Assembly: GCA_964525705.1 (NCBI GenBank)
Contig: CAZGHV010000001.1
Location: forward strand, 1 to 27,076
Direction: 5' to 3'
Source: an uncultured Candidatus Saccharibacteria bacterium
GTDB taxonomy: Bacteria; Patescibacteriota; Dojkabacteria; J137; JAEUSD01
Length of the DNA stretch: 27,076 bases
This document shows positions 1 through 27,076 of the stretch, piece after piece. The notes below the pieces were generated by a model. That model worked only from the letters and a program-made list of their open reading frames with translations. It ran no database searches and had not been told where the DNA came from. Within the stretch, counting starts at the first letter, position 1, and each line of letters starts with the position of its first letter. The position numbers were made by a program, and so were the translations under genes.

Positions 1-310
1 TGCCGATGTAGCTATGTTTAAGCTCCAAAGATTCCTGATAAGCTAGCTGAATTATTTGTACAGCTCTAGGGCTGAGATTGGGGTTACCTTGATACTGCCC
101 GGTACTGAATAGTCGCTCCACTTGCGCTGCAAGCTCGGCAGGCTTAATCCCGAGCTCTGCAAACACTCTTTGCATCACGCTTTCATCTTTGGTGAGTGCG
201 AATAGCAAATGCTCTGTGTCTACAGCTATTTGCCCTTTGCTCACGGCATTACTTGCAGCTATCTGCAGGGATTCATTTGTGCGTTCGGCAAATAAATCTG
301 AGATATTCAT
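1..310 (-). CDS. Clp protease ATP-binding subunit (ClpC/ClpB family), N-terminal Clp repeat domain; runs off the window edge
   Basis: Manual translation from ATG at 310: MNISDLFAERTNESLQIAASNAVSKGQIAVDTEHLLFALTKDES...LSPRAVQIIQLAYQESLELKHSYIG. It has both Clp N-domain repeats (xTEHLLxAL; SPRAxQIIQLAxQES...HSYIG). ClpB and ClpC cannot be distinguished from this fragment. Confidence 0.9.
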   Translation of the reverse strand, partial: MNISDLFAERTNESLQIAASNAVSKGQIAVDTEHLLFALTKDESVMQRVFAELGIKPAELAAQVERLFSTGQYQGNPNLSPRAVQIIQLAYQESLELKHSYIG

Positions 311-314
311 ATCG

Positions 315-349
315 AGTATAATTTAATCACTAGCAGACTGCTTTGTCAA
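315..349 (-). promoter_or_regulatory. sigma70-type promoter for the Clp ATPase gene
   Basis: Perfect TTGACA (344-349, minus), followed after 18 nt by TAAATT. A second -10-like TATACT (315-320) lies 4 nt before the ATG. Confidence 0.55.
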
Positions 350-356
350 GTGCTAA
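330..356. promoter_or_regulatory. CIRCE-like inverted repeat (HrcA operator) upstream of the Clp ATPase gene
   Basis: Minus strand TTAGCACTT-gacaaagca-GTCTGCTAG versus consensus TTAGCACTC-N9-GAGTGCTAA: 8/9 and 6/9 arm matches with an exact 9-nt spacer, directly upstream of a heat-shock gene. Confidence 0.65.
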
Positions 357-1027
357 GCTGTGCCAGGTTTCCCTATTTCATAAATGAATCCGGGGATCCT
401 CTCTGTCAGAAGTCCGCTGGGTGATAATTCAATAATGTTTAGGTGATAATCGGTGTCGGGCCAAATTAACTTTCCTCCCGGTTTCACTTGCCGTAGGAGG
501 TGTTGTGGTGGAGAGACAAGCGCGTAAGAGATTATTATTGCGTCAAACGGTGCTTTATCTTCCAGACCAAATTGACCGTCACGCAGTAAGAATTCTGTCT
601 TGCCTGCTATAGAGGGATAGTGCTGCAGCCCTTCTCTGGCATGTCTCCAAATCCAATTGATACGTTCCATGGAGAACACTTTTCCGGTATCGCCAGCTAC
701 TTGGGATAAGATTGTGGCCAGGTAGCCACTCCCTGTTCCCAGGTGTAGATATTTCCCTCCATATTTAGGTGCTAGTAGTTGTAAATACTGTGCAACTGTT
801 GTCGGGCTGGACATTTTTTCACCATAACCAAGAGGTATTTGGCTGTCATTATATGCATCATTCTTATGTGTTGCGGGCACAAAATGAATGCGGTCTACTG
901 CTCGAAAGGCATTTAAAAGCAAGGGATCATAAATCACACTTTGCCCTAGCCTGGCTACCAGATGATGATGATCCCAAGTAAATGGCTTGGCACTGCCATA
1001 GGAAGATATATGTGGTGGATTTGACAT
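353..1027 (-). CDS. pcm: Protein-L-isoaspartate O-methyltransferase family protein (divergent), 224 aa
   Basis: AFRAVDRIHFVP...AYNDSQIPLGYG..MSSP, GTGSGY, ER, DG..G...APFDAII, QVKPGGKLIWP follow the PIMT motif order. Start moved from 1339 to ATG 1027: TATAAT lies 6 nt upstream, and the longer version would overlap the divergent giant gene. Confidence 0.85.
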   Translation of the reverse strand: MSNPPHISSYGSAKPFTWDHHHLVARLGQSVIYDPLLLNAFRAVDRIHFVPATHKNDAYNDSQIPLGYGEKMSSPTTVAQYLQLLAPKYGGKYLHLGTGSGYLATILSQVAGDTGKVFSMERINWIWRHAREGLQHYPSIAGKTEFLLRDGQFGLEDKAPFDAIIISYALVSPPQHLLRQVKPGGKLIWPDTDYHLNIIELSPSGLLTERIPGFIYEIGKPGTA

Positions 1028-1033
1028 ATTTAC

Positions 1034-1039
1034 ATTATA
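1034..1039 (-). promoter_or_regulatory. -10 box of probable leaderless pcm promoter
   Basis: TATAAT-gtaaat-ATG on the minus strand. Confidence 0.55.
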
Positions 1040-1090
1040 AACATATCTAGCTGCTGAGTCATTAACATAGCAGAATTCTCTGTGATTATG

Positions 1091-1096
1091 TATCAT
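1091..1096 (+). promoter_or_regulatory. -10 box of probable leaderless promoter for the giant surface-protein gene
   Basis: TATCAT-gtagg-ATG(1102), the same geometry as other genes in the window. Confidence 0.45.
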
Positions 1097-1112
1097 GTAG
1101 GATGTCATTTTT

Positions 1113-4100
1113 TTGAGATTGCGACTTACTTTACGACCGGCAACTTTAAAGAAAACTTTTCTCACTCTGGGTGGTGTACTCCTAGTTTTGATCTTTGCAT
1201 CTGCAGCTTGGCAAACTGCAGACGGCTCAAATATATTGGTGAATTCTGTGCAGGAAGGCTTGTCCATGATCTTGGGGGCAGATAGTGCAGATAAAATATC
1301 CAGAGCCGAGGGAATGAGGTACAGCTTGCTGAGTGACAACTATACTCGATGTCAAGGTAAATTGGGAATTGAACCAGCTGGCGGTAATACCCCAGATGTG
1401 TGGTTACAGAAAAGTGCAAATGATCTCCAAGCTTATCACCAAGCTGGATTACGTTATATTTTAGTTACTGTGCCCAATTTTCAGCAAAGCACAGTGGATA
1501 ATTCGATCAAATTGTTGGTGAAGGCGTACCGTTATCACCTAGTGCCAGTATTTGTTCTGGCGGGTTTTGACAATGGTGTGTTTGGACCAGCAGAATTGGA
1601 AAATCCCACAAACATAGTTGCTTTCTATAATGCAATTAGTACTGGAGCTGGGAATGTACAATTTGTGGCAAGCACTGCACCTAGATATATGGCGGATCAA
1701 GGGAGACTTTTGGAGATGGTAACAGTATCTGTACAGGTCGCAGAAGAGCTAAATAAAGCAATTAATCCTAGCTCTGCAGGGGGTGTGAGTGATTATGATG
1801 CAAACGTGGTTATTGCTACTCCTCCGATTCGTTGGTGGCCGTCAAACATAGGCGAAATCGATTCTTTGACTGCTACAGGATTGACAATGGATGAATTTGA
1901 TATTTTGATGTTGATCGGCCAGAACACTGGCGTGAGAACTTATGAGCAAGCCTACCAGACATATCAATCTGGCAGCTCTGGGTCTCTTATTCGCCAGTTT
2001 AACAGCCAAGAAAGGCTGTTTGCTCGCACAATGTTTGTGGGTTTTGGACCTGCACCAGGCACGCTCACAGGTAAACCACAAACTATTCCATACCCAGAGA
2101 AGGACACATTGTTAAGAATGCGCCTGGAGTATGGATATATCGCCGATGACCCACAGGTGGAAGGTGTGATTCTGAGTGAGCCATTGTTTGGTTCACTATC
2201 AATGGACACTGTTCGCATGATCCATGCCGTAGGAAATAATTGTCCATATGACATCCTTGACTATGATATTCATGAGTACGAAGAAAGGTCTGTGGCTTCT
2301 AGTTGCGCAATATCGCGTTCTTCTATAGACGTCGATCCAGATCGAGATACTGCGATTGCACGCATCGTCTGCGATGCTGATCCAGAGATGCCTACATGTG
2401 AAGGACAATTACTTTGGTCCAGGCAAATAGGTTTGCCTGTGAGGAACTTCTGCTCAAACTCTCCTTCTGGCACAGATGTGAGTATGTATGAGCCTGTGGC
2501 TTCCTACTATGCAGAGCAAACAGATTTCTGGGACCCAGCAACTGGGATATACCCAGATAGTATGGGTTTGTTTGCTGGACGGTTGGTGAGTGCAGATGGT
2601 GGCAAATACACAATTCCTTGCCTGGGCAGCGCAATTAACAATTCGGGAGAGGTGGCAAAGGCTCTATTTTATGGAGCTGTGAGTAGGTGGGCATTGAATT
2701 TAAATCTCCATCCTGCTTCTGCGCGTTGGGTGGTAGCTCAAAAGTGGAATATTGAGGTGGGCACCGGGAATAGTCTGTTTGCCTGGGTGCCTGCAGGTGA
2801 AGAAGAAGTAACAGGGGAGCGTCAACAGGAGCCAGATAGTGCGGTGGTCGCTACCAGGCAAGGCTTCAGGATTGATAATATCCGTGTACTCATAGATGCC
2901 TTTGGGCAATATGATCCAGATTCTCTTAAAGGATACGACTGGGAACAAGGTGTCTGTGGTGGTGCCACCCAAATAAACTCGCGAAATATTATTTATGGTT
3001 CGGAGGAAGCATTGCCTGTGGACATGCAAAAGGAATTCTGGAGGAATACAAAAAATCAAACCTGTTATCATGCTTGGGTTAAAGGAGATTTAGTAAAGGA
3101 GTTTGATGAAGACCCCGTTTTGAGAGCTCAAGCTCTGGCTGCCGGCAGAAATCCTCGCATAAACTGTAGAATGAATGAAAAATACTGGGCGAAGCCAGAT
3201 GAAAATGGTAATGGTGTTGAGCCGGTGGCAGATGGATTGCCTTGTTACTGTGAGGGGACTATGAATCTTGCCTCCGAGTGGGCAATAAGGAACGGAATGT
3301 GTACTTTATCAGATATTCAGATAGATTATGGTTGTATTACCTACATAGGAGGAGCGCATGCCTCGGAGGCAGATGTAGCGGCCGGTATCTCAAATTATGG
3401 TGCTTCTGTTGTGTTTCTGGAAAACTCTCGTCCAGAGGCAGGGATTGAGGAGTTTGACATTGAGGGAGCTTATGATGCCATTGCGGGACTTTACAAGACA
3501 GTACAAGATAAAATGGCAGAAAGGAATCTGCGGCTCATTTTTAACGAGAAGCTTAACTGGCGTGGGGAAGTGATGGTGCGGGCCTATGCAAAACCATATC
3601 TCACATTTTTTGAGGATAAACCATATAAGCCCTATACTCCGAGAACAAACCGTGCCCGGTCTCTCTCTTTGGCGATGCAGGGTGTGGGGGTAGCTGGGAC
3701 AATTTTGGGGGAGCAGACTTCTGTGGAGGAACAGTTGCGCAATGCAGCTTCTGTCTTGGGTAGTGCTAGTGCTGTTTGTAAAATAGGCGTAAATTTTGCA
3801 TCCACGTACTCTGGAGTAGGACAGGACAAGATAAACGAGGCCGGCGAGATAGGCTACTCCTATGGACAGATAATTGTACTTGGACCTGGTGATAGTGCAG
3901 CTGGAGTCGGAGCTACCATGTCCACTATGTGTAATGCAGGCATTGTCCCTGTAGTCAGGTCTTGCGTTATAGGTACTTGTGGATTTACTAGTGGTGCAGA
4001 CCAGGCTGCTTTTTTGAGCTCTATTCCGATTCCAGATGCTTGTGGTGAAGTGTACATGACTTGTGGACATAATGAGCCCAATACAGAGTATCCCGATTTT

Positions 4101-6881
4101 TTTGCAGAAGGACAATGGGCAAGGGAGTGTGCTACCCAGATCGATCGTAAAGGTGGGAAAGTAAAAGTAACCACTCCGATTTGGAACTCTACTTATGATA
4201 ACTTTCTGAAAGACATGCCACCGTTCTTTGACGGGTTTGGCGCTTGGGATCCTAGCCTATTTGAGTGTGTGGCGTTTAACACATATGACAACGTGGGCGG
4301 TCGTACGGCAGATACATTTTACGATCGAGTGTTTTCCTTGAGTCAGTTCTCGGGTATGGAAGCTTGCATTATGGAAACCGGAGTTTATCAAGGTGAGAAC
4401 ACTACGGCAAGTATTCGGGAATTACTGTGGAGGCTCACGGCAAAATCAAATCTATTGTTTCTACTTGGATTTAACTGGACGAATACAAATCCAGACTGGC
4501 AACATTTTGCTTTACCAGACCTGGGTGTAGAGGTTGTGGGTGAGTATTGTGACGGTCGGATATTGCCTGGAGGTCCAAGTAATGGAGGCAAAATACCATT
4601 TGAAACATACCCGCAATATGCAGCGGGGTTCTACCAAGCCGAGGGTGATCATTCGCAACTTTATTACCATTATTATGAGTATTTGGGAGTAATAGATGAA
4701 CTTACTAGAGCATTATCATTGCTTACAGATAGTCAGCTACCTGCTGGCGGATACGATGACAGCGGTGACCCTGTATCCGACCTAGCTGAGCAGTTTGCTG
4801 GCTGGACAGTTTGTGGGACAAAAGAACACCGTGAAGCGGAAGCTGCGGCAGGAGATGCAGTTAATTGCATCGGTACTTTAGTGGATGAGGATCCCTTGGG
4901 AAGCTTTCTTTGTGGAAAGGGCTATCCTGTGTATCACACTTGTGCTCCAGAGAATTATCAAGATGAGCCAAAGTGTGAGGTTGTGCCTCCGCAAAGTAAG
5001 TTGTCAAGCTTGCATTCTTTACAGCAATTGGATCCCGACTTGGTTTCAATGACGGAGAAGATAGAAAGGTTGATGTGTCTTAACCCAGGCGTCTTGCTGG
5101 CAATGCTTGAGCGCGAGATCACTGCTCGACTTCCAGAACTCACAGGCGATCCTTTCCAGCAGGTTTATGCACGTAAAGATGCGAGTCAGGAAGTGTGGGG
5201 ACCGGCACAGATACACAATATTTCTTGGATAGGCGGTGGGTATGGAGTAATAGGTAGTGATGAATTTGAAGGTGTGAAGAATCGTTTTGCAACTGGAATT
5301 TGTCTTCGCCAAATGGGTATCCCCTATGCAGAACCTATACCTGGTTGGTATCAAGATGGCATGGTGTCTAGTGGCATTTTGGAGAGGTCATATGTGGGAT
5401 ACGCTTTGTGTGGTGCAGCGGCTATACTCAAAGATAACTCTGGTACAGGCGAGAAATGTGCTAGCTGGACAAAAGAGGAAATATATAAAGCGGCAGAAAG
5501 ATATTTGGGTGCTTGTAGTCAAAATGGTAGAGAATACTGCTCTGTTTATGTGGAAACTATATGTAATCTATACCCAGAAGCAAATGCAGAAATGTGCTCT
5601 CAGCTGGGTGATATTGATGATGAGTGTCTAGAGCGCATTGATGATCCAAACGAGATTTGTGCAGATGGGCAAATCCGCTTGCTCCACCCATTACGCAATG
5701 CCGATGCTGCAGTTACTCAGCCCTATGGAGGTGACTATAATCACTCTGGAGTAGACTATCGTGCTGGTGTAGGTACCCCGGTATTTGCAGCAGCTGCCGG
5801 TATTGTCACCAATGTGGAAAGTGGATGGAGTCCAGGAACTACTACAATATCTGCAAGTGCCGGGAACTTTGTGAAGATTGAGCACAATTCTGGAGCAAGA
5901 ACCTTCTGGACAAACTATCAGCACTTAAGTAGTGTGGAAGTGCGAGTGGGGGACACTGTTCGTGTGGGTCAACTCATAGGTTACAGCGGCAATACAGGTA
6001 GAAGCAGCGGTCCACACTTGCACTTTGAACTGCGACTTGTGGACTGCTATGATGGCTACAATGAGACTGAATATGAGTTCGGCTCCTGCAGCGCAGATCC
6101 TGTACCCTTCATTTTATCTGAGGAAGAAATAGCCGCTTGTGCAGATACTTCAAAATCTCCTCCGATTGCAGCTGGTGATGAAGTTTGCCCACTGGAGGAT
6201 GTTTCCGGAGCGATTATTATCCAAACATCCACGGATAAGGGTGGATCTCATGAACGTGATGATGTTTCCCCACAGAAAGCAACAGACATTCAGGCACCAG
6301 GGCATATAGTTGTTGCACCTGTGGCAGGTACTGTCCGGGTTGTAAACCCGGTTGAAACCGTGGCGCAGTTCGGTGATGGTATATGTGATTACATAAGATT
6401 GCCCGATCACAATCCAAGTAACGACTTGGAGATAAATTGGAAAGTAATAGAGGCCCAAGGTATGGTAGAAACTCCTTCCGGCTCTGGGATATTTAGGGGT
6501 GGTTTATACAAGTATGAGTCGTTTATAGATGATGAGGGGGATTATTATTATGATGGAGGCTTTGTGGTATTAATCACAGATAAAGCAGGCAGACTGTGGA
6601 GGCTGGTGCATCTTGAACCTTTGGAAGGCAAAAGTGAGCTAGAGGTAAAGACTGGAGACACTGTGGAACCAGGTGATAGGATCGGGAGGATTTATGATGG
6701 TACGCTGGCAGGTACCTGGGCAGATTGGAGCGTAAAGCCTAGTGATGGATCTGGCTGTTTCAACGTATCGGCGGAACATATGCATTTTGCAATCATCAGT
6801 GCCAATGCTGTGGATGACCCTATTTATACTGGTAATAATATAGATTCAACCTCTTGGGTGCGGGAGCACTGTGGTCTGTAA
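1113..6881 (+). CDS. Giant (1922 aa) N-terminally anchored, Cys-rich multidomain glycan/peptidoglycan hydrolase: degenerate GH-A barrel, unknown region, GH-A barrel, SLT/lysozyme-like domain, two M23 peptidases
   Basis: Basic N-terminus plus TM helix (TFLTLGGVLLVLIFASAAW). HNEP (E988) and IMETG (E1088) form a clan GH-A catalytic pair. LNPGVLLAMLERE...WGPAQI...AAERYLG...YVETI is an SLT-like pattern. HSGVD...HLHF is M23 no. 1; H-x11-D...HL...HMHF is M23 no. 2. Start is uncertain (TTG 1113, or out-of-frame ATG 1102). Confidence 0.85.
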   Translation: MRLRLTLRPATLKKTFLTLGGVLLVLIFASAAWQTADGSNILVNSVQEGLSMILGADSADKISRAEGMRYSLLSDNYTRCQGKLGIEPAGGNTPDVWLQKSANDLQAYHQAGLRYILVTVPNFQQSTVDNSIKLLVKAYRYHLVPVFVLAGFDNGVFGPAELENPTNIVAFYNAISTGAGNVQFVASTAPRYMADQGRLLEMVTVSVQVAEELNKAINPSSAGGVSDYDANVVIATPPIRWWPSNIGEIDSLTATGLTMDEFDILMLIGQNTGVRTYEQAYQTYQSGSSGSLIRQFNSQERLFARTMFVGFGPAPGTLTGKPQTIPYPEKDTLLRMRLEYGYIADDPQVEGVILSEPLFGSLSMDTVRMIHAVGNNCPYDILDYDIHEYEERSVASSCAISRSSIDVDPDRDTAIARIVCDADPEMPTCEGQLLWSRQIGLPVRNFCSNSPSGTDVSMYEPVASYYAEQTDFWDPATGIYPDSMGLFAGRLVSADGGKYTIPCLGSAINNSGEVAKALFYGAVSRWALNLNLHPASARWVVAQKWNIEVGTGNSLFAWVPAGEEEVTGERQQEPDSAVVATRQGFRIDNIRVLIDAFGQYDPDSLKGYDWEQGVCGGATQINSRNIIYGSEEALPVDMQKEFWRNTKNQTCYHAWVKGDLVKEFDEDPVLRAQALAAGRNPRINCRMNEKYWAKPDENGNGVEPVADGLPCYCEGTMNLASEWAIRNGMCTLSDIQIDYGCITYIGGAHASEADVAAGISNYGASVVFLENSRPEAGIEEFDIEGAYDAIAGLYKTVQDKMAERNLRLIFNEKLNWRGEVMVRAYAKPYLTFFEDKPYKPYTPRTNRARSLSLAMQGVGVAGTILGEQTSVEEQLRNAASVLGSASAVCKIGVNFASTYSGVGQDKINEAGEIGYSYGQIIVLGPGDSAAGVGATMSTMCNAGIVPVVRSCVIGTCGFTSGADQAAFLSSIPIPDACGEVYMTCGHNEPNTEYPDFFAEGQWARECATQIDRKGGKVKVTTPIWNSTYDNFLKDMPPFFDGFGAWDPSLFECVAFNTYDNVGGRTADTFYDRVFSLSQFSGMEACIMETGVYQGENTTASIRELLWRLTAKSNLLFLLGFNWTNTNPDWQHFALPDLGVEVVGEYCDGRILPGGPSNGGKIPFETYPQYAAGFYQAEGDHSQLYYHYYEYLGVIDELTRALSLLTDSQLPAGGYDDSGDPVSDLAEQFAGWTVCGTKEHREAEAAAGDAVNCIGTLVDEDPLGSFLCGKGYPVYHTCAPENYQDEPKCEVVPPQSKLSSLHSLQQLDPDLVSMTEKIERLMCLNPGVLLAMLEREITARLPELTGDPFQQVYARKDASQEVWGPAQIHNISWIGGGYGVIGSDEFEGVKNRFATGICLRQMGIPYAEPIPGWYQDGMVSSGILERSYVGYALCGAAAILKDNSGTGEKCASWTKEEIYKAAERYLGACSQNGREYCSVYVETICNLYPEANAEMCSQLGDIDDECLERIDDPNEICADGQIRLLHPLRNADAAVTQPYGGDYNHSGVDYRAGVGTPVFAAAAGIVTNVESGWSPGTTTISASAGNFVKIEHNSGARTFWTNYQHLSSVEVRVGDTVRVGQLIGYSGNTGRSSGPHLHFELRLVDCYDGYNETEYEFGSCSADPVPFILSEEEIAACADTSKSPPIAAGDEVCPLEDVSGAIIIQTSTDKGGSHERDDVSPQKATDIQAPGHIVVAPVAGTVRVVNPVETVAQFGDGICDYIRLPDHNPSNDLEINWKVIEAQGMVETPSGSGIFRGGLYKYESFIDDEGDYYYDGGFVVLITDKAGRLWRLVHLEPLEGKSELEVKTGDTVEPGDRIGRIYDGTLAGTWADWSVKPSDGSGCFNVSAEHMHFAIISANAVDDPIYTGNNIDSTSWVREHCGL

Positions 6882-6897
6882 CCATAAATAGTTGATT

Positions 6898-7605
6898 ATG
6901 GAACTAATTAATCTTAAAAATTTCGTAAAAAATTTAAATTTCAAGGTACTTGTGATATTGCTTGTGGTTGTGATTGTAGTTTCTCAGATAATCCGGCTAG
7001 CGTTGTCTTCTACAAGTCGCCCTGGAACCCCGCTGAGTGATGCGGCGGGAATTTCTCAGGATACATCATATGTTGCTATAGAGCCGACACAAGTAGCTGG
7101 AGGAGGTGTGGAGAATCGCAAACTAATAGTTGTTTATGTTGAAGACCTGGATGTGCTCACATCTGCTGAGATAAAGCGTTTAATTTCTATAGCCGCAAAG
7201 ACAGAGGGACTGGTAGAGGGAGAATATCGGGTCGTAATCGAAGAATATGAGGATGATGTACCCCTCAAAGTAGATGATGCATACTTGCTAGATCCTGGAG
7301 CAATCGATTATACAGATCCTCTTACCTACGCTGAGTATGGAAATACAGCGTTAAACCACTATGCAGATCCAAATGTTATTTATGAAGGATTTACTTCCGT
7401 AACTTTTGCAGAGTATGTGGGCGAAGGCAGCATAGCCGATGAGTACTATGAGATATACCCCAGGGGCAACAACACATTTCTAGTGGTGCTTAAACTGGGT
7501 TATACACAAACCCTTTTTGAAAAAGAGGTGCTGGCATCGTTTACCAATTCTGGCAATCCGCAAATTGTTTACGAGTCTCGAGATCAGTTCTGGCTAGAAG
7601 AATAG
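6898..7605 (+). CDS. Membrane-anchored acidic hypothetical protein, 235 aa, probably co-transcribed with the giant gene
   Basis: ATG 16 nt after the giant gene's stop. Single hydrophobic helix (VLVILLVVVIVVSQII) followed by an E/D/Y-rich domain. No family recognised. Confidence 0.75.
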   Translation: MELINLKNFVKNLNFKVLVILLVVVIVVSQIIRLALSSTSRPGTPLSDAAGISQDTSYVAIEPTQVAGGGVENRKLIVVYVEDLDVLTSAEIKRLISIAAKTEGLVEGEYRVVIEEYEDDVPLKVDDAYLLDPGAIDYTDPLTYAEYGNTALNHYADPNVIYEGFTSVTFAEYVGEGSIADEYYEIYPRGNNTFLVVLKLGYTQTLFEKEVLASFTNSGNPQIVYESRDQFWLEE

Positions 7606-7659
7606 GGATAAATGCATTCATATTTGGTCCCCCTGTTGGTTGTCTCTACTCATTGTGCC

Positions 7660-7668
7660 TGTTAAAAT
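7660..7668 (+). promoter_or_regulatory. Extended -10 promoter for proS
   Basis: TGtTAAAAT, 10 nt upstream of ATG 7679. Confidence 0.5.
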
Positions 7669-7678
7669 CGGCAGTTAT

Positions 7679-9124
7679 ATGCAAAAAGAAGATAAAAAAG
7701 CACTCCCACCACGTTCTGTAGACCAGTCTGAATGGTATACGCAAGTAATTATGCGTGCGAAACTTGCAGATTACTCTCCAGTGAGAGGCTGCATGGTAAT
7801 TCGCCCCTATGGATACGCTATTTGGGAACGAATACAAGAAGTAATGAATAAAAAAATAAAGGCTATGGGTGTGAATAATGCCTATTTCCCACTTTTTATC
7901 CCCTACTCTTTTTTACAAAGGGAACAAGACCATGTAGAAGGGTTTGCCCCAGAGGTGGCATTGCTTACTCGTGTGGGAGACAAAGAGCTTGAGGAGCCTT
8001 TGGTAGTACGTCCAACATCGGAAACTATAATCTATGAGATGTTTAAAGACTGGGTGCAATCATATCGTGATTTGCCACTAAAGATAAATCAATGGTGTAA
8101 TGTTGTTCGCTGGGAAAAACGCACAACTCCTTTTTTGCGTACCACAGAGTTTTTATGGCAAGAGGGACACACCGCACATGTAAGCAGGGATGAAGCAGAG
8201 AAAATGGTGGCAGAGGCATTGGAGATGTACTCTACATTTGCTTCCGAATACCTGGCTATTTACTCTATCCCCGGTCGCAAAACAGAGGCTGAGAAATTTG
8301 CGGGTGCAGAGTATACTACCACATTTGAGTGTATGATGAGAGACCGCAAGGCTTTGCAGAGTGGCACTTCTCATCTTTTGGGGCAAAATTTTGCGCGGGC
8401 ATTTGGATTGGAGTTTGTGGGAGAAGATCACCAAATGCATTACGCCTGGACTACTAGCTGGGGGCTCAGTACTAGGATAATCGGCGCAATTATTCTCACG
8501 CATGGTGATGACAAAGGGTTGATACTTCCTCCCCAGATTGCACCAGTCCAGGTGGTAATCGTTCCTATTTTTAAGAATGAGAACAAATCAGAAGTATTCG
8601 ACTATTGTGAAAAAGTGCAGGCACAGCTGGAAAATCTTAATATACGATCTGAATTTGATACCAGCGATAATTCACCTGGTTGGAAATTTGCTGAGGGAGA
8701 AATGCGTGGAATCCCATTGCGAGTGGAAGTAGGCAGTAAAGACATTGCAGCTCAAGTACTGACAGTGGTGAAGAGAAACGATGGCCATAAACGGCAAGTG
8801 CCATTGACCGAGATTTCGGAAGTGATCCCAGAGTTGCTAGAGCTAATACAGGCTGAAATGTTACAGAGCGCAAAAGAGTTTACACAGCAGAATACTAGGC
8901 GGGTAGATAGCTATGATGAATTTAAGCAGTTGGTTAATTCTACTGATGAACCCCTGGGGTTTATTGAGGCTTTTTTCTCTGGAGAGAAAGTGCTGGAAGC
9001 CCAGATAAAAGAAGAGACAAAATACACTACCAGATGTGTGCCGTTTGCAACTGAAACTGAAAGTGGTAGCTGCTTCATGAGTGGGAAGCCAGGGAAGCTG
9101 ACAATTTTTGGGAAAGCTTACTAA
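7679..9124 (+). CDS. proS: Proline--tRNA ligase, eukaryote/archaea (Thermus)-type, no INS editing domain, 481 aa
   Basis: WYTQVI..A.LADYSPVRGCMVIRPYG, RPTSET, QWCNVVRWE, FLRTTEFLWQEGHT, LQSGTSHLLGQNFARAF, TSWGLSTR, C-terminal GKAY. Start set at ATG 7679. Confidence 0.97.
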   Translation: MQKEDKKALPPRSVDQSEWYTQVIMRAKLADYSPVRGCMVIRPYGYAIWERIQEVMNKKIKAMGVNNAYFPLFIPYSFLQREQDHVEGFAPEVALLTRVGDKELEEPLVVRPTSETIIYEMFKDWVQSYRDLPLKINQWCNVVRWEKRTTPFLRTTEFLWQEGHTAHVSRDEAEKMVAEALEMYSTFASEYLAIYSIPGRKTEAEKFAGAEYTTTFECMMRDRKALQSGTSHLLGQNFARAFGLEFVGEDHQMHYAWTTSWGLSTRIIGAIILTHGDDKGLILPPQIAPVQVVIVPIFKNENKSEVFDYCEKVQAQLENLNIRSEFDTSDNSPGWKFAEGEMRGIPLRVEVGSKDIAAQVLTVVKRNDGHKRQVPLTEISEVIPELLELIQAEMLQSAKEFTQQNTRRVDSYDEFKQLVNSTDEPLGFIEAFFSGEKVLEAQIKEETKYTTRCVPFATETESGSCFMSGKPGKLTIFGKAY

Positions 9125-9855
9125 TCACCGTTAACTTGCAGTGATCCCATGATTGCTGCAAATTGCTCTCTTGCGAGCTTTGGTCGAGCTATGTCGCCTA
9201 TGGCGATAAATTGTAGCGGCTCATTCAGCGAAGGTATCCTCAATTCGCATAAGAATATTGGGTTCTCATAGACGTTACCATCAATTTGGCCCCCCTGTTC
9301 ATAGATATGCACTGTCAGACGATCTACCCCTTGCCTGCTCACAAAGAATTGCGTGCGTTCGCCCACCACTTGATGCAGATTACTCCCCAGCTCGAGGCTG
9401 AGAAGTGCACCTTCTGTGCCTATGATCTGGATGTTACTACCTTGGGTGGTATCAATCACCGTGGTTAAAGTTGCTGGATAAGTAAAAGATATGGCCCACG
9501 TAGGGTTGCTATACTCCAAGTAACTCTCTGTTTTTTCTGCTTCGGGTAATGTTTCTGGTTCTGATTCTGATTCTGATTCGTTTGCTTCTGAAGTAGAAGA
9601 ATTAATGCGATTGAGCTGGTTTTCAATCAGTACATCTAGCTTTGTCTCTCGCAGAACAACATCAAGCAGGGGTACTTGTTTAAATGTGGTAATAAACTGT
9701 GCAGATGCAAATATGAGCAGTGCGAAGCCGATAGTTGTCCCTAGTGCAATGAATGTGCCTGTGAGACAACCTCGGATGATGAGCTGATCCCAGCGCATTG
9801 AGCGAGTAAGCGCTTTGACGTATCTTGTTAACTCATTGTTATTTTGCTGTTCCAT
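9121..9855 (-). CDS. Membrane protein: DUF5665-like N-terminal helices, Glu/Ser linker, PsbP-like soluble domain, 244 aa
   Basis: IIRGCLTGTFIALGTTIGFALLIF resembles the DUF5665 pattern. YSNPTWAISFTYP resembles the start of a PsbP-like fold. Both family calls are from recollection and unverified. Stop overlaps the proS stop by 4 bp. Confidence 0.65.
   Translation of the reverse strand: MEQQNNNELTRYVKALTRSMRWDQLIIRGCLTGTFIALGTTIGFALLIFASAQFITTFKQVPLLDVVLRETKLDVLIENQLNRINSSTSEANESESESEPETLPEAEKTESYLEYSNPTWAISFTYPATLTTVIDTTQGSNIQIIGTEGALLSLELGSNLHQVVGERTQFFVSRQGVDRLTVHIYEQGGQIDGNVYENPIFLCELRIPSLNEPLQFIAIGDIARPKLAREQFAAIMGSLQVNGD
9559..9579. repeat. Short tandem repeat (TTCTGA)x3.5 encoding the ESESESE linker
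   Basis: ttctgattctgattctgattc seen directly. Confidence 0.8.
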
Positions 9856-9861
9856 TTGACC

Positions 9862-9870
9862 ATATTAACA
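9862..9870 (-). promoter_or_regulatory. Extended -10, probable leaderless promoter for the DUF5665-like gene
   Basis: TGtTAATAT-ggtcaa-ATG(9855). Confidence 0.55.
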
Positions 9871-9968
9871 GATATGCAAAAGGTTTTCATGTGAACGAAA
9901 AATATTTGATATGATTGGTGTTTGCATGGAATTGTCGTGAATTGTGTTAGGACTTGGGTTAACTACCA

Positions 9969-9977
9969 TGTTAATAT
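9969..9977 (+). promoter_or_regulatory. Extended -10, probable leaderless promoter for nth
   Basis: TGtTAATAT-ttacc-ATG(9983). Confidence 0.55.
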
Positions 9978-9982
9978 TTACC

Positions 9983-10609
9983 ATGGATCAATTTGAGCGG
10001 GCATCAAGAATATTGCAATTGCTTAAGTCTCAATACCCTTCTGTAGTGCCTTTTTTGGACCACAAACAAGCACATGAATTATTATTTGCCACTATTTTAT
10101 CCGCACAAAATACAGATGTCGGTGTCAACAAGGCTACCCCGGCTCTATTTAAACGGTACCCCCAGTTGGTAGATTACGCAGATTCAGACCTGGAAGAGCT
10201 TACGAGCTACATAAAAACTATTAGTTTTGCAAATAACAAGGCGAAGTATATCCAAGCAGCTGCCAGGAAAATAATCCATGATTTCAGTGGTAAGGTACCA
10301 GATACTATGCAAGGTCTCACATCGCTTCCTGGTGTGGGTAGAAAGACAGCCACAGTTATTCTGTTCCAATGGTTCGGGAAAAATGAAGGTATAACTGTGG
10401 ATACGCATGTGATCCGGCTAGCAAAGTGGTTGCGACTTTCCCAGCATAAAAAACCAGAACAGATTGAGCAGGATTTAATGACACTATTCCCAATGTCCGA
10501 ATGGGGAGAACTGAGCTTGCGCCTCATAATGCTTGGGCGAGAGGTGCTTACTGCCAAAAACCCTCAATACAAGGGCACCGTGTGGGAGGAATTTGTGGAC
10601 ATAAATTAG
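9983..10609 (+). CDS. nth: Endonuclease III (HhH-GPD glycosylase/AP lyase) lacking the 4Fe-4S cysteines, 208 aa
   Basis: ELLFATILSAQNTDVGVNKATPALF, HhH motif LTSLPGVGRKTA (catalytic Lys) and VDTHV (catalytic Asp). The protein contains no Cys. Confidence 0.95.
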   Translation: MDQFERASRILQLLKSQYPSVVPFLDHKQAHELLFATILSAQNTDVGVNKATPALFKRYPQLVDYADSDLEELTSYIKTISFANNKAKYIQAAARKIIHDFSGKVPDTMQGLTSLPGVGRKTATVILFQWFGKNEGITVDTHVIRLAKWLRLSQHKKPEQIEQDLMTLFPMSEWGELSLRLIMLGREVLTAKNPQYKGTVWEEFVDIN

Positions 10610-10630
10610 AACAGAACAGTGCAGACAGGG

Positions 10631-10636
10631 TATAAT
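10631..10636 (+). promoter_or_regulatory. -10 box, probable leaderless promoter for uvrB
   Basis: TATAAT-ggggg-ATG(10642). Confidence 0.6.
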
Positions 10637-10641
10637 GGGGG

Positions 10642-12750
10642 ATGGGTAATTTTCAGCTTAAGTCAAATTATGATCCTGCTGGTGATCAGCCAAAGGCGAT
10701 AGATGCTTTGGTGGCAGGACTGAAGTCGGGCGCACAGTTTCAGACTCTGTGGGGAGCTACAGGGACAGGGAAAACTTTCACGATGGCGAATGTTATACAG
10801 GCTGTGCAAAAGCCAACTCTGGTGTTGGCACATAATAAGACTCTAGCAGCACAATTATTCTCTGAGTTCAAAGAATTTTTCCCAGACAATGCTGTGGAGT
10901 ATTTTGTCTCCTACTACGACTATTATCAGCCAGAAGCATATGTTCCGCAGCGAGATCTGTATATTGAAAAAGACTCCGACATTAACGAAACTATTGAGAG
11001 ATATCGTAGCGCAGCTACACAGGCGTTATTAACTAGATCTGATGTAATCATTGTGGCATCGGTATCCTGTATTTACGGTATTGGGAATCCAGAAGACTAT
11101 CTTACTCTATCCAGAACATTACGAGTAGGCGAATCCTATGATCGTGATAAGCTGATTCGGCACCTAGTGGATATGCAGTATGAACGCAGCTCTGCCGACT
11201 TTTTCACTGGTATGTTTCGTGTACGTGGTGATACCGTAGATGTAAATGTGGCCGCTAATGAAAGGGCTGTGAGGATAGAATACTATGGAAATACAATTGA
11301 ACGGCTAACTGTAGTGCATCCTATTTCTGGAGAGGTGCTGGAGACGCCGGCAGAGTTGGTAATCTTCCCGGCAAAGCAGTTCGTAACGCCTTTTGAGAAG
11401 CTAAAGACAGTGATACCGCAAATCCAGAAAGATCTTGAATTGCAGGTAAAAATGTTCCGTGATAACAAAAAAGATATAGAGGCTATGCGTTTGCAGCAAA
11501 GAGTTAATTTTGATTTGGAGATGCTGCAAGAAACAGGTTATTGCAAGGGAATTGAGAATTACTCTCGCTACATAGAACGGAGGCAACCAGGAACTGCCCC
11601 TTCTTGTCTACTTGATTACTATCCGGATGACTGGTTGCTATTTATTGATGAGTCTCATATGACATTGCCACAGGTAAGAGGAATGTACAATGGTGATCGT
11701 GCTCGCAAACAGACATTGGTAGATTATGGGTTTCGTCTCCAAGCGGCTGTGGATAATCGCCCTTTAAAATATGAGGAGTTCAGGCAGCGAATACGACAAG
11801 TGGTATTTGTGAGCGCTACGCCAGGAGAAGAGGAACTTTCTTTAAGCAAAGTGGCGACAGAGCCATCGATGAGTATTAATTTAACTAAAGTTATTGAGCA
11901 AGTGATTCGTCCAACCGGCCTGTTGGATCCGGAAGTTGAAGTGCGCCCAGTTTTCCCAGAGAGTTTGTCAACTCTGCAAACGCAGTTGAAGGCAGCAAAT
12001 TATGATTATATGCCGGTGATGCGAGAAGCTGCTTGGGATAGAACGCAAGTAGCAGATCTGATTTTGGAAATAGAGAGCACAGTGGTGAAAGGACAGCGGG
12101 TACTGGTTACTACGCTCACAAAAAAAATGTCTGAGGAGTTAACTGCATTTTTGGTGGAAAAGGGAATCAAGACGCAGTATATCCATTCCGATATTGACTC
12201 TATTCAGAGGGTAGAGACTCTAAGACAATTGCGGGCCGGCGTTTATGATGTGCTGGTCGGAATTAACTTGCTGCGCGAGGGTCTAGATTTGCCGGAGGTT
12301 TCACTGGTGGCAATATTGGATGCCGATAAAGAAGGCTTCTTGCGTTCTGCAGTAAGCTTGGTGCAGACTATAGGGCGGGCAGCTAGACACGAAGAAGGAA
12401 GGGTGTTGATGTATGCCGATAAGCTCACAGACTCTATGCGTACTGCTATAGATGAGACCCGGAGGAGGCGAGCTATTCAATCGGAGTATAATTTACAGCA
12501 TCATATAGTTCCACGTAGTATTACAAAAGCTATCAGTCAGGATTTTCAGGTGCCTGTGGATACAGATGATCAGGAGAATGAGCGCAAGTATGAACTGACA
12601 AAGCGTGCAGAAAGCTATAAAGCACTCAAGAAGCCAGAACAAAAGAGGTTGCTTAAAGAGCTAGAAATGCAGATGGAAGTATATGCAGACTTGCTTGAGT
12701 TTGAGAAAGCAGCTGAGCTGCGCGATGTCATTGCACAGCTCAAGAATTAG
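10642..12750 (+). CDS. uvrB: Excinuclease ABC subunit B, 702 aa
   Basis: PAGDQPKAI, Walker A GATGTGKT, beta-hairpin YYDYYQPEAYVP, DESH, RPTGLLDP, GINLLREGLDLPEVSLVAILDADKEGFLRS, and a C-terminal UVR coiled coil. Confidence 0.98.
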   Translation: MGNFQLKSNYDPAGDQPKAIDALVAGLKSGAQFQTLWGATGTGKTFTMANVIQAVQKPTLVLAHNKTLAAQLFSEFKEFFPDNAVEYFVSYYDYYQPEAYVPQRDLYIEKDSDINETIERYRSAATQALLTRSDVIIVASVSCIYGIGNPEDYLTLSRTLRVGESYDRDKLIRHLVDMQYERSSADFFTGMFRVRGDTVDVNVAANERAVRIEYYGNTIERLTVVHPISGEVLETPAELVIFPAKQFVTPFEKLKTVIPQIQKDLELQVKMFRDNKKDIEAMRLQQRVNFDLEMLQETGYCKGIENYSRYIERRQPGTAPSCLLDYYPDDWLLFIDESHMTLPQVRGMYNGDRARKQTLVDYGFRLQAAVDNRPLKYEEFRQRIRQVVFVSATPGEEELSLSKVATEPSMSINLTKVIEQVIRPTGLLDPEVEVRPVFPESLSTLQTQLKAANYDYMPVMREAAWDRTQVADLILEIESTVVKGQRVLVTTLTKKMSEELTAFLVEKGIKTQYIHSDIDSIQRVETLRQLRAGVYDVLVGINLLREGLDLPEVSLVAILDADKEGFLRSAVSLVQTIGRAARHEEGRVLMYADKLTDSMRTAIDETRRRRAIQSEYNLQHHIVPRSITKAISQDFQVPVDTDDQENERKYELTKRAESYKALKKPEQKRLLKELEMQMEVYADLLEFEKAAELRDVIAQLKN

Positions 12751-12775
12751 CAAGTAATTTAGATCGTAATTCCCC

Positions 12776-13816
12776 CTAATACTCCTCAGTGTAGTATGGG
12801 TATTCTCCACCCAAGTCTAGCATTTCTTCTGTGGGCATCATAAACCCACCCAGTAGTTCTGTGAGGTCAAGACTTCCAGTTGGGACCTCGATGGTTACCT
12901 CAGCTGGAGCCTTCTCTTTGATAAAAATCGACACTTCACCACTTGTGGTACCATCTGCAATTTGTGAAGAGACAAATACAGGCAACATGTTCTCTCCCTG
13001 TGTGCAAATCTCCAGGTTGTCTATTACGATACTTCCCTGTTCGACCTCCATAGATTCATCTATGGCAATGTCTACCAGCATACAGCTTAATGTCATACCT
13101 TCTACAGTTCTGCTTTCTGTTATCCTGCCATTGCTGAATATTGGTTTCTGTTGTAGCTTCTGCAAGGTTTCCTCTGCTTCCGTAGCGTCTACAGTAACTC
13201 CGGTGAGTTCTGTTGCTTGCGTTACATCAAGTTTGAGCCATGTCCCCAAGAAAACATTTACAAAATCCATATCTCCCAACTCTGCTGCCAGTTCCGAGGG
13301 CAAATCATCAACTCTGAAGAACACTTTATTGTCTATATATTTCATTTGACCCGCAAGTTGGCTAGTACCAGAAGCTTCTGTAATATCTGCAGATATATCT
13401 GCCTGCCAATCATATTGACCTTGGGGGTTCTGTTTGCCCATTCCTGCCACATTTATCACTGCATCTGTGGTTGTATCTTCTGTGGAAATAGTTATTGTGA
13501 AGGCAATACTTTCTGCACCTTCAGGCTGTAATTCATTGTCGAACAATTCTAAGGTGTCAAGTCCCGACGGATCATTTGTACCAGCTTTCACTGCATCATA
13601 TACAAACTGATTGAGCTGATCCACTGCTTGCTGTGGCTGTGAGGCATCAACTAGCAGATTGCCCGCTGAACTCTGAATGCCACTTTTTGTGTTGGAATTC
13701 AAAACTAGCGCAATGCCAATTCCCCCAACTATTAGTAGTGCTACGGCTGCAGCCACAATTACCATAAGTTTTTTGTTTTTCCCGGAATTAGTTTCTTGTT
13801 TGTTTTCTGTCTCCAC
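12776..13816 (-). CDS. Single-pass membrane-anchored hypothetical protein (possible LppX/LprAFG-like beta-sheet fold), 346 aa
   Basis: K-rich N-terminus plus TM helix (LMVIVAAAVALLIVGGIGIALVL), followed by a beta-rich acidic domain with MKYIDNKVFFR...GTWLKLD. The fold call is tentative. GTG start. Confidence 0.7.
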   Translation of the reverse strand: METENKQETNSGKNKKLMVIVAAAVALLIVGGIGIALVLNSNTKSGIQSSAGNLLVDASQPQQAVDQLNQFVYDAVKAGTNDPSGLDTLELFDNELQPEGAESIAFTITISTEDTTTDAVINVAGMGKQNPQGQYDWQADISADITEASGTSQLAGQMKYIDNKVFFRVDDLPSELAAELGDMDFVNVFLGTWLKLDVTQATELTGVTVDATEAEETLQKLQQKPIFSNGRITESRTVEGMTLSCMLVDIAIDESMEVEQGSIVIDNLEICTQGENMLPVFVSSQIADGTTSGEVSIFIKEKAPAEVTIEVPTGSLDLTELLGGFMMPTEEMLDLGGEYPYYTEEY

Positions 13817-13938
13817 AGTTTTGTTGCTAAATAATAAGTTCTGATAATCATATCTTAAACATCAAAGACTGGCAAACTTGATGTAGGCTGCTTTATTCCG
13901 AAGTGGCAACTGCTGCAAAAAGTATTCTCTAAAAAGCG

Positions 13939-15843
13939 TTACTTGCATATTGCAGCTGTTTTAGCCTCGCAAGCTGTAATTAGGTCATTTCCCGCCATAG
14001 ACATTGATTCAGTCCGCAGCCCGCAGCTAAAAGAAACAAGCGCTTTGTGCAAGATGCTTTCATCTGCAAAAACTTGCAAATTTAATATATTACCAAATGG
14101 GGGAACCCCGCCTATCTGCAGACCGTAATGTTGTTGTATTTTTTCTGGCTGCTCCATCGCTAGCTTCTCACCAGCAAGCTCCTCAACAGATTTAATATTC
14201 AGTTTGTTGCTGCCAGGTAGAATGGCGATCACGTTCTTCCCAGTCTTTTTGCCTACAAGTATTAACGATTTCACTATTGACTCTGGACTTTCTCCACTCA
14301 CCCGCATTGCATCTTTGACCGCAGAAGCTTCCTCATGCTGCATATGGGTGAAATCAATATCCCTGCTTTTAAGTAACTGGATGATTGCATTGCGCATGTC
14401 TTCACCGTTCTTAATTTGGGGAAGAGTTACTTTGATACCTAGCTCTTCCAATTGCTCATTTGTAACTGCTGCCGGAGCTTCCATCACTGCTACTTTCCCG
14501 CTACCGGTCATAGGGAAGGCAATGGCCTCTTTGAGGGAGGATTCACCGGCGAGCAGCATAACTAGCCTGTCCAGCCCGAGGGCAATGCCGCCATGGGGGG
14601 GAGTCCCGGTTGCAAACGCTTCTAGCATATGGCCGATACTCTCTTGAATTTCTGTTTCGGAGTAACCCATTATGGTTAGTGTTTGTTTCAGGATTTCTGG
14701 GCGATGAGCTCGAATACTGCCTCCACCTACCTCAAACCCGTTACATACAAGATCGTACTGTGTTGTGAGTATTTGCTCAACGTTTTCTCCAGCCATGTGC
14801 TGCTCTAGGTGCTGCTGCTTTGGCATGCTGAAGGGATTGTGTGTAAATGTCCAGCCACTTTTACTATCACGTACTTCTGCTGTATCCTTCTTGTCTACTC
14901 TTTTGAAGAATGGGAAATCTATTACCCATGCAAATGCTAGCAATCCAGCTTCCTTCTCTTCTGGGGTACGTAAGTCAAATTTATCTGCACCATACTTGCT
15001 CACGGCTTCTGCATAGGTAATTACAGGGAAGTCGGAATCACGCATTTTGCCGCCTACTGCTGTAACTGCAGATTTCACAACTTGCTCAACAAGAGAGCGA
15101 ATCTCTACCTCATCTGAGAAGCTCATCTCCAAGTCCAGCTGAGTGAACTCAAACCCACGATCTGCACGCAAATCTTCATCCCGAATACAACGAGCTACTT
15201 GGAAGTAGCGATTGATGCCGGCTGTCATCAGCAGTTGTTTATATTGTTGGGGGCTTTGAGGGAGAGCATAGAATTTTCCAGGATTAAACCTTGAAGGTAC
15301 AATAAAATCTCGCGCACCTTCTTTTGTTGATTTTGTGAGCATTGGTGTTTCGATCTCCACGAAATCCTTTGCATACAAGTTGTTCCTCAAATGGCGAATG
15401 AATTCAGAGCGCATACGCATGATGGTATTCATTCTCGGGCGTCGCAAATCCAAGTAACGGTACTTAAGGCGTGTTTCTTCATTTATGTCGTGCCCGTCCC
15501 CTTTTACAGGCAGGGGTAAGTTTGTGGCTGGGTTTAGTACTATAAAATCGCTGGACGAATCCAAGACTAGCTCGAGATTCCCTGTAGCTATCTCCGAATT
15601 AACATTTTCTGGGGCACGTTCTTGCAAGACGCCACTCACTTCCACAACTGATTCTAATGGTGTTCGTTTCATCTCTGGGATACCGCTCCCCACACATTGG
15701 ATTAGTCCAGTATGATCTCGGATATCAAGAAATGTGAGCTGACCGTGGTCTCTTCTGGAGTCTATCCAGCCCTTAATTTGAATACGGCTCCCTCGCTCTT
15801 CTTTCAATAAATCTGCTACCAAAACTCTAGTATTGTGGTTCAT
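13939..15843 (-). CDS. aspS: Aspartate--tRNA ligase (bacterial type, GAD domain absent) fused to a C-terminal YbaK/ProXp-family domain, 634 aa
   Basis: GWIDSRRDHGQLTFLDIRD, RLKYRYLDLRR, EIETPMLTKST.EGARDF, ALPQSPQQYKQLLM, FQVARCIRDEDLRADR..EFTQLDLEMSF, HNPFS, GGGSIR, PPHGGIALGLDR. The last ~150 aa carry IVKSLIL and GGVPPFG. Start at ATG 15843. Confidence 0.97.
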   Translation of the reverse strand: MNHNTRVLVADLLKEERGSRIQIKGWIDSRRDHGQLTFLDIRDHTGLIQCVGSGIPEMKRTPLESVVEVSGVLQERAPENVNSEIATGNLELVLDSSSDFIVLNPATNLPLPVKGDGHDINEETRLKYRYLDLRRPRMNTIMRMRSEFIRHLRNNLYAKDFVEIETPMLTKSTKEGARDFIVPSRFNPGKFYALPQSPQQYKQLLMTAGINRYFQVARCIRDEDLRADRGFEFTQLDLEMSFSDEVEIRSLVEQVVKSAVTAVGGKMRDSDFPVITYAEAVSKYGADKFDLRTPEEKEAGLLAFAWVIDFPFFKRVDKKDTAEVRDSKSGWTFTHNPFSMPKQQHLEQHMAGENVEQILTTQYDLVCNGFEVGGGSIRAHRPEILKQTLTIMGYSETEIQESIGHMLEAFATGTPPHGGIALGLDRLVMLLAGESSLKEAIAFPMTGSGKVAVMEAPAAVTNEQLEELGIKVTLPQIKNGEDMRNAIIQLLKSRDIDFTHMQHEEASAVKDAMRVSGESPESIVKSLILVGKKTGKNVIAILPGSNKLNIKSVEELAGEKLAMEQPEKIQQHYGLQIGGVPPFGNILNLQVFADESILHKALVSFSCGLRTESMSMAGNDLITACEAKTAAICK

Positions 15844-15869
15844 TTGCAAGTAATTAATATCTAATTATT

Positions 15870-16050
15870 CTACATAAAAAGCGACCCACGAGTAATCTAT
15901 ACCCAAGGGTCGCTTTGCGACGGTACCACCTTAATTCCGGTATTAACCGGCTCTTAGCTTTTATATAGTTCTTTTAGTCACTTAGCTTTATGGTCTTTCA
16001 GTTTCACCATTTGCTGTCTTGCGAATTTTACTCAATTACTAAGTTTAGGT
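15870..16050 (-). ncRNA. T-box riboswitch (tRNA-sensing leader) upstream of aspS
   Basis: Antiterminator AAGG-UGGUACC-GUCGC-AAA-GCGAC-CCUU (15905-15932), with a mutually exclusive terminator and a stem III hairpin CCGG-UUAAUA-CCGG (15937-15950). An AGACAGC...CUGAAA hairpin (15990-16020) resembles distal stem I. Candidate Asp specifier GAC at 15977-15979. The 5' boundary is uncertain. Confidence 0.85.
15876..15916 (-). terminator. Intrinsic terminator of the T-box leader
   Basis: AAAGCGACCC-(19 nt, partly paired)-GGGUCGCUUU followed by further Us. It shares GCGACCC with the antiterminator. Confidence 0.85.
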
Positions 16051-16092
16051 CAAATCTCTTTGGAATCGACCTGGAGCCTCTTCATTCGCCAT
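16045..16092 (-). CDS. Possible 15-aa small ORF (MANEEAPGRFQRDLT) at the 5' end of the aspS leader
   Basis: AGGAG-atattt-ATG, the clearest SD-like site I found in the window's 5' regions. It may instead be part of T-box stem I. Confidence 0.25.
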   Translation of the reverse strand: MANEEAPGRFQRDLT

Positions 16093-16108
16093 AAATATCT
16101 CCTATTGA

Positions 16109-16117
16109 TGATAGAAT
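16109..16117 (+). promoter_or_regulatory. Extended -10, probable leaderless promoter for the thermonuclease gene
   Basis: TGaTAGAAT-aattt-GTG(16123). Confidence 0.55.
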
Positions 16118-16122
16118 AATTT

Positions 16123-16680
16123 GTGAATTATGTAAAATCTCTGGGTAAATTGCTCCACTTTCGCCAGTCAGATCCCTGGTGGTATGTGCTGGGTGTATTC
16201 ATTCTTATTGTTTGCTTGGCAGTTATACCCTGGTCTCCGCTAGCTATGTTACCGGTTGGTGATGGTGACTATGCTGTGATACGTGTTATAGATGGTGATA
16301 CTATTGAAGTGATGGATAACGCTGGTGCTGAGCTGAAAGTACGGTTGATTGGAATTGATACTCCAGAATTGGCACAGGCTGGGAAAGCCGCTGAGTGCTT
16401 TGCGGACGAGGCAAAAAGCCAAATTACTTTGCTGTTATATGGTCAGATAGTAGAATTGCGCTCTGATCCTACACAGGCGGACAGAGATAGATATGACCGG
16501 TTGTTGCGTTATGTAATTTCGAAAGATGGGTCAAATGTAAACTTGGAAATGATCAGGGAAGGTTTTGCTTATGAATTTACCTACGACGAACCATATCTTT
16601 ATCAAACAGAGTTTAAACTAGCTGCCCAAAGTGCTCAGGCGCTCAATCTGGGCTTGTGGCGTGAGTGTATAGCTAAATAG
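16123..16680 (+). CDS. Membrane-anchored thermonuclease (SNase-like), 185 aa
   Basis: TM helix, then VIRVIDGDTIEV, VRLIGIDTPE, CFADEAK, DRYDRLLRYV, VNLEMIREGFA, A..AQ...GLW. Confidence 0.93.
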   Translation: MNYVKSLGKLLHFRQSDPWWYVLGVFILIVCLAVIPWSPLAMLPVGDGDYAVIRVIDGDTIEVMDNAGAELKVRLIGIDTPELAQAGKAAECFADEAKSQITLLLYGQIVELRSDPTQADRDRYDRLLRYVISKDGSNVNLEMIREGFAYEFTYDEPYLYQTEFKLAAQSAQALNLGLWRECIAK

Positions 16681-16714
16681 TTCCCTACGTCCTATAGAAG
16701 ATAAACAGTAGTTG

Positions 16715-16723
16715 TGCTATAAC
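16715..16723 (+). promoter_or_regulatory. Extended -10, probable leaderless promoter for the split CHAP-like gene
   Basis: TGcTATAAC-agctat-ATG(16730). Confidence 0.5.
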
Positions 16724-16729
16724 AGCTAT

Positions 16730-17417
16730 ATGACAAAAAGAGGAAACAACATTACAAAGCTGAGTCTGGCAATACCCTGAAGAAAACGTTGGTAGGTGTT
16801 GTACTTTTTTCTACTATCATAGGTGTTTTAATTGCAGGTGGTGAAAGTCAAAAAAGGGTCATAAGTAAGCTGGTAGGTAGAGCTGGGACCTTGCAGATCA
16901 TAGATGATCATAGAATTTTTACTCTTAGTGATGGTAGAAAACTACCGATGGTTAGCGGGATTTTTGATGCTTCAGGAACGGATGTCCAGATAAGCTGGAT
17001 TACGGGATATGGGGAGAATTGCTGGACGTATGTTTTAAAAGAAATAGGATGGCCTTTGGAGGGTGCTTGGGTGCAGCCCGATGCAGCTAGGCCGCTACTA
17101 GAAGTGTCTCATACTTTAACGAATACTTTTACAGAGGGATTTGAAAATATAGACACAGCAAACTACCCTGTGGGCACTTTATTCGTAATTAATGAAGAAA
17201 GCATGTGGGGTGCACATGTAGGTTGTTGATTGATCCTGCAACTGGGCTTACGGGAAATGATAATGGCACCGGACCAGCGTACACGGTAGAGCTCTCAAAA
17301 CTTTTTCGGACGGGTGGAGATGCGATATTTGAAGACACTGGAGAGAGTGTCAAAATAGGTGCTTACTATACCCCAAATTCTGTAGAAGCTTGGATACCAA
17401 AGCCATCTGAGAGCTAG
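16730..17417 (+). pseudogene. Frame-disrupted membrane-anchored CHAP/NlpC-P60-like cysteine hydrolase (about 229 aa if two single bases are restored)
   Basis: Adding 1 A to the A5 run (16735-39) gives MTKKRKQHYK...KKTLVGVVLFSTIIGVLIAGG. Adding 1 G at 17221-22 joins ORFs 16789-17229 and 17205-17417 as ...GENCWTYV...PVGTLFVI..WGAHVGLLIDP..., a Cys...His papain-like pattern. Confidence 0.55.
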
Positions 17418-17694
17418 GCTTTCTTATCTTGACTCGTCTGTGAGTAAGAATTTTCTCCGTGGGGAAATTTTTTCATAGTTTATCTTGATTGGAAGCAGCT
17501 TTGGCTGTTTATATCTTGGGTATCCTATTTACAAAGTTTTTGAACTCAAGATAAAATAAAAAGTAACAACCACAATTCCGGGCAGGTGCTTGAGAAAAGT
17601 GGTGGCACTACGTAGAACACCTCCCTGAACATAATGTTTTGTATTTCTTAGGACATTATAGTGGTTGAAGCCATTATTTTTTATTTGTCTTGCC

Positions 17695-18003
17695 ATGCAG
17701 TTCATATTTGTTTCTCCTGGCTTGACGCAGCCTACTGTAGAGACTCTGCGGGAGTACGCACAGCGGAAGTTATCAAAGCTGGGCAAGGTGCTGCCTTCTT
17801 TACCGAGTGAGCATGTGGTACGTGTGTCTGTGCAGAAGCAGAGGCATATATTTACTGTCCAAGTAGAAGTTACGATTCCCCAGAAAGTGCTGGTGCAGGT
17901 TGAGGATCTAGATTTACGAGCAGCGATAGATAGGGCTTACCAGTCACTCAAAATAGCTGTAGTTCGCCAGCGAGAGAGAAAGCAGAAACAAAAGCGCATT
18001 TAG
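17695..18003 (+). CDS. hpf: Ribosome hibernation factor HPF/RaiA (short form), 102 aa
   Basis: ETLREYAQRKLSKL...FTVQVEVTIP...EDLDLRAAIDRAYQSLKIAVVRQRERK matches the S30EA/HPF pattern. No C-terminal dimerisation domain. Start at ATG 17695. Confidence 0.85.
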   Translation: MQFIFVSPGLTQPTVETLREYAQRKLSKLGKVLPSLPSEHVVRVSVQKQRHIFTVQVEVTIPQKVLVQVEDLDLRAAIDRAYQSLKIAVVRQRERKQKQKRI

Positions 18004-18034
18004 TTGCCCTAGGTTCAACAGATAATCTCTTGGT

Positions 18035-18043
18035 TGCTATAAT
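18035..18043 (+). promoter_or_regulatory. Extended -10, probable leaderless promoter for mnmA
   Basis: TGcTATAAT-acttg-GTG(18049). Confidence 0.6.
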
Positions 18044-18048
18044 ACTTG

Positions 18049-19122
18049 GTGGTGAAAAAATTAGGCAAAAAGGTAATTGTAGGGGTGTCTGGAGGGGTTG
18101 ATAGTGCTGTGGCAGCAGCCCTTTTAAAGCGTGAGGGCTATGATGTGGAGGGTGTATACATGAAAAATTGGTCTGGAGATGAGTATGGCATTCAAGCAGA
18201 TTGCCCCTGGGAGCTTGATATGCAGAGTGCTGAGTCTGCAGCTAGGCATTTAGATATAACTTTCCGTTCCATTAACTTTGAACGTGAGTATCGTGCAAAA
18301 GTAGTTGACTATTTTTTTGCAGAATATGCTGCCGGGCGTACCCCAAATCCCGATGTGATGTGTAACAAAGAGATAAAGTTTGCATTATTTCTGGAGAAAG
18401 CTCTGGAGCTAGGAGCAGATTATATTGCTACTGGCCATTATGCTCAGATACGCACCAACACTGATGGCAGCTTTTCTTTGCTTCGTGGAGAAGATAGCAA
18501 TAAGGATCAAAGCTATTTTTTGTATAACCTGGGCCAGGCAGAACTAGCAAATATACTTTTCCCTATAGGGAAGTATACAAAGCCTCAGGTGCGTTTGCTT
18601 GCAAAGGAATTTGGGTTGCCAAATGCCGATAGACCAGACAGTCAAGGGATATGCTTTATAGGTGAGATTGATGTGCAAGAGTTTTTGCGAACAAGCATTA
18701 AGCCTCAACAAGGTGAAATTGTGGATATAGATACTGGCAAAGTGGTGGGCAAACATGATGGGGTGTGGTTCTATACATTGGGGCAACGCACAGGTCTAGG
18801 CATAGGGGGATTGTCGGAACCGTATTATGTGGTGGCAAAGACAGCGGATTCAAACACATTATTTGTGGGAAAGGGACGCAGTCATAGACGGTTGTTTTCT
18901 ACTACTGTCAAACTAGAAAATTTGCATTTGATTAATCCAAAAGTTCTGCATGCAAATCTACAAGCGGCAGTACGTTATCGTCAGATTGCAAAGCCTGGTA
19001 GAATAGATATGGCTGAGCTTGAGTTCGTTTTTTCACAACCGCAGTGGGCTGTAACTCCTGGACAAAGCTTGGTGATTTACTCTGGCAATGAATGCCTAGG
19101 CGGAGGAGTTATTTGTGAATGA
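18049..19122 (+). CDS. mnmA: tRNA 2-thiouridylase MnmA, 357 aa
   Basis: VGVSGGVDSAVAA, MKNW, GRTPNPDVMCNKEIKF (DxxC type), ATGHYA, KDQSYFL, DSQGICFIG, GQRTGLG, AVTPGQS. Start is among 18046, 18049 and 18052. Confidence 0.97.
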   Translation: MVKKLGKKVIVGVSGGVDSAVAAALLKREGYDVEGVYMKNWSGDEYGIQADCPWELDMQSAESAARHLDITFRSINFEREYRAKVVDYFFAEYAAGRTPNPDVMCNKEIKFALFLEKALELGADYIATGHYAQIRTNTDGSFSLLRGEDSNKDQSYFLYNLGQAELANILFPIGKYTKPQVRLLAKEFGLPNADRPDSQGICFIGEIDVQEFLRTSIKPQQGEIVDIDTGKVVGKHDGVWFYTLGQRTGLGIGGLSEPYYVVAKTADSNTLFVGKGRSHRRLFSTTVKLENLHLINPKVLHANLQAAVRYRQIAKPGRIDMAELEFVFSQPQWAVTPGQSLVIYSGNECLGGGVICE

Positions 19123-19208
19123 GATGTCCATCCAAAAAAAGTATGCTCTTTTGTCTGAGGATTAAACTTAAGGTTACAATGATAAAACAAAGATGAGAAA
19201 AATATTTA

Positions 19209-19217
19209 TGATATATT
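19209..19217 (+). promoter_or_regulatory. Extended -10 for the downstream hypothetical gene
   Basis: TGaTATATT-ccct-ATG(19222). Confidence 0.45.
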
Positions 19218-19221
19218 CCCT

Positions 19222-19797
19222 ATGAGATATAAACCACCAATACCTCAAATTTCCTTTAGCATAGGAGATTCCCCCCCAAAAGCTCATGGCTTAACCCCTA
19301 TGATATTAACTACTTTTGGCGAAATTACGCCGTGGACAGCTATATATCACTTTATCAGCTGGTCACTACTTAACACTCTAAATCCAGATTCATCACCTCT
19401 ACATAAGAATGCACTTGTTTTGTTTTGTATTCCTGCAGGCAAGGAACCAGGAATGAAGCACCAAGCAGTTGAAAAGGATGCAAATGTCTTGGCTGATTTG
19501 CTATCAAAAGGCTTTGCAGTAATCATATATCGTATTGCTGAACATGGGTACACATTTTTTACCCCAACTGCCTATTTTGGAAATGATGGACTTCGTTCAT
19601 TTACATTGGAAGGCGTTATGGGACAAATTAGAGCTATTATTGCTCGCTGGGAAGGAGGTATTCGTCTACACAATTACTCTAGTGAAGTGCAAGCGTTTAA
19701 GAACCCTACAATAATTCAAGACAGATTTGGGATACTCGTGGTAGCTTTGGACGATGTGCTTATCGATGATCAACTGCTGCCTCCAGCTGAGGAATAA
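19222..19797 (+). CDS. Hypothetical protein, 191 aa
   Basis: Fills the intergenic space, with an ATG start and a -10-like element upstream. No motif recognised. Overlaps the 3' end of ppaC by 38 bp. Confidence 0.6.
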   Translation: MRYKPPIPQISFSIGDSPPKAHGLTPMILTTFGEITPWTAIYHFISWSLLNTLNPDSSPLHKNALVLFCIPAGKEPGMKHQAVEKDANVLADLLSKGFAVIIYRIAEHGYTFFTPTAYFGNDGLRSFTLEGVMGQIRAIIARWEGGIRLHNYSSEVQAFKNPTIIQDRFGILVVALDDVLIDDQLLPPAEE

Positions 19798-20689
19798 TCT
19801 GCTTTTTGCGTGATACGATACCTGGAAGTATCATCATCCCGCTGGCATCCCATTCTTGAGCAAAAGCTTTGCTTGCTAGCTCCTTTGCGCTGGAAGATGC
19901 TATGAGTATTGCATTTTGTCTGAGAATGTCTATCACAAAAAGCATCTGACCATGATCTGCTGCGGATTTCTCGATTTCAGCTTGCAATTCCTCTTGTCTA
20001 GATAAAATTTGATCTGGACTAGTTGTTTCCACCACAGCAATCCGATAGTTTTCCTCTCCGAATTGGAAATCTTTATAATCCAGTTTGAGTATTTCTGCTG
20101 CTGTGAGGTCAGACACATCCGATTTTGCTGCAAACATCTCTGCTGCCAGTTCATCTCTGTTAAGCCCACTGATGTCAGCAAGTATTTCTGCTGCCGACTT
20201 GTCCTTGTCTGTGGTAGTAGGACTAGTGAGATTGAGCGTATCCGAAATTATGGCTGCCAGCAATAATCCTGCTATATGTGCAGGAATACTCTTGATGCTA
20301 TGGGCAGATATCTCTTCCCACACAACTGTAGCTGTACAACCATATGGAAGGATGGTCACTTCTATGGGGTTTTGAGTACTTAACCCAGATAGTTTATGGT
20401 GGTCGATTATCTTAATTATCTTTGCTCCTTCTACACCAGGTATTAATTCTGCAGGATTGGTAGTATCTATTAGAACTACTTCATCATCTGGGGATATTTT
20501 TTCTATTACTAGTGGTTCTGCCACCGACAACTTCTCCAGTATCAGCTTGGTCTCTTTATTCAGCTTGCCTTTTACCACTGCGACGGCAGGTTTACCAACA
20601 AATTGAGACAGAAACCATGCATAGGCAATGGGTGTGCACACGCTATCTGTATCTGCTGGAGTGTGACCACAAACTTTGATTTCGGACAT
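19760..20689 (-). CDS. ppaC: Manganese-dependent inorganic pyrophosphatase (family II, DHH/DHHA2), 309 aa
   Basis: GHTPADTDSVC, VVLIDT, IIDHH, GCTAT, AAIISDTL..SPTTTDKD, DYKDF, SRKKQIIPQL. Confidence 0.95.
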   Translation of the reverse strand: MSEIKVCGHTPADTDSVCTPIAYAWFLSQFVGKPAVAVVKGKLNKETKLILEKLSVAEPLVIEKISPDDEVVLIDTTNPAELIPGVEGAKIIKIIDHHKLSGLSTQNPIEVTILPYGCTATVVWEEISAHSIKSIPAHIAGLLLAAIISDTLNLTSPTTTDKDKSAAEILADISGLNRDELAAEMFAAKSDVSDLTAAEILKLDYKDFQFGEENYRIAVVETTSPDQILSRQEELQAEIEKSAADHGQMLFVIDILRQNAILIASSSAKELASKAFAQEWDASGMMILPGIVSRKKQIIPQLEAAVDHR

Positions 20690-20731
20690 AATTAGAAGAT
20701 ATAATGATGCACATTATCTTACATAACCGAT

Positions 20732-22042
20732 TTGGTGGCAAATTTTATTCAAAGGGTCTGGTCAGTTTTGGCCTATATATTGCAAGGTAGACCGGCAGAA
20801 AACTTCACTGTAGTGGCAATTACTGGCACCAGTGGTGTGGAGCTGGTGGGCGATGTTGCTGCACATCTGTTGGCAAGTGCAGGGGTACTGGTGGGACAAG
20901 TAGGTAGGCAGGGGGTGAGACTGGGGGGCGAAATCAAGGACACCTCTTCATTGTCAACTATGAATACGTGGAAGCTTTATAAATCGCTAGCTTTTTTGGC
21001 ACATCAAGGTGCAAAGGTGGTTATCCTAGAGGTTGTGCCAGATTTGCCTGTTTTCAGGTTGTCACCTATTAGGTTTAACAGTTGTATTGTTACAGAGATG
21101 CTTACTCTGGGAGATGTAGGGTTACGAGAGAATTCCCAAATGTTGATTGATTTATTTTCAGTTGTGCGCAATACCAAAGATGGCGGCTTAGTTGTTTTGA
21201 ATGCACAAATGCAGAACCTAGACTGGGTAAATCAGGCAGCTTCTCAGTTACCCCAGAAGCTATTTGCTTCTTGGAGCAGAGTTGAACAGGTATCGGATTG
21301 GACGCAGTCTTTTACAGGCATGGATTTCAACCTTGCAGAACAACGATTTCATGCCAAGTTATTTGGCACTAGCAGCCTTATCTATACCATGCTGGCACTG
21401 CAGTATGTATCGCATTTTGTATCATTACCATCGCTAGTCACTTCGCTGAATGAGTATATCCCGCCAAGTGATCATTTTAATTGTTTATCACATTCACCGC
21501 TAACAGTTATTTGTGACCGCCAGAGAATTGCCACAGAATTTGTCGCTATGTTTCCCGATATATCGCAGATGAAGGATGCTGACCAAAATTTGATTGTGGT
21601 TGGCGGTCTGGATTCACGTGATGATATAGCTAGAGGGCTAGAGCTGGTCAAAAATGCAGATGTATTAATATTAGCTCCGCGGTCACCGCTTGTCCGTGAT
21701 TTGGGTCCAGTTGTTACAGAATTTGCTGTAAAAGCTGAGCAGTTTGGAGTTGTCCTGGTTGAACGGTTTACTAGCTTGGAGGAGTTTGAATTGGCAGACA
21801 AACAAAAACTACTGGAGAGAATCCACAGGGTACAAGCAAATGGTGACAAACCTGTTGTGAGTTTTGAAGATCTTTCTGTGCAGTGTCGTCAACTAGCCAT
21901 CCGCTGGGGAATGGAACTGGCGAAAACTAATGATATATTTTTCGTTTCTGGAAAATGCGGCGAAGGCAATATGCAATTTTTGGCAGATAACTCTGTATTC
22001 ACCTATGATGAGCTTGATTACCTTCATAGATTGAACGCATAA
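20732..22042 (+). CDS. Degenerate MurE-like Mur ligase homologue (probable pseudoenzyme), 436 aa
   Basis: Motif order of MurE: VVAITGTSG, VILEV, VVLN, TVICD, LIVVG..D.RD, ADVLIL..RSP, R..AI..G...AK..D....GK. The catalytic residues are replaced. Confidence 0.8.
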   Translation: MVANFIQRVWSVLAYILQGRPAENFTVVAITGTSGVELVGDVAAHLLASAGVLVGQVGRQGVRLGGEIKDTSSLSTMNTWKLYKSLAFLAHQGAKVVILEVVPDLPVFRLSPIRFNSCIVTEMLTLGDVGLRENSQMLIDLFSVVRNTKDGGLVVLNAQMQNLDWVNQAASQLPQKLFASWSRVEQVSDWTQSFTGMDFNLAEQRFHAKLFGTSSLIYTMLALQYVSHFVSLPSLVTSLNEYIPPSDHFNCLSHSPLTVICDRQRIATEFVAMFPDISQMKDADQNLIVVGGLDSRDDIARGLELVKNADVLILAPRSPLVRDLGPVVTEFAVKAEQFGVVLVERFTSLEEFELADKQKLLERIHRVQANGDKPVVSFEDLSVQCRQLAIRWGMELAKTNDIFFVSGKCGEGNMQFLADNSVFTYDELDYLHRLNA

Positions 22043-24435
22043 TTTTTCTCCTGGTTTCTGGCGGCTTCCATTTCTTCTGCTAGTAGGCGCATATAAAGTG
22101 AGTAGCCAATCTCCGATATGTGGCCATGTTGCTCTTCGCCCAAAATATTACCTGCACCTCGCAGCTCTAAATCTCTGCTAGCAACCCCAAAACCTGCTCC
22201 AAGTTCTGTGGATGAAACTAGTGCTTCTAGTCTGGGCAAGTAGTTGAGTGTGTGTATTTTCTCTGGTTCTGTGAGTTCTGTGGGTACAGAGTGGAATAAA
22301 TAGCAATAAGCTTGTTTTGGCGATCTGCCCACCCTTCCGCGTAGTTGGTACAGTTGCGCAAGTCCAAATCTTTCTGCTTGGTGAACAATTAGTGTATTTA
22401 CATTTGGCATATCCAAGCCATTTTCGATAATAGTTGTGCAGAGCAAGACATCGCTCTTTCTCGTGAAGAAGTTTGTCATACGCTTTTCTAGCTCTGCAGG
22501 TGAAAGTTGTCCATGAGCTACAGTGATTTTAGCAGAGGGGATAACCTGCGATAACTGAGCATGTATGGACTCTATGTCCTCTACTCTGTTGTGCACAAAA
22601 TAGACTTGGCCATCACGCTCCAGCTCAAATATGATTCTTTTTACGACATCATTCCAACTGAACGGAGCTAACTTTGTTATTATTGGCTTTCTGCCGATTG
22701 GTGGCGTCGAAATGATGGATATATCTTGGACGGTAGATAGTGCCAACCCAAGTGTGCGCGGTATAGGTGTAGCACTGACTGACAAATGATGGCTAGCAAA
22801 GCTGATAGCACGCAGCTTCTCCTTTTGTGCTACTCCAAATTTTTGTTCTTCATCAACGACAATTAAACCCAGTTTTGGTAGTTTGCTAGTAATGTGCAGA
22901 AGTGCATGAGTTCCTATAACTACATCTATCTTACCAGCTGTGACCTGCTCTCGGATCTGACGGTTTTCACTAGGTTGGTTAGTTCTAGACAATTGAGCAA
23001 TTTGCACACCTGTGTTGTGAAATCTTTCCTGAAACACTGCAAAATGTTGGGTACTAAGTACTGTTGTGGGACAAAGTACAAAAGCTTGAAAGCCAGCCTC
23101 TACAGTCTTAAAAACTGCACGCATGATAACTTCAGTTTTGCCGAAACCCACATCCCCAACCAAAAGTCGATCCATAGGTGTCTGCTTTGACATATCAAAC
23201 AAAATCTCATTCACAGATCTTTCTTGATCTGTGGTAAGTGGATATGGAAACCTGGATACAAATTGATGGTAAGCAGGCGAATCCTGATTAGCAATGGCTA
23301 CAGCTGTAGACACTTTACGTAGTGCGTGGTGAGCCAAAAGCTGCCGGGCAAGTGTTTTAACGGATTTAGTTATTTTTTGTTTGGTACGCTGCCACTCCTG
23401 CCTACCAAGTTGGCTTAGCCTCGGTTGTTTATGACCGATAAATCTAGATAATTTGCTGACTTGGGAAACTGGAAGTAGCAACTGATCATCTCCAGCAAAT
23501 TGTAAGTTAAGATAGGCATTTGTTACTCCAGATACGGTTTCTTGCGTTAAGCCACTATAGATTGCAATCCCATAAACTTCGTGAACTACATAATCTCCGA
23601 CAGATATTTCACTATCAATTTGAGCAAGCAATTTGCTGGCATTATTGTGTGTTGTATTTGCTGTAGATAAAAATATAGTGCCAAATATTTCTCTGTCTGT
23701 GAGAACTACTAGCTTCTGAGACTCAGATACAAATCCCGCTGCAAGAGCATCTGGAAGCAATTCCCATTGGCGATGAGGTGTTTGTAATTTCCATAGTTGA
23801 GCAGGTATTTCTGCGGAGTGCTTGGATAATATCTTGACACTATATCCCTGAGCGAGCCAGCGCTCCAATTCTAAAGCCAGGAGGTCATATCTTCCCCAGA
23901 ATAGCTGAGGAAAAGTAAAGTCTGTCTCCGTCAATGAATTTGTATATTTTGTATTCACCAGCATGCTGGGGATCTGAGTAGTAAAAACTATTCTCTCGTC
24001 GCCTAACGATTCCAGAACTATATGCATACTGCTGATATCTGAATCTGTGAGCGGAAAGCTGCTAACCATGAGTTTCTCCAGCTTCTTTATAGTCATGCCT
24101 GTCTCAGATTGGAACAGTTGGATTTCAGATATTTGATCATAATCTAGCCTGATTCTGATAGGGTATTCGTAACCTGGGGGCCATAAAGCCAGGGTCTCCC
24201 CCAGTATTTGATACTCGTACTTGCCTGTGATTGTTTTTACTTTTACCCAGGGCTCTTGATGCAAAATATCTGTTAAGACTGTGGACTCTTTCCCGGGTGT
24301 GATTTGGTTCACATTTGCCAAATATCGCCAGATAGGAATGGAAAGGGATGTAGCGTAAATACTGCACCTGTGATGGTTGAGCAGATATTGCTGCAGGTGT
24401 GGCAATGTCTTGTAAATCTTTACTACTGCTTCCAT
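22024..24435 (-). CDS. mfd: Transcription-repair coupling factor Mfd lacking the C-terminal TRCF (D7) domain, 803 aa
   Basis: Eroded UvrB-homology region, CarD-like RID (VGDYVVHEVYGIAIYSGL), PMDRLLVGDVGFGKTEV, DEEQKFGV, SATPIPRTL, FGLAQLYQLRGRVGRS, DLELRGAGNILGEEQHGHI..IGYSLY, then stop. Confidence 0.95.
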   Translation of the reverse strand: MEAVVKIYKTLPHLQQYLLNHHRCSIYATSLSIPIWRYLANVNQITPGKESTVLTDILHQEPWVKVKTITGKYEYQILGETLALWPPGYEYPIRIRLDYDQISEIQLFQSETGMTIKKLEKLMVSSFPLTDSDISSMHIVLESLGDERIVFTTQIPSMLVNTKYTNSLTETDFTFPQLFWGRYDLLALELERWLAQGYSVKILSKHSAEIPAQLWKLQTPHRQWELLPDALAAGFVSESQKLVVLTDREIFGTIFLSTANTTHNNASKLLAQIDSEISVGDYVVHEVYGIAIYSGLTQETVSGVTNAYLNLQFAGDDQLLLPVSQVSKLSRFIGHKQPRLSQLGRQEWQRTKQKITKSVKTLARQLLAHHALRKVSTAVAIANQDSPAYHQFVSRFPYPLTTDQERSVNEILFDMSKQTPMDRLLVGDVGFGKTEVIMRAVFKTVEAGFQAFVLCPTTVLSTQHFAVFQERFHNTGVQIAQLSRTNQPSENRQIREQVTAGKIDVVIGTHALLHITSKLPKLGLIVVDEEQKFGVAQKEKLRAISFASHHLSVSATPIPRTLGLALSTVQDISIISTPPIGRKPIITKLAPFSWNDVVKRIIFELERDGQVYFVHNRVEDIESIHAQLSQVIPSAKITVAHGQLSPAELEKRMTNFFTRKSDVLLCTTIIENGLDMPNVNTLIVHQAERFGLAQLYQLRGRVGRSPKQAYCYLFHSVPTELTEPEKIHTLNYLPRLEALVSSTELGAGFGVASRDLELRGAGNILGEEQHGHISEIGYSLYMRLLAEEMEAARNQEKNYAFNL

Positions 24436-24440
24436 AGTGC

Positions 24441-26912
24441 TTATAGAAGACCAAGTTGTTGAGGAGTAGCTGTAGACTTCTGGTTATGTTTGTCTCTTCC
24501 AGAGGGACTACTGCTGTTTGTTTGTAGCTGCTTGAGAATATCATTTGCACGCGTAATTACTTCGGCGGGAACTCCAGCCATTTTGGCAACATGCACACCG
24601 TAGCTGCGGCTTGCTGTGCCTGGAACTATTTGATGCTTAAACACAATCTCATTGTTTGTGGCAGTCACAGCGACTTGCATTGCAAATATTTGTGAATATT
24701 TGTCACAAAGTTGTCCTAACTCATGGTAGTGAGTGGCAAATAGTGCCGCGCATTTACATTTCTCAATAAGATATTCTGCTACCGACCAAGCAATGGCGAC
24801 CCCATCATAGGTGCTAGTGCCTCTACCTACTTCATCCAGGATTACCAAACTTTTTGGGGTGGCATTATTGAGGATATTCGCAGTTTCAATCATTTCTACC
24901 ATGAAAGTGGACTCGCCCCCAGCCAAATTATCGGAAGCTCCTACACGTGTAAATATTCTGTCAACTAAAGAAAACCTCATTTGGTTTGCGGGAACAAAAG
25001 ATCCTATCTGTGCCATCAAAACTAGTAGTGCAACTTGTCGAATGTAAGTAGATTTGCCGGCCATATTTGGTCCAGTGAGTAGCATGAACCTTTTCTGGGC
25101 ATCAAAGCTGGTGTTATTTGGCACAAAGTCCAGGTTGTGTCTTTCCACAACAGGGTGTCTACCAGCTTCTATTTCCAAGTGTTCCCCAGGGCATAATTCT
25201 GGCTTGATATAGCGGTATTGTCTGGCAGTAAAAGCAAATCCGGATAAGACATCTATTTGAGATATTAGAGAAGATAACTTAAGTAATTGCGGAATATATG
25301 CAGCGATTTGATCTCGTATTGATAAGAATAGCTCAAATTCTAGCGCTCGGAGTCGCTCATCTGCAGAGAGCACTTCCTCTTCCAATTGTTTTAGCTCTGG
25401 AGTAATGTAGCGTTCTGCATTTGCCAATGTCTGTTTACGAATGTAATGTTCTGGGACTTTGTGCGAGTGCGTATGCGTTACCTCGATGAAGTACCCAAAA
25501 ACTCTGTTGTAGGAGACTTTGAGTGATGGGATACCTGTTTGAGCGGCTTCTCTTGTTTGGATTTGAGTTAAGGTAATTTTATTATCTTGACGAAGTGTGC
25601 GCAGTTTATCAATTTCTTGATTGAATCCAGACACAATCACTCCCCCCATAGCAACATCGATGGGTGCTTCTGGACTGATGGATGAGACTATTAGCTGGAT
25701 GGTTGATTCTACCCAAGGAGAGTCTTCCAAATATGATTTTAATTCGGTCAAATGTTTGGAACCGTGGGTGGTTTTAATTTCGTGCAAAATCCCTAAGCAA
25801 ACCCCTAGGCTCTCTCGCAGTGAGTTCAGATCTCTAGGATTGGCAGAATTATTTCCTATCCTTCCAGCTATGCGCTCCATGTCACTTAGAGACTTAAGTT
25901 TTTCCCTCAGCTTCTCATTTAGCAAGCCGTCTGCCACCAAAATATCCACAGTCTGCCACCTCTCTTCTAAATCATTGCTCACAAGCAAAGGTCTCAGTAG
26001 CCATTGATATAGGAGTCTTCTTCCCATACTATTACTGCATTCATCAAGTACTGTAAGTAACGAAGAATTGGCATTTCCCCTGATTGACTGGACTAACTCG
26101 AGATTACGTACTGCATTACCGTCAAGTATCATGAAGTTTTGATTTTGGTAACTGGAGATTTTTTGTAACTGAGGAAGCGCAGTCTGCTGTGTCTCTATGA
26201 CGTGACCAAACAGACCCCCAAGTGCAGAGACAATAGCTGTATCTCCATTTGTGATCCCATATCCTGCCAGAGTTGTGACTCCTAACTGCGTGCAAACTAT
26301 TTGCGTGGCTCCGTTCGGATCGAATAGTTTTTTTTCTTTTGTTGTGGTGACGAAGTGCTCGGTAACGAAATTGGTTAAGTTATCTTTGCAGCCATGAGCA
26401 ACAATTACTTCTGCGGGAGAGAGCCTTTCCAATTCAGTGGTAATAATTTGTAGTTCTGAAGTCTGGAAGTATTGAACCGGACCAGTAGAGATATCGCTAA
26501 ACGCGAGAGCGTATTTGTTTGTCGTAGTATCTGTGTACACGGCTGCTAAATAGTTGGGGATATGCTCTGCTAGCATCTCATCCTCTGTGATAGTGCCGGC
26601 AGTATATATGCGTTTTACTCCCCTCTCTACGAGCTCTCCTGGTTGTGGCTGTGAGAGCTGGTCAACGACGACCACTGTGATGCCAGCTTTCAAAAGCTTG
26701 GGTAAATAGTTGTCCAAAGCATGAAACGGTATTCCTGCCATAGGTACACGATTATGATCTTTGCCCCGACCAGTGAGAGTGATACCTAGAACCTCGGATA
26801 CTTTTTCTGCATCAGCATTGAATGCTTCATAAAAATCCCCGAGCCGAAAAAGCATTACCCCATCTGGGTGCTCTTCTTTGAGTTGCTTGTATTGTTTCTG
26901 CATGGGGGTCAT
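24441..26912 (-). CDS. mutS: DNA mismatch repair protein MutS1, 823 aa
   Basis: MTPMQKQY...FRLGDFYE, PMAGIPFHA, GRHPVVE, TGPNMAGKSTYIRQ, DRIFTRVGASD, STFMVEM, DEVGRGTSTYDG, FATHYHEL. C-terminal QQLGLL resembles a beta-clamp motif. Start at ATG 26912, since the longer ORF runs into the tRNA. Confidence 0.98.
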   Translation of the reverse strand: MTPMQKQYKQLKEEHPDGVMLFRLGDFYEAFNADAEKVSEVLGITLTGRGKDHNRVPMAGIPFHALDNYLPKLLKAGITVVVVDQLSQPQPGELVERGVKRIYTAGTITEDEMLAEHIPNYLAAVYTDTTTNKYALAFSDISTGPVQYFQTSELQIITTELERLSPAEVIVAHGCKDNLTNFVTEHFVTTTKEKKLFDPNGATQIVCTQLGVTTLAGYGITNGDTAIVSALGGLFGHVIETQQTALPQLQKISSYQNQNFMILDGNAVRNLELVQSIRGNANSSLLTVLDECSNSMGRRLLYQWLLRPLLVSNDLEERWQTVDILVADGLLNEKLREKLKSLSDMERIAGRIGNNSANPRDLNSLRESLGVCLGILHEIKTTHGSKHLTELKSYLEDSPWVESTIQLIVSSISPEAPIDVAMGGVIVSGFNQEIDKLRTLRQDNKITLTQIQTREAAQTGIPSLKVSYNRVFGYFIEVTHTHSHKVPEHYIRKQTLANAERYITPELKQLEEEVLSADERLRALEFELFLSIRDQIAAYIPQLLKLSSLISQIDVLSGFAFTARQYRYIKPELCPGEHLEIEAGRHPVVERHNLDFVPNNTSFDAQKRFMLLTGPNMAGKSTYIRQVALLVLMAQIGSFVPANQMRFSLVDRIFTRVGASDNLAGGESTFMVEMIETANILNNATPKSLVILDEVGRGTSTYDGVAIAWSVAEYLIEKCKCAALFATHYHELGQLCDKYSQIFAMQVAVTATNNEIVFKHQIVPGTASRSYGVHVAKMAGVPAEVITRANDILKQLQTNSSSPSGRDKHNQKSTATPQQLGLL

Positions 26913-26917
26913 TGTAC

Positions 26918-26926
26918 ATTTTATCA
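26918..26926 (-). promoter_or_regulatory. Extended -10, probable leaderless promoter for mutS-mfd
   Basis: TGaTAAAAT-gtaca-ATG(26912). Confidence 0.6.
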
Positions 26927-26941
26927 AACTATAGAAATCGT

Positions 26942-27025
26942 TGCCGGGAGGGAGGGTCGAACTCCCACGGCCGTGAAGCCACATGCTCCTAAGGCATGCG
27001 TGTATACCAATTTCACCACCCCGGC
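26942..27025 (-). tRNA. tRNA-Leu (anticodon TAG), CCA not encoded
   Basis: Acceptor GCCGGGG/UCCCGGC plus A73; D-loop GGUA; anticodon arm CAUGC-CUUAGGA-GCAUG; long variable arm; T arm GGGAG-UUCGACC-CUCCC. Followed by ACG rather than CCA. Confidence 0.96.
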
Positions 27026-27042
27026 ATTATGAGGTTGACTGG

Positions 27043-27051
27043 ATTCTATCA
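27043..27051 (-). promoter_or_regulatory. Extended -10 promoter for tRNA-Leu
   Basis: TGaTAGAAT, 17 nt upstream of the mature tRNA 5' end. Confidence 0.55.
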
Positions 27052-27076
27052 CAAATCAACAGGCTCTGTGTTAAAC

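Follow-up and report, generated by a model that had tools for sequence, protein, structure and literature searches.

The giant cell-wall hydrolase gene near the start of this contig is, on the most parsimonious reading of its sequence, a gene whose native start codon, ATG 1102, has been cut from its open reading frame by a one-base change in the length of a T-run. Most simply, the run of seven Ts (T7) behind this ATG is a homopolymer indel, representing either a real variant in which the gene is off or low or a sequencing error, and not an evolved recoding device. Among the explanations put forward in a first-pass annotation of the window (the whole stretch of 27,076 nt that was analysed), a change in the length of the T-run at the DNA level is likewise the most parsimonious, and it spans phase variation and homopolymer error alike. 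The letters of the + strand from position 1081 on, which cover the start region, are TGTGATTATG TATCATGTAG GATGTCATTT TTTTGAGATT, and the features discussed below are as follows.

353..1027, - strand: divergent PCMT gene (Pfam PCMT), starting as TATAAT-N6-ATG
1062..1067, + strand: TTAACA, -35-like hexamer of an alternative upstream promoter (consensus scan)
1081..1089, + strand: TGTGATTAT, extended -10-like element, with GATTAT at 1084-1089 (consensus scan)
1091-1096, + strand: TATCAT, -10-like hexamer 5 nt 5' of ATG 1102, a leaderless-type geometry
1095..1100, + strand: ATG-TAG, in frame with the giant ORF, whose frame is shut upstream by the TAG
1097-1101, + strand: spacer GTAGG between TATCAT and the ATG
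1102-1116, + strand: mini-ORF ATG TCA TTT TTT TGA (MSFF-stop), begun by the ATG in promoter position and shifted by one base against the giant ORF
1108-1114, + strand: T7 homopolymer, putative site of the one-base length difference
1113..6881, + strand: giant ORF of 1922 aa, opened by TTG 1113 at 1113-1115 (ORF listing)
1119..1121, + strand: second in-frame TTG, the only other NTG before the membrane helix, with a model score of 1.74 and without TANNNT
6898..7605, + strand: small membrane-protein gene 16 nt past the giant gene, its conserved downstream partner (tblastn, synteny)

The first-pass annotation had described TATCAT-N5-ATG 1102 as opening the reading ATG TCA TTT TTT TGA with a T7 run at 1108-1114, and this is exact to the base. 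ATG 1102 occupies 1102-1104 and the TGA of the mini-ORF 1114-1116, so that stop and start overlap as TTGA (1113-1116) with TTG 1113. The sequence also bears out the claim that one T added to the run, giving MSFFLRLRLTLRP, merges ATG 1102 and the 1922-codon ORF into one frame; T5 in place of T7 would do the same as T8. The public gene call for the contig agrees on the length of 1922 aa (P0001). At its upstream end the giant-ORF frame is closed by TAG 1098-1100, and it has only two NTG codons ahead of the N-terminal membrane helix, TTG 1113 and TTG 1119; another in-frame TTG (1188) sits within the helix, and the first in-frame GTG, codon 43, lies past it. Two further elements of the region deserve mention. 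ATG 1095, overlooked by the earlier reader, is placed N5 past GATTAT and lies in the giant-ORF frame, with the TAG immediately after it. The tetramer AGGA at 1099-1102 lies 10 nt before TTG 1113 and overlaps ATG 1102 itself.

In the protein, M23 peptidase domains at the C-terminal end are combined with a membrane anchor at the N-terminus, a conserved region DNYxRCQNKLG and the invariant residues NEP...E. PF01551 (Peptidase M23) is matched at aa 1543-1641 with 104.5 bits against a cut-off of 28.7, the GPHLHFE (HxH) motif is present, and the M23 family profile has ShyA, LytM, lysostaphin and zoocin A among its matches; for the remaining ~1500 residues no Pfam, NCBIfam or PDB sequence match was found, M23 being the only one. 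Over nearly the full length the protein is 30-36% identical to its orthologues, whereas in the same genomes ProRS is 69-74%, UvrB 68-70% and PCMT 46-50% identical, and judged by these sequences it behaves like a fast-evolving surface protein. The product of the downstream gene is 39% identical to L012 7267-7989 (tblastn) and also matches L013 9184-9615, and the ClpC/PCMT/giant gene synteny is kept in L012, L013 and L016. Because the PCMT gene, whose promoter on the minus strand reads ATGACT-N17-TATAAT, is divergent, the promoter of the giant gene must lie within the 85-nt intergenic region 1028-1112.

We regard ATG 1102 as the native start because of a start geometry that is found throughout the lineage and because the orthologues have in-frame starts at that same geometry. 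In 9 of the 15 window genes the start is preceded at 4-7 nt by a TANNNT hexamer, compared with 8.1% of all 903 ATG triplets (binomial P 5e-7), which agrees with the earlier statement that most genes here use this geometry; pooling with the relatives gives 36 of 75 starts, the rate for all ATGs being 8.3%. The UvrB gene, for example, starts as TATAAT-N5-ATG in the window and in three relatives. Among the candidate starts at 1088, 1095, 1102, 1113 and 1119, only ATG 1102 shows TANNNT geometry, and in a lineage model of -10 element plus spacing its score of 1.40 is within the top 6.8% of all ATGs; ATG 1095 scores 1.09, via GATTAT at N5. The CPR/Patescibacteria lineage of the contig, that of an uncultured, ultra-small bacterium, does not use Shine-Dalgarno (SD) sites: SD-like 4-mers precede 2 of 75 starts where 7.4 are expected, a depletion. 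Called starts in the relatives (n=60) comprise 58 ATG, 2 GTG and no TTG. ATG 1102 thus has the -10-like hexamer at 4-7 nt and the absence of an SD site that mark a leaderless start, and what it lacks, and the five orthologues have, is a 5' start codon in frame with the gene. In this respect the region resembles actinobacterial leaderless mRNAs, in which an ATG or GTG follows a -10 box by a few nt and no Shine-Dalgarno site is present (PMC4633059). As in those mRNAs, a 5'-end AUG is expected to be translated whatever follows, here into a 4-codon peptide; unlike the leaderless short ORFs of actinobacteria, the mini-ORF is not conserved and looks like a by-product of the frame break. A search of the literature returned no statement on leaderless-type starts in this CPR clade.

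Several other ways of serving the gene were considered and set aside. SD-led initiation at TTG 1113 via AGGA conflicts with the depletion of SD motifs at lineage starts. The hexamers that could act as -10 elements directly serving TTG 1113 or TTG 1119, TGTCAT and TAGGAT, score below zero, and the score of 1.74 at TTG 1119 comes from taking TTTTTT, the T-run itself, as its -10 hexamer, an artefact of the AT-rich matrix. Reassignment of TGA or TAG from stop is contradicted by the use of all three stop codons to end genes here (TAG 8/18, TGA 3/18).

Five related giant genes, reached via the neighbouring ProRS gene and synteny, could be compared at their start regions. All five have an in-frame ATG or GTG 5-7 nt past a -10-like hexamer:

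L012: TATTAT-N6-GTG
L013: TATATT-N5-ATG
L016/L017: TATTAT-N7-ATG
L020: TAATAT-N6-GTG
L021: TATAGA-N7-ATG

These in-frame starts in 5 of 5 orthologues, together with the lack of TTG among the 60 called starts, strengthen the earlier view of ATG 1102 as the proper start. The comparison of tract length in related genomes that had been suggested as a check showed that the T-run is absent from L012, L013, L016, L020 and L021. Neither the mini-ORF nor a TTG start occurs in any of these five start regions, and no run of at least 6 nt is found near the giant-gene start in L012, L013 and L016 or in the L020 and L021 start regions. An upstream mini-ORF is lacking in L012, L013, L016 and L021; L020 has an overlapping ATGTG, with the in-frame GTG at the canonical N6. 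Protein searches on a word index, run with the first 620 aa and with the whole sequence, returned no orthologue, their only matches being the protein itself and P0002, an M23 protein that is unrelated; looking up proteins of the window by exact identity gave no record; a PCMT scan of genome contigs gave only matches of 34-39% identity from unrelated phyla; the DNA of promoter and T-run had no match among viral contigs; a family-alignment scan of metagenomes found two distant paralogue loci; and two further ProRS look-ups led to no usable giant-gene start. The organism is present once in the collections, the giant protein and ProRS clusters having one member each, from one contig.

The frame break coincides with an unusual sequence. 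A/T runs of at least 7 nt number 7 in the 27 kb, against 6.4 simulated from base composition, and T7 is one of them; in the 76 genes checked it is the only near-start run that coincides with a frame problem. The combination of TANNNT, a spacer of 4-7 nt, an ATG and then an A/T run of at least 7 nt within 12 nt occurs once in the window, at ATG 1102, and in first-order Markov simulations at 0.27 sites per window, anywhere. We estimate the chance of finding it at the 5' edge of a gene, in a frame that one T repairs, at ~1e-3 or less.

If ATG 1102 is indeed the native start, transcription and translation would begin together, a few bases past the -10 box, at this leaderless-type ATG. T8 would be the in-frame ("on") allele, encoding MSFFLRLRL... 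with the T-run at codons 3-5, and the assembled T7 allele, one base short of T8, would be present in the DNA. A ribosome starting from the 5' AUG of a T7 mRNA would then make MSFF only and halt at UGA, and the 1922-aa hydrolase would be off or strongly attenuated. Some product might leak through by incidental insertion of a U by RNA polymerase on U7, by a -1 slip of the P-site tRNA-Phe at UUU-UGA, or by weak reinitiation at the overlapping UUG. The first two are plausible as incidental low-level rescue, and benchmarks from E. coli suggest that U insertion would rescue T7 at ~1-5%: T7 is the shortest run with detectable slippage by E. coli RNA polymerase, a U is inserted in 0.75% of transcripts, and an out-of-frame reporter is rescued at ~5% (T7) to 10% (T8) (PMC6260861). 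Back-mutation from T7 to T8 may occur, and the run would then act much like a contingency locus, simply switching a fast-evolving surface enzyme on or off.

That T7 is such a real slipped-strand length variant in the sampled population is, of the explanations considered, the one we think likeliest, though we hold it tentatively, at rather less than even confidence. It accords with the coincidence of the frame break with a rare T7 run, with the apparent accuracy of the contig elsewhere and with the fast evolution of the protein. Phase-variable contingency loci are known from Campylobacter, Haemophilus, Neisseria, Helicobacter and Mycoplasma, where slipped-strand frameshifts in homopolymers lie at the 5' ends of surface genes. 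As in those loci, a mononucleotide run in the first codons, here between ATG and ORF, sets the frame of a large envelope or surface gene, a one-base change toggles it, and the protein is fast-evolving. Unlike them, the run consists of 7 nt of T as assembled, whereas classical hypermutable tracts mostly have 8-9 nt or more and in many cases consist of G/C; the repeat does not recur at the same gene in relatives; and the host is a leaderless CPR bacterium, so that the run falls at +7 to +13 of the presumed mRNA. Several observations count against a length variant behind ATG 1102: an A/T run of 7-8 nt is short for a classical contingency tract, the orthologues lack a run here, and the switch is therefore not conserved, the model score of ATG 1102 is moderate, and MutS is encoded and intact. 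In addition, a better consensus promoter (TTAACA-N16-TGT-GATTAT) points to a start near 1095-1097, not 1102.

Another parallel is offered by Buchnera and Blochmannia, in which frameshifted poly(A)/poly(T) genes are partly rescued by transcriptional slippage (PMC3017870; reviewed in PMC5009743). Here too a single A/T-run indel lies in an otherwise intact gene of a reduced-genome, symbiont-like bacterium, and the polymerase could restore the frame in some transcripts. Unlike the present run, of 7 nt and not conserved, their tracts are 9-12 nt long and some of their frameshifts are conserved between species.

It is also possible, though somewhat doubtful, that the missing T is a consensus or sequencing error: the cells would carry T8 and an ordinary leaderless gene encoding MSFFLRLRL, and the gene caller would have fallen back on TTG 1113. 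All of the evidence that marks ATG 1102 as native applies equally to this possibility, and homopolymers are the main site of indel errors. Moreover, there is a possible second frame break at 17205-17229, where each of two ORFs, 16789-17229 and 17205-17417, has a coding score (0.26 and 0.33 bits/codon, compared with 0.31 +/- 0.11 for in-frame genes and -0.47 out of frame); should this prove an error, the accuracy of the contig would be lower than it seems. However, this place could alternatively hold two overlapping genes, an arrangement found in this lineage. On the other hand, each of the 15 genes with an orthologue for comparison reads in a single frame from end to end, the seven other in-gene runs of 7-8 nt (at 4097, 7850, 12120, 14595, 18312, 19271 and 26328) keep frame, and the count of long A/T runs gives no sign of systematic run shortening.

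Evolved reinitiation from the mini-ORF and programmed slippage are unlikely, even when both are taken together. In the first of these T7 would be the stable wild type and TTG 1113 (or 1119) the true start, reached either by 70S reinitiation at UUGA after the MSFF mini-ORF or by direct initiation at UUG on a short-leader mRNA from the GATTAT promoter; we consider this improbable. The 5.8-kb ORF is fully open, AGGA precedes the TTG, and the TTGA overlap resembles the ATGA overlaps that mediate termination-reinitiation (PMC6728339). A lineage without SD sites must translate close or overlapping downstream genes by other means, as the ATGA overlaps in L012 illustrate, and in mycobacteria it is common for an mRNA to begin with a leaderless short ORF (PMC4633059). 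However, the overlap differs from ATGA/TGATG pairs in that the start is UUG and not AUG, the upstream ORF has 4 codons with no SD within it, and nothing is conserved: the mini-ORF, the TTG start and the T-run occur in 0 of 5 orthologues. UUG is a poor codon for reinitiation as well as for leaderless initiation, which in mycobacteria proceeds from a 5'-end AUG or GUG only, a downstream codon without an SD site remaining unused (PMC4633059). TTG is used at 0 of 60 called starts, and SD-like motifs are so depleted at starts that AGGA is unlikely to act. This explanation furthermore offers no reason why the lengthening of a homopolymer by one base should restore a canonical start. The 4-codon uORF that the first-pass annotation had listed as a means of reinitiation finds no support as an evolved device, being present in no orthologue.

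We give little credence to a variant of this idea, in which T7 is the fixed wild type and the broken start is itself the intended route of expression, the MSFF minicistron feeding 70S ribosomes into the UUG ORF and/or a U being inserted at +7 to +13. If true, the broken start would act as a throttle, which might respond to UTP or release factor, and would hold a potentially self-lytic giant cell-wall hydrolase very low in a CPR episymbiont.

Programmed recoding, with T7 as an evolved slippage site at which either the polymerase adds a U at +7 to +13 or tRNA-Phe slips -1 at UUU-UGA, and with a low, possibly regulated output, is very unlikely. T7 is just at the slippage threshold of a bacterial RNA polymerase, which favours poly(T) (PMC6260861); insertions dominate in slippage on A/T runs (PMC5574713); slippage-maintained frameshifted genes are known in small-genome symbionts (PMC3017870); and a slippery run followed by a stop ("shifty stop") is a frameshift context described by Weiss et al. 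1987, as covered in PMC5009743. As in that context, tRNA-Phe sits on the U-run with UGA in the A site, and a -1 shift allows perfect re-pairing on UUU and brings the ribosome into the UUG. In contrast to it, no stimulatory SD-like or structural element is present, and the site falls at the fourth codon of the mRNA and has no counterpart in the orthologues. The RNA past the run (1102-1200) folds with -15.7 kcal/mol (z = -0.10), 86 of 200 shuffles folding as well, so that folding indicates no frameshift-stimulating structure. The heptamer in the ATG frame (UCA UUU UUU UGA) is A_UUU_UUU and not X_XXY_YYZ, and with the heptamer out of register only single P-site slippage at the stop is possible. 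None of the hallmarks of programmed -1 frameshifting (a zero-frame heptamer, a stimulatory element, conservation in orthologues) is found here. Known programmed or tolerated transcriptional slippage uses A/T tracts of at least 9 nt, typically conserved, whereas this run has 7 nt and an expected efficiency of only ~1-5%. Both slippage by tRNA-Phe and slippage by RNA polymerase, proposed at first pass, find no support as evolved devices, with no T-run in any orthologue. Two leader-type mechanisms were also rejected. A pheL-type Phe-sensing leader peptide, suggested by the two UUU codons, would be without an alternative RNA structure or a link to Phe metabolism, and UTP-sensing reiterative transcription like that of pyrBI is at odds with a run placed at +7 to +13 instead of at the very 5' end of the transcript, as well as with a gene unrelated to pyrimidine metabolism.

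Finally, it is most improbable that the start lies elsewhere and the run is coincidental, either because ATG 1095 was disabled by a nonsense change to TAG 1098 or because the geometry of ATG 1102 is a chance match, as 8% of all ATGs show TANNNT geometry by chance. ATG 1095 is in the ORF frame with a score close to that of ATG 1102, and GATTAT is the sole full consensus promoter on the + strand, the only hexamer here with both a TG extension and a -35-like TTAACA at 16 nt (9/12 consensus matches for TTAACA-N16-GATTAT, plus the TG extension); a promoter at GATTAT would put the transcription start near 1095-1097. However, a specific substitution to stop is far rarer than a homopolymer indel, GATTAT is without the T at position 1 of TANNNT, and the one-T relation of ATG 1102 to the ORF would be left as a coincidence (~1e-3).

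The native start at ATG 1102, separated from its ORF by a run that is one base short, has implications both for this organism and for gene annotation in its relatives. CPR/Patescibacteria are thought to live attached to other cells. The start-site statistics obtained here (36/75 with TANNNT, 2/75 SD-like) document leaderless-type starts as all but universal in this CPR clade. In leaderless lineages without SD sites, a TTG called a few bases past a -10-positioned ATG flags a frame break, which is a sequencing error or a real variant and not a genuine rare start codon. If the T7 is real, it would be a candidate for a mutational switch that turns expression of this giant, fast-evolving cell-wall hydrolase on and off or strongly attenuates it.

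The start region of the giant hydrolase gene has the following layout:

1091-1096, + strand: TATCAT, a -10-like hexamer, followed by the spacer GTAGG and ATG 1102
1098-1100, + strand: TAG closing the frame of the giant ORF upstream
1102-1116, + strand: ATG TCA TTT TTT TGA, a mini-ORF (MSFF) with its TGA at 1114-1116
1108-1114, + strand: run of seven T (T7)
1113-6881, + strand: the 1922-codon ORF, opened by TTG 1113

The contig reads exactly as described in the first-pass annotation (TATCAT-N5-ATG, T7, and a TGA overlapping the TTG), and the public call for the contig (P0001) is the identical 1922-aa protein; the contig, 27,076 bp long, is coextensive with the window. Adding one T to the run gives MSFFLRLRLTLRP..., which joins ATG 1102 to the giant ORF. 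Ahead of the N-terminal membrane helix (TFLTLGGVLLVLIFASAAW), NTG codons in the ORF frame are limited to TTG 1113 and TTG 1119, and the first in-frame GTG is codon 43, past the helix.

Start statistics were compiled from 75 genes, pooling the window with four related loci (L012, L013, L014 and L016). Shine-Dalgarno (SD)-like 4-mers precede the start in two of these genes, versus 7.4 expected by chance, while TANNNT ending 4-7 nt before the start codon is present in 36, versus background rates of 6.8% at random positions and 8.3% at ATG triplets overall. In the window itself 9/15 genes have this geometry (binomial P 5e-7), in line with the earlier remark that most genes here use it. Furthermore, the UvrB start is TATAAT-N5-ATG both in the window and in three relatives, an expectation-maximisation fit of the starts returned a matrix resembling TATAAT with spacers most often of 5-6 nt, and the starts called in the relatives are 58 ATG, two GTG and no TTG. 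Judged from these sequences, the lineage uses leaderless-type starts; we found no paper describing leaderless-type, SD-less starts as a CPR trait. The -10-like hexamer adjoins the start codon even in genes lying merely 14-21 nt after the previous gene. Because it is found at about half of the starts, closely spaced genes included, many genes in this CPR clade may each have their own leaderless promoter. Among the five candidate starts of the giant gene, the -10-proximal geometry occurs at ATG 1102 only, whose model score of 1.40 puts it in the upper 6.8% of ATGs, compared with -1.0 for TTG 1113. SD-led initiation via AGGA 1099-1102 is unlikely, as the lineage avoids SD motifs.

Around the giant gene lie housekeeping genes (ClpC, PCMT, ProRS, HhH-GPD glycosylase, UvrB, AspRS, MnmA, Mfd, MutS and tRNA-Leu). 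The AspRS-type class II synthetase (13939-15843, - strand) carries a C-terminal tRNA_edit (YbaK-like) domain, a fusion kept in all relatives (L012-L016; 599-636 aa). ProRS shares 74-66% identity with its counterparts in uncultured Patescibacteria/CPR, of which the closest with a name comes from a MAG labelled Candidatus Doudnabacteria. Both the giant protein and the ProRS of the window organism occur once in the collections searched, and a scan of species-representative genomes for closer relatives gave distant PCMT genes only. Word-based protein searches missed the orthologues of the giant protein, which were reached via the gene order ClpC(-)/PCMT(-)/giant(+), kept in L012, L013 and L016/L017; the syntenic proteins are 30-36% identical to that of the window over nearly their full length. 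Together with two more distant members, their genes start as follows:

L012: TATTAT-N6-GTG, in frame
L013: TATATT-N5-ATG, in frame, product MSGHFSKS...
L016/L017: TATTAT-N7-ATG, in frame
L020 (more distant): TAATAT-N6-GTG, in frame
L021 (more distant): TATAGA-N7-ATG, in frame

None of the five has a homopolymer, mini-ORF or TTG at the start. The first-pass annotation had proposed comparing the tract in related genomes, allowing that TTG might be the conserved start without the ATG; since all five orthologues start in frame and none at TTG, it is not. By this comparison, the giant gene normally has its start codon close behind the -10 hexamer. At L020 2842-2856 (TAATAT-AGAG-ATGTG) the in-frame GTG, at N6, shares bases with an ATG at N4 that is out of frame. 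The gene caller took a downstream ATG there, losing the N-terminal tail, and starts are similarly mis-called in L021 and in P0124, another family member.

The frame discontinuity falls exactly on T7; A/T runs this long (at least 7 nt) number just seven in 27 kb. The window has a single instance of the composite of -10 hexamer, spacer, ATG and, within 12 nt, a long run, versus 0.27 anywhere per simulated window, and we estimate at about 1e-3 or less the chance of finding it at a gene's 5' edge in a frame mended by one T. A one-base change in run length, T8 to T7, is the parsimonious reading; T5 to T7 is much less likely. The earlier interpretation is partly supported: ATG 1102 as a native-type start is upheld by the orthologues and the lineage geometry, whereas an evolved recoding site finds neither conservation nor structure. 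The break is most simply put down to a change in homopolymer length.

That T7 is a real allele we hold tentatively, at somewhat short of an even chance. A consensus error is only somewhat less probable. Against it, each of the 15 genes comparable with orthologues stays in one frame, seven other 7-8 nt runs inside genes are all in frame, and the long-run count agrees with base composition. In its favour, ORFs 16789-17229 and 17205-17417 (+ strand; 146 and 70 aa, junction 17205-17229) lie in different frames with overlapping ends, and the codon score of each is gene-like (0.26 and 0.33 bits per codon; reference 0.31 +/- 0.11 in frame, -0.47 out of frame). The pair may represent two overlapping genes, or a single gene of about 209 aa in which GGGG or GGTTGTTG is the site of a second frame break; searches of Pfam, NCBIfam, PDB, the relatives' loci and viral contigs gave no homologue. 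Immediately downstream, a long non-coding stretch (280-730 nt) precedes the hibernation-factor (S30AE) gene, its position kept in relatives in an otherwise very compact genome (window 17418-17694; L013 20620-21357; L014 14491-15026; L016 20450-21052); it may contain an RNA element or leader. Runs of at least 7 nt number nine in the window versus 1-2 per 15-21 kb in relatives, and include the following, all in frame:

12120-12127: A8 in uvrB
14595-14601: G7 in aspS
19271-19277: C7 in the hypothetical gene 19222-19797
26328-26335: T8 (A8 on the coding strand) in mutS

The mutS run could itself be a mutator switch.

A consensus scan gave TTAACA(1062)-N16-GATTAT(1089); no other site on the + strand combined the two hexamers with a TG extension. 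This possible alternative promoter would place the transcription start near 1095-1097, and AUG 1102 may then have a 5-7 nt leader. ATG 1095, in the giant-ORF frame N5 after GATTAT, is directly followed by TAG 1098. A native-type ATG 1102 and a homopolymer change are left intact by this option.

Termination-reinitiation at overlapping codons is an established process (PMC6728339), and weak reinitiation at UUG 1113 is possible because the process must work somehow in this SD-less lineage; nothing was found marking selection for it. Work on mycobacteria, where leaderless expression has been studied best, shows initiation at a 5'-terminal AUG or GUG but not UUG, and no activity of a downstream codon that lacks an SD (PMC4633059). 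The heptamer in the ATG frame is A_UUU_UUU, and therefore single P-site slippage at UGA is the sole option for tRNA slippage. No RNA structure was found 3' of the run (MFE -15.7 kcal/mol, z = -0.10). TGA and TAG are ordinary stops, ending three and eight of 18 genes (TAA, seven). As evolved devices, the proposed uORF reinitiation, -1 slippage of tRNA-Phe and RNA polymerase slippage are conserved in none of the five orthologues, and deliberate expression through a broken start is improbable.

The giant membrane-anchored family is CPR-specific; a full HMMER scan gave 49 representatives (50% clustering; P0123-P0170), mostly of 1500-2300 aa. The giant protein has an N-terminal signal anchor, a DNYxRCQNKLG block invariant in the family, and invariant N987-E988 and E1088 (CGHNEP ... 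IMETG), a signature that we infer to resemble clan GH-A glycosidases. Its C-terminal M23 endopeptidase domain is matched by Pfam and PDB sequence profiles (ShyA, LytM, lysostaphin, zoocin A), none of which recognised the protein outside that domain. The C-terminal modules differ across the family (Amidase_2 in L013, no M23 in L016), and a small membrane-protein gene lies directly 3' in all syntenic loci. The very fast divergence, 30-36% identity between genomes where ProRS has about 70%, is consistent with diversifying pressure on a surface protein.

If T7 is real, an mRNA starting at or just before AUG 1102 would encode MSFF and then terminate, leaving the giant hydrolase off or very low. Even with no special signal, U insertion by RNA polymerase could allow full-length MSFFL... 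protein at a few per cent. Such a level is plausible because E. coli RNA polymerase, which slips on runs of at least T7, inserts U in 0.75% of transcripts at T7 and rescues out-of-frame reporters to about 5% at T7 and 10% at T8 (PMC6260861), and slippage on A/T runs is mostly insertional (PMC5574713). Replication slippage back to T8 would turn the gene fully on. Rescue by slippage would be akin to that of insect-endosymbiont genes frameshifted at poly(A) tracts (PMC3017870) and to the 'compensatory' frameshifting discussed in PMC5009743. Start-proximal homopolymer frameshifts are a known kind of event, of which the giant gene, if its T7 is real at all, would be a further example.

What the first reader, a model, noticed from the sequence alone, without database searches (positions are those of the whole stretch)
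13939..14400. AspRS carries a C-terminal YbaK/ProXp editing domain while the nearby ProRS has none
Seen: after the AspRS C-terminus the frame continues about 150 aa, with the conserved Lys (IVKSL, 14269-71) and GGVPPFG loop (14092-14112). proS, 4.8 kb away, is the INS-less type. Established: INS-superfamily domains (YbaK, ProXp-ala/x/y/z) deacylate mischarged tRNAs and are normally free-standing or part of ProRS; AspRS has no cis-editing domain. Inference: either a trans-editor for Ala/Cys-tRNA(Pro) now expressed under Asp T-box control, or a new proofreading activity on tRNA(Asp/Asn).
Basis: partly seen in the sequence, partly recalled or inferred. Interest (0 to 1): 0.8.

Follow-up and report, generated by a model that had tools for sequence, protein, structure and literature searches.

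The report
AspRS fused to YeaK-like deacylase
This aspartyl-tRNA synthetase really does carry a C-terminal tRNA-proofreading domain with its catalytic motif intact, a fusion found across many tiny-genome bacteria and archaea, but the domain is the YeaK type rather than the proline-linked YbaK type and its target is untested.

Summary
ORF 13939-15849 (-) encodes a bacterial-type AspRS without the GAD insertion, then a low-confidence linker of about 25 residues, then a 155-residue INS-superfamily (PF04073) domain. The domain keeps the catalytic Lys (K527) and the GXXXP loop (G580-P584).

It is not an assembly artefact. 117 of the 120 best homologues share the architecture (Dojkabacteria/WS6, Microgenomates). 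GAD-containing AspRS-edit fusions of about 744 aa are common in MAGs labelled Woesearchaeota/Nanoarchaeota.

- The family profile is closest to E. coli YeaK/ProXp-ST1 (113.7 bits) and PDB 3OP6 (101.6). YbaK scores 64 and ProXp-ala 49.
- One fused relative sits 2.3 kb from an INS-containing ProRS, so the fusion does not track INS-less ProRS.
- The same domain also occurs free-standing just downstream of aspS, and fused to a DD-carboxypeptidase or to RuvX.
- Fused and unfused AspRS interleave within well-supported clades.

Best reading: an autonomous deacylase module that fused to its neighbour gene aspS and acts largely in trans. Dedicated proofreading of tRNA(Asp/Asn) is not excluded. A T-box-like leader is present but scores below Rfam's threshold, and its specifier codon is unresolved. 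I found no description of this fusion in the searchable literature.

The parts
13939..15849 (-). Whole aspS-edit fusion ORF (636 aa from TTG; probable ATG start at 15843; stop codon at 13939-13941)
14488..15849 (-). AspRS body, residues 1-454: OB anticodon-binding domain (24-82) and class IIb catalytic core (123-448). Bacterial type without the GAD insertion.
   Evidence: Pfam and NCBIfam. AF2 pLDDT is mostly above 85. Asp-recognition motifs (QSPQ, PPHGG, GLDR) are invariant in alignment A1.
14410..14487 (-). C-terminal AspRS extension and linker, residues 455-480: a low-confidence, poorly conserved tether
   Evidence: AF2 block pLDDT is 47-60. Mean column identity is 0.52 against 0.73 for the core. 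The spacing L470-L493 is 16-27 residues across homologues.
13942..14409 (-). INS-superfamily (PF04073, YbaK-fold) aminoacyl-tRNA deacylase domain, residues 481-636, of the YeaK/ProXp-ST1-like branch
   Evidence: AF2 of the domain alone gives pLDDT 94.2. Foldseek TM-scores are 0.82-0.86 to 1WDV, 2CX5 and YbaK.
14269..14271 (-). Catalytic-type lysine K527 (IVKSL)
   Evidence: Invariant in 29 fused domains (A2 position K48). Also conserved in the Woesearchaeota fusions.
14098..14112 (-). GXXXP loop G580-G-V-P-P584 (within GGVPPFG, 14092-14112)
   Evidence: G101 and P105 of A2 are invariant. The motif is defined in PMC11286415.
15876..16090 (-). T-box-like leader of aspS: candidate Stem I at 16020-16089, Stem III, T-box core GGUGGUACC at 15922-15930, and terminator arms 15907-15913 / 15881-15887 followed by a T-run at 15876-15880
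   Evidence: Rfam RF00230 matches 15905-15967 only (model positions 147-216), 29.7 bits, E 4e-5, below the gathering score of 93. Sequence read. Comparable leaders occur in relatives L087 and L027.
16108..16136 (-). Sigma-70-like promoter match (TTTACA-17-TATCAT) just upstream of the leader
   Evidence: This is a consensus match only, and the count in the region is no higher than in shuffled sequence.
7640..9124 (+). proS, archaeal/eukaryote-like ProRS without the INS editing domain.
   Evidence: TIGR00408 at 595 bits; Pfam tRNA-synt_2b + HGTP_anticodon + ProRS-C_1

Best explanation
The gene encodes a genuine, evolutionarily maintained fusion. It consists of a canonical bacterial-type AspRS without the GAD insertion, a flexible tether of about 25 residues, and a catalytically intact aminoacyl-tRNA deacylase domain of the INS superfamily. 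The domain's family is closest to YeaK/ProXp-ST1, the broad-specificity Ser/Thr-tRNA deacylase.

Shown:
- the architecture
- conservation of the catalytic Lys and the GXXXP loop
- the family placement
- the wide distribution of the fusion
- the variety of arrangements around aspS

Inferred:
- The domain works as an autonomous hydrolytic module. It clears mischarged tRNAs mostly in trans, most likely those carrying small neutral or hydroxylated residues of the Ser/Thr type, after they are released from whichever synthetase made them.
- It became fused to AspRS because its gene sat next to aspS in tightly packed genomes.
- The fusion gives co-expression, here behind a T-box-like attenuator, and perhaps stability. 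It is not a new AspRS-specific sieve.
- It is not a replacement for the missing ProRS INS domain.
For: Architecture and folding.

Catalytic motif:
- Invariant L14, H26, K48, G101, P105, F128 and G131 across 29 fused domains that are only 21-51% identical to the window's domain.
- The same motifs are conserved in 110 Woesearchaeota fusion domains.

Family placement:
- The A2 profile scores E. coli YeaK at 113.7 bits against YbaK at 64.0.
- Against the PDB it scores 3OP6 at 101.6, 1WDV 75, 2CX5 69.5, YbaK 64, ProXp-ala 49 and ProRS INS 38/24.
- hhalign of A2 against YeaK gives probability 99.7, E 3e-27.

Autonomy of the module:
- In an exhaustive search, 103 of the 150 best 50%-identity representatives are free-standing proteins of 150-175 aa, and 23 are AspRS fusions.
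- The same domain is fused to Peptidase_S11 behind a TM helix (P0281, P0293), to RuvX (P0310), or repeated three times in one protein (P0177, P0178).
- It is free-standing 88 nt downstream of aspS in L060.
- It is encoded divergently from aspS in L085.

Dispensability:
- Fused and unfused AspRS interleave. Clades with 60/60 bootstrap contain both states.
- Close unfused relatives have no edit gene within the roughly 6 kb fetched on each side.

Independence from ProRS type: L089 has an INS-containing ProRS beside the fusion.

Flexible tether: residues 455-480 have pLDDT below 60, pTM is 0.66, and linker length varies.
Against: - No activity has been measured.
- The window's own domain is a divergent member. 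On its own it scores only 30.6 bits to YeaK, against 45-55 bits to ProXp-x-like proteins and 1WDV. Its placement in the YeaK-like branch rests on its nearest relatives: 180 bits to a subfamily-A profile built without it, and 117 bits to subfamily B.
- The window's domain has lost the nearly invariant T510/S511 and the N of the FN.G motif.
- The NJ tree of the domain is unresolved.
- The edit gene is found beside or inside aspS in four different arrangements, in both Patescibacteria and DPANN archaea. That recurrence could reflect a functional tie to AspRS rather than mere neighbourhood.
- I had no reference sequences for ProXp-ST2 or ProXp-7/8/9.
Confidence: 0.5

Rival explanations
1. Dedicated proofreading for AspRS products. 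The tethered domain resamples tRNA(Asp) or tRNA(Asn) as it leaves the AspRS active site. It hydrolyses a non-cognate product and spares Asp-tRNA(Asp). Candidate substrates are Ser/Thr/Asn- or beta-hydroxy-Asp- or D-Asp-tRNA(Asp), or un-amidated Asp-tRNA(Asn). That would make AspRS a new editing synthetase.
For: - The edit gene is persistently linked to aspS. It is fused to GAD-less AspRS, fused to GAD-containing AspRS in a bacterial locus (L087) and in about 110 Woesearchaeota clusters, immediately downstream of aspS (L060, L073), and divergent from aspS (L085).
- The Woesearchaeota fusion lies about 5 kb from gatC/gatA/gatB.
- Two fused loci have T-box specifier loops that read AAC+A (Asn) rather than GAC. 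This hints at non-discriminating AspRS in those lineages.
- The spacing between AspRS and the domain is mostly 18-22 residues.
Against: - From general knowledge, AspRS has no known misacylation problem.
- Its Asp-binding motifs are canonical and invariant here.
- The domain is lost repeatedly within well-supported AspRS clades.
- The same domain is also fused to unrelated neighbours, Peptidase_S11 and RuvX.
- The Dojkabacteria-like relative L088 encodes an AsnRS 1 kb away, so an Asp-tRNA(Asn) role is not general.
- No fixed docking is predicted.
Confidence: 0.25
2. The domain is a YbaK/ProXp-ala-type trans-editor that clears Ala- or Cys-tRNA(Pro) made by the INS-less ProRS encoded 4.8 kb away.
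For: - ProRS in the window lacks INS.
- The L088 relative also has an INS-less ProRS about 5 kb from the fusion.
- The window's domain on its own is about as similar to ProXp-x-like proteins and 2CX5 as to anything else. ProXp-x has weak Ala-tRNA(Pro) activity according to PMC11295145.
Against: - The domain is far below the YbaK equivalog cut-offs.
- ProXp-ala is the most distant free-standing INS family: 49 bits to the family profile, and 13 bits (E 0.95) to the window alone.
- The family profile clearly prefers YeaK and 3OP6.
- The fused relative L089 already has an INS-containing ProRS.
- Many close relatives have no fused domain and no edit gene near aspS. Their ProRS type was not determined.
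Confidence: 0.08
3. The domain has lost catalysis and serves as a tRNA-binding or structural appendage. It might, for example, compensate for the missing GAD domain.
For: - The window's AspRS lacks GAD.
- The window's domain deviates at two nearly invariant positions and in the FN.G motif.
- Domain sequence evolves much faster than the core: 21-51% identity against about 63-68%.
Against: - K527 and the GXXXP loop are strictly invariant, including in the window.
- GAD-containing AspRS carry the same domain, so it is not a GAD substitute.
- The predicted fold is complete and confident, with pLDDT 94.
Confidence: 0.07
4. Assembly or frameshift artefact. Two separate genes are joined by a missing stop codon.
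For: None beyond the a priori possibility. Split versions of the two genes do exist in other lineages (L060, L073).
Against: 117 of 120 homologues from independent assemblies are fused in frame, with an alignable junction. 13 GTDB species representatives are fused.
Confidence: 0.01

Closest known systems
YeaK / ProXp-ST1 (E. coli b1787), free-standing Ser/Thr-tRNA deacylase of the INS superfamily
   Same: It gives the best family-level similarity: 113.7 bits, and hhalign probability 99.7. It shares the signature motifs HE..T.E.A..RGT....GAKAL, G.(V/I)PPF and AFNAG. The Lys and the GXXXP loop are conserved.
   Different: YeaK is a single-domain protein, whereas here the domain is the C-terminus of AspRS. 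The window's own copy is divergent (30.6 bits to YeaK alone). Activity and substrate are untested.
PDB 3OP6 (Legionella pneumophila lpg1207, uncharacterised 'oligonucleotide-binding protein')
   Same: It is the best solved-structure match to the fused-domain family profile, at 101.6 bits and E 3e-28.
   Different: It is free-standing and has no assigned function. It is structurally less close to the window's model (TM 0.71-0.75) than 1WDV, 2CX5 or YbaK.
ProXp-ala-ProRS fusions of protists and fungi, and the INS domain of bacterial ProRS
   Same: In both, an INS-superfamily deacylase is covalently joined to a class II synthetase. Fusion was reported to enhance deacylation in T. brucei ProRS (PMC11286415).
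   Different: In those cases the partner is ProRS, the enzyme that makes the error, and the domain is N-terminal or inserted. Here the partner is AspRS, which has no known error to correct, and the domain belongs to a different INS family.
ProXp-x (T. thermophilus TTHA1699, PDB 2CX5) and APE2540 (1WDV)
   Same: These are the top single-sequence and structural matches of the window's own domain: 45-48 bits and TM 0.83-0.86. They share the IVKSL and GGVPP words.
   Different: The fused family as a whole scores them lower (69-75 bits) than YeaK or 3OP6. They lack the HE and FN.G signatures that the window's domain retains.
AspRS-GatC bifunctional fusion (NCBIfam NF009460)
   Same: It is a precedent for a C-terminal accessory module on bacterial AspRS. 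It appears as a partial hit.
   Different: There the appended module is GatC of the amidotransferase, not a deacylase. The window scores 379 bits against a cut-off of 1379, so it is not a member.

Membership tests
Bacterial-type aspartate--tRNA ligase (NF001750 / TIGR00459) | Whole-protein score above the curated equivalog cut-off | tested here: met
   572.9 bits against 443, and 506.8 against 373.85
Bacterial-type aspartate--tRNA ligase (NF001750 / TIGR00459) | GAD insertion domain within the catalytic core | tested here: not met
   There is no PF02938 hit. The HMM match is split into two stretches. Relatives P0199 and P0211 do have GAD.
INS superfamily (PF04073 tRNA_edit, YbaK fold) | Pfam domain above the gathering score, and the YbaK-like fold | tested here: met
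   75.2 bits against 25.5. AF2 pLDDT is 94, and Foldseek TM is 0.82-0.86 to 1WDV, 2CX5, 1DBU and 2DXA.
INS superfamily (PF04073 tRNA_edit, YbaK fold) | Conserved catalytic Lys and GXXXP loop (as defined in PMC11286415) | tested here: met
   K527 and G580-P584 are invariant in 29 fused domains and conserved in 110 Woesearchaeota fusion domains
INS superfamily (PF04073 tRNA_edit, YbaK fold) | Hydrolysis of mischarged aminoacyl-tRNA | not testable with these tools
   Needs deacylation assays
YbaK proper (Cys-tRNA(Pro) deacylase; TIGR00011, PRK10670) | Score above the equivalog cut-off | tested here: not met
   68.7-73.3 bits against 153.25, and 37-41 against 243
[quoted passage not shown] | Closest similarity to ProXp-ala references (5VXB, 1VJF, 8HUZ) | tested here: not met
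   49, 49 and 36 bits to the family profile. 13 bits, E 0.95, to the window alone. TM 0.62-0.75.
YeaK / ProXp-ST1 | Higher sequence similarity to YeaK than to other INS families | tested here: inconclusive
   Met for the fused family (113.7 against at most 101.6 bits) and for subfamily B (123 bits). Not met for the window's sequence alone (30.6 bits) or for its subfamily-A profile (YeaK 61.5, roughly equal to ProXp-x-like 61). ProXp-ST2 and ProXp-7/8/9 references were unavailable.
YeaK / ProXp-ST1 | Free-standing single-domain protein | tested here: not met
   It is fused to the AspRS C-terminus
YeaK / ProXp-ST1 | Ser-/Thr-tRNA deacylase with broad tRNA specificity | not testable with these tools
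   The activity is known from Liu et al. 2015, as summarised in PMC11295145
T-box leader (Rfam RF00230) | Score at or above the gathering threshold, with Stem I and a specifier codon | tested here: not met
   29.7 bits against 93, and only model positions 147-216 are matched. The specifier was not identified.
T-box leader (Rfam RF00230) | T-box sequence in an antiterminator that competes with an intrinsic terminator upstream of an aaRS gene | tested here: met
   AAGGUGGUACCGUCGC at 15922-15932 is followed by GCGACCC...GGGUCGC-UUUUU, 27 nt upstream of the ORF

The most novel reading that the evidence does not exclude
AspRS of many Patescibacteria and DPANN Woesearchaeota is a previously unrecognised editing synthetase. 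In this reading the tethered YeaK-like domain proofreads what AspRS itself puts on tRNA(Asp) or tRNA(Asn), for example a neutral or hydroxylated Asp analogue, Asn, D-Asp or stray Asp-tRNA(Asn). That would add a class IIb enzyme to the seven synthetase families known to edit. It would also tie the trait to the scavenging lifestyle of ultra-small symbionts.
Probability: 0.22. Interest if true: 0.85.

Novelty: new variant of a known kind. Interest (0 to 1): 0.6.

Why it matters
Recent reviews list seven synthetase families with editing domains. They describe INS-superfamily deacylases as single-domain proteins, except when joined to ProRS or, in plants, extended by a C-terminal domain. AspRS is not on either list.

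Here an intact deacylase domain is welded to AspRS in more than a hundred sequence clusters in each of two groups: Patescibacteria, and MAGs labelled Woesearchaeota/Nanoarchaeota. Both groups have the smallest genomes and depend most on scavenged amino acids.

If the module is a general trans-editor, the fusion gives an accessible, naturally tagged entry point for studying how minimal cells keep translation accurate. If it proofreads AspRS products, it reveals a new editing synthetase and an unknown error source at Asp/Asn codons.

There is also a practical consequence. These proteins are currently annotated only as 'aspartate--tRNA ligase', and the second activity is overlooked.

Tried and rejected
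- **Single-sequence search with the domain.** It found only 56 proteins, biased to ProXp-x-like sequences that share the words IVKSL and GGVPP. The exhaustive profile search replaced it.
- **NJ tree of 213 domain sequences.** Deep nodes had about 0% bootstrap. I used it only to see that the fused domains are not one tight clade.
- **Structural comparison.** All INS families match with TM 0.7-0.86, so it cannot assign a subfamily.
- **Rfam at gathering threshold.** It found no T-box in the window or in 8 fused relatives. Only E-value mode showed partial or weak T-boxes.
- **Window's T-box specifier.** I could not read it from the Stem I fold (z-score -1.6). The three Dojkabacteria-like fused relatives whose loci I fetched (L088-L090) have no T-box motif to compare.
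- **Idea that a free ybaK-like gene sits next to aspS in the unfused relatives P0090 and P0097.** Rejected.
- **Idea that the fusion compensates for GAD loss.** Rejected, because GAD-containing fusions exist.
- **The listing of cluster members.** It gave almost no names.
- **Primary papers.** Those on ProXp-ST1/2, ProXp-x and FthB are not held, so pocket residues that set specificity could not be compared.
- **Paper searches.** Nine searches found no description of an AspRS-INS-superfamily fusion.
Full report
**1. Observation**

The minus strand carries one open frame from 15849 to 13939 (636 aa from a TTG). The identical database protein P0001 is 634 aa, so translation probably starts at the ATG at 15843.

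Pfam places three domains:
- an OB anticodon-binding domain at residues 24-82
- the class IIb catalytic core at 123-448 (E 7e-107)
- a tRNA_edit domain (PF04073) at 505-625 (E 6e-21)

NCBIfam names the body a bacterial-type aspartate--tRNA ligase (572.9 bits, cut-off 443). The match is in two stretches and there is no GAD domain, so this is a GAD-less bacterial AspRS. The tail matches YbaK_EbsC end to end (residues 490-635) at only 68.7 bits.

The Lys of IVKSL is 14269-14271, and GGVPPFG is 14092-14112. The ORF at 7640-9124 is a family-I (archaeal/eukaryote-like) ProRS without INS (595 bits). It lies 4.8 kb from the aspS stop.

**2. The fusion is real and widespread**

- 117 of the 120 best database homologues (50-64% identity) have the same three Pfam domains in a single protein of about 620 aa. 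Where named, they come from Dojkabacteria/WS6, Beckwith- and Woesebacteria, and 'Patescibacteria group'.
- Their junctions align without frameshifts.
- Among 80 GTDB species representatives with the closest AspRS, 13 are fused, including Roizman- and Chisholmbacteria.
- A second set of fusions has the GAD domain and is about 744 aa. One lies in a bacterial-looking locus with a T-box and an S11 peptidase gene (L087).
- In a search seeded with P0211, 111 of 119 close clusters carry the domain. Many are labelled Candidatus Woesearchaeota or Nanoarchaeota.
- In one of those contigs the neighbours include Translin and a TFIIB-type zinc ribbon. gatC, gatA and gatB lie about 5 kb downstream.

**3. 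Is the domain intact?**

- Across 29 fused domains that are only 21-51% identical to the window's, seven columns are invariant: L493, H505, K527, G580, P584, F607 and G610 in ORF numbering.
- K527 and G580-x-x-x-P584 are the lysine and GXXXP loop that the literature gives as the shared catalytic apparatus of the INS superfamily (PMC11286415).
- The same motifs are conserved in the Woesearchaeota set.
- AlphaFold2 models the domain alone at pLDDT 94.2. Foldseek matches every solved INS-superfamily member (TM 0.86 to 1WDV, 0.83 to 2CX5, 0.82-0.84 to YbaK, 0.71-0.75 to 3OP6).
- In the full-length model (pLDDT 86.1, pTM 0.66), residues 455-480 fall below pLDDT 60. This stretch is poorly conserved, and the spacing between the last conserved AspRS residue and the first domain helix varies from 16 to 27 residues.
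- The picture is two folded units on a flexible tether. No docked arrangement is predicted for the monomer.

**4. Which INS family?**

- The window's domain alone gives weak, non-discriminating hits: 1WDV 48 bits, 2CX5 45, YbaK 40, 3OP6 32, ProXp-ala 13.
- A profile of the fused family is much clearer: 3OP6 101.6, 1WDV 75, 2CX5 69.5, YbaK 64, Atu3699 60, ProXp-ala 49, ProRS INS 38/24.
- With the same HMM, E. coli YeaK (ProXp-ST1), taken from the K-12 record, scores 113.7 bits against 64.0 for E. coli YbaK. hhalign gives probability 99.7.
- The shared signature is visible by eye: HE.V.TSEEA..VRGT....GAKAL, G.(V/I)PPFG and AFNAG. It is especially close in the Woesearchaeota consensus.

The fused domains split into two groups:
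- A larger subfamily B, which is clearly YeaK-like (123 bits).
- A Dojkabacteria-like subfamily A that includes the window. Its profile is roughly equidistant from YeaK (61.5), 3OP6 (64) and ProXp-x-like proteins (61).

The window nevertheless scores 180 bits to subfamily A (built without it) and 117 bits to subfamily B. Free-standing proteins form a continuum between the two groups. I therefore place the window's domain in the YeaK-like branch through its relatives, and flag it as a divergent member. It has lost the nearly invariant T510/S511 and has FSCG in place of FN.G. It fails the YbaK equivalog cut-offs and is furthest from ProXp-ala. I had no reference sequences for ProXp-ST2 or ProXp-7/8/9.

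**5. Context that bears on mechanism**

An exhaustive HMM search found 12,253 relatives. Of the 150 best 50%-identity representatives:
- 103 are free-standing proteins of 150-175 aa
- 23 are AspRS fusions
- 3 are tandem repeats of the domain
- the rest carry other extensions

One free-standing relative, P0182, sits among unrelated genes.

Around aspS the module appears in several arrangements:
- fused to AspRS
- free-standing 88 nt downstream (L060), or a few hundred nt downstream (L073)
- transcribed divergently from aspS and fused to a membrane-anchored Peptidase_S11 (P0281)
- fused to RuvX (P0310)

Where the domain is absent, Peptidase_S11 can directly follow aspS (L002). It also follows the GAD-type fusion in L087.

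In an NJ tree of the AspRS core, fused and unfused enzymes interleave, including inside clades with 60/60 bootstrap. The domain has therefore been gained or lost repeatedly.

- L089 has a fusion 54% identical to the window's. It lies 2.3 kb from a bacterial ProRS that contains INS (606 bits, cut-off 558).
- L088 has an AsnRS (501 bits) 1 kb downstream of the fusion, and an INS-less ProRS 5 kb away.

**6. Interpretation**

The facts favour an autonomous deacylase module. It keeps its catalytic residues whatever it is attached to, it is dispensable in many lineages, and it is independent of ProRS type. It probably fused to AspRS because the two genes were neighbours in compact genomes.

By homology, the likeliest substrates are Ser/Thr-type mischarged tRNAs, as for ProXp-ST1 (activity summarised in PMC11295145). 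The divergence of the window's copy makes that uncertain.

The main rival is that the repeated association with aspS reflects a real functional coupling to tRNA(Asp/Asn). That association holds in bacteria and archaea, with and without GAD, near gatCAB in one case, and behind Asn-type T-box specifiers in two cases. I give the rival about one chance in four. A non-catalytic role or an artefact is very unlikely.

**7. The T-box claim**

Rfam finds nothing at its curated threshold. In E-value mode it aligns 15905-15967 (-) to the 3' third of the T-box model (29.7 bits, E 4e-5). That stretch covers Stem III and the core AAGGUGGUACCGUCGC, and an obvious terminator follows (GCGACCC...GGGUCGC-UUUUU) just upstream of the start codon. 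A promoter-like match lies at 16136-16108.

Relatives L087 and L027 have full-length but sub-threshold T-boxes with an ultrashort Stem I. Read by eye, the specifier loops are:
- GAC+A in four fused and several unfused loci
- AAC+A in L027 and L087

I could not assign the window's specifier. T-box control is plausible, but 'Asp' is not demonstrated.

**8. Novelty**

Nine full-text searches found no description of an AspRS-INS-superfamily fusion. Two 2024 papers, a review and a research article, describe INS-superfamily members as single-domain, apart from ProRS-linked cases and the plant CTD. Other unusual synthetase fusions in WS6 and Microgenomates have been reported (PMC5370408). The proteins are public but annotated only as aspartate--tRNA ligase. 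I rate this a new variant of a known kind.

Noticed in passing
window 15876-16090 (-); L087:5652-5807; L027:7697-7936; also L005, L017, L018, L026, L002/L007, L045, L065, L084 upstream of aspS: Patescibacterial aspS genes often carry sub-threshold T-box leaders with an ultrashort Stem I. Read by eye, the terminal specifier loop is GAC+A (Asp) in most. It is AAC+A (Asn) in L027 and L087, both fused AspRS, and possibly AAC+G in L014. That would imply tRNA(Asn)-responsive, non-discriminating AspRS in those lineages. The window's leader has a longer, atypical Stem I, and its specifier is unresolved.
   Followed up: partly
P0211 and about 110 related clusters; L091:10001-12235: Bacterial-type, GAD-containing AspRS fused to the same YeaK-like domain is common in MAGs labelled Woesearchaeota/Nanoarchaeota (DPANN archaea). 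In L091 it lies about 5 kb from gatC, gatA and gatB. This suggests either CPR-DPANN gene transfer or convergence.
   Followed up: partly
P0281, P0293 (L085:5309-6769, L086:1986-3446); P0310; P0177, P0178, P0185: The same deacylase domain is fused N-terminally to a TM helix plus a Peptidase_S11 (DD-carboxypeptidase) encoded divergently from aspS. It is also fused to a RuvX/YqgF-like protein, and it occurs as two or three tandem copies in one protein.
   Followed up: partly
window 14488-15849 (-): The AspRS is bacterial-type but lacks the GAD insertion domain that is normally present in bacterial AspRS. Its close relatives are the same, while other fused relatives keep GAD.
   Followed up: partly
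window 14317-14335 and 14020-14031 (-): The window's copy of the domain deviates from otherwise nearly invariant positions of the fused family. It reads HEEASAV instead of HE.V.TS (T510A, S511V) and FSCG instead of FN.G. The catalytic Lys and the GXXXP loop are kept.
   Followed up: partly
window 1113-6881 (+): A 1922-aa ORF whose only Pfam hit is a Peptidase_M23 domain at residues 1543-1641. It is probably a giant surface or cell-wall protein typical of CPR bacteria.
   Followed up: no
window 353-1339 (-): A 328-aa ORF with a protein-L-isoaspartate O-methyltransferase (PCMT) domain at residues 126-294, preceded by an unassigned N-terminal extension of about 125 residues. It overlaps the start of the 1922-aa ORF on the other strand.
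   Followed up: no
window 12776-13816 (-): The gene downstream of aspS-edit encodes a 346-aa protein with an N-terminal TM segment and no Pfam family. In several relatives this position is taken by a Peptidase_S11 gene.
   Followed up: no
L088:8879-10195 and L090:11103-11934: In two Dojkabacteria-like relatives a second class IIb synthetase gene lies a few kb from the AspRS-edit fusion. The L088 gene was confirmed as asnS at 501 bits (cut-off 414); the L090 gene was identified only by its Pfam domains. The window itself shows no asnS.
   Followed up: partly

Follow-up and report, generated by a model that had tools for sequence, protein, structure and literature searches.

A genuine but unusually reduced T-box riboswitch upstream of aspS in a Patescibacteria genome

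The window (the whole 27,076-nt stretch of DNA analysed here) carries aspS on its minus strand. According to Pfam and NCBIfam, the product is a bacterial-type AspRS without the GAD insertion, fused at its C-terminus (residues about 488-633) to a YbaK-like aminoacyl-tRNA editing domain; an identical three-domain AspRS-YbaK architecture is found in more than 100 relatives in a search of 5.8 billion proteins. Directly 5' of the gene, in the correct orientation and ending 33 nt from it (end of the U-run to ATG), lies a leader with the elements of a T-box (Table 1). The host had been taken from the sequence alone as a probable CPR genome, and protein searches agree: all of the approximately 280 AspRS relatives retrieved belong to Patescibacteria, and the nearest, at 64% identity, comes from Ca. 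Dojkabacteria. Searches of GTDB genomes, metagenomes and the 5.8 billion proteins returned no AspRS closer than 64-68% identity.

Table 1. Features of the aspS locus and its leader, numbered by position in the window
Feature	Position	Strand	Sequence or remark
-35 hexamer	16053-16048	minus	TTGACC, promoter-like
P0, 5' strand (uncertain)	16044-16038	minus	ACUUAGU; lies in the promoter spacer; pairs with 15986-15980
-10 hexamer	16030-16025	minus	TAAAAT, promoter-like
T-box leader	about 16019-15876	minus	directly 5' of aspS
AGACAGC	16019-16013	minus	
AGCAA pentamer	16015-16011	minus	may correspond to the AG bulge of stem I as an AGxRA T-loop
Hairpin P1	16010-15990	minus	AUGGU / 11-nt loop GAAACUGAAAG / ACCAU; candidate for the distal stem I loop
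UGAAA in P1 loop	16000-15996	minus	candidate UGxRA T-loop
A-rich linker	15989-15980	minus	AAAGCUAAGU; first AAAGCUAAG copy; 3' strand of possible P0
Specifier codon	15979-15977	minus	GAC (Asp); agrees with downstream AspRS; kept in L161
A-rich linker, 26 nt	15976-15951	minus	UAAAAGAACUAUAUAAAAGCUAAGAG; unstructured; at the site of the relatives' stem II and IIA/B pseudoknot
RRRxG motif	15955-15951	minus	AAGAG; 5' flank of stem III
Stem III	15950-15937	minus	CCGG-UUAAUA-CCGG, then AA; placed on model stem III by the Rfam alignment
Antiterminator (discriminator)	15932-15905	minus	from RF00230 alignment; -8.2 kcal/mol folding energy
Antiterminator helix A1	15932-15929 + 15908-15905	minus	AAGG/CCUU
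T-box bulge, 7 nt	15928-15922	minus	UGGUACC; between A1 and A2
Antiterminator helix A2	15921-15909	minus	GUCGC-AAA-GCGAC
Intrinsic terminator	15916-15878, U-run to 15876	minus	-23.9 kcal/mol folding energy
aspS	13939-15843	minus	Pfam and NCBIfam domain matches; gene under proposed T-box control

Here we report that this leader is a genuine but unusually reduced T-box riboswitch. In permissive mode the Rfam T-box leader model, RF00230, aligns 15967-15905 to its positions 147-216 with 29.7 bits (E = 8e-5 in a 551-nt search, 0.004 over the whole window), so that only the 3' half is matched. The gathering score of 93 bits is not reached, and this is not an ordinary T-box score; at the gathering threshold the window has no match in Rfam, and the 5' half of the leader has none at E up to 10. 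The T-box call nevertheless stands above chance, because the match is joined by a position and orientation 5' of an aminoacyl-tRNA synthetase gene and by a homologous leader in the closest relative. The initial annotation had read the element as a T-box whose GAC specifier agrees with the downstream aspS, and the 3'-half match and gene context uphold this. The parts it described (antiterminator/terminator pair, stem III, GAC, AGACAGC, and AAAGCUAAG occurring twice, at 15989-15981 and 15961-15953) were all found on the minus strand.

The discriminator half, which senses the tRNA end, is that of a standard T-box. The 7-nt UGGNACC bulge between A1 and A2 that RF00230 requires is present, and the stem III motif RRRxG...AA is complete, reading AAGAG-CCGGUUAAUACCGG-AA at 15955-15935, in the arrangement of 5'-RRRxG and AA-3' flanks attributed to Li et al. 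2019 in PMC7583486. At the equivalent position the related leader L161 has CUGUGA-GUUU-UCACAG as its stem III. The terminator consists of AAAGCGACCC...GGGUCGCUUU enclosing an inner 6-bp helix, followed by the U-run. Its 5' arm overlaps A2 and A1 (15916-15905), so terminator and antiterminator are mutually exclusive, and the terminator is the more stable of the two. Coordinates, energies and the RF00230 alignment thus all bear out the clear antiterminator/terminator pair and stem III seen by eye.

Retention of a T-box in a reduced symbiont had seemed unexpected; it is real here, but not peculiar to this genome. About 23 distinct T-box leaders stand 5' of aspS among 160 CPR loci, in Microgenomates, Dojkabacteria and Paceibacteria-type lineages. 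In most of them GAC or AAC occupies the terminal loop of an ultrashort stem I (loop consensus (C/U)U-GAC-A(A/C)) that is followed by a terminator, and about 15 have an S-turn stem II and F-box IIA/B pseudoknot, as CGGGUAAGCCCGUNAYAGC. Among the next-closest synthetase loci (ten contigs), L177-L180 have no T-box, L181/L182 (two copies of one leader) and L183-L186 are ultrashort, and L161 is of the window type.

L161 is the sole close relative with such a leader. It shares with the window the promoter, AGCAA, P1, the linker, AAGUGAC and stem III, and it keeps a 10-bp hairpin at the site of the former stem II domain, which the window lacks; its full-length alignment to RF00230 scores 17 bits (E = 0.24). 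The AGCAA-P1 module occurs in no other relative, and three pattern scans of 185,579 genomes, a metagenome scan and the 5.8-billion-protein search gave no further member of this architecture. The window leader is therefore described here as a T-box variant with two known members, and with n=2 and a single comparison the covariation evidence is thin. No clean fold was obtained for L010 and L022 as possible long-stem intermediates.

In the 5' half, P1 forms with a pair probability of 0.86-0.99 across all contexts tested. When the relatives' aspS leaders were compared for covariation, the P1 stem was found to covary between the window and L161 (two sequences): GUGGG/CUCAC in L161 differs by two double changes (A-U to G-C, U-A to G-C) and one G-C to G-U. 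The L161 loop, GAAACUGUAAG, deviates solely at x of UGxRA, its pentamer being UGUAA, and an unchanged AGCAA lies directly 5' of the hairpin in both sequences. A MAFFT alignment of the two P1 modules places a single gap inside the stem.

The layout, in which AGxRA precedes a helix of 5-6 bp that is capped by an 11-nt loop bearing UGxRA towards the 3' side, is canonical, both in the Rfam consensus and in L163, a canonical Clostridial T-box with AGCGA, 6 bp and an 11-nt loop carrying UGUGA at equal loop positions. The Rfam alignment sets the L161 AGCAA on AGAGA of the model, and the consensus of the stem I double T-loop platform is an AGAGA bulge with a UGxRA loop (PMC7583486). AGCAA has A as its fourth base versus G in the canonical AGAGA bulge, and the Rfam consensus has the UGxRA pentamer one nucleotide closer to the helix. 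As far as sequence can tell, AGCAA and P1 with its UGxAA loop fit the double T-loop platform with which canonical stem I contacts the tRNA elbow. On this comparison the candidate counterpart of the AG bulge is AGCAA, and the identification of AGACAGC with that bulge was not sustained. That identification and an alternative CAG/CUG helix around AAAUGGUGAAA were both rejected, since L161 is unable to form the helix and P1 covaries.

Further roles for P1 were considered. A displaced stem II S-turn hairpin was ruled out, its AGUA partner being absent, and the idea that the P1 loop pairs with either the tRNA D-arm or stem III was dropped as unsupported. The bare loop motif is not diagnostic: pattern scans for the P1/GUGAC/T-box signature gave only chance matches and a pair of canonical Clostridial T-boxes that carry GAAACUGGAAGUA as their stem II loop.

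The surroundings of the specifier depart from known T-boxes. The GAC is preceded by AAGU (not GAA) and followed by U, the string AAGUGAC being common to the window and L161. A K-turn (UGAUGA...GA arrangement) flanking the codon is present in the relatives L023, L093 and L061 but not in the window, which also lacks the specifier-loop S-turn (AGUA opposite GAA) and a purine 3' of the codon; its AGUA copies (16040-16037 and 16032-16029) do not lie opposite a GAA adjoining the codon. No local helix is predicted to close around the window GAC, and the L161 codon has merely AAAA/UUUU; placement of GAC in an ultrashort terminal loop was ruled out for the window, where the closing helix is absent. The linker before the codon has an 11-nt counterpart in L161, AAAACAAAAGU. 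The 26 nt that separate GAC from stem III contain no foldable stem II, no CCGU-type F-box and no predicted helix.

These results agree with the initial description of a stem I that does not fold canonically, here without K-turn, GAA/AGUA loop E or purine 3' of the codon, and of missing stem II and IIA/B elements. The suggestion of a new structural class fares less evenly: the proximal stem I, without K-turn, S-turn and post-codon purine, speaks for it, while P1 and AGCAA, which fit a known platform, speak against it. Part of canonical stem I is retained, and its proximal part is unusual, possibly with no 5' strand at all. A platform candidate present together with an absent stem II forms a coherent combination.

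We consider it unlikely that the specifier is, or also is, an AAC (Asn) in the P1 loop (G-A-AAC-U...), with P1 as an ultrashort stem I. tRNA(Asn) would then be sensed alone, or with tRNA(Asp) via GAC, which would suit a non-discriminating AspRS charging both. The triplet does occupy P1 loop positions 3-5 in the window and L161, as the codons do in two hexaloops, CUGACA and AAAACA, the latter from L023 and L093, in which UGGUG-AAAACA-CACCA comes after a K-turn, and window AGCAAAUGGUGAAAC resembles L023 AGCGAUGAUGGUGAAAAC. In addition, the specifier is AAC in the related AspRS-YbaK leaders L181 and L183 (GAC in L184-L186), and the clade thus contains tRNA(Asn)-responsive aspS T-boxes. Yet the 11-nt loop is conserved throughout and not at the codon alone, and this AAC has A before and U after it, against the U-codon-A rule of most relatives. 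Its distance to stem III is 50 nt for the window and about 85 nt for L161, whereas that of the window GAC is about 25 nt, as for the codons of minimal Paceibacteria-type leaders. Moreover, the homologue of the relatives' stem I loop is the GAC element: L161 GUGACAACAA contains the UGACAAC found in the L001 and L003 stem I loops, likewise placed 5' of the stem II domain helix.

The length of the RNA bears directly on how the codon is presented. Upstream of P1, TTGACC-17-TAAAAT matches 10 of 12 promoter consensus positions with 17-nt spacing, and L161 has TTGCAA-17-TATAAT, offset from its hairpin as in the window; promoter-like motifs at matching offsets in both sequences arose in 0 of 20,000 shuffles. 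At the usual 7-nt distance from the -10 hexamer, transcription would start near 16018-16020. The same segment can also pair: helix P0 belongs to the unconstrained MFE fold of RNAs starting at 16075 or 16062, with a pair probability of about 0.4. Its L161 counterpart, ACUAUUGU/ACAAAAGU, lies at the same offset from P1 (35 vs 34 nt) and keeps pairing through three compensatory double changes (joint chance 0.00175, 35 of 20,000 shuffles). To judge from the two sequences, the promoter would start the RNA at the platform, whereas the covarying P0 requires a longer RNA, and the two conflict. For a two-stranded stem I, P1 alone is certain; P0 covaries (p about 0.002), with its 5' strand inside a conserved promoter-like motif.

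A longer leader with a two-stranded, remodelled stem I, started upstream at, for example, TTTACA-17-TATCAT (16136-16108), is thus conceivable, though we rate it as rather doubtful. In such an RNA, ACUUAGU and GCUAAGU would form P0 as a proximal helix ending directly on GAC, P1 and AGCAA would be the distal end, the intervening 22 nt a large 5' bulge, and the promoter look a matter of chance. A genuine AG 'bulge' requires a 5' strand, weaker promoter-like sites do occur farther upstream in both sequences, and in L161 a possible lower helix seen by inspection, AAUUG/CAAUU, would give the codon the internal-loop setting of a canonical stem I. The pair probabilities of P0 and the lower helix in L161 are, however, 0.03 or less, a convincing lower helix and a K-turn are both missing in the window, and the 22-nt 'bulge' is without conserved structure. 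By comparison with the Rfam consensus, the stem would be some five stacking layers shorter than canonical stem I. The overlapping promoter-like motif is far less likely than P0 to be a chance product (0/20,000 vs 35/20,000), and promoters of other CPR aspS leaders directly adjoin their short stem I.

We therefore prefer, as the probable reading, a transcription-attenuating T-box that controls aspS through a reduced stem I with an elbow-platform candidate, in a leader made from the proximal promoter. Most likely transcribed from TTGACC-17-TAAAAT with a start near 16018, the leader would by default fold into the strong terminator, and RNA polymerase would halt 5' of aspS. An uncharged tRNA(Asp) would pair its GUC anticodon with the GAC specifier and its free NCCA end with UGGU of the bulge (15928-15925); the discriminator position (position 73) would probably form a U-G wobble. 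The purines around stem III (AAGAG...AA) would back up the NCCA-UGGU helix, and the antiterminator, the weaker fold, would be held together by the bound tRNA and allow read-through; charged tRNA would be unable to stabilise it. Stem I would be represented by its distal end alone, AGCAA and P1 with its UGAAA loop stacking as a platform on the tRNA elbow, and the codon would follow 10 nt 3' of the platform within an A-rich stretch, without K-turn, loop E or stacking purine.

More tentatively, an RNA starting at about 16018 may consist of a 5'-terminal double T-loop platform that a single-stranded, purine-rich 'ruler' of 10-11 nt links to an unstructured specifier. If so, it would be the smallest tRNA-identity module driving transcriptional antitermination, without K-turn, S-turn, stem II or pseudoknot. 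Such a leader might even read both tRNA(Asp), via GAC, and tRNA(Asn), via the P1-loop AAC, for a non-discriminating AspRS.

Several observations run counter to the proximal-promoter reading. The 'bulge' T-loop would sit at the extreme 5' end of the transcript, with no helix to present the codon; to our knowledge, a 5'-terminal 'bulge' T-loop with a codon in no helix is without precedent. The covarying P0 favours a longer RNA. The base 3' of the codon is U, and in glyQS an A-to-U change just 3' of the codon abolished tRNA binding (PMC7583486). As for P1, Paceibacteria-type relatives seemingly manage without a platform and without stem II, which means that P1 could be something other than an elbow platform.

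The loss of nearly all canonical anticodon-side features (K-turn, S-turn, post-codon purine, stem II, F-box), with a codon in no predicted local structure, could also mark a decaying T-box blind to tRNA identity, acting as a constitutive attenuator or answering to another factor, with P1 as a stabiliser or protein site. We regard this as very improbable: UGGUACC, RRRxG-stem III-AA and GAC are intact and kept in the heavily diverged L161, and conservation in P1 is higher in the loop than in the stem, a pattern not called for in a hairpin that serves solely as a stabiliser. In addition, aspS, as an essential gene, sits behind a terminator of -23.9 kcal/mol, which suggests that antitermination works.

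Among known systems, the glycine glyQS T-boxes of Bacillus, Geobacillus and Oceanobacillus (class I, transcriptional) are naturally without a stem II domain, like the window. The likeness extends to the stem I platform (a candidate in the window, with double T-loop dimensions equal in pentamer, 5-6 bp and 11-nt loop), stem III, RRRxG-stem III-AA, the discriminator with its UGGN bulge, terminator and antiterminator, and the lack of IIA/B; in the window, too, a short single strand of 26 nt leads to stem III without a stem II. Unlike glyQS, the window has no K-turn and no loop E (AGUA/GAA) above the codon, U replaces the stacking purine, the proximal stem I is either missing or consists of one 7-bp helix and a 22-nt bulge, and the codon is GAC (two G-C pairs) instead of GGC.

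The drastically shortened stem I recalls the actinobacterial ileS T-boxes, with ultrashort stem I, class II and translational (Sherwood et al. 2015, as described in PMC7583486). Most CPR aspS relatives (L001, L003, L013, L181 and L183-L186) follow this plan, with a terminal-loop codon and, after it, a stem II with S-turn and a pseudoknot with F-box. In contrast to ileS, the window is without stem II and pseudoknot, deemed essential in the literature for T-boxes with a truncated stem I; unlike ultrashort forms, it retains a candidate elbow platform; its codon is outside any closed terminal loop; and its expression platform is a terminator (hairpin and U-run), not a Shine-Dalgarno sequestrator.

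With other CPR aspS leaders the window shares the gene, the phylum-level group, the GAC specifier, the discriminator, the terminator and a sub-gathering Rfam score. Leaders of the Dojkabacteria/Microgenomates type retain the F-box pseudoknot whether or not a stem II is present, whereas the window has neither. Paceibacteria-type leaders (L061, L117, L127, L136) have no stem II, like the window, and no platform; they present CUGACA in a K-turn-based hairpin of 4-5 bp, whereas the window codon is in none.

T-boxes are a model system for RNA-RNA recognition of tRNA. Transcriptional T-boxes have been held to need a long stem I with a platform, and a truncated stem I to need compensation by stem II (PMC7583486). 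Both requirements are challenged by the CPR aspS leaders, some of which are seemingly without platform and stem II, while the window keeps a platform-like hairpin and drops most of the codon framing. If functional, these leaders set a much smaller list of requirements, useful for studies of mechanism and for compact tRNA sensors, and tRNA-charging feedback on an essential synthetase is retained in very small symbiont genomes.

We found no published report of aspS T-boxes in CPR. The CPR aspS leaders score 17-50 bits against RF00230, so resources based on this model would miss them, and since none of the approximately 24 leaders scored reaches the gathering score, CPR riboswitch censuses probably under-count T-boxes. 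A search of 32 related loci for tRNA genes, to read the discriminator base, gave a single tRNA(Asn), with U73, at a locus without a T-box.

Here we report that the leader of aspS, the gene for aspartyl-tRNA synthetase (AspRS), is best accounted for as ordinary T-box logic joined to an unusual identity module. Stem III and the antiterminator/terminator pair, which the initial annotation had named, are all present on the minus strand (see table). The predicted folding energies are -23.9 kcal/mol for the terminator and -8.2 kcal/mol for the antiterminator, the asymmetry usual in T-boxes, in which the weaker fold needs rescue by its ligand. No T-box was matched anywhere in the window at Rfam gathering thresholds; the comparison with RF00230 proposed in the initial annotation gave, in permissive mode, 29.7 bits against a gathering score of 93 (15967-15905; E = 8e-5 locally, 0.004 window-wide), over model positions 147-216 only, that is, stem III and the antiterminator. 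The discriminator domain has a purine motif, 5'-RRRxG-stem III-AA-3' (PMC7583486), which here reads AAGAG-stem III-AA. Together, the RF00230 match, the overlapping folds and this motif identify the 3' half as a standard discriminator of the class I (transcriptional) T-box kind, and we consider a chance resemblance less likely.

Features of the aspS leader in the window and of related leaders
Feature	Locus	Positions	Strand	Description
aspS ORF	window	15843-13939	minus	634-residue aspartyl-tRNA synthetase
T-box leader	window	within the 273 nt separating a staphylococcal-nuclease-like gene on the plus strand (16123-16680) from the minus-strand aspS ORF	minus	
Promoter-like motif	window	16053-16025	minus	TTGACC-17-TAAAAT; L161 counterpart TTGCAA-17-TATAAT
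P0 helix	window	16044-16038 (5' strand)	minus	ACUUAGU, complementary to GCUAAGU, the heptamer immediately before GAC; inside promoter spacer
Specifier codon GAC	window	15979-15977	minus	5' neighbour AAGU instead of GAA; 3' neighbour U instead of a purine
Stem III	window	15950-15937	minus	CCGG-UUAAUA-CCGG
Antiterminator	window	15928-15922 (bulge)	minus	A1 AAGG/CCUU; seven-base bulge UGGUACC; A2 GUCGC-AAA-GCGAC
Terminator	window	15916-15878, U-run to 15876	minus	5' arm reuses 3' strands of A2 and A1
Dojkabacteria/Microgenomates type	L001, L003, L013, L014, L181, L183-L186, L121			4-8 bp hairpin, codon in terminal loop
AAC variants	L181, L183, L023, L093	about 1027-1043 (L181)		AAC (Asn) at specifier position; loops CUAACAA and AAAACA
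Paceibacteria type	L061, L117, L127, L136 (and L041)	about 120 nt upstream of UGGCACC core		K-turn-like base, 4-5 bp stem, CUGACA loop

The 5' half is non-canonical and without stem II or IIA/B, as had been read from the sequence initially: no part of it scored against Rfam at E values up to 10, it contains no K-turn, and its codon lacks the preceding GAA. The A-rich stretch of 26 nt from GAC to stem III is predicted to be unpaired, and neither an F-box (CCGU-type) nor an S-turn hairpin was found there; the entire stem II domain is therefore missing.

Canonical stem I ends in an elbow platform of two interlocked pentanucleotide T-loops with the consensus AGAGA and UGxRA (PMC7583486). In the window, AGCAA (which fits AGxRA) lies directly 5' of the 5-bp helix of P1, a hairpin at 16010-15990 whose 11-nt loop holds UGAAA; the closest relative, L161, has AGCAA and UGUAA, its sole loop difference falling on the free 'x' of UGxRA. 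The layout is that of the Rfam T-box consensus (AGAGA, 6 bp, 11-nt loop ending UGaaA) and agrees with that of the canonical Clostridial T-box L163 (AGCGA, 6 bp, loop GAUGGUGUGAG); in a weak Rfam alignment of L161, AGCAA falls on the AG bulge and P1 aligns with the distal hairpin. By a rough post-hoc estimate, the chance of AGNRA abutting a helix with UGNRA within an 11-nt loop is about 4e-4. Based on this layout, the conserved loop and the low chance estimate, we propose AGCAA and P1 as a candidate elbow-binding platform, which would differ from the canonical one by an A in place of G at position 4 of the bulge and by an additional base separating UGxRA from the helix. With stem II lost and a candidate platform retained, the window leader has the domain set of glyQS T-boxes, a functionally sensible combination; that this leader is instead a decayed T-box seems the less likely reading.

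Among the related aspS leaders extracted, only L161 has this 5' architecture. L161 is a Dojkabacteria contig encoding a 64%-identical synthetase, with mnmA nearby as in the window, and by reciprocal BLAST the two AspRS are each other's closest relatives. Both leaders run in the order promoter-like motif, AGCAA-P1, A-rich linker (10-11 nt), AAGUGAC, then stem III and the discriminator. P1 follows the -10 hexamer after 12-14 nt, with an invariant AGCAA directly 5' of the hairpin in both genomes; its stem covaries (AUGGU/ACCAU in the window, GUGGG/CUCAC in L161) and its loop is conserved (GAAACUGAAAG and GAAACUGUAAG, respectively). On the 3' side of the codon, L161 carries a 10-bp hairpin, UAGCCUGUUA/UAGCAGGUUA, in which the 3' strand (AAUAGCAGG) agrees with GAUAGCAGG, the tail of the F-box in relatives; we interpret this hairpin as a collapsed remnant of the helix that once closed the stem II domain, and in the window only AGCUAAGAG of it is left. 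Since GUGACAACAA of L161 has UGACAAC in common with the L001 and L003 stem I loops, at the same place in front of the stem II domain helix, we conclude that GAC is the ancestral specifier and P1 an addition specific to the small window/L161 clade. It is less likely that AAC in the P1 loop serves as a second or the sole specifier. The L161 intergenic region measures 840 nt and has a weak, below-threshold match to the lysM-TM7 RNA motif (715-852, minus strand; 22.8 bits, E = 0.11); about 245 nt separate its T-box terminator from the aspS start (1150-1395, plus strand).

The promoter-like motif agrees with the consensus at 10/12 positions in both genomes and keeps its offset from P1. When the 70 nt upstream of P1 were shuffled 20,000 times, such a motif arose in 0.8% (window) and 2.0% (L161) of cases, and never in both genomes at matching offsets. 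Transcription from this motif would begin at about 16018 (about 930 in L161), 1-5 nt before AGCAA, so that the RNA would open with the platform and carry the codon on a single strand. A longer leader would include P0 in a two-stranded stem I. The P0 counterpart in L161, ACUAUUGU/ACAAAAGU, has the same offset with three positions altered on both strands (joint chance 0.00175), and P0 and P1 form the minimum-free-energy fold of the window for RNAs beginning at 16075 or 16062; weaker promoter-like sites occur further upstream in both genomes. In L161, however, P0 has a negligible predicted probability, and the motif covering the P0 5' strand is the one that shuffling never reproduced in both genomes at matching offsets. 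The overlap of the conserved promoter-like motif and P0 implies either two transcript isoforms or that one signal is fortuitous. We regard the short leader starting at about 16018 as fairly probable and the long leader as rather unlikely. Within a second copy of AAAGCUAAG (15953-15961), CUAAG can pair with CUUGG (15903-15908) of the A1 3' strand; this pairing may replace A1 or mark an intermediate in folding. It encloses stem III and A2 in the minimum-free-energy fold of the short leader and is not conserved in L161.

Uncharged tRNA(Asp) would pair through GUC with the GAC specifier and through its NCCA end with UGGU of the bulge, AGCAA and P1 probably adding a contact at the elbow; the antiterminator, stabilised by the bound tRNA, would then allow aspS to be transcribed. 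The element is a T-box by this proposed mechanism and by its discriminator half, and it lacks several features that define a canonical stem I and stays below the Rfam threshold.

Its architecture has two known members, the window and L161, amid a larger, apparently undescribed population of reduced T-boxes in the candidate phyla radiation (CPR). We screened 160 CPR aspS loci, each with 250 nt or more of sequence upstream, for the UGGNACC core and found it in 25 distinct leaders, or about 23 once two coding-sequence false positives are removed. A terminator-like hairpin and U-run were detected after the core in 17 of these, and all the leaders scored with Rfam lie at 17-50 bits, against the same gathering score. 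No paper joining T-boxes with the CPR, Patescibacteria or Saccharibacteria was found among the open-access papers searched. The T-box database draws on RF00230 hits and on an actinobacterial scan with a class II model (PMC7778990), so leaders at such scores would have escaped it.

In the Dojkabacteria/Microgenomates type, the codon loop has the consensus (C/U)U-GAC-A(A/C). Downstream of the hairpin come an S-turn stem II, which may be absent, a conserved pseudoknot element (CGGGUAAGCCCGUNAYAGC), stem III, likewise optional, and the discriminator; pairing in the hairpin stem is kept across at least 13 different sequences. This 'ultrashort stem I' layout, hitherto known from actinobacterial ileS T-boxes that act on translation (PMC7583486), is here combined with a terminator. 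In the Paceibacteria type, a 16-25 nt linker joins the hairpin to stem III and the discriminator; elbow platform and stem II domain are both missing, a pairing of losses deemed insufficient for tRNA binding in the literature. The AAC variants are as expected if AspRS of such lineages also charges tRNA(Asn), and suggest that tRNA(Asn) charging regulates aspS where the enzyme is presumably non-discriminating. UGGU and UGGC bulges each occur with GAC and with AAC specifiers, consistent with G73 tRNAs read by C or wobble U. L180, a locus from a Dojkabacteria-type genome, encodes a tRNA(Asn)(GUU) (3894-3968) with discriminator U and no encoded CCA, flanked by an AspRS-YbaK gene without a T-box and by a second class II D/K/N-type synthetase gene.

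A CPR genome had been judged probable at the outset, and the synthetase bears this out: among the matches listed, its relatives (80 loci from GTDB genomes, 80 metagenome loci and 120 proteins) are all Patescibacteria, the nearest being a Candidatus Dojkabacteria protein of 64% identity, and by these matches the host is a CPR member. Relatives titled 'Pseudomonadales' or 'Gammaproteobacteria' are co-assembly bins among CPR sequences, which we treat as mislabelled. The product scores 573 bits against the NCBIfam aspartate--tRNA ligase and matches a class II core without the GAD insertion, then a C-terminal YbaK/tRNA_edit domain. This three-domain architecture, AspRS with a YbaK-type aminoacyl-tRNA deacylase domain, is common to more than 100 CPR proteins among the matches listed, mostly from Dojkabacteria/WS6; judged by title and abstract, no paper found was evidently on such a fusion. 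The window also encodes an archaeal/eukaryal-type ProRS (7640-9124, plus strand) with a ProRS-C_1 domain and without the INS editing domain, so the editing that usually serves ProRS may come from the AspRS-YbaK fusion. In an ORF of 1922 residues (1113-6881, plus strand), the sole domain recognised was an M23 peptidase near residue 1600; the product is likely one of the giant proteins, located at the surface or active on the cell wall, that CPR genomes commonly encode. The sole other Rfam or ARAGORN match is a tRNA-Leu gene (anticodon UAG) at the window edge (26940-27026, minus strand).
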